A stretch of DNA of 60,371 nt, the filler included. It is 7 parts of 7 records of this genome, joined end to end, with 100 filler letters (N's around TTAATTAATTAA, not from the genome) between each part and the next. Parts side by side here need not be neighbours in the genome. Positions count along the whole stretch, not along the records: positions 29,963 to 37,799 come from SRR31156797_15951; 6 more parts are not named here. One strand, 5' to 3'. The position numbers and the translations under genes are program-made. The notes beneath the pieces are model-generated. The model searched no databases, had not been told where the DNA came from, and saw nothing but the letters and a program-made list of their open reading frames with translations. Positions 1 to 60,371 of the stretch are shown here, piece by piece (the stretch's first letter is position 1; each line of letters starts with the position of its first letter).

Positions 1-347
1 TGAACCCTGATACCCATTACCTGATCGCCTGCTGTAGCGAAGTTGTTGACATCGTTCTGCACGGGAACGCCCAGAACATAGGAAAGAGAGTTGTTTACGA
101 TGGTCTGTGAGGAAGAGGTCAGCTTTACTTCCCAGTTTTTTACCAGCAAAGATGTCTGCATAGCCGCTCTTTCTTCTTCAGTATACCGTGTTCCGGCAAC
201 TGTGCTGTAATCCATCAGCGTAGCCTGGTTCTCTCCCTGGTAGTCGTCAATAAGATCAGAGAAGTTAATTAAAACTTTCTCTTCAGCAAATACTGAGCCA
301 GTCAGGAAAAGAACCATCAAAAGCATGAGAGAGAAGAACCGTTTCAT
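1..347 (-). CDS. flaA: Flagellar filament outer-layer (sheath) protein FlaA, 3'-truncated; missing from the ORF track
   Basis: Manual translation from the ATG at 347 (RBS AAAGGAG): MKRFFSLMLLMVLFLTGSVFAEEKVLINFSDL...QTSLLVKNWEVKLTSSS...VMGIRV. Signal peptide plus motifs typical of spirochete FlaA. Confidence 0.85.
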   Translation of the reverse strand, partial: MKRFFSLMLLMVLFLTGSVFAEEKVLINFSDLIDDYQGENQATLMDYSTVAGTRYTEEERAAMQTSLLVKNWEVKLTSSSQTIVNNSLSYVLGVPVQNDVNNFATAGDQVMGIRV

Positions 348-444
348 TCATAGCTCCTTTAAAATTCAATTCTTATTTATTTATAAATCAAAATTATACG
401 AATGCAGATATGTTTGTCAACGATTTAAATTTTTTTTTGCTCAT

Positions 445-930
445 TCAGGAGCTCTCCTCGTCCGATAGGTAGAAAAAATCAGATCCCGGCACCTGCCCCT
501 CCACTGTGACGACGATTTCCTTTATACCGGGGAAATTAAAGAAAATGTTCTCTCTCAGATAGCCCATCTTCTCATCCGGATTCAGGGGAATCCGGGCGGA
601 CTCGTCCGTAAAATGCCTGTTGAAGTCAATATAGAGGGTCTGGCCGCTGTGGACCATGGACTTCATTTTCGTGCCCACAGGGATAAAGGGATTGAGCTTG
701 AGCTCCACAGGCCCGAGGATCAGCTCGGACACGAATCGCCTGATCCGGAGCTCCTCCCCTCTCAGGCGGTGTACCATGCGGATCTCTGCGTTTTTCCCGC
801 TTTGACTGTCCAGAGGAAAGAACATAACGTATGAATTGCGACCATGATTAAGATTGAGGAGCAGGATCACGCTCAATAGGCTGAGCAGGATAAGGGCAAC
901 GGGAGCATAGGGAAGGAAACGTTTCATCAT
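445..930 (-). CDS. GerMN-domain membrane protein
   Basis: N-terminal TM helix; ELILGP...LYIDFN...IKEIVVTVEG pattern of GerMN; sits downstream of an amidase. Confidence 0.7.
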   Translation of the reverse strand: MMKRFLPYAPVALILLSLLSVILLLNLNHGRNSYVMFFPLDSQSGKNAEIRMVHRLRGEELRIRRFVSELILGPVELKLNPFIPVGTKMKSMVHSGQTLYIDFNRHFTDESARIPLNPDEKMGYLRENIFFNFPGIKEIVVTVEGQVPGSDFFYLSDEESS

Positions 931-1937
931 TCATCATACCTGTTTTCAAAAAAATCTACGAAATTGACGATGCCATTATAGATGCCATCATTTATTCTCT
1001 TCAAGTATTCGGGGCGGCGCAACAGAGCGGTTTCTTCCTCGTTACTGATAAATCCCGATTCGATCAGTACGGAAGCCATCATGGCGTTTCTGACGACGAA
1101 CCAGGACTCCTCCTTGAGCCCTCTGTTAAGGGCGGGATCGTCCAGGCGCTTTTCCAGCTCGTCCAGTATGTACCCGGCGAGCTTTCTGCTCTCCAGGGTG
1201 AACTCCTCCTCCATGAGCGTATTGAGCACCGGCTGGATATCATCGTCACCGTCTCCTACGATCTGCCTCCGATAGTCTTCTGGAAGATACCAGACCTCAT
1301 AGCCGCGGGCCCTGGTATTGAGGCTGGCATTGCCGTGAAGGGAGATGTAGATGATCCCCTCTCCTGGGCCCGGCTTATAGCTGTTGGCCAGCTCGACTCT
1401 CTCCTCCAGAGTCGGATAGATATCGCTTCTCCTGGTCAGGAGTATCTCCTTGTTGGGGTAGCGGCTCTTCAGCATCCGTTCCAGTGCGAGGGCCTGGTCC
1501 AGGACCATGTTCTTTTCCTTGAACGCCACGGTGACGCCGTCCACCTCATAGCGGCTGCTTGTACCGGCGTCTCTTCCGCCGTGTCCCGGATCCAGTATAA
1601 TGGCGGCGACCCTGAAGGGGGGCGAGGCGTTGACGGGCTCTCTGTTCTGAAAGAACCGGCTTATCCTGTCCGCCGTATCCTCCGAGAACCGGAGCTGTCC
1701 GTTCTCATAGACCACCGCCGCATCATAGACGAGATCCTCTCCGTTGAAGAGAAGCAGGTGTTCGTCTGCGAAGAAGGTAACGCTGTCGCGCCCCTTTATA
1801 AGGATTCCCTTTCTGGTGAGGGGCTCCCAGAGCAGCCTGGCTCCGGTCCGGTCTGTCAGAGCCCTGTGGTCCAGAGTCTGGGCCGCCAGGCCCGAGGATA
1901 TGAATATAAGTATAAAAACGAACTTACAGGTCCTCAT
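927..1937 (-). CDS. N-acetylmuramoyl-L-alanine amidase (Amidase_3)
   Basis: IILDPGHGGRD, EK, ISLHGNA and SVLIESGFISN zinc-amidase motifs; signal peptide from the ATG at 1937. Confidence 0.92.
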   Translation of the reverse strand: MRTCKFVFILIFISSGLAAQTLDHRALTDRTGARLLWEPLTRKGILIKGRDSVTFFADEHLLLFNGEDLVYDAAVVYENGQLRFSEDTADRISRFFQNREPVNASPPFRVAAIILDPGHGGRDAGTSSRYEVDGVTVAFKEKNMVLDQALALERMLKSRYPNKEILLTRRSDIYPTLEERVELANSYKPGPGEGIIYISLHGNASLNTRARGYEVWYLPEDYRRQIVGDGDDDIQPVLNTLMEEEFTLESRKLAGYILDELEKRLDDPALNRGLKEESWFVVRNAMMASVLIESGFISNEEETALLRRPEYLKRINDGIYNGIVNFVDFFENRYDE

Positions 1938-3492
1938 TATTCCTTTTAATATACCACAAGGCTCCCTGGATGCCCCCCCTGAGAAGGGCGTGCCAGAAGT
2001 GTTTGGCGAAGAGGGTCCACTCCCCGTCTCCCTTCTCATCCTTCGTCTTCAGGGCGGGCAAGAGCTCCATACACTCTCCGACGGCCCGTTCCAGGCTCAA
2101 CAGGTTCCAGTCCTTTCGCTCCATCAGGGCAGCGGGAGGAAGGGGGACGGCGCCTTCGTTGTACCGCATACCGTAATCCGGTTGGAATCCTTCGAGGTTT
2201 TTCAGTTCGGCCCACCCGGAAAGGTCGTAAGCCGAAGGCGGGAACTCGCTGTCCAGGGGAGAGCTGAGGAAGGAGAGCGTTTCCTCCTCATCATCCTCCA
2301 GATCGATCCGGATGAGACTGACCGCGGCTGCGGAGGCCTCAAGGGCGGTCTCCCGGTCTCCGGCCACGGCGATGACGTTACCGCTTTTCATGACATTATT
2401 CCTGGGAAACTCAACCCTGTCGCCACAGTCTGCCAGCAGAAAAAGGTCCCTTACATGAGGAAGATCGTGGGCCTCCTCGAGGTTCCTGATCTCGCGTATG
2501 CGGCCGGGAATGGAGAGGAAGGCCCGCTCGGAAGAGCTATTCTTCTCCGGTTCATCCAGAGAGCCGGGGTCCATGCCCATGGCCAGGCGCATACCCTTCT
2601 CCACAAGGTTGACCCCTGAGGCATAGGGATAGGTCCAGCCGGACATATAGCCTCCGGAGAGACGGGCGGCGATCTCGCCGATCATGACGCCCCGGGAGCC
2701 AAGCTTCACATCCCCTTTTGCCGATCCCAGCGTGATGCCCAGGGCCCTGACCGCCTCCCTGAAGACCCTGAAGATCTCCGCCTCCGTTTCGGCGCCCACC
2801 GCCGAGGGAAGGGTATGCCCCATCTCGATAAAGCAGGGAGGATAGTAGATATGTCGGTCCGCGAATCCGGTGATATGGATCTCGCCGTCATAGACGATGG
2901 AATCGATGCTGAACTCGTCTCCGTCCATATACTCTTCGATGATGGCCCGGCCCGTACGGGAGTATTTTACGGCCTCCTGCACGGCCTCTTCCAGCTCGGA
3001 CCTGTCTGCCGCCGTGATGACGCCGCGCCCACCCATATTGTCCACAGGCTTGACCACCAGGGGATAGTTGAGACGGCCGGCCTCTTTGTCCAGATCCATC
3101 TCGGGAGAATATTCACAGAAATCGGGGCAGGGCACGCCGGCCTCCCTGAAACGGGAGCGCATGCGGTACTTGTCCGTACAGTCCAGGGCGGTCTGATAGG
3201 GGATTCCCGGGAGGTTCAGCTTCTCGGCGATCCAGGCCACGGACGCTGAGAAATCGGTTCCGCAGGTGAAAACACCCTTCAGCTCGATCCTGTCTTTCAG
3301 ATCCTCAGCCGCCTCGGCAAGCCCCACCCGGTCTTTCAGGTCAATATTAAGAAAGAGGTCGGCCCTGCTCCGGCAGGGGGCGTCCGGATTGCCGTCGGCT
3401 CCCACAGCGTACCAGCCGTTCTTCGCGGCGGCCTCGTAGGCCGGGAGCTGCATTATGCCGGCTCCGAGAATCAAAATACCCTTCTGTTTCAT
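1924..3492 (-). CDS. ATP-grasp domain ligase
   Basis: ILILGAGIMQ, DKYRMR, VVKPVDNMGGRGV, IIEEYMDGDEFSID, EIAARLSGG. Confidence 0.88.
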   Translation of the reverse strand: MKQKGILILGAGIMQLPAYEAAAKNGWYAVGADGNPDAPCRSRADLFLNIDLKDRVGLAEAAEDLKDRIELKGVFTCGTDFSASVAWIAEKLNLPGIPYQTALDCTDKYRMRSRFREAGVPCPDFCEYSPEMDLDKEAGRLNYPLVVKPVDNMGGRGVITAADRSELEEAVQEAVKYSRTGRAIIEEYMDGDEFSIDSIVYDGEIHITGFADRHIYYPPCFIEMGHTLPSAVGAETEAEIFRVFREAVRALGITLGSAKGDVKLGSRGVMIGEIAARLSGGYMSGWTYPYASGVNLVEKGMRLAMGMDPGSLDEPEKNSSSERAFLSIPGRIREIRNLEEAHDLPHVRDLFLLADCGDRVEFPRNNVMKSGNVIAVAGDRETALEASAAAVSLIRIDLEDDEEETLSFLSSPLDSEFPPSAYDLSGWAELKNLEGFQPDYGMRYNEGAVPLPPAALMERKDWNLLSLERAVGECMELLPALKTKDEKGDGEWTLFAKHFWHALLRGGIQGALWYIKRNNEDL

Positions 3493-5216
3493 GTCTTATC
3501 CCTTGTGGCGTAGATTTCGATACTGTCTCCCAGACCGAAGAGCCTGCTGAGACCCGCCCTCAGAGAGAACGGAAGGAGCAGACAGAGCAGCCGGGGAAAG
3601 CGTTCGGGATGATGTCCCGTGCTTCTGAAACGGATCCTGCTGAACCCGTAGCGCCTGAGTATACGGCGAGCGGAGGCTCTGGTCCAGACGCTGTAGTGAT
3701 CCTCCGGGCTGCGCCGAAGAAAATCCTCCTCATCCTTCAGACCGCTGATCCCCCTCCCGCAGGGGGTGGCGAGGCAGAGCATGCCCCCCGGATTCAGCAT
3801 CCGGAAGACACGGGGCAGAACCTCGTCAAGCCGCTGCATATGCTCGATAACGTACCAGAAGGTAACGACGTCGAAGGGATCGCTGAACACAGCTTCGCAG
3901 GAAGGCTCTTCAATACTCCCCTGCTTCGCGCAGATCCCGGGGAATGTGCGGTTCACATAGTCGACCGCCTCCGCTGCGATCTCCAGCCCGAAGGCCTGGA
4001 ATCCCGCATCCCGGGCCTCCCTCAGGAACGGACCGTAGGCGCAGCCGATATCCAGAAGCCGCCCCCTCCTCTTTCCCAGGCGGGCCATAGCGTTGAGGCG
4101 CTGCCGTCCCATGGCCGCTATGCCTTCGAAGTCCTCTATATAGGTCTTACCGTACTGGGACTTATATTCGGAGAAGAAGTAGTCCTCCGTGTAGATCTCA
4201 TCCTTCCTGCGGAACTGAACCATATAGAGCATGGAACACTCCCCGCAGCGGAAGTAGCTTTTGTTCTCGAAGCGCCGGACCGCCCGCCTCTCCCCGCTGC
4301 CGCAGGCCGGGCAGGCGTCACGGGAAATCGTCATTCCTTTGAGCCACTCTGGGAAACTCCCGCGACCGGGACGATAGCGGCGGAACTGTTCCCGTCCGAG
4401 CTCTCTAACGCGCTCCGGCGCCCCGAGGAAATAAGCGACCTCCCGCGCCAGAGAAGCCTCTCTCCTCTTCCAGGCTCCGGGCATAAACGAAAGCCCCGCG
4501 CTCCGGCTGAGCCTGTCGTGATAAGCCGTGGGATTCAGGAGCAGGACCGGAACCTCCGAGGCGAGCGCCTCGAATGCGGTCAGGCCGTAGCTGCAGATGA
4601 CCAGATCGTAGCCGGGAATGATCGACCTCAGCTCGGGCACTGAGCCGCTGATGCGGACTGTGCCCTCCGAGGATGACCTGATCCTATCCGAAACGATATG
4701 CCAGTTCCAGGGGGAGCTCCAGCCTCCCTCTCTGAGGAGGGCGCCCAGGAGCGCTGCCGCCAGCCCCGCGGGATCCTCTCCGCCGAAGCTGACCAGTATT
4801 TTCCTGATCCCGTCCCCCCGGCGCGTCCTTTCGGGTGTGTTCATAAAAGAGAGAGCCTGGAGGTTGGGAGGAAGACCGGGCCTGTCACCGGGTATGATAT
4901 CGACGGTATAGGACGCCCTCCCCCGAAGGGAACCGGCCTCATCAAGGGCGACCAGGGGAACGGCATTTAATTCTTCGGGTACCGCGTCGGTCTCTCTGTT
5001 GTCCAGCACCAGGAGTTCCCAGTCTCCCGACGGGCTGTCGTGCCAGACCACGTCGTCCCTGCCGACGAAGCGCTCGTCCGTCTCAAGCCCTCTGTCGGGG
5101 GCGTAGATATGGATTATTCCCAGCTCGCCGCCCCAGTCGAGGCAGCGTCTCAGATGGCCTGTACCGTTTCCCCTGCGGGTGGAGGGGATGAAGAGGATTT
5201 TGTCGGGATCGATCAT
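3489..5216 (-). CDS. SpsG/PseG-like GT-B domain fused to a Zn-ribbon class I SAM methyltransferase
   Basis: N-terminal GNGTGHLRRC and ILVSFGGED (PseG/SpsG-like); CPAC...CGEC ribbon; LLDIGCAYG SAM motif; VIEH. Confidence 0.8.
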   Translation of the reverse strand: MIDPDKILFIPSTRRGNGTGHLRRCLDWGGELGIIHIYAPDRGLETDERFVGRDDVVWHDSPSGDWELLVLDNRETDAVPEELNAVPLVALDEAGSLRGRASYTVDIIPGDRPGLPPNLQALSFMNTPERTRRGDGIRKILVSFGGEDPAGLAAALLGALLREGGWSSPWNWHIVSDRIRSSSEGTVRISGSVPELRSIIPGYDLVICSYGLTAFEALASEVPVLLLNPTAYHDRLSRSAGLSFMPGAWKRREASLAREVAYFLGAPERVRELGREQFRRYRPGRGSFPEWLKGMTISRDACPACGSGERRAVRRFENKSYFRCGECSMLYMVQFRRKDEIYTEDYFFSEYKSQYGKTYIEDFEGIAAMGRQRLNAMARLGKRRGRLLDIGCAYGPFLREARDAGFQAFGLEIAAEAVDYVNRTFPGICAKQGSIEEPSCEAVFSDPFDVVTFWYVIEHMQRLDEVLPRVFRMLNPGGMLCLATPCGRGISGLKDEEDFLRRSPEDHYSVWTRASARRILRRYGFSRIRFRSTGHHPERFPRLLCLLLPFSLRAGLSRLFGLGDSIEIYATRDKT

Positions 5217-5878
5217 GATTTGAGAAGGTATTCCTTTAGGGTGTTGAATTCGACGGGCTCCCCCGCATACAGATCATCAAATATCTTTCTGATCCTGAGG
5301 AAGTCCCCTTCCGTGTCCAAGGTCACTCTGTGCTCTTCCATGGGAGGACTGTTCTGCAGATACCGGAGGACGAACTCCTCCGGATGCCTGTAGATATAGG
5401 GCGTGACATGCTCATGGTCGTAGGGATCGGACGACCTGGCATAGGCCTTCTCAAGAGCCTCCCGCCTGAAGATCTCCACACCGCAGCCCAGGGGAAGCCC
5501 CTTCATGGCGGCGTAGTCGCAGCCGGGGTCCTTTGAAATTAGCTCCAGAACCTCACGGGCGGGCTCTATGGCGACCAGAGGATTGTCGCCGGTGGCCCGG
5601 ATGATCAGCTCCGGTTCATAGAGACGGCCGGCCCGGATAAAGCGGTCGAGCACGTCGTCCCTGTCCCCTGCGAAGATCTCGAAGCCACAGGCCTCCGCAT
5701 AGGGACGGAGGATGGATTCGTCTCCCCGTGCGGTAACGAGAACATGATGATCCAGATCCAGAGTCTTGAGCGCCCTCATGGCATGCTCGGCGAGAACATG
5801 ACCGGCAAAGGGCTTGAGGGCCTTCCGGGGAAGGCGCGTGGAGTCCAGTCTTACCTGGAGGAATAGGGCCGTCTTCAT
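5213..5878 (-). CDS. SpsF-like cytidylyltransferase (CTP_transf_3)
   Basis: LQVRLDSTRLPRKAL, DVLDRF, IRATGDNP, EHVTPYIY, RVTLDTEGD. Confidence 0.88.
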   Translation of the reverse strand: MKTALFLQVRLDSTRLPRKALKPFAGHVLAEHAMRALKTLDLDHHVLVTARGDESILRPYAEACGFEIFAGDRDDVLDRFIRAGRLYEPELIIRATGDNPLVAIEPAREVLELISKDPGCDYAAMKGLPLGCGVEIFRREALEKAYARSSDPYDHEHVTPYIYRHPEEFVLRYLQNSPPMEEHRVTLDTEGDFLRIRKIFDDLYAGEPVEFNTLKEYLLKS

Positions 5879-6813
5879 TCCAGCTCCCACAGTTCGGTCA
5901 GGCTGTAGGGATCCATGCGGAAACGATACCTGTTTCTCCTTACCCATGCGATGGCGTCGCGATAATCCCTCATCGAGTGGAAGAGGGAGAGACCCGACTG
6001 GAAATGAAAACTGAGAATCCGGGAGAAAGGCAGCCTGCAGGAATCGCCTTTAAACTGAAGGGCCAGGTTCTTCAGGAAGAAGCGGCCGTAAGACGGATCG
6101 ATGGAGCTGTCCTCCCTGGGTATATCGTTGAGGTAGGCGATCTTGATGCCCGTATAGCAAAGAACGTCCTCGCCCCACAGAAAGGCACGCATTCCGAAGT
6201 CCAGCTTCTGCCAGTAGGCCGAACTGATGGCTGGATCATAGCCCTCGGAAAGGAGGAATTTTTTCCTGTTGTAAATGCCGCAGTAATCGAAGGGATAGAG
6301 GGTGGGCGTCCCGTTCTTCACAGCCCCCAGGGGCACGACCTCAAGCTTTCTGTTTGAAAACAGAGGAGCCAGGCGTATGGGAATGGACTCCTTCCTCGAG
6401 TTCATAAGCACGGGGATGCTGCAGATCGCCGACTGCTTCGCAGCCATATCGAAGAGCCTGCCCGTCTTTCCGACTATCTGCAGTTCCATATCGTCCCACA
6501 TCACCAGGATATGGGAACCGGAGGCCTCTCTTACGGCGATATTGATCTGCTCACCCGTCGTCATAGGGCTATGGGTGCTGATGCATTTGACCCCGCCCTC
6601 GGGAAAAGAACCGTCGGGACCGCAAGATTGCTCTTCGATGGAAAGAATCTCCCGGACCTTGAGATTCCTCAGTTTTCGGATCTGCTCCCTGCGGAAGGGC
6701 TTGCCCCCCCTGCTGAGAAGGACCACGGAGATACCGTCAAAGCCGCCATGTCCCAAATCACCGGAGCTGAGTACTGTATAACCAGGGTCAGAAGTTAAAG
6801 CTGTAGTATTCAT
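5875..6813 (-). CDS. Conserved spirochete hypothetical protein, GT2-like fold
   Basis: GEQINIAVREAS...ILVMWDD, GYDPAISSAYWQKLDFGMRAFLWG; overlaps both neighbours, consistent with an operon. Confidence 0.6.
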   Translation of the reverse strand: MNTTALTSDPGYTVLSSGDLGHGGFDGISVVLLSRGGKPFRREQIRKLRNLKVREILSIEEQSCGPDGSFPEGGVKCISTHSPMTTGEQINIAVREASGSHILVMWDDMELQIVGKTGRLFDMAAKQSAICSIPVLMNSRKESIPIRLAPLFSNRKLEVVPLGAVKNGTPTLYPFDYCGIYNRKKFLLSEGYDPAISSAYWQKLDFGMRAFLWGEDVLCYTGIKIAYLNDIPREDSSIDPSYGRFFLKNLALQFKGDSCRLPFSRILSFHFQSGLSLFHSMRDYRDAIAWVRRNRYRFRMDPYSLTELWELE

Positions 6814-7180
6814 CACATCCTGCGCAAAGCTCGTTGTATTCGTCGTTTATATGCTCGTCAAATCGAGGTCTTCCCCTTTTCCATATCTCTTCCGGAGATT
6901 CGTCGAAGCAGCTGCCCAGGGATTGGCTTTTCCGGAAATCCTCCTGACAGAGGACGGCCGTTCCGTCCAGGGCTATGCACAGTTCCCGCTTCAAATGCCA
7001 GCAGGGGAATCTGTTCAACGGGGATAGATCCGTTACCTTCCTGTCTGGAAGGGCGCCGCAGAAATAGTCGTACTTCTGTATGATCACGTTCTCTGTTTTA
7101 TCCTTCCAATGCCGGTAGAACTCTTCCAGATCCTCTTCATTCTCTTTCATCCGCACAGCCTGTACCCATGTGCGGGACGG
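6788..7180 (-). CDS. Spiro-SPASM protein, C-terminal SPASM domain (5'-truncated)
   Basis: PLNRFPCWHLKR...DGTAVLCQED...LCAGCDEYYSFNF SPASM cysteine pattern; spirochete context. Confidence 0.8.
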   Translation of the reverse strand, partial: PSRTWVQAVRMKENEEDLEEFYRHWKDKTENVIIQKYDYFCGALPDRKVTDLSPLNRFPCWHLKRELCIALDGTAVLCQEDFRKSQSLGSCFDESPEEIWKRGRPRFDEHINDEYNELCAGCDEYYSFNF

Positions 7181-7280
7181 NNNNNNNNNNNNNNNNNNNN
7201 NNNNNNNNNNNNNNNNNNNNNNNNTTAATTAATTAANNNNNNNNNNNNNNNNNNNNNNNNNNNNNNNNNNNNNNNNNNNN
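7181..7280. other. Artificial contig spacer (N run containing TTAATTAATTAA)
   Basis: The same 100-nt structure recurs at 16174-16273, 29863-29962, 37800-37899, 45408-45507 and 52066-52165; composition and gene content change at the junctions. Confidence 0.99.
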
Positions 7281-7313
7281 TCTCTTAGTTCACTCTTCTC
7301 TCTCAACTTTATC

Positions 7314-7397
7314 CTTTGTCCTTTTATCTTTTATCCTTTTTACTTTGTCCTTTTATCTTTTATCTTTTCACTTTGTCCTTTTATCTTTAATCTTTTG
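7314..7397. repeat. Three tandem ~28-bp copies of CTTTGTCCTTTTATCTTT(T/A)ATC
   Basis: Copies start at 7314, 7343 and 7371; internal 7-bp periodicity; the third copy lies inside the phoH 3' end. Confidence 0.85.
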
Positions 7398-8345
7398 CCC
7401 CTCTTCTCGATCTTTCTGATACGCCAACACAATCTCCTTCACCAACCTGTGACGTACGATATCATTCTCATCCAAATAAACAGTACTTACCCCTTTAATG
7501 TTTTTTAATAAACGCACGCCGTGCAACAATCCACTCTCCATGCGACCCGGTAAGTCAATTTGCGTTACATCACCGGTTATCAGCATCTTAGAGTACTCAC
7601 CCATCCTTGTCAAGAACATTTTTAACTGACTTACAGTGGTGTTTTGAGCCTCATCCAAAATCACAAAAGCATGGTCAAGTGTGCGTCCGCGCATAAATGC
7701 TAAAGGTGCAATATGTACGGTTCCATCTTCGAGATAGGATTCCAGTTTTTTCGGAGGTAACATATCATTCAACGCATCATACAACGGTTGCAAGTAAGGG
7801 TCAATTTTTTCTTTCAAATCGCCGGGCAAAAATCCAAGGTTCTCACCTGCTTCAACAGCCGGGCGACTTAAAATAATGCGTTTTACCTCCTTATTTTTTA
7901 AAGCCCGCACAGCCATGGCAATGGCCGTGTACGTTTTACCTGATCCAGCAGGTCCAATGGCAAATACCAAATCGTTACAATTAACGGTTTGCACCATTTT
8001 GCGCTGATTTTTAGTGCGTGCAGTAATCGGTTTTCCATTACGGCCAAAAACCAATACATCGTTTTTGCCTTGTAATTCTTTTTCGTTTGGAACGTACTCA
8101 TTCACCATCATGGAAATATCATCGGGTGTGAGTTTTCCATGTTTATTGAAAAAATCAATGAACTCCTGCAATTTTTCCTCAAAATATGCAATCTCATCCT
8201 CTTCGCCCATCACTTTTATGACATCACCCCTGGCAATTATCCGCATTTTGGGAAATAATTCCCTGATAACCTCCATTTTATTATCATTAACTCCATACAA
8301 GTCAATCAGTTCGATGTCATTTATTTCAATTGATTTTTCTATCAT
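7368..8345 (-). CDS. phoH: PhoH family ATPase
   Basis: GPAGSGKT, LSRPAVEAGENLGFLPG, LAFMRGRTL, ILDEAQN, VRHRLV. Confidence 0.95.
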   Translation of the reverse strand: MIEKSIEINDIELIDLYGVNDNKMEVIRELFPKMRIIARGDVIKVMGEEDEIAYFEEKLQEFIDFFNKHGKLTPDDISMMVNEYVPNEKELQGKNDVLVFGRNGKPITARTKNQRKMVQTVNCNDLVFAIGPAGSGKTYTAIAMAVRALKNKEVKRIILSRPAVEAGENLGFLPGDLKEKIDPYLQPLYDALNDMLPPKKLESYLEDGTVHIAPLAFMRGRTLDHAFVILDEAQNTTVSQLKMFLTRMGEYSKMLITGDVTQIDLPGRMESGLLHGVRLLKNIKGVSTVYLDENDIVRHRLVKEIVLAYQKDREEGQKIKDKRTK

Positions 8346-8368
8346 ATACTTTCGTCAGTAAATATTAC

Positions 8369-8390
8369 TAATTTTGATGCAACAAAAATA
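8369..8390. promoter_or_regulatory. Divergent Bacteroidota -7 promoter elements (TAnnTTTG)
   Basis: TAATTTTG at 8369-8376 (+) and TATTTTTG at 8383-8390 (-), between divergent genes. Confidence 0.5.
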
Positions 8391-8444
8391 ATTAATTTTT
8401 ACAGCCTTTTGGCAATTTTATAATATTCCTGAACACGAAATTCG

Positions 8445-9218
8445 ATGCAAAGCATAACTTTCATCACTGACTGGAAAAGAAGCGATTACTATCTGGGAGC
8501 ATTGAAAGGGCGCATTATATCTACTTGCAATACCTTACCTGCTTTTGTGGATATATCGCACCAAATTGCATTGCATCAATACCAGGAAGCTGCTTTTGTT
8601 TTACGAAACAGTTATCATCACTTTCCTGAAGATAGCATTCACATTGTCACAGTGAATAACAGAAATGAAAATCCTGTACCCTATGTAGCCGTAAAATTCA
8701 ATAATCACTATTTCATTTCACCAGATTCAGGTGTAATTAATCTATTGGTGCAAAATGAACCATACGAAGCAGTTCTAATTAAGCCTGCAGAAGATTATCA
8801 ACCTACATTCCCTTCACTCAGCTATGCTCCAAAAGCCATTTGCCATATAGTCAATAATAAAACCATCAAAGGTTTAGGTGATCCGTTTAATTTGAAAGAG
8901 ATACGATATTTAAGACCACAAACTGAGAGTAATCAAATCACCGGTATCATCACACATATAGACAGTTACGGCAATATCATCACTAACATAACACAAAAAT
9001 TATTTGAAGAAGCACGCAAAAACCGTAACTTCTCAATTTTAATAAAAGGTAAACCTCAAGGCATTGAAAAATTGCATGAAGGATACAATGAAAACGTCAA
9101 CGAACTCATTGCAGTTATTAATAGTGCCGGGTTACTTGAAATTGCGCATATGAACTATCCTGCTTTTAAATCGTTAGGTTTGAGAGTTGGGGATAGAATT
9201 AAAATATCATTCACATGA
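8445..9218 (+). CDS. SAM hydroxide adenosyltransferase / chlorinase-fluorinase family (DUF62)
   Basis: ITFITDW, VDISHQI, HFPEDSIHIVTV, PDSG, PTFP, HIDSYGNIITNI, NSAGLLEIA. Confidence 0.88.
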   Translation: MQSITFITDWKRSDYYLGALKGRIISTCNTLPAFVDISHQIALHQYQEAAFVLRNSYHHFPEDSIHIVTVNNRNENPVPYVAVKFNNHYFISPDSGVINLLVQNEPYEAVLIKPAEDYQPTFPSLSYAPKAICHIVNNKTIKGLGDPFNLKEIRYLRPQTESNQITGIITHIDSYGNIITNITQKLFEEARKNRNFSILIKGKPQGIEKLHEGYNENVNELIAVINSAGLLEIAHMNYPAFKSLGLRVGDRIKISFT

Positions 9219-9541
9219 TCACACGCATAACTAAATTTCAAATGAATCCTGAATTGCAGGGACAGTTTTCAGAATTCATGAAACAATTCAAGGATGAATT
9301 AAATTCAGCCGAGGGCTGTAAACATTTTGATGTACTTCAGGATAAAGAGTCGGAACATACCATGTTTATGTTCATGATATGGGAAGATGATGAAATGTTA
9401 GAGCAATTCCGTAAATCAGAACTCAATAAAATTCTCAAAAATAAAATAGAAAGTGTAAGCAAAGATGATCCGGTGAGCTGGACAGTTGAAACTGTTTTTG
9501 ATCCGGAAGAGCTTAAACAACAAAAATCCCTATTCGACTAA
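9215..9541 (+). CDS. Antibiotic biosynthesis monooxygenase (ABM) family protein
   Basis: 108 aa; EGCKHFDVLQD...WEDDEMLEQFRKSE pattern; typical position next to mazG. Confidence 0.75.
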   Translation: MITRITKFQMNPELQGQFSEFMKQFKDELNSAEGCKHFDVLQDKESEHTMFMFMIWEDDEMLEQFRKSELNKILKNKIESVSKDDPVSWTVETVFDPEELKQQKSLFD

Positions 9542-10332
9542 TGCAACAACACGGAGACGAAGCCACACTGCAATCGTTCAAAAAGCTATTGGACATCATG
9601 AACGATTTACGCAGCCAATGTCCATGGGACAAAAAACAAACTTTAGAAAGCCTAAGAAACCTCACCATTGAGGAAACCTACGAACTAGCCGACGCTATTA
9701 TTGAAAATGATGGCAACGAGATCAAAAAAGAGCTGGGCGATATACTGCTTCATATTATATTTTACTCGAAAATAGGCGCTGAAAAAGACTGGTTTACCAT
9801 TAAAGAGGTGATGGATAGCTTAAGCGAAAAACTCATTTACAGGCACCCACACATTTATGGCGAAACCGATGCGCAATCGGCCAAAGAAGTGGAGGAAAAC
9901 TGGGAAGCACTGAAGCTTAAAGAAAAAGGCCGAAATAAACGCGTATTGGAAGGTGTTCCTACCTCACTACCGGCATTAGTAAAGGCTAACCGTATACAGC
10001 AAAAAGTGCGTGGCGTAGGCTTCGACTGGACCGAGCGTGAGCAAGTATGGGATAAGGTAAACGAAGAGCTGGCCGAAGTAAAAACTGAAATACGCAACAA
10101 TAGTTCACAAGAAGCGATAGAGGCCGAATTTGGAGATCTGTTTTTCAGTCTCATCAACGCTGCCAGGTTATACGATATTGACCCTGAAACAGCCCTTGAA
10201 CGCACCAATAAGAAGTTTATTAAGCGCTTCAATTACCTTGAGCAACAAACCCTCTTAAAAGGCAAAGACCTACACAAAATGACCCTTGAAGAGATGGATG
10301 TGATATGGGAGGAAGCTAAAAAATTTGACTAG
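9541..10332 (+). CDS. mazG: Nucleoside triphosphate pyrophosphohydrolase MazG
   Basis: LRSQCPWDKKQT, IEETYEL, ELGDILL, RHPHIYG, EFGDLFF. Confidence 0.95.
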   Translation: MQQHGDEATLQSFKKLLDIMNDLRSQCPWDKKQTLESLRNLTIEETYELADAIIENDGNEIKKELGDILLHIIFYSKIGAEKDWFTIKEVMDSLSEKLIYRHPHIYGETDAQSAKEVEENWEALKLKEKGRNKRVLEGVPTSLPALVKANRIQQKVRGVGFDWTEREQVWDKVNEELAEVKTEIRNNSSQEAIEAEFGDLFFSLINAARLYDIDPETALERTNKKFIKRFNYLEQQTLLKGKDLHKMTLEEMDVIWEEAKKFD

Positions 10333-10417
10333 CGTCAAATTTTTGTTTCAGGTTTCAAGTTCAAGGTTAGTTCTAATTAACTTGATTAAAATTATTAGCA
10401 CTTTTCAGACAAACCAT

Positions 10418-10449
10418 AAAAAAACCGCTACGAATTTCGCAGCGGTTTT
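10418..10449. terminator. Intrinsic terminator, probably bidirectional
   Basis: AAAACCGCT-loop-AGCGGTTTT hairpin between convergent genes. Confidence 0.75.
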
Positions 10450-10467
10450 CATTTTCATATCAATTAT

Positions 10468-13400
10468 TTATTTTATAATCAACCTTTTCGTTATAGTTTG
10501 ATTCTGTTGCTTGATTTTTACAAAATAAACACCACTCTGGTCATTTCTTAAATCAATGACTTCATGGCCTACTCCATTGCTTTCATACATCACTTTTCCT
10601 GACAGGTCTAATACTTCAAAACTGTATTTTCCTTCTAACACAATATTGAAAATACCATTAGATGGGTTTGGAAACATATTCACTATTAAACCATAATCAG
10701 AAATACCAACACTCCCCATATCAATATTCATGTATACCGATTCATTTAATACAGATATATAATCGCGATGTATATCAAATCCATCAGCACTTACCGAATA
10801 TAAAATATCTAATTCAGGCGAAACATCGAAAAAGGTAACTTCACCATAAGCATTGGTTTCTAAAATTCCGTAATTATCCAAAGAAACATAAGCGCCTTCA
10901 ATTGGATTATTATCATCATTTACATAAAAAGTAACCTGGTAGGTAGTCGGATTTGCTTCCAACGAAACTGTTTCCATAATATCTACCTGAATATCACTAA
11001 TATAACCTGACTCTTGATAATATCCAAGTGCAAAAACCGAGTAGCTAAATGAAGAACCAGGTAAAACATCTTCATACACAGCAACTCCGGCGCTATTTGT
11101 AATTATAGTTTCATTCCAACCAATGGTAATCTGGGCTCCTTCAATAGGCAAGTTTCCATCATTTACCAAAAATGTGACATCAAAATTGATAGTATCAGCA
11201 ACCAATATGATTTCCTCCACAATATCTTGATCATCAATATTTATATGCCCAGGATTAGAAAAATACCCTTCTGCGTTTGCTGTATATGGCACATTGTAAG
11301 GTGTTGGTATAATCGATCTAAATATGGCAATACCTTCATCATCGGTATACTGAATACCTTCATTATGTAATGAAATTTCTACATTTGAAATAGGATTTAC
11401 ACCATCTGTCACAATAAATGTTGCGTTATAAGTTGATGTGTCAATTGTAACATTTATCAAAGTATCAGCAGCTAAGTCTGTAAAATATCCACTCACCGTT
11501 GAGTAGTCTTCAAAATCAACATTGTAATAATAATCATAATATTGGTCCTGGTTTGAAATAAAAGTAGCTAATCCCTGGTTATCTGTATATTGATCTGCAA
11601 AACCATTTATGCTAATAGCTGCATTTACCAGAGGATTTGTACCATCATTCACATAAAACGAAATCTCATAACTCTCCTTTATAAGTTCTGCATAATAGGT
11701 TGAACCGTATACTACTTCATCAATTGTATCATAAAGGGTTTCATAACCACTTTTAGAAATAGAGAAATTAATTGAAGAACCCTCAGGAATATTAGAAAAA
11801 GAAGCCAGACCATAATATGTTGTTGTTTGACTTCCATATCCTTCAATATTAATTGTGGCATCTGATACATTCATCCCATCCTCATCTTCAACCTGGAAAG
11901 TAATACCTGTTTGAACTTCTCCTGAATACCAAATATCAAGGGCCATTGCTGGTGCAGCATTTATAAAAGTAATATCATCCGCAACAATAACAGACGCATT
12001 TACTGAAACGTATGATTCTGAGGAAATCTTTTGGATATTGTCTGAACAACCTTTGATATTCCATGATTGTAATCGATCAAAGCTATCATACCAGGTACCG
12101 TACATATTTAATGCAACTAAAAATTTTCCACCTTGAAACACATACTCTGATGTACCATCCAATGCAAAAGGAATATAAATAACAGCTCCTGTATCGGCTA
12201 AAGTCAATGTATATTCAGCAGATGAAATAATCTCTGTAAAATCCTCACTTATAGAATCATACTTGTGCACTGATGCTACAACTTTTGCTTCTTCATTGTA
12301 AAATAACTCCAATTCCGGACCATTATTAAGTGATAAATAAAAACTTGCTCCATTTAACCGATAATAGTCGCTATAATCATCACCATGTAAAGAAGGATCC
12401 GGGAGATTAAAAACAAAACCTAATCCATCTCCATTTTCATCAAATGAACTCCAATTATCCGGAGACATATTTTCATTTACTTTATCAAAATCAACTGTTG
12501 AAATGTGACTATCACCAATTTTAAAATCCCGGCTCAATGTATCATCTAAGTTAGTATCATTATCCACATTACTTTCTAAATAATGTTTTATTACATAGTC
12601 ACCTTGAGTAGTTGGTAACCAGGTTTGGGCAAACATTGTAGTATCACTAACACCTGGTAGTACTTCAGTTACTGGTTCTGAAATAAAACTTTTATATAGC
12701 TGACCATTTTTTATTACTTCAACATTGTGAACTACTTCATTTTGGGTATTATAGCCAAAATTACTGTATGCAGCATGAAAGCCTCTAAAATGTTGAATTG
12801 TAAACCATGGATACTCGTAATAACCTTCTGAAAAATCACCTGCGTCAGCAAAGGGTAAACCGTTTGATCCATCTCTAAAAGTCACATAATCATTCCAATA
12901 GTCATTCAATTTAAGGTTGTTGGCTTCCGGAACAACGAATGCTACATCATCAACCAGCCAATAATAGTGTGTTAACCCCATTAAATGAAAGCGAAACCAT
13001 ACATTCGACTGTCCTACAACATCCTGAGAAACATCAAATTCCGCAATATAAGCTGTCTCTCCATTTCCAATTGCATCATTAATTTCAGATATTGATACAG
13101 AATATTTTTGCCATGTCGTACCATTATCTGTAGATATCATAAACCAAGCATCTGCAGTAGCAGAATAACCACAGCAAAAGCGATTCATTTGTTCGAAAGT
13201 TATATGTACACCGGGGTATTCAGAAAAATCAATTCCGGCATTGTATTCAATGTAAGAATCCATTCCATTAGTATAATATTCTGAACAGTCACTACTGGAA
13301 TTATAATAATCGGGTTCAATCATTAAATATCCATTATTTCCTGTAGTACTATTCATTGCACTGTATGGTACCTGACATTCATTGTTAGGAGATGTAAAAA

Positions 13401-13707
13401 TCCCCCTTGGTCCCACATCATCCCATCTAAAGTAATAACCATTTCCGGAAAGATCTCCTAGCTCAAATCCTTCAGGCGCATTTGCCGGAACTGCCACTCC
13501 ATTGTTTGAAGTAGCAGCCCAATCTGCACCATCAAAATCTTCTGACCATATTATATCACCTGGTGCTCTTCGCTCCAATTGATTGGGTCTTTTAGATACT
13601 TCTTTTTTTTGAAATTCTAAATTGTATTTTACTGGCGCAAAATTTTCTTGTGCCATACTAATCGTAAGCGTCCATAAAAGTATAAGGACAGTAAATAAAA
13701 TTCTCAT
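10468..13707 (-). CDS. T9SS-secreted surface protein: N-terminal beta-sandwich/adhesin-like region, five carboxypeptidase-regulatory-like repeats, CTD
   Basis: Signal peptide; five xTFxVxDxxNPIxxAxI repeats; C-terminal FPNPSNG...GVYFVKI...TKRLIIK sorting domain. Confidence 0.85.
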   Translation of the reverse strand: MRILFTVLILLWTLTISMAQENFAPVKYNLEFQKKEVSKRPNQLERRAPGDIIWSEDFDGADWAATSNNGVAVPANAPEGFELGDLSGNGYYFRWDDVGPRGIFTSPNNECQVPYSAMNSTTGNNGYLMIEPDYYNSSSDCSEYYTNGMDSYIEYNAGIDFSEYPGVHITFEQMNRFCCGYSATADAWFMISTDNGTTWQKYSVSISEINDAIGNGETAYIAEFDVSQDVVGQSNVWFRFHLMGLTHYYWLVDDVAFVVPEANNLKLNDYWNDYVTFRDGSNGLPFADAGDFSEGYYEYPWFTIQHFRGFHAAYSNFGYNTQNEVVHNVEVIKNGQLYKSFISEPVTEVLPGVSDTTMFAQTWLPTTQGDYVIKHYLESNVDNDTNLDDTLSRDFKIGDSHISTVDFDKVNENMSPDNWSSFDENGDGLGFVFNLPDPSLHGDDYSDYYRLNGASFYLSLNNGPELELFYNEEAKVVASVHKYDSISEDFTEIISSAEYTLTLADTGAVIYIPFALDGTSEYVFQGGKFLVALNMYGTWYDSFDRLQSWNIKGCSDNIQKISSESYVSVNASVIVADDITFINAAPAMALDIWYSGEVQTGITFQVEDEDGMNVSDATINIEGYGSQTTTYYGLASFSNIPEGSSINFSISKSGYETLYDTIDEVVYGSTYYAELIKESYEISFYVNDGTNPLVNAAISINGFADQYTDNQGLATFISNQDQYYDYYYNVDFEDYSTVSGYFTDLAADTLINVTIDTSTYNATFIVTDGVNPISNVEISLHNEGIQYTDDEGIAIFRSIIPTPYNVPYTANAEGYFSNPGHINIDDQDIVEEIILVADTINFDVTFLVNDGNLPIEGAQITIGWNETIITNSAGVAVYEDVLPGSSFSYSVFALGYYQESGYISDIQVDIMETVSLEANPTTYQVTFYVNDDNNPIEGAYVSLDNYGILETNAYGEVTFFDVSPELDILYSVSADGFDIHRDYISVLNESVYMNIDMGSVGISDYGLIVNMFPNPSNGIFNIVLEGKYSFEVLDLSGKVMYESNGVGHEVIDLRNDQSGVYFVKIKQQNQTITKRLIIK

Positions 13708-13886
13708 AGTTTGTTATTTAAGGTAAAAACTCAATAGCTGCAAATAAATATTGTTAAATCATTTAGATCACGCGGCAAAAATAATATTATTAATGAATAA
13801 TTGATAAATCCCAACATTAACAATTCCTAATAAACTGTTAATATTGAGATTTATTCACCATAATTTTTGTAACGCTACTTAAAATA

Positions 13887-16173
13887 TTAGTTAACTATAA
13901 TGGTTTTAGTTACCTCCTGAGTATTATTCATTGCTTTCACTAAATAAACACCTCTGGTCTTGTTGCGTAAATCAACAGTCTCTCTACTAGCTACTTTAGA
14001 CTCAAACACAACCTTTCCTGACATATCCAGGATTTGCACATTAAATGTACCTTCACATGCAATATTAAAAATACCGTTGGAAGGGTTAGGGTAAATGGAA
14101 ATATCTGAAATACTGGCGTTTTGAATTCCTAAAGGATTCATGGTTACTTCAATACTTAGATTACTGTTTATAACAAATGAGTTAGATCCAACTACATTGC
14201 TAAAATCTTCATGCGATACTGAATAATTAAAATCAAAACTTTCGTTTTCCGATACTTTAAAACCGAACATACCATTCATATTCGTGTATCCACTTGCTAT
14301 TGTTACAGCAGTATTAATTGGATTCGTTAATTCTATGAATGCATTTTCAATATAATTTCCTTCTTCAGTTCTAACATAAAAATTTATGTAAGGTGAATTA
14401 GGAATTGGCTCAGCAACACTAATATCTAAAGCCATTGCCGGTCCCTCTCCAACCCATCCAATATCAGAGCTAGATGAAATTGAAGCATTAACTGTCAAAC
14501 AACTCTCTTTTGATCTCTTTTGAACTGAATTATCAGCATTCCTAATATCCCAGCTTTGTAAAGCTCCAAAAGTATTTACAAAGGTTCCATACATATTTAA
14601 AGTCACAATATATTGCCCGCCTTCAAAAAGGTACTCTGATGTACCATCTTTCGCAAATTCCAAAAATACCACACTCATGGTATCAGATATATCAAAAGTA
14701 TACTCTGCTGAAGATATGTGTTCAGTATAAGTATCATTTTCTTCATCGTACTTATATAAGCCAGCTACAGCTTTAGCTTCTTCATTTTCAAATAAGGCCA
14801 ATTGATCGGGATCATAATTATTTCTATCAATAAATATGTGTACTCCATTTAATTCATAAAACTCAAATTCACCCCCAAATAAAGTAGGTTCCGGAATATT
14901 AATCATGAAACCTAATCCATCTCCATCTTCATCAAATGATGTCCAGTTATCCGGTGATATATGGTCATTCGTTTTATCAAAATCTGCAACTTTTACTAAA
15001 TTTTCGCCTATTTTGAAATAACGTATTAACGTATCATTGGATGGAACATCATCGATATTATCTGTACTTGGGTAGTGCAAAAATGTATAATTCCCAAGTT
15101 CATTGTTAGTTGCATATATTACTGGATTATAGGATTGTTGAATCATAGTTGTATCAACATATGCGATTGGTACATTTGTCACAGGGTCACTTTCAAAGGA
15201 TGTAAGCAAACTACCATCTTTCCAGATTTCTACATTGTGAATCAGGTTTGTTTGTGGTTGGCCTCCAAAATTGATATACGCCGCATGAAAGCCTCTGTAT
15301 GCCTGACTCAAAAACCATGGATACTCATAAAACCCTTCGGTAAAATCATAACTTGTCTGAATGGTAGTATTATCGTCTGAGCCATCCATATATGTGATAT
15401 AATCATTCCAGTAATCCAAAAACTGAATATCGTTGGCTTCAGGTTCAAAAATGGTTACATCATCAATAATCCAATAATAATGGGTTAGCCCTTCCATATG
15501 AAAACGGAACCATACATTGGAATGTCCAGCAACCATATTCGTGATATCAAATTCAGTAAATTCCGCTGGTTGACCCAAACGACCTAAGCCAGATCCTAAT
15601 GGCGCATAGTGTACACTCAACTGTTCCCATGTAGTTCCATTGTCGGTACTTATGCTAAACCATAAATCACTGTTTTCATTGAAACCACAACAAAGTCGAT
15701 TAACTTGCTCAAATAACAAATGAACTGCATCTACATTTGTAAAATCGAGACCTCCTTCATATTGCAAATATGTGTCCATTCCAACTGTATAGTACTCAGA
15801 GCAATCGGCGGCTGAATTAAACCAATCTGCTTCAATCATCATGAAACCATTTTGCCCGGTTGTCGATAGCATAGGCTCATTGGGAAGAGTACAATCTCCT
15901 GATGAACCTTCAGGATTCGTAAAAATACCGCGTGGTCCTATGGTATCCCATCGCCAGCAAAAATTAGTATCATTTAAATCGATAATGACCCAATCGCCGG
16001 GAGCATTCTCCGGTGCCGGTTCTCCATTATCAGATGTGGCAGCCCATTCAGCTCCATCAAAATCTTCGGAGAAGATGACATCCCCCGGAGCTTTTGCTTT
16101 TATTCCTGAATGAATTGTTTTACCGGGTTTTGCAAAATCAGGATTTCGTTTCACAGGCTCAAAGCCTTTTTGG
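13887..16173 (-). CDS. T9SS-secreted protein, paralog of 10468-13707 (5'-truncated)
   Basis: Shares GDVIFSEDFDGAEWAATS, NRLCCG, WFRFHMEGLTHYYW and SPDNWTSFDEDGDGLGF; CTD YPNPSNG...TKTIIVN. Confidence 0.85.
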
Positions 16174-16273
16174 NNNNNNNNNNNNNNNNNNNNNNNNNNN
16201 NNNNNNNNNNNNNNNNNTTAATTAATTAANNNNNNNNNNNNNNNNNNNNNNNNNNNNNNNNNNNNNNNNNNNN

Positions 16274-16709
16274 CCTTTCCATGGACACGAACGCGGTACC
16301 GGCGCGTCCAACCGGTCGAGGGCATTTCCAAACTCCGGGCCATCTCGCCGTCGTTGGTCAGCAACAGCAATCCTTCCGAATTGAAATCCAGCCGCCCGAC
16401 CGAAATCACCCGGCCGATCGAAGCCGGCAGATTCTCGAAAACCGTCGGCCTCCCCCGCGGATCGCTGTGGCTCGTCAACATTCCCGGCGGTTTGTGATAT
16501 CGCCACATCCGTGGCGGTGCAGCCTCAGGCAATGGATTGCCGTCGACGATGATCTTGTCGGCAGGCGTTACCGTAATCGCGGGCGACGAAAGCTCCTTCC
16601 CGTTAACGACCACGCGGCCGTCTTCAATCCAGCGCTCTGCCTCGCGCCGGGAGCACAGTCCCGCCCGTGCCAAAACCTTGGCGATTCTCTCCGGCTTTAA
16701 TGTCGTCAT
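16274..16709 (-). CDS. rluB: Pseudouridine synthase, RluB/RsuA family (3'-truncated)
   Basis: S4 domain RIAKVLARAGLCSRREAE; YHKP; GRLDFNSEGLLLLTNDG. Confidence 0.9.
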
Positions 16710-16717
16710 ATTGGGCC

Positions 16718-17437
16718 TCAACCCTCGGCTCGAGCCGCAGCAATGAACGCCTCGAACAGCTTCAGGTCGCCTTCGCTGATGGCGAACTCCGGATGCCACT
16801 GAACGCCGATGCAGAACCGTTTGGACGGCACCTCTATTCCCTCAATCACGCCATCAGGGGCGACTGCGTTGACGACAACCCCGGCTGGTTCGTCCCGCGC
16901 CGCCTGATGATGGGCGCTGTTGACCGGCAGGGTATCGGCACCAACAATCTCATGTAGCCGGCTTCCTTTGCGGACGGCAACCTCGTGCCCGGCTTCGTTG
17001 CGCGGGTTCGACTGTTCGTGGGCAAGTGGGTTTTCGATCTCGTCCGGAATATGCTGGATCAAGGATCCACCCAGGGCGACATGTAAAAGCTGCTGTCCAC
17101 CGCAGATTCCGAGAACCGCCATGTCACGCTCAAGCGCGCCATTGACGATGCTCAATTCAAAATCGGTACGACGATCCTTGGTTTTGACGGTTTCGTGGGT
17201 TTCGGCTGCCCCGAAAAGCCTCGGATCCACATCGAAATTGCCGCCGGTAACGATCAGGCCGCCAATACAGTCCAGATAATCTTCGGACAACTGGCTTTCA
17301 TGCGGCAGCAATACGGGCAGGCCTCCGGCCCGGACAACGGCGCCGCAATAGTTCTCGCGCGCCGCATACCACGGAAACTTCGAATATCCACCCGGATCTT
17401 CGGAATCCAGGCTGATGCCTATGACCGGCTTTTTCAT
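16718..17437 (-). CDS. Gamma-glutamyl-gamma-aminobutyrate hydrolase family (peptidase C26)
   Basis: GLIVTGG, LGICGGQQ, VNSAHHQA, GVQWHPE. Confidence 0.9.
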   Translation of the reverse strand: MKKPVIGISLDSEDPGGYSKFPWYAARENYCGAVVRAGGLPVLLPHESQLSEDYLDCIGGLIVTGGNFDVDPRLFGAAETHETVKTKDRRTDFELSIVNGALERDMAVLGICGGQQLLHVALGGSLIQHIPDEIENPLAHEQSNPRNEAGHEVAVRKGSRLHEIVGADTLPVNSAHHQAARDEPAGVVVNAVAPDGVIEGIEVPSKRFCIGVQWHPEFAISEGDLKLFEAFIAAARAEG

Positions 17438-17517
17438 GGCCCGCACTCTAAGGTTCAAGGGGCTCCGGGACAAGCGGATCCCTTGACCACGAAGTCCATT
17501 CGTTTCAAATTGCGGCC

Positions 17518-17970
17518 ATGGATAAGCCTTCTTACATGGATCATGCCCTGAAACAGGCACAGGCGGCCGGGATGCGTGGCGAAATCCCGGTCGGAGCAAT
17601 CCTTGTCGACGCCGCATCTGGGGCCATTATCGCGGCGGCAGGTAATCGTGTTGAAGAACTCGGCGATCCGACGGCCCATGCCGAAATCGTCGTTTTGCAG
17701 GAAGGTGCGCGTCGATACGGACGGCCCAGGATTGAAGCCTGCGATCTTTACGTAACGCTTGAACCCTGCCCCATGTGCGCCGCCGCCATATCCTTGGCGC
17801 GCATTCGCCGCCTTTATTTCGGCGCCTATGATCCGAAAAGCGGCGGTGTCGATCACGGCCCCCGGGTTTTCCAGCAATCGACCTGCCACCACAAACCCGA
17901 AGTCGTCGGGGGTATCGAAGAGTCGCGTTGTTCCGAAATCCTGCGCGCGTTTTTCCGCGAACTTCGCTGA
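17518..17970 (+). CDS. tadA: tRNA adenosine deaminase
   Basis: GEIPVGA, DPTAHAE, TLEPCPMC. Confidence 0.9.
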   Translation: MDKPSYMDHALKQAQAAGMRGEIPVGAILVDAASGAIIAAAGNRVEELGDPTAHAEIVVLQEGARRYGRPRIEACDLYVTLEPCPMCAAAISLARIRRLYFGAYDPKSGGVDHGPRVFQQSTCHHKPEVVGGIEESRCSEILRAFFRELR

Positions 17971-18142
17971 AATGCACAAGCATCACAATTCCGTGTAATT
18001 CCTTAAACACAGTACATCTCGGGCCATTTCTTCTGACACCGCCCGTGGTGATGGCGGATTTCGCCTAGCGGATTTTGATTAATCACGATTGATTGGCCTC
18101 ACGGGGCCGATATCAATCGCATATTTTTGATCGAACCAGTCC

Positions 18143-19057
18143 ATGAAATACTCGAGGAAATTTTTAGGCTTAACTTGCTTCGTTGCGGCCCTTATATCGG
18201 TTCTTGCATCGTTGCGTGCCGATGAAGGTCTTCGATATCGGGTCGAAGCTAACCCCAATCTACCGGAAACCGTTACCGAATTTGGCACCGAACCCGGCAT
18301 GCTGCCCGATGGGGAAATCGTCCAGGGCGATCAGGATATAGCCTTGGCTTGGCTGACCGAGCCGACAGAACGTTACCGTCACGGTATTCTTGGCGATGCC
18401 ATCGAAGCCTCGGGCCTTGCGGTTGAAATGCGGGACGGAAGCCGATTGGAATACAAACTCGACCCGCATTCGGTGTTCGAGGATCGATACCCGCGCCTCC
18501 ATGATCTCGATGGCGACGGCGATTCGGAAATCATTGTCGTGCGCAGCTACCTTGACCGCGGTGCCGCACTGGCAATCGCGGATATTGTCGATGGCCGGCT
18601 TCAGATCATTGCCGAAACACCGGCAATCGGCACCCCAAACCGTTGGCTGAACCCCATCGGCACCGCCGATTTCGACGGTGACGGATTTACCGAAATCGCT
18701 CTTGTCAGAACGCCGCATATCGGCGGTACATTAATCCTATACCGATGGAAAAACGGTCGCCTTGAAGAAGCGTTCCGGACGCATGGCTTTTCGAACCACG
18801 CCATCGGATCGCGCGAAATGGGCCTGTCGGCCATCCTCGATGTAAATGGCGACGCCATATCCGATATCGCGCTTCCCGACGGATCGCGAAACGCTCTTCG
18901 CATGGTGACATTCGCAAACGGTCGGTTCCGGGATCTGGTCTCGATCCCGAATCCTTCCCGCATCACGTCACGAATATCAGTCGAAACGACACCCGAAACA
19001 TGGCGGATCGTCTACGGTCTTGAAGACGGCACCGGCATCGCGATCACGTCGAAATAA
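18143..19057 (+). CDS. Secreted FG-GAP/VCBS repeat protein
   Basis: Signal peptide; DLDGDGDSE, DFDGDGFTE and DVNGDAISD repeats; RYRHGILGDAIEA; TPHIGG. Confidence 0.8.
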   Translation: MKYSRKFLGLTCFVAALISVLASLRADEGLRYRVEANPNLPETVTEFGTEPGMLPDGEIVQGDQDIALAWLTEPTERYRHGILGDAIEASGLAVEMRDGSRLEYKLDPHSVFEDRYPRLHDLDGDGDSEIIVVRSYLDRGAALAIADIVDGRLQIIAETPAIGTPNRWLNPIGTADFDGDGFTEIALVRTPHIGGTLILYRWKNGRLEEAFRTHGFSNHAIGSREMGLSAILDVNGDAISDIALPDGSRNALRMVTFANGRFRDLVSIPNPSRITSRISVETTPETWRIVYGLEDGTGIAITSK

Positions 19058-19080
19058 GGAACCTGCGCCGCACGAGCGTT

Positions 19081-19398
19081 TCAGTTGTGGCCGCTGATTT
19101 CGGCGTGTTGCGGTTTGGTTTCCTCGAACAGACGCTTTTGATCGTCGCTCGCCTCTTTCTGATATTTATCCCGCCATTCGTCATAGGGCATGCCATAGAC
19201 GATTTCGCGAGCCTGATCGTAGGTTATGTCCAGGCCCCGATCTTCGGCCGCCGCCCGATACCATTTTGACAGGCAGTTGCGGCAGAACCCGGCCAGGTTC
19301 ATCAGATCGATGTTCTGAACATCGGACCGTTTGCGCAAATGCGCGACCAGTCCGCGAAATGCCGCAGCCTCAAGCTCCAACCGTGTCTGATCGTCCAT
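19081..19398 (-). CDS. DUF1244 protein
   Basis: ELEAAAFR...DVQNIDLMNLAGFCRNCL...YGMPYDEW. Confidence 0.9.
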   Translation of the reverse strand: MDDQTRLELEAAAFRGLVAHLRKRSDVQNIDLMNLAGFCRNCLSKWYRAAAEDRGLDITYDQAREIVYGMPYDEWRDKYQKEASDDQKRLFEETKPQHAEISGHN

Positions 19399-19517
19399 TC
19401 ATCCCTCCTCGGTACCGAAATATGGTGCGATTACCATCCATATTAGGATGCCGATCGTCTCGGAAAAGGGATGACGCAGATTTGTCCGCGCAAAGACGAA
19501 CCAACTCTGGAATCAGA

Positions 19518-20093
19518 TTATTTGTACGGAAAACCCGCAAATTCCGCTTTCGGCGTAATCGGATAGGTCGTGAAGATCGGCGTACCCTTTCGCCCAAGCT
19601 TCAGGTCTTTGAGTTTCCATTCCTTGCCGTACGACCTGTACATGCACTCCAACTCGGCACCCACTTCGTTCTCGGGAAGGTTGACCGAGAAAGTCAGCCC
19701 GAGGAAAGGTACCGCTGGAAACTTTGTCTCCTTCACCGAGACCTTCAATTTTTTTTCGTTTCTTTTGACATAGTCGGCTGTAATGAGGTTGACGAATTGA
19801 TCGTCGCGAACCTTGGGTTCCAACCAGATGTTTCTGATGGCAAGAACATCATCATTGTTCATTTCCATCTCAAGTGCCGCTTTGGTCGGTTTCCCATTGT
19901 AAAAATCAGCGACGGCCTGCTTGCACGTCTCAATCGCTTCTGTTCGATCGGGATAAGGCGGGAATTCATCCGCCCGTGCATCTCCAGCCGAGCCGAATGT
20001 CGCAGTGAGGAAAAAAACCGCCGCACCGATTGCGCCCTTAATGATCGTTGTTTGGCGGCGCACCGCCCCGGCTTCTTGCCATGGATTTTTCAT
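19518..20093 (-). CDS. Hypothetical exported protein
   Basis: RR-containing N-terminus plus hydrophobic segment ending ARA; no recognised domain. Confidence 0.55.
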   Translation of the reverse strand: MKNPWQEAGAVRRQTTIIKGAIGAAVFFLTATFGSAGDARADEFPPYPDRTEAIETCKQAVADFYNGKPTKAALEMEMNNDDVLAIRNIWLEPKVRDDQFVNLITADYVKRNEKKLKVSVKETKFPAVPFLGLTFSVNLPENEVGAELECMYRSYGKEWKLKDLKLGRKGTPIFTTYPITPKAEFAGFPYK

Positions 20094-20176
20094 GGTTACG
20101 TTTCCCCAGTTTGGATCAAAACTTTAAATTCGAGACACGTTCTACTTCATCGTCCGGATCACAAGACCGTTAAAGC

Positions 20177-21451
20177 TCACCGATCGATTGCTCGCCAACC
20201 GATGTCACGGCGGCAAAACCCTTCGGGCCAATCGATCTTGTCGATGGCGGCATAAGCCCTTTTCTGAGCTTCGACTACGTTCTTGCCAAGCGCCGTGACG
20301 TTCAGCACGCGCCCACCGGCGGCCAGAAACGTACCGTTCTTGGCCTCGGTTCCGGCGTGAAAAACGGTAACACCGGGCATCTTGTTGGCTTCTTCAAGGC
20401 CGTGGATTTCGGTACCCGTCTGATATTTTCCCGGATATCCCTTGGCCGCCATGACCACAGTCAAAGCCGCATCGGACCGCCATTGCAACTTCACTTTGTC
20501 GAGTTTGCCGTCAACGCAGGCGACAAGGGCCTCCAGCAGATCGGATTTAAGTCGCAACATCAGCGGTTGGCATTCGGGATCGCCGAAACGCACATTGTAT
20601 TCCAGAAGTTTCGGTTCACCATTGGCGTCGATCATCAATCCTGCGTACAGGACGCCCTTGTACGGAGCCCCTTCGGCGGCCATGCCTTCGATCGTCGGCG
20701 TGATGATCGTATCCATCACCTTTTTGGTCATCGCCTTGGTCACCACGGGGGCCGGCGTATAGGCCCCCATGCCGCCGGTGTTCGGCCCTTCGTCACCGTC
20801 ATAGGCCGCTTTGTGATCTTGCGCCGAAACCAACGGCACTGCATGCTCGCCATCGACCAGAACGAAAATGCTGGCCTCTTCACCGGTCAGAAATTCTTCG
20901 ATGATAACCTCGTCACCGGCGGCGCCGAAGGCGCGCTCGGTCATTATATGATCGATGGCGGCGTAGGCTTCGTGCTCGTTGCGGCAAAGAATGACCCCCT
21001 TGCCAGCGGCCAGGCCATCCGCCTTCACGACAATCGGGGCGCCCTTGCGTCGAATGAACTCCTTGGCCGAATCGGGCTCGTCGAAACGTCCGAACCCGGC
21101 CGTCGGAATTCCATATTTTTCGCACAGGTCTTTCATGAAGGCCTTGGATCCTTCAAGCGCTGCCGCCGCCGCGGTTGGTCCAAAAGCGCGAATGCCGACG
21201 GCTTCCAGCCTATCGACCAATCCCGCGACCAACGGCACCTCGGGACCGACAACGACCAAGCCGATCTTGTTTTCCTGGGCGAACTCAACAATTCCGCCGA
21301 CATCTTCGGCCTTCAGGGGGATGCATTCGGCAATCTCGTCGATTCCGGCATTTCCGGGGGCGCAAAACAGTTTCTTGCACTTTGGAGATTTGGCAATCGC
21401 CCAACAAAGTGAGTGTTCCCGGCCACCGGATCCTACGACCAAGACCTTCAT
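20177..21451 (-). CDS. purD: Phosphoribosylamine-glycine ligase
   Basis: GSGGREH, APGNAG, KADGLAAGKGV, QDHK, GPNTGGMGAY, EYNVRFGDPE. Confidence 0.97.
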   Translation of the reverse strand: MKVLVVGSGGREHSLCWAIAKSPKCKKLFCAPGNAGIDEIAECIPLKAEDVGGIVEFAQENKIGLVVVGPEVPLVAGLVDRLEAVGIRAFGPTAAAAALEGSKAFMKDLCEKYGIPTAGFGRFDEPDSAKEFIRRKGAPIVVKADGLAAGKGVILCRNEHEAYAAIDHIMTERAFGAAGDEVIIEEFLTGEEASIFVLVDGEHAVPLVSAQDHKAAYDGDEGPNTGGMGAYTPAPVVTKAMTKKVMDTIITPTIEGMAAEGAPYKGVLYAGLMIDANGEPKLLEYNVRFGDPECQPLMLRLKSDLLEALVACVDGKLDKVKLQWRSDAALTVVMAAKGYPGKYQTGTEIHGLEEANKMPGVTVFHAGTEAKNGTFLAAGGRVLNVTALGKNVVEAQKRAYAAIDKIDWPEGFCRRDIGWRAIDR

Positions 21452-21513
21452 GCCTACCCTTCCCATCATTCGATCATGTTGCCGCAACGTCGGCGAATGT
21501 GGATACTCCGCCT

Positions 21514-22971
21514 ATGACTGAGACCTTACCCAACGCCGGGGCCGATCACAACCTAACGGTTTTTTCGGTGGCCGAGATTTCCCAGGCCTTGAAAACCACG
21601 GTCGAGGAAACATTCGCCTGGGTGCGCGTTCGCGGCGAAGTATCCGGTTTCAAGCGGGCCGCATCGGGACACCTGTATCTGGCCCTCAAGGACGAAGAAG
21701 CCGTTCTCGATGCGGTTTGCTGGCGCGGAACCGCAGGACGCCTGGGCGTATCGCCGGAAGACGGCATGGAAGTCATCGTCACCGGCCGGCTTACGACCTA
21801 CGTCGGTCGGTCGAAATACCAGATCGTTATCGAAGCGATGGAGATCGCCGGCGAAGGCGCTCTACTCAAACTCCTTGAGGACAGAAAGAAAAAGCTGGCC
21901 GCCGAGGGACTTTTCGACGAGGAACTTAAGCAACCCATCCCGTTTCTGCCCCAGGTGATCGGAGTCGTCACGTCATCGACCGGCGCCGTCATCCGCGATA
22001 TCCTTCATCGGCTGAACGATCGTTTTCCGGTTCGGGTTTTGTTGTGGCCGGTATTGGTTCAGGGAAATGACGCAGCCGATCAGATTTCAGCTGCCATCGA
22101 TGGTTTCAACTGCCTGCCAATGGGCGGCTCCATACCCCGCCCGGATATACTGATTGTCGCTCGCGGCGGTGGCAGCATCGAGGACTTGTGGTCGTTCAAC
22201 GAGGAAAATGTCATCAGATCCGCCGCCAACAGTGACATTCCGCTGATCTCGGCGGTCGGTCACGAAACAGACTTTACGCTGATCGATTTCGTTGCTGATC
22301 TGCGTGCACCGACGCCAACCGCAGCGGCTGAAATGTCTGTGCCGGTTCGATTGGATCTGTTGGCACAGGTCATGGACGATGGAACCCGCATCATCAGTGC
22401 CGTCAATCGCCTATTGGCGGATCGCGATCAAAAACTTTCCGGACTTGCGCGGGGCCTTCCCAACCTGAGCCGCCTGACCGAGGATTCATCGCAACGGCTT
22501 GACGATTGGTCGGAACGATTGGCCAATAGTCTGCGCACCGGCCTCGAACGTCGGCATGCGATGTTGGCGGAACTGGAGGCCAGGTTGCCTCTGCCAACGG
22601 CCCAATTGGCAATCGCCGCATCAATGCTGCATTCCGAAACGCGCGCCCTTCGAACAGCAGCCCGGGCGGCAATCAGCCAGGCGGAATCCAGGTTCTCACG
22701 TTTTGCCGCTCTTCTCGAAAGCTGCTCCTACGCTCGTGTTCTGGAACGCGGATTTGCCCTCGCCACTTCTTCGGATGGTCGCTTGGTTTCCTCAGCCAAG
22801 TCCCTCAAACCCGGAGATGAGCTATCCCTGACCTTCCATGACGGCGGCACCGGCGTCACGGTCGACCAAATCGACGGCGGCACCCAAAGCACAAAAAAAA
22901 GGTCCCGCCGGTCTACCGCCACAAAGAAACCGGCGGCAAAAAAGGAAGATCGGCAAGGAAAGCTCCTATGA
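21514..22971 (+). CDS. xseA: Exodeoxyribonuclease VII large subunit
   Basis: VRGEVSG, SGHLY, TGAVIRDI, RGGGSIEDLWSFNEE, SAVGHETD, APTPTAAAE. Confidence 0.96.
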   Translation: MTETLPNAGADHNLTVFSVAEISQALKTTVEETFAWVRVRGEVSGFKRAASGHLYLALKDEEAVLDAVCWRGTAGRLGVSPEDGMEVIVTGRLTTYVGRSKYQIVIEAMEIAGEGALLKLLEDRKKKLAAEGLFDEELKQPIPFLPQVIGVVTSSTGAVIRDILHRLNDRFPVRVLLWPVLVQGNDAADQISAAIDGFNCLPMGGSIPRPDILIVARGGGSIEDLWSFNEENVIRSAANSDIPLISAVGHETDFTLIDFVADLRAPTPTAAAEMSVPVRLDLLAQVMDDGTRIISAVNRLLADRDQKLSGLARGLPNLSRLTEDSSQRLDDWSERLANSLRTGLERRHAMLAELEARLPLPTAQLAIAASMLHSETRALRTAARAAISQAESRFSRFAALLESCSYARVLERGFALATSSDGRLVSSAKSLKPGDELSLTFHDGGTGVTVDQIDGGTQSTKKRSRRSTATKKPAAKKEDRQGKLL

Positions 22972-23798
22972 TTCGCTACAAGCAGGCATTCTTCGCCATT
23001 CTTTTCGTCCTCGCCATGTCTCCGAAAGCGGGCCAGGCGATCGAGCTGTCTGTGACCGGCGATCTGGTCCAGGGCGGCCTGGCCTTCGGACGTACTGTTC
23101 CCGGAGCCATTGTCGAAGTTGATGGAAACCGAGTTCGGGTATCCGAAAACGGCGATTTTCTGATGGGATTCGGCCGCGATGCCCCTGACATCGTCACCGT
23201 TCGCGTTCAAAAACCGGGAGGGACTTCGGATACGCAAACAATCTCCGTCACAGCGCGGCAATTCCCGACCCAGAGGATCGACGGGCTTCCCCCGAAGCAA
23301 GTCACGCCAGACGCGGAGGTTCTCAAGCGCATCCGTGCCGAGGGAGCGCTCATCAAAGCGGCCCGAACCAAGGATTCCCCCGGCTTGATGTTCCGGTCCG
23401 GTTTTATCTGGCCGGTCCAGGGGATCGTTTCGGGCGTTTTCGGCAGCCAAAGAATTCTTAACGGCCAGCCCCGAGCCCCGCACAGCGGCGTAGATATCGC
23501 GGCGCCGACGGGAACGCCTGTCGTCTCATGTGCCGACGGGGTGGTTTCCCTGGTTCATCCCGACATGTTCTACACCGGGAAATCTGTGATGATCGATCAC
23601 GGGTTCGGCCTCGCCTCGGTCTATATCCATATGAGCGAAATCCTCGTCGAAGAAGGGCAAAGGGTTTCCCAGGGCACACCGATCGGCAAGGCCGGTTCCA
23701 GTGGACGGGCGACGGGGCCCCATCTGCATTGGGGAATCAGCCTTTTTCAAACCCGGCTCGATCCCGCCCTTCTGGTCCCACCCATGCCGGTTCAATAG
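22968..23798 (+). CDS. M23 family metallopeptidase
   Basis: HSGVD and GPHLHW motifs; signal peptide. Confidence 0.9.
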   Translation: MIRYKQAFFAILFVLAMSPKAGQAIELSVTGDLVQGGLAFGRTVPGAIVEVDGNRVRVSENGDFLMGFGRDAPDIVTVRVQKPGGTSDTQTISVTARQFPTQRIDGLPPKQVTPDAEVLKRIRAEGALIKAARTKDSPGLMFRSGFIWPVQGIVSGVFGSQRILNGQPRAPHSGVDIAAPTGTPVVSCADGVVSLVHPDMFYTGKSVMIDHGFGLASVYIHMSEILVEEGQRVSQGTPIGKAGSSGRATGPHLHWGISLFQTRLDPALLVPPMPVQ

Positions 23799-23807
23799 TA
23801 AGAATAG

Positions 23808-24908
23808 ATGAAAGACGCGATAAAAACCGAGGAACACGGCCGTTGGGCAACGCGGATTCTCAAGCTGTTGGCCATCAATCTGGGAATTCTGTTTGCCGGC
23901 CTGATCGCCACCGAAGTCGTTTTCGGCGGATGGATATTCGGCGAAAATTACGGCGCCATGCCGATCCCAAAAGACTTCAAGCGCCGTTTCGATGTTGAAC
24001 AGCTTTATGGCGAATCCACCAGTCATTTCGTTCGCGACGAACATGGTCTGCGAGGCACATATCCGTCCCCGTCCGAAATCGACATCCTGACGATCGGCGG
24101 CAGCACAACCAACGAATTGTTTATTTCGGAAGGCCAGACCTGGAGCGACATACTGGCAAAAGCCGCTGCCGAAGATGGCCGTCCGTGGGTCGTTGTAAAC
24201 GCCGGTATCGACGGACAGTCGACGATCGGACATCTTAAAAACTTCGAGCTCTGGTTCCCGAAAATTCCGGATCTTCGTTTCCGGTATGTGTTGGCCTATC
24301 TGGGCATCAATGACCTCGGCGTTGCGATGTCCGGAAAACTGACGAAATGGGACCGCATGACGGACAACCGACGCAGCCTCAAGCGCTACTTCCTGAACAA
24401 CAGCGCGCTGTATACTCTCTTCCGGAATATTCGTGGAATGGTTCGGGCGCGCAATGCTCGCTTGATCCACACAATGGACAACTACAGCGGATCCGAATGG
24501 CGGCTTCCCGATCGCCAACCGGATATCGCGGTTGCCCATGCTAAATTCACTGACCATTTGATCGACTATGCGAAGAGGCTCCGGGTATTTGCAGACCTTA
24601 TTCGTGAATGGGGAGGCGACCCCATTTTTGTCACCCAACACCGATCGGGGTACCGGATTCGCAACGGTCAGGTCCTTGGGCGGGTTCTGAAAGACGGAAG
24701 TGTCGATCTGGGACTATATGCAGAATTGGCGGCGTTCAACCAGGTGACCATGGCCACATGCCAAGAAGTGGACGCGATTTGCATCGATCTCGCGGGCGAG
24801 CTTTTTTTCGAGGATGGCGATCACTATGACGCCCTTCACACAACGCCACGGGGTTCCGAGAAAATCGGGCGTTTTCTCTATAGAAAGCTCCGGGATGCCA
24901 TCCGCTAA
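23808..24908 (+). CDS. SGNH/GDSL hydrolase, membrane-anchored
   Basis: GGSTT, NAGIDG, GINDL and DALH blocks. Confidence 0.8.
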   Translation: MKDAIKTEEHGRWATRILKLLAINLGILFAGLIATEVVFGGWIFGENYGAMPIPKDFKRRFDVEQLYGESTSHFVRDEHGLRGTYPSPSEIDILTIGGSTTNELFISEGQTWSDILAKAAAEDGRPWVVVNAGIDGQSTIGHLKNFELWFPKIPDLRFRYVLAYLGINDLGVAMSGKLTKWDRMTDNRRSLKRYFLNNSALYTLFRNIRGMVRARNARLIHTMDNYSGSEWRLPDRQPDIAVAHAKFTDHLIDYAKRLRVFADLIREWGGDPIFVTQHRSGYRIRNGQVLGRVLKDGSVDLGLYAELAAFNQVTMATCQEVDAICIDLAGELFFEDGDHYDALHTTPRGSEKIGRFLYRKLRDAIR

Positions 24909-25053
24909 GCCTGCCGACCAATGAAATTGAAAAGATTACGCACCCGCGTGAAAAACTGTCGACAACGATTTGCCATGATTATTTCCTTGAACCACAGCGG
25001 GCAAACGACCACTATGAAATGAGAGTAATTCCTATTTTCAGGGAGTAGTCGCG

Positions 25054-25239
25054 ATGCAGATCATTACCAAAGCATTTTTGTCGGCGGTCGCCGCGGCGCT
25101 TTTTGTCTCGGTTTCCGTCACCTCGGCTTTCGCTTGTTCCGATGGGTATGGCAAGACGGTTTGGATTCCTGGCTCACAATCGGTTGCAGACAGTTCCTCT
25201 CCACTTCCGCCGGTCACGAAACCCGGAACTGACGGCTGA
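25054..25239 (+). CDS. Small secreted peptide (61 aa)
   Basis: RBS AGGGAG; signal peptide ending AFA, followed by Cys; has its own terminator. Confidence 0.6.
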   Translation: MQIITKAFLSAVAAALFVSVSVTSAFACSDGYGKTVWIPGSQSVADSSSPLPPVTKPGTDG

Positions 25240-25273
25240 CACACACCCTCTATACCCCTTGATTGTCATTGAG

Positions 25274-25304
25274 ATGGCCGGGAATTCCCGGCCATTTCTT
25301 TTTT
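25274..25304 (+). terminator. Intrinsic terminator
   Basis: ATGGCCGGG-AATT-CCCGGCCAT hairpin followed by a T-rich tract. Confidence 0.75.
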
Positions 25305-25325
25305 CCCGCGTTTTTCCTCGGCAGC

Positions 25326-26225
25326 TCAATCCGGCCACCGATTGTGCAGCCACAGCCATTGTTCCGGCGTCTCTCTGACCCATCCTTCGATGATCCGGTT
25401 GACTTCCGTCATCATCGCCATCACGTCTTTTTGCCGATCACCGGTCGCTTGGATTTCCAACGGCGCCTCGGCGACGAAGCGAAAATGCGCCCCCTTCAGA
25501 CGCTCGACCCGCGCCGGAACAACGGGACAATCGAACTTGAGAGCCAATTCCGCGAGAGCCGGCGCCGTCATCGCGTCACGGCCAAAGAACGGCACGGCAA
25601 TTCCGTCGTTCATCTTCTGGTCGACCAGAATTCCCAGGTGGTTTCCCTTCTTCAGGGAATTCAGCAACGGCCTCACCCCGGCAGGTCCCTTAGGGATCAG
25701 CGCGCCCTCGACCGCAGCCCGCCCACGACGATAGAGCCATTCAACCATTCGGTTGTTGGCGGCGCGGTAAATCCGATCCAAGGGAAGGCCGCGTTGGGTC
25801 GCGCCCAGCGAAATGATTTCCCAATTGCCGATATGGGCAGAAAAAAAGATCCCGGGCTTTCCATCATCTCGCAACAAGTCGGCGTATTCACCGCCAATCA
25901 CCTCGACCCTGCTGTCAGGGCCGTAGATATCGAATTCAGACAAGTGTGGGTATTCGGCGGCAACGCGCCCAAGATGATCCCACATTCCGCGGACGATCCG
26001 ATCGACACCGCCGCGATCCATATCAGGGAATGCCTTCGACAGATTTCTGACCGCGCGGCGTGAAATCCCGAGACGCGGACCAATGGTGCGCCCGACCCAG
26101 CCACCCAGTGCCGAGGCGGCATCCAATGGCAGGAACTTGAAAAACATATAGAGAATGAACGCCGCTACCGCTTCGACAGGATGCAGAAACGAGCGTTTCG
26201 ACATTGGTGGATTAATCAGAGCCAT
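25326..26225 (-). CDS. lpxL: Lipid A lauroyl/myristoyl acyltransferase (LpxL/HtrB family)
   Basis: AHIGNWE, LVDQK, VPFFG, PEQWLWLHNRW. Confidence 0.9.
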   Translation of the reverse strand: MALINPPMSKRSFLHPVEAVAAFILYMFFKFLPLDAASALGGWVGRTIGPRLGISRRAVRNLSKAFPDMDRGGVDRIVRGMWDHLGRVAAEYPHLSEFDIYGPDSRVEVIGGEYADLLRDDGKPGIFFSAHIGNWEIISLGATQRGLPLDRIYRAANNRMVEWLYRRGRAAVEGALIPKGPAGVRPLLNSLKKGNHLGILVDQKMNDGIAVPFFGRDAMTAPALAELALKFDCPVVPARVERLKGAHFRFVAEAPLEIQATGDRQKDVMAMMTEVNRIIEGWVRETPEQWLWLHNRWPD

Positions 26226-26228
26226 AGG

Positions 26229-27224
26229 TCAATTTCGCAAAAGCTGGTCAATCAGGCCACTCAAAGCGGCTTCGTCCTCCCACTCGACATGGATTGTCAA
26301 GACCCGAATGGATTCGCGGACCTCCGTTGGCAACCGTTCGGCATCCTTTGCCGTCGTCACAGCGATCGCGTTTTCACGTTTCGCGATCGCCAGGATGCGC
26401 GACAATTCCTTCGGTCGGTATTCGTGATGATCGTCGAAAGAATGGGTTTCGGCAATCCTGCATCCAAGCGTTTCCAACGAAACGAAGAGCTTTCTGGGAT
26501 CGCCGATGCCGGCAAAGGCGACAACCGTCTTTCCGGCCAAGGTTCTGGCTTCGGCGTCGGGTTTGAGGTGAGCGCGAAGAATCGGGAACTCGGTCCCGGC
26601 AATGGATTGCACCTGGTCCACGATCCCGCGTCCGCGTCCGCCTCCGCCCAGCAGAACGAGCGCGTCCGCCCTTTTCAAACCGGCCGAAACGGGTTCGCGC
26701 AACGGTCCCGCCGGGATCACCCGCCCATTGCCGAAACCACGTCTCGAATCGACGACAAGCAGGGAACAATTCTTAGCCACGGTCGGGTTTTGGAATCCGT
26801 CATCCATGACGACAATACCGGCGCCGTCCGCCACCGCTGCCCGGCACCCGGTACCCCGATCACGCGCGATCCATGTCGGAGCCAACTTGGCCAGCATCAT
26901 GGGTTCGTCACCGACATCCCGAAAACTGTGGCATTCGGGATCCACCCGAACCGGTCCCGGCAATCTTCCACGATAGCCGCGTGAGAGAAAATGCACGGCC
27001 GCCCCACGGGCCAATAGGCGCTCTCCGATATCCACTGCAATCGGGGTTTTTCCGGCCCCACCAGCCACGAGGTTCCCGACGCAGATGACAGGCACACCGG
27101 CTGAAACGGGGCGCACCGATTCGAAACGGCGCCGGACCACGCGGCCATAGACCCACGAGACCGGAGCGAGAACTCCGGCCCAAGAACTTGGCTCACTTTT
27201 CCACCAGAATTCAGGCGGCTGCAT
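26229..27224 (-). CDS. lpxK: Tetraacyldisaccharide 4'-kinase
   Basis: VGNLVAGGAGKTP, LSRGY, VGDEP, MDDGFQ, PAGPLRE, DHH, TTAKD. Confidence 0.95.
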   Translation of the reverse strand: MQPPEFWWKSEPSSWAGVLAPVSWVYGRVVRRRFESVRPVSAGVPVICVGNLVAGGAGKTPIAVDIGERLLARGAAVHFLSRGYRGRLPGPVRVDPECHSFRDVGDEPMMLAKLAPTWIARDRGTGCRAAVADGAGIVVMDDGFQNPTVAKNCSLLVVDSRRGFGNGRVIPAGPLREPVSAGLKRADALVLLGGGGRGRGIVDQVQSIAGTEFPILRAHLKPDAEARTLAGKTVVAFAGIGDPRKLFVSLETLGCRIAETHSFDDHHEYRPKELSRILAIAKRENAIAVTTAKDAERLPTEVRESIRVLTIHVEWEDEAALSGLIDQLLRN

Positions 27225-28506
27225 TGCCGCCTCCCGTCCTGATAGTGGGCAACAAAACCGGTGAAATCCGTTCCACAACACGCTCAAGAACGCCCGCTTC
27301 CGCTTCAACATAGGCTATTCCTGCCGCACTCATGGCTTCCCTCATGCCTTCTTCGGCAAACAAGTTCGCAAGCGTAGCCCGAAGTTGTTCGGAGTCCGAC
27401 GTTTCGATCGCGGCGCCGGCATCGACCATGCGACGAGCCATATCACGGAAGTTCGTCATGTGCGGACCAAACAGGGTCGGGCAGCCCAGACAAGCGGCTT
27501 CAAACGGATTTTGCCCTCCTAACGGCACCAATGATTTACCGATGAAGGAAACTTCGGCCAATCGGTAGAACAGCCCCAACTCGCCGATGGTATCGGCGAC
27601 ATAAACATCGGTTTCTCCGTCGATCGCCTGATCCGCGGACCGCAAGGAAACGGAAAGCCCCCGCTGCGCCAGTGTGTCGGCGATTTCCCTACCCCTCTGC
27701 GGGTGGCGCGGAACGATGACGGTCAGGACTTCAGGCAAGGCAGTGCTCAAATTCCGATGAATATTCCCGCAGATCTCTTCTTCCCCGGCATGGGTGCTGG
27801 CGGCCAGCCAGACCCGGCGGCCCGCCATCACGCTTGTCAAATCCTGCAGCTTCTTCGGATCTACCGGCAGGGGCGGTGCCGCGTATTTCAGGTTTCCCGG
27901 GCAGGTTGCCGCCTCCGCCCCCAGGATACGCAGTCGCTCGGCATCCGTTTCCGTCTGCCCCATGCAAAGCGCAAAGCCATCCAATATCCGGGCAATCGTT
28001 TTCGGATACCGTCGCCAACGGGCGAATGACCGATCCGAAATTCGGCCGTTTATCAGAATGATCGGAACGCCCTTCGCAGACGTCTCGATCACCAGGTTGG
28101 GCCAGAACTCGGATTCCGCCCACAGCACCGCGTCGGGACGCCAATGGTCCAAAAAACGGCGGACAAAGGGGATTCGATCGACGGGTATGAACTGATGGAA
28201 AGCCCCAATCGGAAGCCGTTCCTTCATCAACCGCGCCGAAGTGACCGTCCCCGATGTCACCAGAACAGACGGTTTCGGCTCCAATACCATCACCCGTTCG
28301 ATCAACGGCAGGATCGACAGGCACTCCCCGACGCTCGCTGCGTGAACCCATATCAACGGCCCATCGGGTCTTTTCAGGCTTGGTTTTCCAAGCCGTTCAC
28401 CGAATCGCTCGGGATCTTCCTTGCCGCGCCGAAGGCGCAACGACAGGTAGGCGCGGATAAGCGGTCCGCCCAGTGTCGTTGTCATCCGGTACAACGGCAA
28501 CATCAT
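27211..28506 (-). CDS. waaA: Kdo transferase
   Basis: WVHAASVGE, ESEFWPN, GNLK, AASTH, VPRHPQR, DTIGEL, GGQNPFE. Confidence 0.95.
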   Translation of the reverse strand: MMLPLYRMTTTLGGPLIRAYLSLRLRRGKEDPERFGERLGKPSLKRPDGPLIWVHAASVGECLSILPLIERVMVLEPKPSVLVTSGTVTSARLMKERLPIGAFHQFIPVDRIPFVRRFLDHWRPDAVLWAESEFWPNLVIETSAKGVPIILINGRISDRSFARWRRYPKTIARILDGFALCMGQTETDAERLRILGAEAATCPGNLKYAAPPLPVDPKKLQDLTSVMAGRRVWLAASTHAGEEEICGNIHRNLSTALPEVLTVIVPRHPQRGREIADTLAQRGLSVSLRSADQAIDGETDVYVADTIGELGLFYRLAEVSFIGKSLVPLGGQNPFEAACLGCPTLFGPHMTNFRDMARRMVDAGAAIETSDSEQLRATLANLFAEEGMREAMSAAGIAYVEAEAGVLERVVERISPVLLPTIRTGGGNAAA

Positions 28507-29222
28507 CCCGGAATCTCCGGCCCATTGGACACTGCCAATTTGGGCGGTTCGCTTCCAACCAGCCGATCGGCTTCGTCGGTGATGGCATTGAGACCGTCTT
28601 CGACCTTTTGGCGGGCGGTCTCAAGTGCTTTCGCATCGGCTTCCCGAGGAACGTAGATCGGCTCTCCCCACACATAGACGCCGCGCCCGAATGGCAAGGC
28701 CACAACCAGTCGGTCCCATGTATTCAGAACCTTGCGCCGGCTGACCGCATAGGTGATGGGCACGATCGGGGCACCGGACAACCGTGCGATGCCGATGATG
28801 CCGTCGCTGACCTGAAAGCCGGGACCGTGCGGGCCATCCGGCGTAATGCCGACACAGCCTCCTTCCTTCAGCGCACGCAGGAAAGTGCGCAGCGCCTTGC
28901 CGCCCCCCTTCTTGGTCGTTCCGAAAACATTACGAACGCCGAAATGCCGCACCGTATGGGCGATCAGCATGCCATCCCGGTGTTCGGAATGAAGCATGTA
29001 GATCGGCACGGAATAGTCCCAACAGGCCGGCATCATCAACAGGCGCGCATGCCAGAAACAGGCTATGAAGGGCTCGCCCCTATCCCACAGATTGCGGGCG
29101 ATTTCGCCGCGCACCGTCGACCACCGACTGGTCAACAGAACGAAACGGATGTAGCGCGCGCCAAACCAGCACAGGACGCGGCGCACCCTATCGTTGCCGA
29201 ATATGCGCTTTGTCAGCTTCAT
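28503..29222 (-). CDS. DUF374 lysophospholipid acyltransferase family protein
   Basis: CFWHAR, SEHRDG, ITPDGPHGP, WDRLVVALPF. Confidence 0.88.
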   Translation of the reverse strand: MKLTKRIFGNDRVRRVLCWFGARYIRFVLLTSRWSTVRGEIARNLWDRGEPFIACFWHARLLMMPACWDYSVPIYMLHSEHRDGMLIAHTVRHFGVRNVFGTTKKGGGKALRTFLRALKEGGCVGITPDGPHGPGFQVSDGIIGIARLSGAPIVPITYAVSRRKVLNTWDRLVVALPFGRGVYVWGEPIYVPREADAKALETARQKVEDGLNAITDEADRLVGSEPPKLAVSNGPEIPG

Positions 29223-29243
29223 GGGCGGTCTGGTCCCAACCGA

Positions 29244-29862
29244 CTATGCCGGTGTCGCAATGCCGGCATCGGTACCGTTTTGCTCGGCGAACTGAAGCCA
29301 ATAGAGCTTGGCGTACGCGCCGTCACGATCCAGCAATTCGGCGTGGGTCCCCGATTCCAGGATGCGTCCGTCATCGATCACATAAATCAGATCGGCATCG
29401 ACGACGGTCGACAACCGGTGCGCAATCACCAGCGTCGTGCGGCCGGTCATCAGCGTCTTCAAGGCGACCTGGACCTGGCGCTCCGATTCCGTATCGAGCG
29501 CCGAAGTCGCCTCGTCCAACAGCAGGATGGGGGCATTTTTCAGCATCGCCCTGGCAATCGCCAGGCGCTGACGCTGTCCACCCGACAGCTTGACCCCCTG
29601 TTCACCAACCACCGTGTCATAGCCTTCCGGCAGCGCCAAAATGAACTCATGCGCCGCCGCATTGCGCGCCGCCGCGACGATCTCTTCCTCGGTCGCTCCG
29701 GCCCGGCCATAGGCGATATTGGCGCGTACGGTGTCGTCGAACAGCATGACTTCCTGACTGACCAGGGCAATCCCGGCATGCAGCGAATCCATGGTCACGT
29801 CGCGCACGTCCGTTCCGTCGATGATAACACGTCCGATATCGACGTCGTAAAAGCGGGGAATG
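29244..29862 (-). CDS. msbA: Lipid A flippase MsbA-type ABC transporter, C-terminal ATPase (5'-truncated)
   Basis: [25 protein letters not shown]; directly upstream of waaA/lpxK. Confidence 0.85.
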
Positions 29863-29962
29863 NNNNNNNNNNNNNNNNNNNNNNNNNNNNNNNNNNNNNN
29901 NNNNNNTTAATTAATTAANNNNNNNNNNNNNNNNNNNNNNNNNNNNNNNNNNNNNNNNNNNN

Positions 29963-30256
29963 GGGTTTTTCAAAGTAGACCCGCATGACAAGATAGAGCT
30001 GATCCTCCACCCGGCGGCTGAGCGCCCGGAGCTTTTCGGCATACTCCAGGGCGGCCTCGTCGTCATGGATGGAGCAGGGGCCGGTGATCACCAGCATGCG
30101 CTTGTCCTCCCTGCGCAGAATTTTCTCAATGGTCGCCCGGCTGGATATAACCGTGGCAACATCCGTTTCCGTCATGGGCAGCTCCTGTTTCAGGGCGCTG
30201 GGGGCAATCAGGGGCTCAAACGATTCCACATTTACATCATAGGACTGTTGTTTCAT
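29963..30256 (-). CDS. Class I-alpha DAHP synthase (AroF/G/H type), 3'-truncated
   Basis: MKQQSYDVNV...GPCSIHD...VMRVYFEKP; RBS AGGAG before the ATG at 30256. Confidence 0.93.
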
Positions 30257-30284
30257 GGTACGGTCTCCTAAGAATTGGTTAAAC

Positions 30285-30321
30285 AAAAAAGGCCATGGAG
30301 CAGGAGCTTCTCCACGGCCTT
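30285..30321 (-). terminator. Second (downstream) terminator hairpin in the DAHP synthase leader
   Basis: Minus strand AGGCCGTGGAG-AAGCTCCTG-CTCCATGGCC followed by TTTTTT. Confidence 0.8.
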
Positions 30322-30326
30322 GAAAT

Positions 30327-30358
30327 AAAAAAGCCGTGGGAGGGTTGCCCACGGCTTT
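30327..30358 (-). terminator. First attenuator terminator hairpin
   Basis: Minus strand AAAGCCGTGGG-CAACCCT-CCCACGGC followed by TTTTTT. Confidence 0.85.
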
Positions 30359-30384
30359 GATTGCTTTGTTCTGTCAATAAGAGT

Positions 30385-30456
30385 TCAGCTCACCCCGGGC
30401 GGACGTGTGGTGTAAAAATAATACCAGAAATAAACGTTCGCAAAAAACCGGGACAT
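30385..30456 (-). CDS. Aromatic amino-acid attenuator leader peptide MSRFFANVYFWYYFYTTRPPGVS
   Basis: Manual translation: 23 aa with 4 Phe, 4 Tyr and 1 Trp, seven of them consecutive; RBS AGAGGA; precedes the terminators and DAHP synthase. Confidence 0.9.
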   Translation of the reverse strand: MSRFFANVYFWYYFYTTRPPGVS

Positions 30457-30498
30457 GTAAGTGATCCTCTCTATGGTTGTGTTTAGGTTCAGTATTTG

Positions 30499-30527
30499 TG
30501 ACTACAGGAGCCATTTGAATATGTCAA
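30499..30527 (-). promoter_or_regulatory. Sigma-70-type promoter for leader plus DAHP synthase
   Basis: TTGACA-17 nt-TAGTCA on the minus strand; the -10 match is weak. Confidence 0.55.
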
Positions 30528-30617
30528 GTATTTTATTTTTCCCATCTAACCCGACACCTGCCCCCCATGAGCCATCCACAGTGATTCCCGGGCCTTGCGC
30601 CTCCCGGAGCGGCTAAA

Positions 30618-30655
30618 AGAAGCCATTGAAATTACAGAGGCTTCTATGGTATATT
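30618..30655 (+). promoter_or_regulatory. Putative promoter with overlapping inverted repeat for the three-gene operon
   Basis: TTGAAA-18 nt-TATATT with an extended TG; inverted repeat AGAAGCC-N14-GGCTTCT spans the -35. Confidence 0.4.
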
Positions 30656-30740
30656 CCATATCTTTGTTTATGAAGCAGTGCGAACCGGCACACACTCCCC
30701 AAGGGGAGATACTGGTGAAGGGATAGAGGAGAAAAAGTGT

Positions 30741-32612
30741 ATGGGGCGTTTTGATGAGTTTGAGCTCACCATCAAAAAAATCCGTGAGTTTCCATTGACC
30801 TATGAGACAGTCATTCCAAAGGAGTGCAGTTTTTTCCAGGATGTGAGGCGTTATCAAAGCGTCACTTCCCACCTGGACATCAGGGTTATCAACGTTGACG
30901 GTCTCATAACCCTGGAACCGGACATGGAACAGGTTCCCATGTCAAAGCTGACCGCGGCCGAGAAAAAGGAGTTCATCGACTACCTGAAGATCAGGGTGAC
31001 CAGGGGAGACAACATCGGCTCTTCCTGGGCCTTTTTCCGGTCCCAGGAAAAGAAAAAAGGCATCATTGCCTATGGCGCCAACATCGTGCACAGGGATTCC
31101 GTAACGGGCCAGGACCGGGCAAGACGGCTCTTGACCATCCTCCAGGGCAGCAAGGTCCGGAGCCACGGCCTGAAACGGCTGGGGGCGGCCCTGGCCGTTA
31201 CCTGCCTTATGGCCGCGGCAACCCTGGGCATCTATAAATATGTATACGTGGAAAAACGGTTTCCCTTTAAAAGCCTGACATCCACCATGGATACGCCGGA
31301 AATGGCCTTCTATGAGATGATGTTTCCCCAGGTGTACCAATGGAAGACCGATGAACGGCCATTTATCAAAAAGATCGCCGACGACCTGCTGCGGCCCGAG
31401 TATGTCAGCGACCTCCTGTCAACCATGGACAAGGGGTTTTACGGAGGAGAGCACGGCAAGGACAACAACCAGGGGAACCGGCTGGCCCTGTTTGTCTATT
31501 TCAATTACAACACCGACGTGGCAAAGGCCATGGAGCGCTACGAGACAAAACTCCGGGGCACCGAGTTCATGCGCCTTGCCCGCATCTATTCGACGAAACA
31601 GTCCGGATATTCCAGCAACATCTTCTACTTCAAGGTGGGGGACCTCAATCTCAAGCGTGCCGAACTCTCCAACTTCCTGAAAAAGAACATGATCTCCTAC
31701 CGGGACTACACCAAACTCCGGGACGCCAATGAGTTTTCGGAACTGCTCCGGAAGGACGGCATCAGTTTCAAGATGAAAAGCTTTCTCGAGGATGTGTACA
31801 CCTTTACCCCCCTGCGGATAGACGAGCCCCTGGAGAACATCGACTGGTATCTGCTGACCCAGCAGGACAAGGTTGGCAACCTTGACTTTGCCGCCTTTTT
31901 CCAGCGGGGCAAGGCCACCCTGGTGCCAAGGCGCCTGGGGGATCACCTGCTCAACACCAAGGCCCCCAAGGATGTCGCCTGGTTTCCCATCGACGACGCC
32001 CAGGCCCGGCGGCTCAACCTGTCGGAAGACTCCCTGACCTATTTCACCAAGTCCATGGGCCAGGCCCTGAAACTGGACGTGGTCAAGGAGAAGATCGAAG
32101 GGCTGGGGCTGAAACCCGCGGACCACCTGCTGCCGGTCACCGTGCACAGGGAACTGCTCATGAGCGATTCCAAGGGCAAATACGGCATCCAGTGCTACGA
32201 TCCGGTCACAAGCCTCGTGCTCTCCAACCTGATCACCAAGTCCTCATTTGAGCGGGAAAACAACCTGTCGTTGAAGCGGGATCCCATCCAGGTGAACACC
32301 ACCCTGGTCCAGCTCTCCAAGGACGACAGCTTTTCCAACCAGTCCATCACCATCACCCCGGGCAAGACCGGCATTGCCAGACTGTTTGAGCCGGTGGACA
32401 GCTTTAAGGCCAGGTTCAGTGACGGACGGTCCGCCACCTTTGAAAAGGCCACGGTCAACCTCTTCAATCCCTTTTCCTTCATGGTGTTCAAAGACAGCAT
32501 CACCTTCAGCTTCAAGCACGACATCACGGACATGGAACTGGACCTCGGAGACACCCGGCTGAAAATCGTTAAATCCGAAGACGGAAACCACCAGATCCTA
32601 GAGATCAATTAA
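30741..32612 (+). CDS. Single-pass membrane protein of unknown function (SrfA-position component)
   Basis: RBS GAGGAG before the ATG at 30741; ~145-aa N-terminal domain, TM LGAALAVTCLMAAATLGIY, large C-terminal domain; strong coding codon bias. Confidence 0.75.
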   Translation: MGRFDEFELTIKKIREFPLTYETVIPKECSFFQDVRRYQSVTSHLDIRVINVDGLITLEPDMEQVPMSKLTAAEKKEFIDYLKIRVTRGDNIGSSWAFFRSQEKKKGIIAYGANIVHRDSVTGQDRARRLLTILQGSKVRSHGLKRLGAALAVTCLMAAATLGIYKYVYVEKRFPFKSLTSTMDTPEMAFYEMMFPQVYQWKTDERPFIKKIADDLLRPEYVSDLLSTMDKGFYGGEHGKDNNQGNRLALFVYFNYNTDVAKAMERYETKLRGTEFMRLARIYSTKQSGYSSNIFYFKVGDLNLKRAELSNFLKKNMISYRDYTKLRDANEFSELLRKDGISFKMKSFLEDVYTFTPLRIDEPLENIDWYLLTQQDKVGNLDFAAFFQRGKATLVPRRLGDHLLNTKAPKDVAWFPIDDAQARRLNLSEDSLTYFTKSMGQALKLDVVKEKIEGLGLKPADHLLPVTVHRELLMSDSKGKYGIQCYDPVTSLVLSNLITKSSFERENNLSLKRDPIQVNTTLVQLSKDDSFSNQSITITPGKTGIARLFEPVDSFKARFSDGRSATFEKATVNLFNPFSFMVFKDSITFSFKHDITDMELDLGDTRLKIVKSEDGNHQILEIN

Positions 32613-32644
32613 GGCACAAGGAGCCAAGGAGTATAAACCGTAAC

Positions 32645-34147
32645 ATGAATGCCAATCAAGATCGTCTGATGCAGCTGCGTCAGGATATTGAATCCATTGT
32701 TGATAAACTCGCCACCGTACCGGAAAGCCATGGAGACAAGGCCCGGAAGGCCATTGACCTGTGCCGGGACTGCCTCCACGGCATCCCCTCCGTGGATACC
32801 CCGGTGTACGTCCATATCACGGGCACGGATAAATCCTTTAAGACAAGCTACCTTTTGGATCTCTTCGATAATGATGAACTGAGACAGATCTTTTCCGTCA
32901 AGATGCGCACCACCTCGGAAAACACGGCCGTGCCCTGCCTGGTGGAACCCTCCGCCCGGGTGAAAAACGTCACCGTCAGCCAGGTGGCCATCTCTTCGGG
33001 GAGGGTGATCCGGGAAGACCTGAGCCAGAAGGAGTTCAACCGGCTCTATGACCTCTCCAACGGCGCCAACCCGGACGACTATCTTCTCCGGGTGGAAATT
33101 CCGGCCGACGCCACCCCCATGACCCTGCCGGTGATCGAGTATCCGGGCATCAAGGAGGGCGCCGATGCCATGGACCGGCAAAAGGAGCTTCACCGGCTCT
33201 TCCAGCAGAACATGCTGGACACCCTGGTGAAATATCCGGGGATCCTTGTGACCTGCTTCCAGCACAAGATCGCCATTCCCCCGGGCCATCCTTTGGATGC
33301 CATCCTGAAGAAATACGGGGATGTGCTCAAGACCAACCAGTCCCACCACAAGCTTCCTTTGGTGATCTCCATGCAGGGGGACAGCGCCATTGCAAGCTAT
33401 TGCGGCAACACCAACGTGGAGCAGGATATCCAGAGCGATTTCCAGAGCTACCGGAACTTTGAGACCATAATCCAGCTGGTCAACCCCTGCAATCTCAACT
33501 ATCCGGTCAACTTTGTTGCGCCCGGGCCCCACGTGGACACCTGGATCCGCAACCTCTCCAGATACCGGGACATTGAAGAAATCCGGGAGCAGGTGCTCCT
33601 GGACGGCGGCATCTCCTGGTCCCGGCGCCTGCTCAAGGAACTGTGCACCTCCTCCTATATCCGGGAAGCCCTGGACAACCTGTTCCTGCGGCCCTGGATC
33701 GTGGAGGCCACCGAGATCCATGGCCAGGCCATGGACTGCTACCAGGAGATCATCAACTATGATGAAAAGGCGGAGATCAAGGAACGGATGCGCCAGGCCA
33801 TTCTCAACGACTCCTACCGCTCCCTGCGGCAGTTCTTTGAGTCGGAACTGGCCTATTCCCAGGAGGGGATCATCCACAACCACGAGGAGTTCTGGGGCAC
33901 CATCTTCTCCTCTTACCTGGAGCAGTTTGTAAGGGATATCGAGCGGAGCAAGGCCATTGCCAAGGTCATGTGGAACGTCTTGTTTCAGCGGCTCGACCCG
34001 GATAGAAAGGGATTCCTCGGCGCCCAGGAAAAGGATCTTCCCTACATCATCATGAACATGGCCGAACTGTATGTCCCCAATGCACTGCTGCGGGGGGATT
34101 ATGTCCTTATGGAAAAGGATATGGAGGATACGAACCATGCTGTTTAA
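32645..34147 (+). CDS. Degenerate dynamin-like/SrfC-like P-loop GTPase
   Basis: VHITGTDKSFKTSYL (G1, with G to F), ENTAVPCLVE (G2-like), LPVIEYPG (G3, DxPG to EYPG), helical C-terminus. Confidence 0.6.
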   Translation: MNANQDRLMQLRQDIESIVDKLATVPESHGDKARKAIDLCRDCLHGIPSVDTPVYVHITGTDKSFKTSYLLDLFDNDELRQIFSVKMRTTSENTAVPCLVEPSARVKNVTVSQVAISSGRVIREDLSQKEFNRLYDLSNGANPDDYLLRVEIPADATPMTLPVIEYPGIKEGADAMDRQKELHRLFQQNMLDTLVKYPGILVTCFQHKIAIPPGHPLDAILKKYGDVLKTNQSHHKLPLVISMQGDSAIASYCGNTNVEQDIQSDFQSYRNFETIIQLVNPCNLNYPVNFVAPGPHVDTWIRNLSRYRDIEEIREQVLLDGGISWSRRLLKELCTSSYIREALDNLFLRPWIVEATEIHGQAMDCYQEIINYDEKAEIKERMRQAILNDSYRSLRQFFESELAYSQEGIIHNHEEFWGTIFSSYLEQFVRDIERSKAIAKVMWNVLFQRLDPDRKGFLGAQEKDLPYIIMNMAELYVPNALLRGDYVLMEKDMEDTNHAV

Positions 34148-35888
34148 TCTTTTTAAACGAAAAAAACCATCCATTGACGAGTTCAACCTGGAGCTTGAAG
34201 ATGATGACAAGCTCTACTATGAAACCATTGCCGGCCGCACCCCCAGGGACCCCAACAACCGTGAGGAGTACATCCTGTTCGTGGACTTCGGCTCCTACCG
34301 CACCTCGGTGCTCTGCTGGCCCTGCAGCTTTGGCAGGGACAAGATCACCGACTCCTGGCAGTACGTGGTCAACTGCAAAGACGGGGACCAGGGCGGCTTT
34401 CCCTCGGCATTCATCAACCCGCCCTCCGGGGATGACCGGGATTTCGCCTTTGTTGCCAACATGGGCGAAGAGGCCGTCAGTTCCAGCCAGATCGTAAAAA
34501 GCGCAAAATACGTGTTTGCCAGCAAGTTTGCCGCCTACAAGGGCAACGTGCCCCAGTTCAAGCTCTATATAAAAAAGGTGCTGGAGGAGAGCTTCAAATT
34601 CATCACCGAGCCCAAGGAGGGCAGGCCCTGGAACGGACCGGCCATCCCCACCATCACCGAAATCCGGGTCACGGTGCCCGATCTTTTCATCGAGAACCTG
34701 CGGAACGGCTACCGGGAAAACATCTTTTCCGTGTGCATGGACCTTGCCAACCACAACAAGTGGGGCCAGCTGTTTCCCGATAATCTCAGGCACCTGCGAA
34801 AAACCTTTGTCAACATCTCAGCCGATGAAAACGGCGCCTGTGAGCTCTATTTTCTCAACCTGCTCAAACTGATGCCCTTCTGGGAGCTGTCCAGCCACAA
34901 GGACAGGAGCCCGGACCTCAAGGAGGTGGACTTCCTCTTTTCCCAGAACCGGCTCTTGAACCAGGAGAAGAAAAAGCTGAACTTTGTGGTGTGCCACATC
35001 GATATCGGGGGCCTTACCACCGACGCCAGCATCCTTCTGATCAACACTTACCAGGACCCGGCCATTGGCATCACCACGGCCCTGAAACGAAAAGAGTCGT
35101 TCTCCGAGAAAAAGGCGGGCGAGTATTTTGCCCAGCGGTATGCCGAGACAAAACTGCCCGAGGAGGAAGGCCGGTGGTGGGAATCGGAACGGTTCATGGA
35201 AAAGGAGTTTTCCCGGTTCCTGGAGCTGCTGTTCGGCAAGCAGGCAGCGCTTCTCACGGAATGGCGAAAGGAAAAGGAGCTGAACGGCATCTATTTTCTC
35301 ATCTCGGGCAGGCCCACCAAGGCCGAGCTTGTGAGAAAAACCATCCAGCGCCATATCCTCAAGGAGTTCAACAAGGAGGAGCTGATCCTGCTGCCGGAAC
35401 ACTGCCTGTTCATGGCCGACTATTACCATGTGGGCAAGAACCAGGAAGGGGAACGCTATGCCAAGAAGATCGACCATTTTGAAAAGCTCATCACCCTGCT
35501 GGGCAATGTCTACACCCTGTACGACGGGTATGAGATCGACTTTGAGGATCATAAATACTATATCTCCCTGGATGTGGACACACGGACCACCAGCCAGATG
35601 GAGGTGATGCCGGGCAAGCTGTACAACATGGAAGAGTTTGAGAACTACCAGAAAGCGGCCCAGCGAAACAATGTCAACCACCTGGCCTTTACGCGGATTT
35701 CGGCGGGGGAAAACGCCACCCGGTTTCTCACGGTGAAAAAGATCGCCCGGCAGACCGCCTATCCCAGCATCAAGGTGGCGGAAACCAATGAATGCGACGA
35801 CCAGGCCTGGATCATGCCCTCCCTGGTGATCACCAACCTGGAGCAGAACGAGCAGTCCTTTGACCTTGCCTGGGACGCCCACGAGTAA
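34137..35888 (+). CDS. Hsp70/actin-fold ATPase, SrfB-like
   Basis: LFVDFGSYRTSV (phosphate 1), ISADENGA (connect 1), HIDIGGLTTDASI (phosphate 2), LISGRPTK (adenosine); RBS GGAGGA; overlaps the upstream stop. Confidence 0.75.
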   Translation: MLFNLFKRKKPSIDEFNLELEDDDKLYYETIAGRTPRDPNNREEYILFVDFGSYRTSVLCWPCSFGRDKITDSWQYVVNCKDGDQGGFPSAFINPPSGDDRDFAFVANMGEEAVSSSQIVKSAKYVFASKFAAYKGNVPQFKLYIKKVLEESFKFITEPKEGRPWNGPAIPTITEIRVTVPDLFIENLRNGYRENIFSVCMDLANHNKWGQLFPDNLRHLRKTFVNISADENGACELYFLNLLKLMPFWELSSHKDRSPDLKEVDFLFSQNRLLNQEKKKLNFVVCHIDIGGLTTDASILLINTYQDPAIGITTALKRKESFSEKKAGEYFAQRYAETKLPEEEGRWWESERFMEKEFSRFLELLFGKQAALLTEWRKEKELNGIYFLISGRPTKAELVRKTIQRHILKEFNKEELILLPEHCLFMADYYHVGKNQEGERYAKKIDHFEKLITLLGNVYTLYDGYEIDFEDHKYYISLDVDTRTTSQMEVMPGKLYNMEEFENYQKAAQRNNVNHLAFTRISAGENATRFLTVKKIARQTAYPSIKVAETNECDDQAWIMPSLVITNLEQNEQSFDLAWDAHE

Positions 35889-35913
35889 TCGATCCGACCG
35901 TTGCTGATTTTAT

Positions 35914-35938
35914 GGCCTGGGGAGCCCCTCCCCAGGCC
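35914..35938. terminator. Hairpin at the end of the operon
   Basis: Perfect 11-bp stem GGCCTGGGGAG-CCC-CTCCCCAGGCC between convergent genes; no strong U tract. Confidence 0.55.
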
Positions 35939-36026
35939 TGTTCCCTTCCGGAAAAGACCATGGGCTCGCACGTACGCCCGGATAAAGCGGCCATGATGGC
36001 GGCGAATTTGACGGGCTTGATACCCA

Positions 36027-37517
36027 TCATACGTAGGCCTGAATAAAGCCGCCCAAATACTTTCCTGTCCTGACGGCGGAATCCAGGATCTCGAGAAACG
36101 CCCCATCATCGATCTCAACAAGGGTTTCCGTCATCCGGATGAGCCCTTCCAGGTTATGGCCCGCGTCCGAGGCCACCGTGAGGAAGCTGTGCCGGGCCAA
36201 AGCGATCCGGTCATCCCCGGGATCCGCTTCCTGTTTTTCCCTCAGTTTCTCTCCCAGTACATTGGTGATGTTCATGAAATCGCTGAGCAGCCCGGGCTCG
36301 GCCGTGGCGCTTGCCCCAAGGAAATGTTCCCGGTCCTTTCCCTTCAGCTCCCGGGTCAACCCGATCAGGTTCGAAAAAGTACCGGCAGGAGCGCTGGTGG
36401 CGGCGATTCCCGCAGTCCGGATAAAGTTTTTCAGGGGTTCCCCCCCAAGATCACGCCCCCCCCCCAGGAACGCTTTCTGTTCTCCCCGGGTGGCGGCCCT
36501 GAGCACCTCCAGAAGATCCCCGGTGGCTTCTGCCGCGCCGGCGGCCATTTTAAAAAAACCGGCTCTCTCGTCCCCTTCCATGGCTTCAACCCGGGACCGG
36601 AGTGCCGCCGGATCGGCGGCCGTGCGGGAGGCGATCCCAAGAAGCGTTTTCCTGTCTTCCCCGGTCAGCTCCCGGGTCCTGTCAATGCGCGCGCAGATGG
36701 CCTTTTCCCCGGCCCCGTCCATCATGGAAATAAAATCGGCCAGGGCCGCTCCGGAATCCTGGGCATTGATATAGGCCAGGATTTTGCTGCCGGTCTTCCG
36801 GGAGACATCCTGGATCGTTGAAATCAGGATCATCACATTCTGGGCGCTCCGGGCCGCAGCGGACAGAAAGCCGGACAAGTCCTTTCCCCCGGAGTCTTCG
36901 GAGTCTTCCAGGCGCCTGTCCACCTCCTTGATCAAGATTGAGAGATCTTCACCGGCCATGGCCGCGGCCGACAGATAGTTGCCCAGCTCCTTGCCCAGCA
37001 GTTGTGAGGCGGTATCAATCATGCGGTCCAGATCCCGGGGAGCGTTGTGAATGGCGGTCAGGAAATCCCGCACCCCCTCTTCCGGCAGCTTTTCCGCCAA
37101 AGAAAGAACCCCCTTGCGCTGCCGGCCGGAAAGACGGCGGGTGGTATCGATAAATTTCCCAACACGGTCTCCGGTCTTCACCACGGCCAGAAGAAAGTCC
37201 GACCGCTCCTTTTCGCTGAGCTGTGACACCACATCGTTCAATGTCGTTTCCAACACCCCGAGGGTGACCGCAAGTTCCCTGAGTTCCCCCCGGTCCCTCT
37301 CTTTGACCGCCCGGTCATAGGCAGACGCCACCTGGCTCCGGGAATCCTCATCCGAACCGTCCTTTCCTGAAGAAGCCGCTTCCACGGCCTGGGAAGGGGA
37401 TGCCCCCTGGGTAACGGATGAACTCGCCTGGTTCCTGGTGCCGCAGTTCTCAGCTGAAGTGGTGTGCAATGGATTGGAGGAGTAAGAATTTACTGCTGCC
37501 AGCTTAATTGACCCCAT
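36027..37517 (-). CDS. Hypothetical alpha-helical repeat protein with Ser/Ala-rich disordered N-terminus
   Basis: RBS GGAG before MGSIKL at 37517; recurring ~29-aa units of the form LxGxx(R/L)xxFLxAA....Lxx(L/F)I. Confidence 0.65.
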   Translation of the reverse strand: MGSIKLAAVNSYSSNPLHTTSAENCGTRNQASSSVTQGASPSQAVEAASSGKDGSDEDSRSQVASAYDRAVKERDRGELRELAVTLGVLETTLNDVVSQLSEKERSDFLLAVVKTGDRVGKFIDTTRRLSGRQRKGVLSLAEKLPEEGVRDFLTAIHNAPRDLDRMIDTASQLLGKELGNYLSAAAMAGEDLSILIKEVDRRLEDSEDSGGKDLSGFLSAAARSAQNVMILISTIQDVSRKTGSKILAYINAQDSGAALADFISMMDGAGEKAICARIDRTRELTGEDRKTLLGIASRTAADPAALRSRVEAMEGDERAGFFKMAAGAAEATGDLLEVLRAATRGEQKAFLGGGRDLGGEPLKNFIRTAGIAATSAPAGTFSNLIGLTRELKGKDREHFLGASATAEPGLLSDFMNITNVLGEKLREKQEADPGDDRIALARHSFLTVASDAGHNLEGLIRMTETLVEIDDGAFLEILDSAVRTGKYLGGFIQAYV

Positions 37518-37573
37518 GCTGTTGTTCTCCGCTTTTGATGGTGCAGTTAAGTATATATGCCACAACGAGATAA

Positions 37574-37601
37574 CTATCGGAAACAGGTAGTCATAACTTT
37601 A
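37574..37601 (-). promoter_or_regulatory. Putative sigma-28 (FliA) promoter
   Basis: Minus strand TAAAGTTA-N12-TCCGATAG versus consensus TAAAGTTT-N11-GCCGATAA. Confidence 0.5.
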
Positions 37602-37686
37602 GTAAAAAGTCAAACAATGACAGATTAAAAAAACCCTGTTTTTTGTAAAAGTATTAAATTAACATTATCTAACCCGCATTTTTTTG

Positions 37687-37715
37687 TTGACATGGCACCC
37701 CGTTAGCGGTATAAA
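37687..37715 (+). promoter_or_regulatory. Sigma-70 promoter of the tRNA
   Basis: TTGACA-17 nt-TATAAA. Confidence 0.8.
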
Positions 37716-37772
37716 CCCCAAATCGAACGCGGGGTTTCAAACGGAACCAGCGGCCGATAAACAAGCTGGAAT

Positions 37773-37799
37773 GCCGAAGTGGTGGAATTGGTAGACACG
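37773..37799 (+). tRNA. tRNA-Leu, 5' fragment (truncated by contig end)
   Basis: GCCGAAGTGGTGGAATTGGTAGACACG is the typical 5' acceptor strand and D-arm of tRNA-Leu; the anticodon is not visible. Confidence 0.8.
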
Positions 37800-37899
37800 N
37801 NNNNNNNNNNNNNNNNNNNNNNNNNNNNNNNNNNNNNNNNNNNTTAATTAATTAANNNNNNNNNNNNNNNNNNNNNNNNNNNNNNNNNNNNNNNNNNNN

Positions 37900-37980
37900 C
37901 TTCGACTTCGCTCAGTAACCAATATTAAGATTAGTTAAGATAGGTAATTAGCCTACTTAATGAATCTTAAACTCTTAATA
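37900..37980. repeat. Palindromic intergenic element, copy 1 (truncated at contig start)
   Basis: CTTCGACTTCGCTCAGTAACCAATATTAAGATTAGTTAAGA...CTTAATGAATCTTAAACTCTTAAT; near-identical to 40464-40543. Confidence 0.85.
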
Positions 37981-38054
37981 TTTAAAAATACAATGATTCT
38001 TTTAAGATTATCACCTTCCGAAATCACAATGAAAACTTGAAAAAATGAAATGTA

Positions 38055-38110
38055 AACTATTAAGTATAGTTAAGATCGCTAATTTGTTAGCTTAATGATT
38101 CTTAATGGTT
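38055..38110. repeat. Shorter related palindromic element
   Basis: AACTATTAAGTATAGTTAAG...CTTAATGATTCTTAATGGTT. Confidence 0.7.
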
Positions 38111-38169
38111 GAAAAGAATTCTCATTGTTATTTTACTGAAAAAACGTAAATTGTACAAAACTTACAGCT

Positions 38170-40437
38170 ATGAAAAAATTCTATTTAATAACTACATTTA
38201 TTTTAATTGGTCTGGTTTCTATCGCACAACCAATTTATTTAGGCAACCACTGGTACAATAATGGTCCGAATACAGCTTTTGTAGCAGCAATGGAAATGGC
38301 AACTTCTGATCCAAACATTATTTATCTTGGTGCATTCAACGGAATTATTTATAAGTCTGAAGACAAGGGAGTTACATGGAGCCAATGCAGTACTGAAGGC
38401 TTGCTTGATTATGTTAATTATCCTGTTTCAATGTATCATCCGGGAAATAGATTTTTTGGAGCTTATCATGTTCCATATAGTATTACCATAAATCCAAGCA
38501 ACCCTCAAGAACTATATATTATTTTATATGGAGGAAAGTGCTTAAAATCAATTAACGGAGGCAATAGCTGGGAAAACTACACCAATAGTTTTGGCGACAC
38601 AGCATTAATAGGAGGAATTTCATTTGACCCCAGAGATGAAGATAAAAGGTTAATGTATTTGAAAAATGGTAATGATCCCTATATAACAGGAATTTACAAC
38701 ACAAATAATGGTGGACAAACCTGGACCCGAATTGAAGGTTATGATGATTTTGCAACAGAACAATTCAACAGTTTTTATAGAAACCCCTATTTCCCTGATA
38801 TTATTTATGCCTCTTTTAAATTCAATTTTTATAAAAGTGTAGATAATGGTATAACCTGGACGGAGATACCCTCAGGAAATGTTTTATACAACCAACTATT
38901 CTTTGATCCTGAAGATGATCAAAAAATATGGGCGATTGATAATACCATGTTTTTAGAAGCCTATATTGCGCATAGTGAAGATGGTGGCTATAATTGGACA
39001 TACATTGATATTAATCATCCAACTCATGTCATTCAACCCTGGAGTTTATTTATGGATAATAATCAAAACATTTACTTTGATAATTTTGATCATGTTTTTT
39101 TTAGTTCTGATTTAGGCAATACCCTGGATACCCTGCCATTATTTGATGACAGAGGATTTAATAGTACTTTAAATTTACAATTATCTAATAGCACTTTTAC
39201 AGACCCAACCAATGATAATAAAGTATTTATTGGCAATGCTTTTGGGGTAAACATCTTCGATAATGAAGCATTTACACTAACAGAATCAACAGATCAATTA
39301 AACAATGCATATATTGAAGATATAGCAGTAAGTCACTCTAATATTAATATTGCTTATGCAGCCGGCAAACTTGGGTTATGGAAAACTGAAGATAAAGGAT
39401 TACACTGGAACAGATTAGCAACTGAAAATTTTTACCAGGTAAAAACATTGGGAGCAAATGCTGATACATTATTTGCACTGGCAAAATACAATATTGCGAT
39501 GAGGTCATTCGATGGTGGAGTAACATTTGATACACTCAATGAAAATATCATTCCAGAGAAAATAGCTATAGATTATATCAACAGGATTGTATATGCTATG
39601 GACGAAAATATTTTGTTTAAAAGCTTTGATTTTGGAAACACATGGGAACAGGTTGTAGACTTTGACAATTATGATTTCCCCGGTTTTGTTGAAATATTAA
39701 TAGATCCATCTAATCCTAATAATATTTATATTGGTCGGCACCGTTCTGCAGATGGAGGTGAAAGCTGGAATTTATTCTTCTTTGATTCCTATATACAAGC
39801 CATTGATCCCCAACACTCAAATATTGTATATGCATCTGACAGTGAAGGTGATAATGTATATCAATCAACAAATTGGGGAATTACATTAAACAAAATATTT
39901 GATTCAGATACTCTAAACGGAACTTCAAATAAAATTAAAAACATAAATATTGATCCTAATGATAGTAGCTACATATACTTCGGAACTCTGCTGGATGGCA
40001 TCATCTACAGTCATGACTTTGGTGAGACCTGGCAAAGATTACCGGGCCAGTATAACGATAGAGCTTATGAAATAATTCCGCGCAGAGAGGAAAACTCATT
40101 TTACATAGCCACTTTTGGAGAAGGAGTTTGGGTTTATGATTCTGCATACACTGCTATTCCTGAAACTACTAATTTCACTTCGCGAACAGAAGAATTAATG
40201 GTCTACCCCAACCCTGTAAAAAACACCATCTATTTACAAACAGAATTATCAGGAATAGGCACCATTTCAATTTATAACATTCAAGGGCAAATGATTATGC
40301 AAACAGTCAAAAATTTTGCGAAAGGTCAATCATCTGAACTGCACCTAAAAGATGCGGTAACCCAAGGTGTATATTTTATTGCTGTGGAGATTAATGGAAA
40401 AGTATTAAGCAGAAAGTTCTTAGTTGAAGATTTTTAA
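38170..40437 (+). CDS. T9SS-secreted BNR/Asp-box (VPS10-like) beta-propeller protein
   Basis: Signal peptide; many SxDxGxTW repeats; CTD VYPNPV...GVYFI...SRKFLVE. Confidence 0.88.
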   Translation: MKKFYLITTFILIGLVSIAQPIYLGNHWYNNGPNTAFVAAMEMATSDPNIIYLGAFNGIIYKSEDKGVTWSQCSTEGLLDYVNYPVSMYHPGNRFFGAYHVPYSITINPSNPQELYIILYGGKCLKSINGGNSWENYTNSFGDTALIGGISFDPRDEDKRLMYLKNGNDPYITGIYNTNNGGQTWTRIEGYDDFATEQFNSFYRNPYFPDIIYASFKFNFYKSVDNGITWTEIPSGNVLYNQLFFDPEDDQKIWAIDNTMFLEAYIAHSEDGGYNWTYIDINHPTHVIQPWSLFMDNNQNIYFDNFDHVFFSSDLGNTLDTLPLFDDRGFNSTLNLQLSNSTFTDPTNDNKVFIGNAFGVNIFDNEAFTLTESTDQLNNAYIEDIAVSHSNINIAYAAGKLGLWKTEDKGLHWNRLATENFYQVKTLGANADTLFALAKYNIAMRSFDGGVTFDTLNENIIPEKIAIDYINRIVYAMDENILFKSFDFGNTWEQVVDFDNYDFPGFVEILIDPSNPNNIYIGRHRSADGGESWNLFFFDSYIQAIDPQHSNIVYASDSEGDNVYQSTNWGITLNKIFDSDTLNGTSNKIKNINIDPNDSSYIYFGTLLDGIIYSHDFGETWQRLPGQYNDRAYEIIPRREENSFYIATFGEGVWVYDSAYTAIPETTNFTSRTEELMVYPNPVKNTIYLQTELSGIGTISIYNIQGQMIMQTVKNFAKGQSSELHLKDAVTQGVYFIAVEINGKVLSRKFLVEDF

Positions 40438-40451
40438 CCCTTTAATATACT

Positions 40452-40547
40452 AACCATTAAGCACTTCGACTACGCTCAGTAACCAATATTAAGAATAGTT
40501 AAGAGAGTAAAACAATGGCCTTAATGAATCTTAAAGTCTTAATGGTT
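40452..40547. repeat. Palindromic intergenic element, copy 2
   Basis: Terminal inverted repeat AACCATTAAG...CTTAATGGTT enclosing CTTCGACTACGCTCAGTAACC. Confidence 0.85.
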
Positions 40548-40557
40548 TAAAATAGTA

Positions 40558-43500
40558 CTAATTTGTTTTTACCAGTCTCACCGTTTCATTAAATCCTTCT
40601 GACCGAACTTGCAGCAAATAAACACCATAATTCATCCTGTAAATTTCATTTGTGACTTCACTTAATGGAATAATTTGCTTTCCGGGCAATAAATGTATCG
40701 TTGTTTTACCATATATTTTTCCATCTACACCTGTTAGCATCACTTCGTAATTTGCTTCATGATCTGCCCAAATACTCACAACTGATTGGCTATGAATAGG
40801 ATTTGGAGCTACTAAGACATTTGAGCTATTATTATCGCTAAGCATATCTAAACCTGCCGGATCAATATCGAATTGAATATTCACACTTGAATCACGCCAG
40901 TTGAAATGTACATACAAGAAAGAACCGTTCCAATAACCCGAAGGTAGTGTTTCATTGTAAGTTGATTGAGAACCAACCATCGGAATTTCATAGCCGTTTA
41001 TAGTTAATGTTTCTGGAGCTTCAGCCATACCGTAAACCTGGAATTCCATATGTCTTTCGGGGCTGGCCAAATTATTCTCTACCACCTCCATAGCAATGTC
41101 TGATGTAGTTCCAGTTGTAGTGCCGGTAAAAGTCATTAAGTCATAATTTTCTTCCACTAAATTATCCGTACTTAAACCATCATCGTGATACCAGTTTTGA
41201 GTACTAAGTTGACCATCAGCACACACAAAGTACTTGACATGAATGGAATCACTTTCGTATTGTTTGGTGGACATCAGATCCTCATCTGTTTGTACCACAA
41301 AACCTCCCTGACGTAAATAAACAGGAACTTTGCTTAATGGCGCACTGGCAGATATGGAAGTATTACCATTCCAAACTTCTCCGTTATAATAATTGGCCCA
41401 TTTTCCGTCAGGTAAATATACCAATCTTGAAGTTGCCCCTTCAGCTAACACAGGTGCTACTAAAACATCTTTTCCCCACAAAAACTGATCTTTTAATGCA
41501 TCCAACACACTTGGTTGATTAGTATAATAATTCATGGGCCTTGCTAATGGAATACCAGTTGTAGAATACTCCCAGGCTAATGTGTAATTATACGGAAGAA
41601 AATCATAACGCAACTTAATGGCCTCACGCACATAATTTTGCGTTTGTTGGTCGTAGTAAATTGGCTCAGTAGGTACACCATGACCATGCGCTCTCATGAT
41701 GGGTGAGAAAGTTCCCAGTTGTAACCAGCGTGTATATAACTCACTATTTTGTCCACCTCCTGTAAAACCGCCAAGATCAGAGTGCATGTATCCAATTCCA
41801 CTCATGCTCATATGCAGCATTATAGAAATTTGTGATTGCAATCCTTCAAAACTTCGCTGAATATCGCCTGACCATGGATAGGTTCCAAAACGTTGCATGC
41901 CCGTATAACCAGAACGAGTCAGGTTAAACATACGACGCTCCGGATAGGTCGTTTCAAAGTTTTCGAATATCATTTCTGCCCAAAGGTTATTGAAAATATT
42001 GTGCACATCGGCCGAACCTCCACCTTCATGAATCATTTCTGCAGGATGCGATTCCGGTTCGCCTAAATCGGTCCATAAACCTCCAATATTTTGATTTAAC
42101 AGACTTTCGTATTTTGGCCATAACCAATCACGAGCCGATTGAGAGCTCATATCAAATAAACTGGCGTCACCAGCCCAGAAACCCCACAACACAAATGGGT
42201 CACCATTTTCTTGTTCGGCAAAATGGCCCAGAGATGCTATATCAGCATAATGATCGCTTTCCAAAGTAAAATAAGGCTCTGTAATTAAAATGGTTTCAAC
42301 TCCCTGATTGAGTAGGGTGCTAATCATTTGATCCGGATTAGGAAATCGGCTCAGATCCCAATTGAAATCACCCATACGATTCGTACCACCAAACCAATAT
42401 AAATCTAAGACCAATGCATCCATTGGAAAATCGGCATCTCGCATTTGTGAAACAACAGACTCAGCCTCAGATTGCGTTTCATAACCAAAACGAGACTGGA
42501 TGAAACCCATTCCCCACATTGGAGGCATAGGAGCCTTTCCTGTTAAAGCAGATATTTTTGTTGAAATTTCAGGTAAATCACTTCCAGCAGTTACGAAATA
42601 CCTCAAATTACCACCTGAAGTTTGATAATTAAAGTCAGAAAGTCCTTCCCCACTAATAGCAACCGAACCGGGATGATGATTATCAAAAATCCAGGCTACT
42701 TTGTCTGATGAAACAAAAACAGGAATACTTACATTCAAATTATTTTGGTAATTGCTATAACCATAATGTGGTTGATTATATAATTGCAGTGTATAACCTC
42801 TAAGATTGAATGGAACAGCTCGTGAACCACCACCGTATAATTTAGCATCTTCATCGATATCTAAAGTTAGAATACCTCCATTACCATTATCTGATGTAAA
42901 AAAGCTTTTAAGGGCAGTAACAGTATCATTTTTTACATAAAAAACTTTCAATGGTGATTTCTGAATAATTAAATCCATATTTTGTCCATCAGCATTCAAA
43001 TTTGACTCTGTTTCGCTCACTGTAAATTCAGCGCCAAAAAAACTATAATCAATGGCATAACTGGGCTCTGAAGTATTTCCATCAGGTAGTATTTCCGTTT
43101 CTATTGCATTACCAAAATCCCTTAAAATTATTTGCCCACCAGACGTTGTAATAACTAACCCGCTTGTTGAATTAGTAAATGATTGATATTCCCACTCTGA
43201 ATTTAATTGCAATGGAATGATGATATCTGAACCATCGGCATTTCGGGCAGTAACAGATCCATCTACATTTCGAAAAACATAGGCAAGCCTTAATACCGTT
43301 TCATCAGCACCAATTCCATAAAAAGATTGAATATGATAGGTAATGGAATATAAATTTGGTTCAATCCTGGTCATTAATACATCCGGATCAGCAGAACCCC
43401 AATCGGCAACCACATGTTTCCAGTCAGTATTGCTCGCACTCTCTGTGGTTATAACGCCTGTGTGCACATACACATCATCAGTAAAATCCATCAACCCCTG

Positions 43501-43632
43501 ATCGCCCTGTGTGGCATCAAAATATACTGTAATTATTGAATCAACTGTAGCATCGGATGGATCGATCCAAACCACTTGTGCATTTAATAAACCAGTGATA
43601 AAAAAAGCCGATAAAAGTAAAATAGTACGCAT
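40558..43632 (-). CDS. GH31 alpha-glucosidase, T9SS-secreted, with N-terminal carbohydrate-binding-like domain
   Basis: SRFGY, LDLYWFG, WTDLGEPE (nucleophile), WSGD, HSDLGGF, VLVAPV; CTD APNP...VRLVK. Confidence 0.92.
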   Translation of the reverse strand: MRTILLLSAFFITGLLNAQVVWIDPSDATVDSIITVYFDATQGDQGLMDFTDDVYVHTGVITTESASNTDWKHVVADWGSADPDVLMTRIEPNLYSITYHIQSFYGIGADETVLRLAYVFRNVDGSVTARNADGSDIIIPLQLNSEWEYQSFTNSTSGLVITTSGGQIILRDFGNAIETEILPDGNTSEPSYAIDYSFFGAEFTVSETESNLNADGQNMDLIIQKSPLKVFYVKNDTVTALKSFFTSDNGNGGILTLDIDEDAKLYGGGSRAVPFNLRGYTLQLYNQPHYGYSNYQNNLNVSIPVFVSSDKVAWIFDNHHPGSVAISGEGLSDFNYQTSGGNLRYFVTAGSDLPEISTKISALTGKAPMPPMWGMGFIQSRFGYETQSEAESVVSQMRDADFPMDALVLDLYWFGGTNRMGDFNWDLSRFPNPDQMISTLLNQGVETILITEPYFTLESDHYADIASLGHFAEQENGDPFVLWGFWAGDASLFDMSSQSARDWLWPKYESLLNQNIGGLWTDLGEPESHPAEMIHEGGGSADVHNIFNNLWAEMIFENFETTYPERRMFNLTRSGYTGMQRFGTYPWSGDIQRSFEGLQSQISIMLHMSMSGIGYMHSDLGGFTGGGQNSELYTRWLQLGTFSPIMRAHGHGVPTEPIYYDQQTQNYVREAIKLRYDFLPYNYTLAWEYSTTGIPLARPMNYYTNQPSVLDALKDQFLWGKDVLVAPVLAEGATSRLVYLPDGKWANYYNGEVWNGNTSISASAPLSKVPVYLRQGGFVVQTDEDLMSTKQYESDSIHVKYFVCADGQLSTQNWYHDDGLSTDNLVEENYDLMTFTGTTTGTTSDIAMEVVENNLASPERHMEFQVYGMAEAPETLTINGYEIPMVGSQSTYNETLPSGYWNGSFLYVHFNWRDSSVNIQFDIDPAGLDMLSDNNSSNVLVAPNPIHSQSVVSIWADHEANYEVMLTGVDGKIYGKTTIHLLPGKQIIPLSEVTNEIYRMNYGVYLLQVRSEGFNETVRLVKTN

Positions 43633-43840
43633 ATTTTTTGAATTATATTCAATGAGTGGCTGAAGATATAAAAATATATCTTGTTAGAACCTTTCAGATT
43701 TTACTCAAAAGAGTTAAAAATGTTTCATAATACCGACCGAAAACGATTGATATCCTTAATTGTATGTTAATAGTCAAAAAAGTAAAAACATTTAACGTTA
43801 TCCTAAGGTTAAAATTCAGGAACATTAATACTTTTATGCA

Positions 43841-44260
43841 ATGAAAATCAATCAGAAAACATCATTAAACTATATCCACACCGGGCTGTTGGTTATACGA
43901 ATAGGAATAGGAATTATGTTTATTTTACATGGTTTTCCAAAGTTATTTGGTGGTGTTGATACATGGACTACAGTTGGTGGTGCAATGAAAACCATCGATA
44001 TTGATTTTCTCCCTGCTTTTTGGGGATTTATGGCTGGTTTTGCTGAAGTAATAGGTGGTTTATTACTTATTCTTGGTTTAGCATTTGTGCCATCTGCCCT
44101 CATGTTGGCTTTTACGATGCTCATTGCGTTTTTGAAACATTATACCGGAGGAGATGGATTTATGGGATCTGCTCATCCATTTGAATTAATGATTTTGTTT
44201 ATCGGGCTAGCCATTACAGGCCCTGGGAAATATAGACTCTCAACGCTGATTGTAAAATAA
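43841..44260 (+). CDS. DoxX family membrane protein
   Basis: GLLVIRIG...HGFPKL...AEVIGG...GPGKY. Confidence 0.88.
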   Translation: MKINQKTSLNYIHTGLLVIRIGIGIMFILHGFPKLFGGVDTWTTVGGAMKTIDIDFLPAFWGFMAGFAEVIGGLLLILGLAFVPSALMLAFTMLIAFLKHYTGGDGFMGSAHPFELMILFIGLAITGPGKYRLSTLIVK

Positions 44261-44348
44261 AAGAGAAAGTTTTTTATTCATTATTCATGTTGATTTGAGT
44301 TATTTTTGCAAAACAACCTATAACTAAACATTTTAAAATTTAAGCATT

Positions 44349-45407
44349 ATGCCAAACATTCGTTTTAAAGCCTTAGAGCAGATTATGCAGGATAAACATA
44401 CACCTGTTACTGCTGAGTACAAAAAAGTATCGGAATACTTCGCCCGTGCGGTTTTTACCCATGAGAAAATGCAAAATTATTTATCACAAAAGGCTTATAA
44501 CGAATTTCAACAATCTATCCAACAGAATACTCCAATTACTGAACAGTTAGCAGATCAAATTGCTTCAGCCATGAAAGGTTGGGCTATGGAGCAGGGAGCC
44601 ACACATTACACGCACTGGTTTCAACCGTTGAATGGAGCTACTGCTGAAAAACATGATGCCTTTATTGATTTCGCCACAGGTGATCATCACCTTGAGCGCT
44701 TCTCCGGAAAATTGTTAGTACAGCAAGAACCAGATGCATCGAGTTTCCCAAGTGGAGGTATGCGTAATACATTTGAAGCACGAGGATATACGGGCTGGGA
44801 CCCTACTTCACCAGCTTTTATTATTGATGGAACATTATGTATCCCTACTGTATTTATCTCATACAAAGGCGATTCGCTTGATTTCAAAACACCTTTACTT
44901 AAATCACAAAGAGCAATTAGCGATGCCGCTGCTAAAATTTGCAGATTATTTGACCAAAATGTTTCCCAGGTAAAAGTTACTTTAGGATGGGAACAAGAAT
45001 ATTTCCTTGTTGATGAAAGGCTTTACATGGCTCGTCCTGACTTGCACTTAACAGGTCGTACACTAATGGGACATGCCTCTGCTAAAGATCAGCAAATGGA
45101 AGATCACTACTTTGGCAGCATTCCAAGTCGTGTGATGACTTTTATTCAGGACTTCGAACAGCAAGCACATTTATTGGGAATTCCAGTAAAAACGAGACAC
45201 AACGAGGTGGCACCCGGGCAATTTGAATGTGCTCCAATGTTCGAAGAAGTGAATTTAGCGGTTGATCACAACCAGCTAGTGATGGACCTGATGAAAAAAG
45301 TGGCCAGGAAGCACAAATTCCGTGTTTTATTACACGAAAAACCTTTCCAGGGTGTGAATGGGTCAGGAAAGCACAATAACTGGTCATTAATGACTGATAC
45401 AGGTGTT
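44349..45407 (+). CDS. Glutamine synthetase type III (3'-truncated)
   Basis: THYTHWFQP, AEKHD, EPDASSFPSGG, GWEQEYFL, HNEVAPGQFE, GVNGSGKHNNWS. Confidence 0.95.
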
Positions 45408-45508
45408 NNNNNNNNNNNNNNNNNNNNNNNNNNNNNNNNNNNNNNNNNNNNTTAATTAATTAANNNNNNNNNNNNNNNNNNNNNNNNNNNNNNNNNNNNN
45501 NNNNNNNC

Positions 45509-46999
45509 AAGGACATGGTCAAGTGGGCTTTTGAGCTTTCCGAAGAGTTGGGCGGCCTGGTCATGGTCAGGAGCGTGACCCGGCTTTCTCATGCCAGCGG
45601 AAACGTGACCATGGGGGCTTTGCCGGAAGACAAGCGTCAGGCCTTTTTCAAGCATGACGGATTTATTCTTGACCATAAGGAAGGGGCTGTTATAAGCGCT
45701 CCAGTGGATTACAAGCATGGTCTTCAACAGGAGAGGTTGAAGAAGGCCGCGGCCTTGTTTGAAGATTCGCCGTTTAATACTTACACCGGGCCGGAAAAGC
45801 CGGAAGTCCTTATTATTACATCCAGCGCCTGTAACCTTTATTCCAGAGAGGCTGTGAACATCTTGGGAGTGGAAGACAGGGTCGGCCTTTTAAAGCTGGG
45901 AACAACCTGGCCGCTGCCGGGTAATCTGGTTGAAAAGCGTTTGCAGTCCACGGACAAGATTCTTGTTGTTGAAGAGGTCATGCCTTTTCTTGAAGAGAAT
46001 ATAAAAGTGCTGGCCGCTGAGCGGGCTGCATCCGTTGGTGTGAAGCAGTTTTATGGAAAGAATGACGGCTCGATTCCCTCGGTGGGGGAATTGAATCCTG
46101 ATATTGTGGTCTCGGCCCTGGCCAATATTCTGGGCCTGGATTACAAGCCGGCGCCGGATGACTATGTTAAGCGGGGTATGGAAATCGCCTTTTTCGGGGC
46201 GCCGGCAAGGGATCTGACTTTCTGTCCGGGTTGTCCTCACCGGGCGTCTTTCTGGTCGATTCACAACGCCCTCGAACTGGACAACCGGAAGGGCTTTGTT
46301 TGCGGCGACATTGGCTGCTATTCCATGGCCACCCTGCCGTCCGGGTTCAGTACTTTAAAAACCCTGCATGCCATGGGATCGGGAACAGGCGTGGCCTCGG
46401 GCTTCGGCAAGCTCGATAAGTTCGGCATGGATCAGCCGATTGTTTCCGTTTGCGGGGATTCCACGTTTTTCCATGCAGCCATGCCGGCGCTGGTTAACGC
46501 GGCCCACCATAAGTCGCCCATCACCATGGTTGTATTGGACAACAGCGGCACGGGCATGACCGGTTTTCAGTCTCATCCGGGACTGCCGGTGGATGCTTGC
46601 GGCAATGAGTCGCCCGCCATTGATATTGAAGCTGTTTGCCGGGGGATCGGGGCGCACGTAGAGGTTTGCGATCCGTTCGACATATCCGCGACCCAGGCGA
46701 CTTTGTTGAATCTGGTTGATAAAAAGGAAGGGGTCAAGGTGCTGATACTCAGGCAGATTTGCGCATTGAGTCCGGAAAAGAAAGCCGGCAAAATGTTTGA
46801 GATGTCGGTTAACAAGGATTTATGCCTTGGTGAAAACTGCGGCTGCAACCGCTTGTGCACCAGGGTTTTCAAATGCCCGGGGCTGATCTGGGACGCGGTA
46901 ACGAAAACAGCCCGGATAGATGAAGTCATATGCGCCGGCTGCGGCGTGTGCGCCTCTATTTGTCCTGCCGGCGCGATCGATCGAAAGGAGGCGGCCTGA
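45509..46999 (+). CDS. iorA: Indolepyruvate:ferredoxin oxidoreductase alpha subunit (5'-truncated)
   Basis: FCPGCPHR, GDIGCY, GDSTFFH, LDNSGTGMTGFQ, C-terminal ferredoxin CAGCGVCASICP. Confidence 0.92.
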   Translation, partial: KDMVKWAFELSEELGGLVMVRSVTRLSHASGNVTMGALPEDKRQAFFKHDGFILDHKEGAVISAPVDYKHGLQQERLKKAAALFEDSPFNTYTGPEKPEVLIITSSACNLYSREAVNILGVEDRVGLLKLGTTWPLPGNLVEKRLQSTDKILVVEEVMPFLEENIKVLAAERAASVGVKQFYGKNDGSIPSVGELNPDIVVSALANILGLDYKPAPDDYVKRGMEIAFFGAPARDLTFCPGCPHRASFWSIHNALELDNRKGFVCGDIGCYSMATLPSGFSTLKTLHAMGSGTGVASGFGKLDKFGMDQPIVSVCGDSTFFHAAMPALVNAAHHKSPITMVVLDNSGTGMTGFQSHPGLPVDACGNESPAIDIEAVCRGIGAHVEVCDPFDISATQATLLNLVDKKEGVKVLILRQICALSPEKKAGKMFEMSVNKDLCLGENCGCNRLCTRVFKCPGLIWDAVTKTARIDEVICAGCGVCASICPAGAIDRKEAA

Positions 47000-47619
47000 T
47001 GGAAAATGCGCTGTTAACAACCGATCCTTATAATGTTATCATCACCGGAGTCGGAGGCCAGGGGAACGTGATGGCTTCCAGGATTCTGGGCAAAATGCTT
47101 TCTCTTAAGGGGCTTGACGCTGTTATCGGCGAGACTTTTGGGGCCAGCCAGCGGGGCGGTTCGGTCATGAGTCACCTGCGGATATCGTCAGAAGGGGGCT
47201 GGAGTCCGCAGATACCCAAAGGGCGGGCTCACATGGTCGTGGCTTTGGAGCCGATCGAAGCCCTGAGGGTGCTGAAGGATTACGGCGCCCCGGAGACAAT
47301 GGTCATATGTAATTCAAGGCCAATACACTCGGTCGGGGTGATTTGCGGGGAGCATAATTATCCCTCTTTTGACGACATAACCAAGTGGCTGGAGGAAATG
47401 ACGGTCGGCCATTGGTTTATCGGGGCCACGGATGAGGCCATGAAACTGGGACATCCCATATTCGGCAACATCATATTGATCGGCGCTTTGGCCGGCGTCG
47501 GGGTATTGCCTTTGGACAGGGGGGACTTTGAAACAGTGCTTTCCCAGACCATGTCGGCCGATAAGGTAGAGGTGAATTTAAAGGCGTTTGATATCGGGAC
47601 GGCCATGACCGCGTCCTGA
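46999..47619 (+). CDS. iorB: Indolepyruvate oxidoreductase beta subunit
   Basis: GVGGQG, GASQRGGSVMSHLR, LEPIEALR, NLKAF. Confidence 0.92.
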   Translation: MENALLTTDPYNVIITGVGGQGNVMASRILGKMLSLKGLDAVIGETFGASQRGGSVMSHLRISSEGGWSPQIPKGRAHMVVALEPIEALRVLKDYGAPETMVICNSRPIHSVGVICGEHNYPSFDDITKWLEEMTVGHWFIGATDEAMKLGHPIFGNIILIGALAGVGVLPLDRGDFETVLSQTMSADKVEVNLKAFDIGTAMTAS

Positions 47620-47652
47620 AAGAGGAACTATTCAGTTGGAAGGGAGGCGCCC

Positions 47653-47919
47653 TTGAAACACAACGCAATTATCATTAATCCCGGGGATAATGTGGCCATA
47701 GCTCTTGCGGATATTAAAACCGGCGAAGACGCGGTTTTAACTGACGGAAGAGTTGTCAAGGCTCTTACCGATACTTCCTACAGCCACAAGATACTCCTGG
47801 AGGACGTCCCGGTCGGAGGGGATATCAGGAAATACGGCGAAGTAATCGGCCAGGCCTTGCACGATCTGAAGGCCGGTGAATGGGTCCACATTCACAACAT
47901 GGATGTTGAAGGAGAATAG
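47653..47919 (+). CDS. SAF-domain small subunit of UxaA/SuyA-type lyase
   Basis: DNVAIAL, HKI, KYGEVIG, GEWVHIHN; TTG start with GGAGG RBS. Confidence 0.88.
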   Translation: MKHNAIIINPGDNVAIALADIKTGEDAVLTDGRVVKALTDTSYSHKILLEDVPVGGDIRKYGEVIGQALHDLKAGEWVHIHNMDVEGE

Positions 47920-47921
47920 TT

Positions 47922-49082
47922 ATGGATACATTTAACGGTTATGAAAGACCGGACGGATCCGTAGGCGTTCGAAACCATGTTGTAGCCGTGCCTTCGGTGT
48001 CGTGCGCGAACGGCGTTGTCGCGGCCATTGCCCGGGAAGTTCCCGGAGTGGTCCCGCTGTTCCATGGCAATGGCTGCGGTAGAGGCGGGGCCGACCTGGA
48101 ATTGCACAGCCGGACATTGCAGAACATCTGCAGGAATCCCAATATAGCCTCGGTAATCGTGGTCGGGCTCGGCTGCGAAGTAATAAACGCCGAGGGCATG
48201 GCCATGGCCTCGGCTTTCAGCCACAAACCGGTGGAACGGATTATGATCCAGGACATCGGCGGTTCTCAAAAAGCGGCGGCCGCCGGAGTGGAAAAAGCCC
48301 GGGAATTCCTGGCGGCCGCGGGCAGGATGGAAAGAAAACCGTTTCCTCTGGATATGTTGACCGTTGGCCTGGAATGCGGCGGGTCCGACGCCTTTTCAGG
48401 GGTTACGGCCAATCCGGCCGTGGGCGCTGCTTCGGACATGTTGGTTGACGCCGGCGGGACCGTTATATTAACCGAGACCACGGAAATGATCGGCACGACG
48501 CACATTCTGCAAAAAAGGGCGGCCAATGAAGAGGTCGCGGCCAGGATTGACGATATTATTTCGGCAACCGAAGCTAAAACCCATGACGTGCTCGGTCCTT
48601 TGGCCAAGATGGTGATTGCGCCCGGCAACATGGACGGAGGCATGAGTTCTATCCGGGAAAAGGCTCTTGGCTGTATTGTCAAGGCCGGAACTCGCCCGAT
48701 TTCCCAGGTAGTGGATTATGGAGAGAAGCCGACTGAAAAGGGCGTGGTCATAATGCATGGCCCCGGTTATGACACCGAATCCATGACCGGTTTGGCCGCG
48801 GGCGGGGCGCAGATAATAATATTCACCACCGGGCGGGGTAATCCCATCGGATTCCCGATGGTTCCGGTGATCAAGGCGGCCAGCACATCGGGTATGTATA
48901 ATAAACTGTCGGACGACATGGATGTGAACGCCGGCGTGATACTTGACGGCGGGTCCATTGAGGAATTGGGCGCCGAAATATTCAGCCTGGTTAAGCGTAC
49001 GGCCGACGGCGACTTGACCAGGGCCGAGGTAAATCAGCAGAACGGCATATTATGCATCTATACGACTAATACTTCTTTTTAA
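47922..49082 (+). CDS. UxaA/GarD/SuyB family dehydratase or sulfo-lyase, large subunit
   Basis: GYERPDGSVGVRNH, HGNGC, GLGCE, ECGGSDAFSGVTANP, FTTGRG, DMDVNAG. Confidence 0.92.
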   Translation: MDTFNGYERPDGSVGVRNHVVAVPSVSCANGVVAAIAREVPGVVPLFHGNGCGRGGADLELHSRTLQNICRNPNIASVIVVGLGCEVINAEGMAMASAFSHKPVERIMIQDIGGSQKAAAAGVEKAREFLAAAGRMERKPFPLDMLTVGLECGGSDAFSGVTANPAVGAASDMLVDAGGTVILTETTEMIGTTHILQKRAANEEVAARIDDIISATEAKTHDVLGPLAKMVIAPGNMDGGMSSIREKALGCIVKAGTRPISQVVDYGEKPTEKGVVIMHGPGYDTESMTGLAAGGAQIIIFTTGRGNPIGFPMVPVIKAASTSGMYNKLSDDMDVNAGVILDGGSIEELGAEIFSLVKRTADGDLTRAEVNQQNGILCIYTTNTSF

Positions 49083-49196
49083 AAATATGGAGGCCGGACC
49101 TCGTTTATTATTGGACGGACGGGTCGGCTCTATATTAATATTTCCGGTTATGACGAAGGGAAAGCGGATTATGGAAGTTAAGGCGCTGGTATTGTT

Positions 49197-50420
49197 ATGA
49201 CCGGAATATTCTATGGTTGGTGGATAGTCCTGGCCGCATTCATGATTGCTCTTTATGTGGCCGGGACTATTTTTTTTGGCTTCACCGCGTTTTTGGAACC
49301 GATAGCGGAAGAATTCGGCTGGAGCTATACCATGATTTCACTGATTGCGGCCCTGCGCGGTCTGAACATGGGTATATTCGCTCCGTTGGCCGGCATACTG
49401 GTGGACCGGGTCGGTTCAAGAAAGATGATTGTTTTCGGGACTATTGTCATGGGGACGGGGCTTGTTTCCATTGGGCATACGAATTCCCTGGCCTGGTTTT
49501 TCATGTCTTTTCTGCTTTTATCTTTGGGGGCGGGCGGATGCACCAGCGTGGTGTTGATGACTGTTGTAGCGGCCTGGTTCAGGCGGAAGGTGGGCAAAGC
49601 CATGGGGCTGGTGGCCTGCGGCTTTGGGGCCGGGGGGCTGCTGGTTCCCTTGAACGTATGGTTGATCGATAATTATTCCTGGCGGACCGCTGCCATTGTC
49701 CTCGGGCTGGCCATGATTGCCGTGGGCATTCCCCTGTCGTTTGTAATCAGAAACACGCCCGAAGAACGCGGCCTTCTTCCGGACGGAGACGGGTATGCAG
49801 GGGTGGAATCCGGTTCGGTCGAGGCTGATGTGGAAGTTAACATGGAGTTGCGCCAGGCTGTGCGGACAAAATTGTTCTGGATAGTAAACGGGGCGGAAGC
49901 GGTCCGGATGATGGTGGTGACTTCGGTGGTTATGCACATTATGCCTTACATGGGCAGCCTGGGCGTGCCGAGGTTAAAAGCCGGCCTTGTGGCTTCGGCC
50001 ATACCGCTGCTCAGCATTATCGGCCGGTTGGGTTTTGGTTGGCTTGGTGATATATACAGCAAACAAAAAGTCATGGCCCTGGCCATTTGTTTCATGTCTA
50101 TAGGCATGTTGTTTTTATCTTATGCCGGGAACTGGTGGACGATTGTTTTGTTTCTGGTATTTTTCGCGCCCGGTTTTGGGGGCAATACCACGTTGCGGGG
50201 CGCCATTATCAGGGAAAACTTCGGTTTGACGTCGTTCGGAAAAATATTAGGCATTACACTGGGGATATCGTCGGTGACCGGTATTGTCGGCCCGGTCATG
50301 GCGGGCTGGTCATACGACGTCATCGGCTCTTATAAAGTTGTTTGGGTTGTTTTTACGGTGATTGCTTCCATATCCGGAGTAGTCATGGCGTTTGGCGGAC
50401 GGTCCGGCGACGCCGGATAA
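49197..50420 (+). CDS. MFS transporter (MCT/OFA-like)
   Basis: FYGWWIV start, GILVDRVGSR, GWLGD, about 12 TM helices. Confidence 0.9.
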   Translation: MTGIFYGWWIVLAAFMIALYVAGTIFFGFTAFLEPIAEEFGWSYTMISLIAALRGLNMGIFAPLAGILVDRVGSRKMIVFGTIVMGTGLVSIGHTNSLAWFFMSFLLLSLGAGGCTSVVLMTVVAAWFRRKVGKAMGLVACGFGAGGLLVPLNVWLIDNYSWRTAAIVLGLAMIAVGIPLSFVIRNTPEERGLLPDGDGYAGVESGSVEADVEVNMELRQAVRTKLFWIVNGAEAVRMMVVTSVVMHIMPYMGSLGVPRLKAGLVASAIPLLSIIGRLGFGWLGDIYSKQKVMALAICFMSIGMLFLSYAGNWWTIVLFLVFFAPGFGGNTTLRGAIIRENFGLTSFGKILGITLGISSVTGIVGPVMAGWSYDVIGSYKVVWVVFTVIASISGVVMAFGGRSGDAG

Positions 50421-50454
50421 GTCAATAACCATTTTTATTTGTCGGGAGGCGGTA

Positions 50455-51321
50455 ATGATAATAGATGTTCACGTTCATCCATTTTGTAAGGAAGCGACCA
50501 TAACGCCGAGCATTGACGAGGCTGTTGACAGAATGATGGGTTCTTTAAAGGACGAGGTCAAAATAGAAACGGCCCGGGCTATGGTGACGGCGTTGTTCAC
50601 CCAGCACAGCATCACGGACATAATAAGCGCCATGGACGCAAGCGGTGTGGATAAAGCCTGTATTGTGGCCATGGATATGACCACTCACTATGGCGTGGAA
50701 ATGGTGACCAACGACGATATCGGGCGATTTGCCGCTGAATATCCGGACAGGTTTATTCCATTTGCCGGCGTGGATCCCAACATGGGGCGGGCAGCGGTGG
50801 ACAAGCTGGTGTATGCGGTTGAAAAATACGGCTGTAAAGGAGTGAAGCTTGTTCCGCCTGTTCAGCATTGTGATCTTTCAGATCCCAGGCACGATCTATT
50901 GTGGAAGACGGCTCTGGATCTGGACGTTCTTGTCTGGACTCACACGGCTCACCAGAAATCCCACCCGGATTCGGACGCCAGGCTGGGGCATCCAATGCTT
51001 TTGGAACCGGTTGCGCTCAAATTCCCGGATCTTAAAATCGTGATGGGGCACTGCGGATTTCCCTGGGTCTGGGAAGCGTGGTCCCTTCTCAGCAGGCATC
51101 CCAACGTGTACCTGGATATTTCGGCTTATTATGAATTTTATAACCACATGCCCTGGGATGCTTATATTAAATCAGGAGTTGAGGACAAACTTCTTTTTGC
51201 CACGGATTTCCCTCTTATCGGCATGTCGGACACTCTGGCCGCGCTGGATGCTGTTGATATACCGGAAGAAATAAAGGTAAAGATAAAAGGCGCCAATGCG
51301 GCCCGGCTTTTAGGATTATAG
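50455..51321 (+). CDS. Amidohydrolase_2 family protein
   Basis: IIDVHVH, GVKL, MGHCG, NVYLDISA, LFATDFP, NAARLL; RBS GGAGG. Confidence 0.9.
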   Translation: MIIDVHVHPFCKEATITPSIDEAVDRMMGSLKDEVKIETARAMVTALFTQHSITDIISAMDASGVDKACIVAMDMTTHYGVEMVTNDDIGRFAAEYPDRFIPFAGVDPNMGRAAVDKLVYAVEKYGCKGVKLVPPVQHCDLSDPRHDLLWKTALDLDVLVWTHTAHQKSHPDSDARLGHPMLLEPVALKFPDLKIVMGHCGFPWVWEAWSLLSRHPNVYLDISAYYEFYNHMPWDAYIKSGVEDKLLFATDFPLIGMSDTLAALDAVDIPEEIKVKIKGANAARLLGL

Positions 51322-51362
51322 ATTGGTTTAAATGTATGTCCGCAAGCTTGACTGGGGAGCAA

Positions 51363-51779
51363 TCAGGGATGTAGCTGAGAATAGAAGAAATGCCCGATGT
51401 ACATGTCGCCGGAAGCGGCGGCTTTGATGGCCGGGATCAGTTCGGCGCTGGCTTCATTTTTAAGTACGTAACCGCTGGCGCCGGCTTCGATCATGGCTTT
51501 TACGTAGTGTCGGCCGGAACTGACCGAAATGGCCAATATTTTTACGTCGGGTAGATGAGATTTAATCAGCTGAGTGGCTTCAATTCCACTTTTTCGCGGC
51601 ATGGTTACGTCCATTATAATGAGGTCGGGGGCCAGGGATTTGGACAATTCTTCAGCTTCCTGTCCATCGGCCGCCTCGGCAATCACGACCATGCCCTGTT
51701 CTTCTGCGATCAGGCTGCAAATAGTTTGTCTTATTAAAGAGTCGTCGTCAGCGACTATTATTCTAAGGGTTGTCGTCAT
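51363..51779 (-). CDS. NarL-type receiver domain without an HTH
   Basis: IVADD, MDVTMP, GASGYVLK; the ORF ends ~25 aa after the receiver domain. Confidence 0.8.
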   Translation of the reverse strand: MTTTLRIIVADDDSLIRQTICSLIAEEQGMVVIAEAADGQEAEELSKSLAPDLIIMDVTMPRKSGIEATQLIKSHLPDVKILAISVSSGRHYVKAMIEAGASGYVLKNEASAELIPAIKAAASGDMYIGHFFYSQLHP

Positions 51780-52166
51780 ATTTTGTTTGTAAGCGTCTAA
51801 GGCTAATCCTCCACTCATGGATTCAGGATAATTTCTTTGTTGGAATACCTAAATAGGGGATTCTCTTATTCAGGCCTAATGCCAGGCGCTATTTAATTGT
51901 CATGTTAAGGAGCAAGGGTAGGGCTAAGAGTATCAACGAAAACTAAGATTTTGTAACGGGGTTTTAGAAAGGCTATATTATCAATATATTAAAGCTATGG
52001 CTGTCTGCAGATCTTGAATGGCGCCCAACAAGCCATCCCAAAAAAGAGATATGGCTCAAGGTCAANNNNNNNNNNNNNNNNNNNNNNNNNNNNNNNNNNN
52101 NNNNNNNNNTTAATTAATTAANNNNNNNNNNNNNNNNNNNNNNNNNNNNNNNNNNNNNNNNNNNNG

Positions 52167-54878
52167 AAGCCCATCCATTTGAAAGGAATCACCAGCGAAG
52201 AAGCAGTCGGCCAAACCGGCACCATAAGCGAACCTCCCAGGAGTATTTACGCCGTCCCTCTGTTATATGAAAACACTCTGTATGGGATTCTGGAAACCGC
52301 TTACTTTGAAGCCCTTGACAATTTGACAAGGGAATTCCTTGATTCAACTGCCGTGATTATCGCCGCCTCATTATATACTTCTACGCAGAACCAGAGAATC
52401 AAGGAGCTTTTTGATTTCAGTCAACAGGCAAACAAGGAGCTAGAGGCTAGACAACTGGAATTGGACGCCACCAACGAGGAACTTCAGGCCCAAACAGAAG
52501 AGTTGCAGGCACAGGCCGAGGAATTGAAATCCCAAACGGTCGAATTGGAGCGGCAAAGGGTCCGGGTGTCTGAAGCAGATCGCCTGAAGTCGGAGTTCCT
52601 TTCAAACATGAGCCACGAATTGCGCACTCCCCTTAACAGCATCCTGGCCCTGTCCCAACTGATGATAAACAGGGGAACAGGGAAAAACATCGATCAGGAA
52701 GCCGAATTTCTCGGCGTGATCGAACGAAACGGCCGCCATTTGCTTAACTTGATTAATGACATCCTGGACCTTTCCAAAATCGAATCAGGCCGAATGGACC
52801 TGGAGTTAGAAAAACTGGATCCCCGGCAGACAATACACGCCGCCGTGGAAACGATTAAACCCCTGGCTGACGAAAAAGGCCTGTCCATTGAGGTGGACGA
52901 CGGGGCTTCCAGAGAAATGCTCACCGACAGGGATAAGATACAGCAAATACTTATCAACCTGCTGTCGAATGCAGTGAAGTTCACCGAACAGGGAAGCGTT
53001 AAATTAACCGTCGCCGCCACAGACAACATGATAGCATTCACGGTCAGTGACAGCGGTATAGGTATATCCGAGGAAGATCTACCCAAAATATTCGATCAGT
53101 TCAGACAAGCGGACGGGTCCACAACCCGCAGATTCGACGGGACCGGCCTGGGCCTGGCCATTTGTCAGAAGCTGGCCAACCTGCTCGGAGGAGAAATCAC
53201 GGTTAAAAGCAATGTCGGCTTAGGCTCCGTTTTTACCCTGTCGCTTCCCCTGATGTCGGGAGAACCGGCCAAGCTTGACGCATTTACCGCTTCCCCGCCG
53301 ATACCCGTTCCTGCACCGGTATCCCTGAAACGCACTGTCCTGGTGATTGACGACGACCCAGTAGTTCGAGATCTGATTGTAACTTATCTGAAAGAATCGG
53401 GTTATGACACCTCGGTTGCCAATAACGGGAGGGAAGGACTAAGAAAGATCCGGGAGATCAGACCCTACGCCGTCACCCTGGACCTGCTCATGCCCGACCT
53501 TGACGGCTGGGACGTGCTCCGCCAAATGAAAAGTTCCGAGGATACAGCTGATATACCGGTCATCATCGTCTCCGTAGCAGAAGATCGGGCCACGGGGGCG
53601 GCAATGGGTGCGGCTGGATACCTGGTTAAACCGGTTGACAAGAAGCTTCTTTTGGATGAGCTTGATAAACTCTCCCTGACTAGTAAAATCAGCCGCATTC
53701 TGGTAGTTGACGATGAACCCGCGGTCAGGGTGTTGCTCCAGGATATTCTGGGCCAGACCTATTACCTGGTCGACACCGCTTCCGGGGGAGAGGAAGCCCT
53801 GCGTAAAATTGAAATCGATCCGCCGGACGCAGTGATTCTTGACCTGGTGATGCCGGATCTGGATGGTTTCACCGTCCTTAAAAAATTAAGAGAAACAGAA
53901 TTATTCCAAGATATTCCGGTTATTGTGCTGACATCAAAGGACCTCACGCCTGAAGAAAGGACAATTCTTAAAAAAGAAGTCCACAGAACCATATTAAAGG
54001 GTGAAATGGACAAAAACCGTCTGCTCACGGATCTCGATTCCGCTCTCAAGCAATTGGAAAAAACAAGACCGGTCGCAAAAAAGGAAAAACCTCTCCTTCT
54101 AGTGGTGGAAGATAATCCAACCGCGGCCCTGCAGATCAAAACAGCCCTGGAAGACAACGGCTTCGTGGTTATGCCCGCATCAGGCGGGGCGGAAGCCCTT
54201 GAATGCGTGAAAAGAGTAGTGCCGGACGGGATTATTTTGGACCTGATGATGCCGGAAATAGACGGTTTCCAGGTCCTTGAGAAAATCAGGTCCACTTCCT
54301 GGACCAGGGAGTTGCCGGTCCTGATCCTAACGGCCAAGGAATTAACCAGGGAAGACAAGGGCCGGTTGTCTCACAACAATGTTCAGCAACTCATTCAAAA
54401 GGGTTCGTTGGACCGGGATGAGTTGGTCGCCCGGGTCAGAAAACTGTTGGATCCGGAGCCTCAAATAATCGATGTTGAATCAGTGGAAAAAGTCAATATA
54501 ACAATTGCACAAAGCGATCACAAAATACTTATTGTTGAGGACAATCCCGATAACCTGATGACAATCACCGCCATATTGGAGGACGCCGGTTATGGCTTCC
54601 TCACCGCCCGAAACGGCCGGGAAGCCGTAGACGTGGCCCAAAAATTAAAACCGCACCTCATACTCATGGATATCCAGCTTCCCGGAATGAGCGGTTTGGA
54701 AGCAGCCGGCCTCATTAAATCGGATTCCACGCTTTCCGATATTCCCATTATCGCTCTTACAGCCAAGGCCATGCGCGGCGATCGCGAGCAGGCCCTGGAA
54801 AAAGGCTGCGACGATTACCTGGCCAAACCAATCAACCCGGAGGATCTGGTCGGCAAGATCAGGAAATGGATGGGCTAG
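52167..54878 (+). CDS. Hybrid sensor histidine kinase: GAF, coiled coil, HisKA-HATPase, four receivers (5'-truncated)
   Basis: MSHELRTPL, NLLSNAVKFT, DSGIG, GTGLGL; four DD/ED...D..MP/LP receiver domains. Confidence 0.93.
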   Translation, partial: KPIHLKGITSEEAVGQTGTISEPPRSIYAVPLLYENTLYGILETAYFEALDNLTREFLDSTAVIIAASLYTSTQNQRIKELFDFSQQANKELEARQLELDATNEELQAQTEELQAQAEELKSQTVELERQRVRVSEADRLKSEFLSNMSHELRTPLNSILALSQLMINRGTGKNIDQEAEFLGVIERNGRHLLNLINDILDLSKIESGRMDLELEKLDPRQTIHAAVETIKPLADEKGLSIEVDDGASREMLTDRDKIQQILINLLSNAVKFTEQGSVKLTVAATDNMIAFTVSDSGIGISEEDLPKIFDQFRQADGSTTRRFDGTGLGLAICQKLANLLGGEITVKSNVGLGSVFTLSLPLMSGEPAKLDAFTASPPIPVPAPVSLKRTVLVIDDDPVVRDLIVTYLKESGYDTSVANNGREGLRKIREIRPYAVTLDLLMPDLDGWDVLRQMKSSEDTADIPVIIVSVAEDRATGAAMGAAGYLVKPVDKKLLLDELDKLSLTSKISRILVVDDEPAVRVLLQDILGQTYYLVDTASGGEEALRKIEIDPPDAVILDLVMPDLDGFTVLKKLRETELFQDIPVIVLTSKDLTPEERTILKKEVHRTILKGEMDKNRLLTDLDSALKQLEKTRPVAKKEKPLLLVVEDNPTAALQIKTALEDNGFVVMPASGGAEALECVKRVVPDGIILDLMMPEIDGFQVLEKIRSTSWTRELPVLILTAKELTREDKGRLSHNNVQQLIQKGSLDRDELVARVRKLLDPEPQIIDVESVEKVNITIAQSDHKILIVEDNPDNLMTITAILEDAGYGFLTARNGREAVDVAQKLKPHLILMDIQLPGMSGLEAAGLIKSDSTLSDIPIIALTAKAMRGDREQALEKGCDDYLAKPINPEDLVGKIRKWMG

Positions 54879-56288
54879 GTGCATCAAAATATCCAGATAG
54901 CGCCAGTGGGTGAATATAGAACCTCAAACGATCCCGGCATAAAACTGATAGCCATCGTCGGATCATGCGTGGCTGTGGCTCTTTATGATACGGCCGTAAA
55001 AACGGCGGGGCTCCTTCACGTTGTGCTGCCAGGCGGAGATAAAACCGATAAAAGCAGCCGGCGCAACACTTTCTACGCCGACACCGGAATACCCGTTCTA
55101 TTAGCGGAAATGATCGGGATGGGAGCACGCAAGGAAAATATGAAGGCTTATATCGCCGGAGGCGCTTCCATGCTCACCGACGGAATTATGGGAGATGTGG
55201 GGCGTAGAAACCTGGAAGCGGTCCGCGCAATTCTGGAAGCGGAAGGTCTGCCTTATGAACACGCCGGAATTGGAGGAAAAATCGGTCGCAGGATAGAAAT
55301 GGATGTCGAGACCGGACGATTAACTGTATTCGAGACTTTGAAACCTTCTATACCGGAAACGGTCGACACGGGAGATAAAATTGATCGAAGATTGGTCACA
55401 GAGGCAGTCAACAACCTGACCAGCCTGCGTCCTAATCCACACCTGTCCGGTAAATTGCTAGAAGCAATACATCAACAGTCCATTAACTGGGATGAAGTCC
55501 GGCGAATAACATCGCGGGATCTCATTTTAAGTTTGCACGTATTTCGCTTAATGAATTCATCCTATTACGGTCAACCAGGTCGAATATCGTCCTTTCAGGC
55601 AAGCCTGGAAAAACTGGGCCCCAAACAAGTGCGTAGAATCCTTGTGGTGGCGGCCAACATGAGGCAGGCGGACAGTCACATAAGCGATTCGGGGACGCAA
55701 TATATACTTCTATCTAGACGCTACCTGGCCGCGGCCGTTATATCCAGACGACTGGCCGGCCGAACGGCGGCCCAATTAAGCAATGAAGCATTTACGGCCG
55801 GGTTATGCCGCGGCGCGGGTCCGCTTGTTTTGTTGGCCCGGGCGCACCAGACAGCGCCGACCGGCGCCCGGGATATTGATCCCTGGAAAAGCCAGGATAG
55901 TCAACTCAGATCCTTGAGGGCCGTCGGACCGCAAAAGCTCGGCGGTGCGATCCTGTCCGAGCTTGGTTTTCCTGAAGCGATCGTCAAAGCCGTTGCAGGC
56001 CGCACCGACTCCATTGGTGAAAGTGGAGGTTCGGACGACTTGGCTGTAATAGCCGACGTAGCCTGCGGGATAAGCTTTCTATTGACCCAGGCGCCTTTGA
56101 CAGAAGCCGCGGCCGGATATTTATCCCAGGATAACCTCAACAAGGTCGGTCTTAAAACAGGACTGGCCGGCCTCGATCCCGAATTTTTTATAGAATTAAA
56201 AAATTGGGGATTGCTGGAACCATTAAATTCCGATTCCATGAACCTTTTGGAAAATGGTAATATCAATCAATTTGTTTACGGTGTTTAG
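54879..56288 (+). CDS. CheD-like deamidase fused to an HDOD domain
   Basis: VGSCVAVALYD...GLLHVVLP, YADTG, AGGA, VGRRN (CheD); DLILSLHVFRLMNSSYYG, AFTAGL (HDOD). Confidence 0.82.
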   Translation: MHQNIQIAPVGEYRTSNDPGIKLIAIVGSCVAVALYDTAVKTAGLLHVVLPGGDKTDKSSRRNTFYADTGIPVLLAEMIGMGARKENMKAYIAGGASMLTDGIMGDVGRRNLEAVRAILEAEGLPYEHAGIGGKIGRRIEMDVETGRLTVFETLKPSIPETVDTGDKIDRRLVTEAVNNLTSLRPNPHLSGKLLEAIHQQSINWDEVRRITSRDLILSLHVFRLMNSSYYGQPGRISSFQASLEKLGPKQVRRILVVAANMRQADSHISDSGTQYILLSRRYLAAAVISRRLAGRTAAQLSNEAFTAGLCRGAGPLVLLARAHQTAPTGARDIDPWKSQDSQLRSLRAVGPQKLGGAILSELGFPEAIVKAVAGRTDSIGESGGSDDLAVIADVACGISFLLTQAPLTEAAAGYLSQDNLNKVGLKTGLAGLDPEFFIELKNWGLLEPLNSDSMNLLENGNINQFVYGV

Positions 56289-56312
56289 CAACATGCGGAT
56301 GCGATAAAAACG

Positions 56313-58319
56313 GTGATTAACATGGATGCTCCAACAATACTGGCCATTGACGATCAAAACGATAACTTGATAACGCTGTCGGCGCTGCTGATTGAATATA
56401 TACCGGGTTGTGTGGTCTTGACCGCGGCATCCGGAATCGAGGGAATAGAAAAAGCCAGGTCCCTTAAACCGGACGCCATACTCCTGGACATTCAAATGCC
56501 CGGAATGGACGGTTTCGAAGTCTGTCAAATACTGAAATCCGATATATCCACCAGCCACATCCCATTGATTTTTCTGACCGCGGCGTACACGGATTCAAAA
56601 AGCCGCATAAGGGCGCTTGAAATTGGCGGCGACGCCTTTTTGGCCAAGCCAATCGACCAGGGCGAGTTGATCGCCCAGGTTAAAGCCATGCTCAGGATTA
56701 AAATGGCTGATGAAGCATTGAGGCAAAGTGAACAAAAGTATAGGACATTGTTCGAAAACATGACCGATGTTTTTTTTAAAACCGACCTGCACGGAAATCT
56801 GCTCATGGTCAGCCCGTCCGGGGCGGAAGTCTTCGGCTATGAAAACGCCGATGAAATGATCGACATCAATGTTCCCGAAGTGCTATTTATCCGACCTGAA
56901 GAATGGGAGTCTATTTTAAATAATACGACGGCAAAAGAACAAAGAACCCATCAAATTGAATTTAAAAGAAAAAATGGCGATCAAATAACGGTCGAAGCTA
57001 ATATTAAAATTCTGTACGATGCAAATGGGCGACCAGCAGGCGCCGAACAGATACTCAGGGACATATCCGACCGCAAGCATGTAGTGGAACTAAGAGAGTC
57101 TAACGAAAGACTGGAAAAGGAAATCAAGGAAAGGAATATAGCCGAACAGGAAAAGGCATCGCTGGAAGTTCAGTTGCGACAAGCCCAGAAAATGGAGGCC
57201 GTGGGTACGCTCGCAGGAGGAATTGCTCACGATTTCAATAATATATTGGCAGCTATAATCGGCTATACCGAACTTTCCCTAATGGATGTACCAATAGGCA
57301 TGCCCGTGCGCTTCAACCTGGAGCAAATCCAGAGTTCCGCCCTCAGAGCCCGGGACCTGGTCAAACAGATTCTAAGTTTCAGCCGTCAAACCGAACAGAC
57401 AAGGAAAACCATCAACCTGGACCCGATTATCAAGGAAACGGTCAAATTACTGCGGGCCACCATCCCTACCACCATAGAGATTGTCCATGAAATCGATCCC
57501 GATCTGAATCCGGTTGAAGCCGACCCCACCCAGATACATCAATTAATACTTAATTTAGGCGGCAATGCGGCTGATGCGATGAAAAAGTCGGGCGGGGTCA
57601 TGCGGCTCAGTTTGGTAAACGTATCTGTGGACAAATCCCAGGCCGAAAATCAAATAGATTTAGCCCAGGGGAATTACGTTAAAATTACCATCACGGATTC
57701 CGGCCAGGGCATCCCGCCTGATATCATAGAGCGTATTTTCGATCCATTTTTCACCACCAAGGAAGTCGGTTCGGGCACCGGTATGGGATTGAGCGTGGTT
57801 CATGGGATAGTAAAGGGGCATGGCGGATCAATATCCGTTGAAAGCAAATTCGGGCAAGGCGCCTCCTTTCATATTTATTTACCTGTTTCCAAATCAACGG
57901 AGCCCTATGAGGAAAAAAACAATAACTCGCTTATGAAGGGAGTTGAAAGAGTCCTTTTTGTGGACGACGAGATATCTCTGGCCGAATTTGCCCGGCAAAT
58001 GTTGGATAAACTCGGGTACAAGCCCGTCATAAAACATTCCGGCCCTGAAGCGCTGGATGCTTTTCGCAAAGACCCGGATTCCTTTGATCTGATTATCACC
58101 GACATGGCCATGCCCCACATGACCGGCGCTGAATTATCAATGAAAATTATGGAGATACGCCCAAACATGCCCATAATCCTATGCACCGGGTACAGCGACC
58201 AAATTGACGAGTTAAAATCCCGGGAACTGGGAATAAAGAAAATGCTGCTAAAACCGCTTTCCGTATCCGAAGCAAGCAGGGCCATTCGGGAAGTATTGGG
58301 CAAAAGCCGACCATATTGA
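56313..58319 (+). CDS. Hybrid histidine kinase REC-PAS-HisKA-HATPase-REC (CckA-like)
   Basis: [34 protein letters not shown]; receivers at both termini. Confidence 0.93.
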
Positions 58320-58371
58320 TCAGTAGTCTTCATAAAGCCTTTTCCATACCTGTAATTACATGCTCACAAAA

Positions 58372-58424
58372 TTAGTTGACCTGCCAACCTTTTTCAGATA
58401 TTTTAGTTGGCAGGTAAACTAAAA
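58372..58424 (+). promoter_or_regulatory. Putative MarR operator pair overlapping the promoter
   Basis: TAGTTGACCTGCCAACC and its near-inverse TAGTTGGCAGGTAAACTA; TTGACC-17 nt-TATTTT. Confidence 0.65.
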
Positions 58425-58434
58425 GGAGCGCCGG

Positions 58435-58926
58435 ATGTCGAATAAACCCCTGGGATGGTGGATAGGGAATATTAACCGCCAGTTGCACAGGCTTTACCTG
58501 AAGTATTTGGAAGAATACGGCATCGGCGGAGGGCAAATTGCCATACTGATGGGAGTTATAAAGCATCCGGGAGTCAGCCAGCAGATTATTTGCGAACATA
58601 TTGGAGTGGACAAGTCAACCACGACCAAGGCCATAAACAAACTCATACAGGCCGGGTTGATCCATAAAACCAGGGATCCGAATGACAGAAGATGTTACAG
58701 CCTTTACCCCACTCACAAATCCCTGGCCATCGAACCGGACCTGGTGGAAGTCATTTGGGGTATGGAGGAGATCCTGCTCAATGGCTTTACCAGTGAGGAA
58801 AAAATACAGACGCTTTCCATCCTGGAAAAACTGCTGAAAAACCTGACTGAAGAATTGGAAAACGACCTGACGGCCGGATGCGGCATTCAATGCCTTAAAG
58901 AACAGATTATAAAAGCTGAAAAATAA
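58435..58926 (+). CDS. MarR family transcriptional regulator
   Basis: GVSQQIIC...DKSTTTKAINKL...GLI...DPNDRR. Confidence 0.92.
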   Translation: MSNKPLGWWIGNINRQLHRLYLKYLEEYGIGGGQIAILMGVIKHPGVSQQIICEHIGVDKSTTTKAINKLIQAGLIHKTRDPNDRRCYSLYPTHKSLAIEPDLVEVIWGMEEILLNGFTSEEKIQTLSILEKLLKNLTEELENDLTAGCGIQCLKEQIIKAEK

Positions 58927-58927
58927 A

Positions 58928-60259
58928 ATGGACGATACTTTGAAAAGCAACCTTGAATACGAAACAGCGCCTGATATTCCCGGCGAGGAAGCGGTTGAGC
59001 ATCTTCCCGAGGGGCAGGTTTATAAATTTCTCAAATTCTTCCCCGCTCTTATCGAGCGGGACTTTCGCCTTTTATGGTTGGGCATGCTTCCGGGCGTGCT
59101 GGCTATGCAGATGTATTTGTTCACCAACGGGTACCTTGCTTTTGAGCTTACCGGGTCGGCCAAATCGATCGGTTATATATCAATGGGTTTCGGCGTCCCC
59201 ATGCTGGCCTTTTCACTTATAGGAGGCATGGTCGCCGATCGTTCTTCAAAACGAACGATCATTATGATGTCCCAGACCGCGATTCTGATCTCAGCCGTTA
59301 TTTTGGCCGTGCTGGTCATTACGGAAATCATAAAAATCTGGCACATGGTCATTGTATCGGGCGTTATAGGATCGGCCTTCACCTTTCAAATGCCGGCCCG
59401 ACAGTCTTTTATCGCCGAACTTACCAGTCCGGCCAGGCTGGTTAACGCCGTGGCCCTGAATAGCGCCGGCCTTAACGCCTGCCGGGTTATCGGACCGCCT
59501 ATAGCGGGGTGGCTGATCAGCAAGCCATCGATTGACGTGGGCGGGGTATACGTAATCATGGCCGTAATGTCGGCCGCTGTTATCGCCAGCCTTTTTCGGA
59601 TAGCCGATCGAGGAGCAAGCCCCCAAGCCCAAAACGTTAGCGGCGGCAGAGCCGTGCTGGATGGTCTTGCCTATATCCGGGGAAACCCCGTGCTGCTGGT
59701 TCTTTTGTTCTTGAGCCTGGCCCCCATAATACTTGGCATGCCCTTTCAGGCCCTGATGCCTGTTTTTGCCAAAAAAGTCTTCAACGTAGGCCCCAATGGG
59801 CTGGCCATGCTGATGATGGCCAACGGCATAGGCGCCTTGATTGGCTCCATTGCCATCGCCTCGATCCGAAAACTGAAACGGCCGGGCCTTGTCCAACTAG
59901 CTCTGGGCGTCCTGTTCGGACTTATGCTGGCCGTTTTCTCATTTGGCTATTCATATTATCTGGGGCTGGTTATGATGGTGTTCATCGGCATGGTTTCGTC
60001 TTCCTATCTCTCGCTAAACGTCACTCTGATCATGGACGCCACCGACAAACGTTACCACGGACGCGTTATGAGCGTTTACATGCTCACTTTTTCAGCCATG
60101 CCCCTGGGAAACATGCTCATGAGCGTCTTTGCCGATGCATTCAGCGCGCCATTGACGGTCGGAATCGGCGGCCTTGCCCTGGCCGTGGTGGTTCTTCTTT
60201 TCGGATTGTTCAGCCCGGCCTATCGCAAACTGCAGTATGGCTCTTCCGAAACGGAGTAA
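58928..60259 (+). CDS. MFS transporter (DHA3/EntS-like efflux)
   Basis: RDFRLLW, GGMVADR, PARQS, NAVALNS, GPPIAG, GRVMS. Confidence 0.9.
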   Translation: MDDTLKSNLEYETAPDIPGEEAVEHLPEGQVYKFLKFFPALIERDFRLLWLGMLPGVLAMQMYLFTNGYLAFELTGSAKSIGYISMGFGVPMLAFSLIGGMVADRSSKRTIIMMSQTAILISAVILAVLVITEIIKIWHMVIVSGVIGSAFTFQMPARQSFIAELTSPARLVNAVALNSAGLNACRVIGPPIAGWLISKPSIDVGGVYVIMAVMSAAVIASLFRIADRGASPQAQNVSGGRAVLDGLAYIRGNPVLLVLLFLSLAPIILGMPFQALMPVFAKKVFNVGPNGLAMLMMANGIGALIGSIAIASIRKLKRPGLVQLALGVLFGLMLAVFSFGYSYYLGLVMMVFIGMVSSSYLSLNVTLIMDATDKRYHGRVMSVYMLTFSAMPLGNMLMSVFADAFSAPLTVGIGGLALAVVVLLFGLFSPAYRKLQYGSSETE

Positions 60260-60371
60260 TGTAAGTCAAGGGACCCTTATATTTTAAGCCATATAGAGTC
60301 CCTCGCCGTCCTTGCGAGCGGCTCACCGGGGGACGCCCGAAGGTAATTTTGTAAAAGGACAAATGATGGCA

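Follow-up and report, generated by a model that had tools for sequence, protein, structure and literature searches.

Xenorhabdus SrfABC has been reported as a three-part cytotoxin, and SrfA, SrfB and SrfC were reported to co-precipitate (PMC6950479). A preprint describes SrfA as an N-domain followed by a TM segment and periplasmic domains, and in its AF3 models SrfB and SrfC dock on SrfA (preprint 10.64898/2026.09.18.752743). Bacterial dynamin-like protein (DLP) genes are, according to a further report, usually paired with a second DLP gene (PMC6104087). The locus analyzed here (g1, g2 and g3) resembles SrfABC in being a putative three-gene operon predicted to encode a bitopic membrane protein, an ASKHA-fold (actin/Hsp70-fold) protein and a P-loop protein. 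However, none of the three proteins passed the SrfABC family models (SrfA NF040486, SrfB PF07520 and SrfC PF10139). The preliminary description had proposed the trio as a new system, and searches of Pfam, NCBIfam, PADLOC and PDB sequences gave no match for g1, g2 or g3.

The window (the whole stretch of DNA that was analyzed, 60,371 nucleotides) consists of 7 contigs joined by N44-TTAATTAATTAA-N44 linkers, so the true context of the trio is the one 7.8-kb contig at 29963-37799 (Table 1). Three linked plus-strand genes of 623, 500 and 583 aa had been described, and the open reading frames were found where expected, with a gap of 32 nt between g1 and g2 and an overlap of 11 nt between g2 and g3. 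The g1 start codon (ATG at 30741) and an AGGAGA site were kept in 7/7 aligned upstream regions, and the N-terminus of g3 homologues begins in the same way as the called g3 start. The promoter proposed for the trio matched the consensus at 10/12 positions and was conserved in all seven upstream regions while the surrounding sequence diverged, although the promoter scan overall was at chance (2 sites found versus 2.4 expected). A small leader hairpin was present in the window, L001 and L044, nearly so in L003, while L002, L005 and L038 either lacked it or had an altered form; it matched no Rfam family. The closing hairpin of the preliminary description was also present, and the 75-nt stretch containing it folded at -26.7 kcal/mol (z = -2.66). 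It carries no T run and was not listed by the terminator scan, and is possibly a terminator lacking a U tract.

Table 1. Positions in the window of the three genes, their regulatory candidates and the flanking features
Feature	Position	Strand	Basis
DAHP synthase gene, 5' part, cut by contig end; outside module	29963..30352	-	Pfam DAHP_synth_1
Sigma-70-type promoter-like site, TTGAAA, 18 nt, TG-n-TATATT	30626..30655	+	10/12 consensus positions
Small 5'-leader hairpin, CTCCCC-AA-GGGGAG	30695..30708	+	Read from sequence
g1, 623-aa single-pass membrane protein (predicted), orphan family	30741..32612	+	ORF, hydropathy
g2, 500-aa soluble protein	32645..34147	+	ORF, AF2 model
g3, 583-aa soluble ASKHA (actin/Hsp70-fold) ATPase (predicted)	34137..35888	+	ORF, AF2, motifs
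GC-rich hairpin, 11-bp stem, 26 nt past g3 stop	35914..35938	+	Folding
512-aa ORF without family, between g3 and tRNA; outside module	36027..37565	-	
tRNA-Leu(GAG), first 27 nt, cut by contig end	37773..37799	+	Identical to start of L001 tRNA-Leu gene

Metatranscriptome contigs from 4 runs (2 studies) together covered all three genes, and single RNA-library contigs bridged g1/g2 (32320-32733 and 32599-32790) and g2/g3 (33839-34181). These contigs are assemblies from related strains, 90-99% alike, from libraries that may contain DNA, so the bridging leaves a single transcript unproven.

The trio is a real, conserved and co-occurring unit. Of the 161 family genomes compared, 57 carried g3. All 57 also carried g2, which matched one further 26-residue fragment, and g1 was present in 56 genomes. 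The complete trio occurred in 55 of these genomes and a partial set in 3, besides the g2 fragment match in a fourth. Joint occurrence of the three genes was confined to a single family of sulfate-reducing bacteria. At 41 of 46 genome loci g2 lay directly upstream of g3; at the remaining 5 the DNA extends no more than 361 bases beyond g3 on that side. The order g1-g2-g3 was kept in 33/33 loci carrying g1, with flanking genes that vary between lineages. At 6 loci other genes replace g1 upstream of g2, and g1 was found elsewhere in the genome in 4 of the 5 such genomes searched. A distant g3 (L090, 35% identity) had a g2-like C-terminus just upstream, and the source contigs of 3 distant g2 clusters were equal in size to those of 3 distant g3 clusters. 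Next to the most diverged g2-g3 pairs the search recovered no homologue of g1, and the anchor may therefore be missing from some systems.

The g3 family is tiny, its profile giving 11 matches among 1.84 billion representatives, and word search gave 97 relatives of g1, all at least 46% identical. Source names of all three proteins, among those seen, were only 'hypothetical' or 'uncharacterized', in line with the annotation that had been predicted. The ratio dN/dS was 0.07-0.23 in 9/9 gene-pair comparisons (g1 0.15-0.23, g2 about 0.2 and g3 0.07-0.08). Across genera g3 was 73-98% identical, and its tree followed genus labels without long branches. There was one trio locus per genome, apparent doubles being a gene split over contigs or two aligned stretches. 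Judged from these comparisons, the trio appears to be vertically inherited within part of the Desulfobacteraceae. The source organism is supported as a Desulfobacteraceae relative, which bears out the Desulfobacterota-like host suggested earlier.

The actin/Hsp70 motifs and fold reported for g3 held up. The motifs D50-x-G52...T56, D230-E231, D289-IGGLTTD296 and G391-RPT394 were invariant in 17 sequences, and in the AF2 model (pLDDT 81.3, pTM 0.84) they occupied the expected loops of two beta-beta-beta-alpha-beta-alpha-beta-alpha halves, the duplicated ASKHA order. An extra beta-rich C-terminal domain follows (~465-583). From motifs and model, g3 is predicted to be an ASKHA ATPase. Among the families tested, its best profile match was SrfB (hhalign probability 61%, E 8.2e-5, covering 149 columns out of 583 residues), a link invisible to HMMER, while Hsp70, MreB-like and other ASKHA profiles gave E 0.001-0.6 over 23-72 columns. 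DIGGxTTD and [ST]GRP[ST] motifs occur in both g3 and SrfB, and a looser alignment pairs SGRPT with TGRPS. Like Hsp70/DnaK, MreB and FtsA, g3 shows duplicated RNase-H-like halves with phosphate-1, phosphate-2 and adenosine motifs, and its short hhalign matches to Hsp70 lie in the parts that hold the phosphate-2 and adenosine motifs. In contrast to these proteins it had no PF00012/PF06723 match, the profile comparisons gave E 0.001-0.012 over 25-72 columns only, and it differs in having the beta-rich C-terminal domain and no substrate-binding domain.

In g2, an N-terminal helical hairpin is followed by an alpha/beta domain with GTPase-like motifs and an all-helical C-terminal half. The G1/G2/G3 motifs had been reported in order, and G60-TDKSFKT67, T94 and (E/D)165-YPG168 were indeed invariant in 17 sequences; g2 also carries H207K208. 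In the AF2 model (pLDDT 86.2, pTM 0.71), strand 55-60 leads through the loop G60TDKSFKT into helix 63-74, a beta hairpin follows T94, EYPG closes strand 163-165, HK follows strand 199-205 and the C-terminal half is helical. Bacterial DLPs (Dynamin_N PF00350; BDLP, DynA, LeoA) share this arrangement of helices, G1-G2-G3 alpha/beta domain and helical C-terminal half, and the G1-G3 spacing is 105 residues in g2, compared with 95 for a Dynamin_N protein of 473 aa encoded in a trio-bearing genome. For a g2 homologue (P0099) the nearest language-model clusters were the dynamin family (score 0.95, 172-179 shared features), with 10/10 of the best family-bearing matches in one clan. Unlike bacterial DLPs, g2 has no Dynamin_N by Pfam, a deviant P-loop (GTDKSFKT, with Phe where the second glycine is expected) and no G4 [NT]KxD motif, except in P0105 at residue 458, outside the G domain; its G3 motif is mostly ExPG. 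Comparison with dynamin-family proteins gave no significant sequence match (hhalign 1.2%, BLASTP E 1.2). The degenerate dynamin-like GTPase proposed earlier was favored by secondary structure and language-model neighbors and not by sequence, and g2 is plausibly a divergent or degenerate member of this group. Given the deviant P-loop it may bind no nucleotide, and from the Phe together with the missing guanine-specificity motif it is probably a subunit of an atypical or non-hydrolysing kind, with a regulatory or scaffold role. The fold names of g2 and g3 derive from secondary-structure order, motifs, one hhalign match and language-model neighbors.

The single TM helix claimed for g1 corresponds to its sole hydrophobic segment, residues 147-165 (Kyte-Doolittle 1.87), and the same scale gave no hydrophobic membrane segment in g2 or g3. 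This segment separates a conserved N-terminal domain (~1-145) from a conserved C-terminal domain of ~450 aa, and positive charge is greater on its N-terminal side; the topology comes from the hydropathy scale and charge counts only. No usable language-model neighbor of g1 was found in the Atlas, and no known sensor domain by family-model searches and the Atlas.

The trio had been called a mini, reordered srfABC. Of this, the match of g3 to SrfB stood; g2 and SrfC gave hhalign 1.4% (and nothing with the N-terminus cut or in global mode), and g1 and SrfA gave 0.2% with no NF040486 match. The name is thus an analogy resting on one subunit, through a link that itself has a probability of only 61%. 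The predicted plan of g1 does recall SrfA as published in the preprint, in that a single TM helix joins a head in the cytoplasm to a large part outside. However, SrfB (~1030-1100 aa) and SrfC (~880 aa) are much longer than g3 and g2, the order is A-B-C rather than anchor, GTPase-like, ASKHA, and SrfC retains the canonical GxxxxGKS, DxPG and TKxD that g2 does not have. The trio also differs from DLP pairs, the partner of g2 being a predicted ASKHA ATPase and not a second DLP. Of 301 genomes sampled across the phylum, 11 had canonical srfABC, and a search of three genomes that carry the trio did not find it.

The trio is probably a membrane-bound machine distantly like SrfABC. We give about an even chance to the fuller proposal that the genes form a single operon encoding a two-NTPase module, anchored in the membrane, specific to the lineage, inherited vertically and parallel to SrfABC in architecture. 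In such a module g1 would sit in the inner membrane with its ~145-aa N-terminal domain in the cytoplasm and its ~450-aa domain in the periplasm. The atypical or non-hydrolysing g2 and the distantly SrfB-like ATPase g3, with all nucleotide-binding motifs intact, would be co-produced from their overlapping reading frames, form a cytoplasmic complex and dock on the cytoplasmic head of g1. ATP turnover by g3 could then drive a conformational change or assembly at the membrane, which would be relayed through g1 to the periplasmic domain, or the membrane itself might be remodelled. Such a module would most likely work for the envelope of the cell that carries it, and not in defence or toxicity.

On a conflict reading, the trio could be a compact SrfABC-type toxin or anti-phage module whose NTP-gated assembly kills the infected or target cell. 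Defence islands often contain uncharacterized trios of NTPases. SrfB is the top profile match of g3, Xenorhabdus SrfABC is the reported cytotoxin (PMC6950479), and at two loci (L013 and L017) a restriction-modification pair (DpnII-like enzyme and N6_N4 methylase) lies between g2 and g3. That pair is, however, an insertion and not a conserved neighbor, and family-model searches turned up no domain typical of a toxin, nuclease, protease or pore. PADLOC matched none of the three proteins, and the neighbors were housekeeping and not defence genes (aroG/aroB, purine deaminases, RNase G, hydrogenase maturation genes and similar). The single locus per genome and the g3 tree by genus also speak against this reading, and the identity and low dN/dS of g3 are unlike fast-evolving conflict genes. 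The conflict role suggested earlier found no support, the setting does not look like a defence island, and we consider the role very unlikely. Chance adjacency or mis-called reading frames would account for the missing family matches, and long opposite-strand frames do occur in such GC-rich DNA, but this was refuted by conservation of all three as proteins across dozens of genomes at dN/dS values far under 1, the confident AF2 models of g2 and g3, and near-perfect co-occurrence (55 genomes with all three versus 3 with part), and is hardly credible.

Cytoplasmic actin-fold proteins paired with a single-pass membrane protein bearing a periplasmic domain are also known from PilM-PilN and MreB-RodZ, which sit among pilus or cell-wall genes. 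Following PilM on PilN, MreB on RodZ and FtsA on its partners, g3 might dock on the g1 tail, with g2 as an accessory, in a cytoskeletal or trans-envelope scaffold unrelated to SrfABC that would organize a clade-specific envelope structure. The ASKHA fold and DIGGxTTD of g3 fit this, a DIGGxTTD-type motif being common to FtsA- and MreB-type proteins, as do a bitopic g1 with conserved domains predicted on both membrane sides, vertical single-copy inheritance under strong constraint, and a SrfB similarity weak enough to be a shared-superfamily signal. We nevertheless regard it as unlikely. The match of g3 to SrfB (E 8e-5) was better than to the MreB-like profile (E 0.005), and g3 shares with SrfB the [ST]GRP[ST] adenosine motif and not the alternative GGG-type form. 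No conserved pilus, cell-wall, divisome or elongasome genes were found near trio loci, and there was no indication of g3 polymerisation. Transmembrane signalling, in which the g1 periplasmic domain senses an envelope or environmental cue that g2 and g3 relay downstream as nucleotide-dependent switches, draws on three Desulfamplus loci (L018, L020 and L021) where a gene for a hybrid histidine kinase (REC and Hpt domains) takes the place of g1 directly upstream of g2. In L020 the kinase gene runs 4 nt into g2, g1 lies elsewhere in two of the three genomes, and g2 resembles a GTPase in which catalytic features have been lost, as in switch or pseudo-GTPases. But the kinase is a neighbor in only 3 closely related loci of 46, the trio has no conserved association with a response regulator or output domain, and g1 has no known sensor domain, which makes this reading quite unlikely.

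The flanks had been described as a DAHP synthase gene and a tRNA region. The first was confirmed by its Pfam match, and L001, the closest relative, has the complete orthologue, which encodes a DAHP synthase of the AroFGH type. On the other side, ARAGORN found no whole tRNA anywhere in the window; only 27 nt of tRNA-Leu(GAG) are present, and the 512-aa ORF intervenes. Among the trio loci compared, this ORF had a homologue only in L001, L002 and L044. The DNA here is GC-rich, and long alternative ORFs are also present on the opposite strand.

The trio of genes g1, g2 and g3, encoding a predicted single-pass membrane protein (P0001), a putatively dynamin-like protein (P0002) and a predicted actin/Hsp70-fold (ASKHA) protein (P0003), is SrfABC-like in architecture and consists of three new families outside the Srf families. 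All three ORFs were found, linked and on the plus strand, where the preliminary description had placed them, with the 32-nt gap between g1 and g2 and the 11-nt overlap of g2 and g3 that it had reported. The 60,371-base window is seven contigs with N44-TTAATTAATTAA-N44 linkers between them and not one DNA piece, and the trio's own 7.8 kb contig (29963-37799) was the sole part that counted as context. The G+C of the window contigs ranged from about 32% to 60%, and the low-GC contigs carried Bacteroidota-type genes (Por_Secre_tail, which is the T9SS sorting domain, GH31 and GSIII); from this GC swing and gene content the source looks like a mixed bin. The neighbouring window contigs, with LPS genes and Bacteroidota-type genes, were rejected as context because they are separate contigs.

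The DAHP synthase and tRNA described earlier as flanking the trio were both present. The gene fragment upstream of g1 is a DAHP synthase (AroFGH in the closest relative), and the contig terminus is the first 27 nt of a tRNA-Leu(GAG), cut by the contig end. An ORF between g3 and the tRNA had been overlooked. By eye its product shows repeat units of ~35-40 residues of the form 'x-F-L-x...-L-I', and its homologue was limited to the three closest loci (L001, L002 and L044).

Coordinates of the features on the window and in loci or genomes of relatives
Feature	Sequence	Position	Strand	Remarks
Linkers	window	7181-7280, 16174-16273, 29863-29962, 37800-37899, 45408-45507, 52066-52165		
Promoter-like site	window	30626-30655	+	TTGAAA, 18 nt, TG-n-TATATT; promoter scan
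Leader hairpin of g1	window	30695-30708		CTCCCC-AA-GGGGAG
g1	window	30741-32612	+	ORF, 623 aa
g2	window	32645-34147	+	ORF, 500 aa
g3	window	34137-35888	+	ORF, 583 aa
Hairpin after g3	window	35914-35938	+	11-bp GC-rich stem, z -2.66
512-aa ORF	window	36027-37565	-	between g3 and tRNA; without Pfam family
Hybrid kinase PAS-HisKA-HATPase-REC-Hpt	L020	5732-8521		
Hybrid kinase PAS-HisKA-HATPase-REC-Hpt	L021	3788-8521		CHASE and Cache domains
Hybrid kinase PAS-HisKA-HATPase-REC-Hpt	L018	69-1490		
DpnII-like restriction enzyme and N6_N4 DNA methylase genes	L013	8021-9951		between g2 and g3
DpnII-like restriction enzyme and N6_N4 DNA methylase genes	L017	8022-9950		between g2 and g3
390-aa gene, weak FGE-sulfatase (SUMF1-like) match	L090	2279-3451	-	24.3 bits, cut-off 23.3
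Adjacent Hsp70-like ORF pair	G001:C8	112561-114952		
Adjacent Hsp70-like ORF pair	G002:C55	2401-4950		
Adjacent Hsp70-like ORF pair	G003:C17	145750-148276		

The promoter scan as a whole was at chance level. The promoter-like block in front of g1 was kept in 7/7 upstream regions of relatives while its flanks had diverged, and the AGGAGA site and the ATG of g1 at 30741 were likewise kept in all seven, in agreement with the proposal that the trio has a putative promoter of its own. The leader hairpin was kept in some close relatives and not in all. Rfam gave nothing matching this hairpin, and its only match over the whole contig was to an sRNA, below threshold (E 0.32). The closing hairpin proposed for the operon has its 11-bp stem 3' of g3, but it is without a T run and is absent from the list of the terminator scan. 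Metatranscriptome contigs from four runs of two studies, derived from related strains 90-99% alike, covered all three genes, and the g1/g2 and g2/g3 junctions were each bridged by single contigs. As assembled contigs of RNA libraries, these fit co-transcription of the trio and do not prove it. Contigs of the four runs were absent over 30300-30687 and 35926-36100, which fits the positions of the promoter and the hairpin, a coverage gap not being evidence in itself.

Across relatives, the operon structure of the trio, its co-inheritance and the selection acting on it were evident. Word-based search gave 39 relatives of g3, 72 of g2 and 97 of g1, all with source names of "hypothetical" or "uncharacterized", as had been anticipated. 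A scan of one genome per species gave 46 loci, which belong to Desulfobacter, Desulfobacula, Desulfobacterium, Desulfospira, Desulfocicer, Desulfamplus and other Desulfobacteraceae, plus one Cohaesibacter-labelled bin; cultured isolates of Desulfobacter, Desulfobacula, Desulfocicer and Desulfamplus are among them. In the Cohaesibacter (Pseudomonadota) bin, L034, g3 nests among the Desulfobacterium-labelled bins and is nearly identical to theirs, and the label of L034 probably stems from an error in binning or naming. In the neighbourhood check for a conserved trio, the order g1-g2-g3 was kept in 33/33 loci holding g1. In 41 of the 46 loci g2 immediately precedes g3, and in the remaining five no more than 361 bases of sequence precede g3. 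Other genes took the g1 position in six loci, and g1 was located elsewhere in four of the five such genomes searched. The flanking genes varied by lineage and were ordinary metabolic or housekeeping genes. DpnII-like restriction enzyme and N6_N4 DNA methylase genes lay between intact g2 and g3 genes in L013 and L017.

Among 161 genomes of the family, g3 was present in 57, all of which also carried g2; one further g2 match was a fragment of 26 residues. The count for g1 was 56: two small MAGs lacked it, and one MAG had it where g2 and g3 were not found. All three genes occurred together in 55 of the 161 when the proposed co-occurrence check was run. The g3 tree agreed with genus labels and was without long branches. 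Averaged across 32 loci, identity to the proteins of the window was 61% for g1, 65% for g2 and 80% for g3, and dN/dS against three relatives was 0.15-0.23, 0.20-0.21 and 0.07-0.08, respectively. The metagenome scan gave 23 close relatives and one distant locus, L090, which ends before the region upstream of g2; its g3 has 35% identity, and a g2-like C-terminus still lies directly upstream. The gene beside this distant pair that weakly matches the FGE-sulfatase (SUMF1-like) family is a side observation; SUMF1-family genes adjoin srfABC according to the SrfA preprint (10.64898/2026.09.18.752743).

No Pfam, NCBIfam or PADLOC match at E<=1 was obtained for g1, g2 or g3, and single scans of 17 g3-family and 17 g2-family members gave no consistent Pfam family. 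HMMER profiles of g3, g2 and g1 gave nothing or chance-level matches only against PDB sequences, which says little because the canonical SrfB and SrfC control profiles were equally blank. The families are small: against 1.84 billion representatives, the g3 profile had 11 matches at E<=0.001, of which six had E-values under 1e-30.

In the AF2 model of g3 (pLDDT 81.3, pTM 0.84) the order beta-beta-beta-alpha-beta-alpha-beta-alpha occurs twice in succession, and a beta-rich C-terminal domain comes after the two halves. The elements of the first half are strands 42-51, 55-62 and 77-89, helix 139-157, strand 170-180, helix 186-204, strand 225-230 and helix 231-248; those of the second are strands 280-290, 295-307 and 311-321, the helices within 327-379, strand 384-390 and helix 397-411, with more of this half further on. 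The invariant residues fall at the ASKHA nucleotide-binding positions: D50-x-G52...T56 follows strand one and D230-E231 follows strand five, while in the second half D289-IGGLTTD296 lies between strands one and two and G391-RPT394 follows strand four. This predicted order of secondary structure, together with the invariant phosphate-1, phosphate-2 and adenosine motifs, showed g3 to be an ASKHA ATPase as modelled, in keeping with the actin/Hsp70 fold first proposed. Adjacent Hsp70-like ORF pairs (~604-611 aa and ~959-982 aa) in the three trio-carrying genomes G001, G002 and G003 are unrelated to the trio and distinct from both DnaK and HscA.

The invariant motifs of g2 are G60-TDKSFKT67, T94, (E/D)165-YPG168 and H207-K208, the first being a Walker A motif with Phe in place of the second glycine. 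In its AF2 model (pLDDT 86.2, pTM 0.71) the motifs are placed as in GTPases, with strand 55-60, a loop and helix 63-74, a beta hairpin (98-103, 110-114) after T94, YPG closing strand 163-165 ahead of helix 177-196, and HK after strand 199-205. The model also begins with two helices, and its C-terminal half (297-498) is entirely helical, as in dynamin-like proteins. A language-model search with P0099, a 56% identical g2 homologue, gave the dynamin family as the nearest clusters (score 0.95, 172-179 shared features), and the ten best family-bearing matches were all in one clan. Motif order, predicted layout and language-model neighbours thus spoke for the degenerate dynamin-like GTPase of the preliminary description, but Pfam, hhalign and BLASTP did not. 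The Dynamin_N model (PF00350) matched neither P0002 nor any of 17 g2-family members, while it did detect dynamin-family genes in 5/5 trio-carrying genomes; hhalign of g2 against the Dynamin_N proteins of such genomes gave a probability of 1.2%, and BLASTP against a 473-aa dynamin-family protein gave E 1.2 over the G3-to-HK stretch only. A likeness seen by eye between the N-terminal helix of g2 and that of L100, a dynamin-family protein, was supported by no test. There is no [NT]KxD motif in the alpha/beta domain. From the model, the motif placement and the language-model neighbours, g2 probably has a dynamin-like fold, and as an NTPase it is likely to be atypical or inactive.

One hydrophobic segment was found in g1 (147-165), as the earlier count of one TM helix had it; four basic residues lie N-terminal to it, and the C-terminal side is neutral. 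Both flanks of the segment are strongly conserved in sequence, and its own residues vary. Hydrophobicity and charge predict a probable topology with the head inside and the large domain periplasmic. The word-based search (97 relatives) found no g1 relative below 46% identity, and the Atlas search with P0141, a stored g1 relative, gave no usable neighbour, its stored model being poor (pLDDT 0.33).

For comparison with SrfABC we used PF07520 to look for SrfB in 301 genomes of the same phylum, and 11 of them had true srfABC loci. Five loci were taken, SrfB, SrfC and SrfA were confirmed by Pfam and NCBIfam, and profiles were built. P0003 did not match PF07520 at E<=1, nor did any of 17 g3-family members at E<=5. 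However, hhalign of g3 against SrfB gave a probability of 60.7% and E 8.2e-5 over 149 columns, with a SrfB profile of 5 sequences only; the alignment spans the TVP strand and the DE pair to DIGGxTTD, and a looser alignment paired SGRPT of g3 with TGRPS of SrfB. Control proteins drawn from the trio-carrying genomes were weaker against g3: DnaK E 0.011, HscA-like 0.012, all Hsp70-type 0.0045, an Hsp70-like 607-aa protein 0.0012, MreB-like 0.0053 and a 427-aa ASKHA protein 0.6. By these comparisons SrfB appears to be the closest relative of g3 among the families tested, although PF07520 does not recognise g3. SrfB proteins have about 1000 aa and an ASKHA core that carries large insertions, and g3 reaches about half the length of the SrfB sequences compared (1031-1098 aa).

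No such similarity was obtained for the other two genes. For g2 and SrfC (PF10139) there was no Pfam match, hhalign gave a probability of 1.4%, E was 0.79 with the N-terminal cut, and global alignment failed. SrfC has GPSQ[SA]GKS, DFPG and TK[FM]D, whereas g2 has GTDKSFKT, EYPG and, in its alpha/beta domain, no counterpart of the third; resemblances noted by eye (SxK[ST]-YL, [DE][FY]PG and DGG[IV]) were supported by no test. P0001 had no NCBIfam match to NF040486 (SrfA_fam), on which the SrfA comparison set scored 194-330 bits, and hhalign of g1 against SrfA gave a probability of 0.2%. The plan of SrfA, which a 2026 preprint (10.64898/2026.09.18.752743) gives as a head domain followed by a single TM helix and a large outer portion, is nevertheless shared by g1, with one TM helix and conserved domains on either side. 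Gene order differs, being A, B, C in canonical srfABC loci and anchor, GTPase-like, ASKHA in the trio. Of the mini, reordered srfABC relative first proposed, the bitopic anchor plan stood and the g3-SrfB link was tentative, but similarity of g2 to SrfC and of g1 to SrfA was not found.

SrfABC offers a mechanistic parallel by analogy, its three proteins co-precipitating according to PMC6950479. On the favoured model, g2 and g3 would form a cytoplasmic complex that would dock onto the head of g1, and ATP turnover by g3 may then cause a change acting on the membrane or on the periplasmic domain of g1. The trio might instead serve in conflict, as a defence or toxin system, as the preliminary description suggested with its anti-phage machine. 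This was not borne out: no PADLOC family matched g1, g2 or g3 (0 families at E<=1), no toxin-like domain was found, and the trio is single copy with vertical inheritance and low dN/dS. Its neighbours are not defence genes, the lone exception being the restriction-modification insertion that separates g2 from g3 at two loci, and the case for conflict is weak. There is a hint of a signalling module in three Desulfamplus loci, where a hybrid histidine kinase replaces g1 directly upstream of g2 and in L020 overlaps the g2 start by 4 nt.

The trio comprises three wholly unannotated families of 500-620 aa under strong purifying selection, with near-perfect co-occurrence in cultured sulfate reducers. 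Our full-text literature searches gave no description of an actin-fold ATPase paired with a dynamin-like protein, or of a trio of ASKHA, dynamin-like and membrane-anchor proteins. SrfABC-type systems are widespread and, to our knowledge, have no known mechanism. If the distant link between g3 and SrfB is real, the compact trio could help to explain them and would give bacterial dynamin-like proteins a new type of partner; if it is not, the trio remains a clear case of an envelope module specific to one lineage. It is conceivable, though we consider it rather unlikely, that the trio and SrfABC are separate branches of a single unrecognised class of bacterial membrane machine, in which an actin-fold ATPase and a dynamin-superfamily protein act on a single-pass membrane adaptor. 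The trio would then be a compact, tractable model for SrfABC, and the Desulfobacteraceae version, being vertical, single copy and strongly constrained, would show own-envelope remodelling or signalling, not toxicity, to be the ancestral role of the class. In the srfABC loci compared (L053-L057), a conserved gene of ~365-380 aa without family follows srfC in four of the five, and in L054 a trypsin-like peptidase gene lies directly upstream of srfA.
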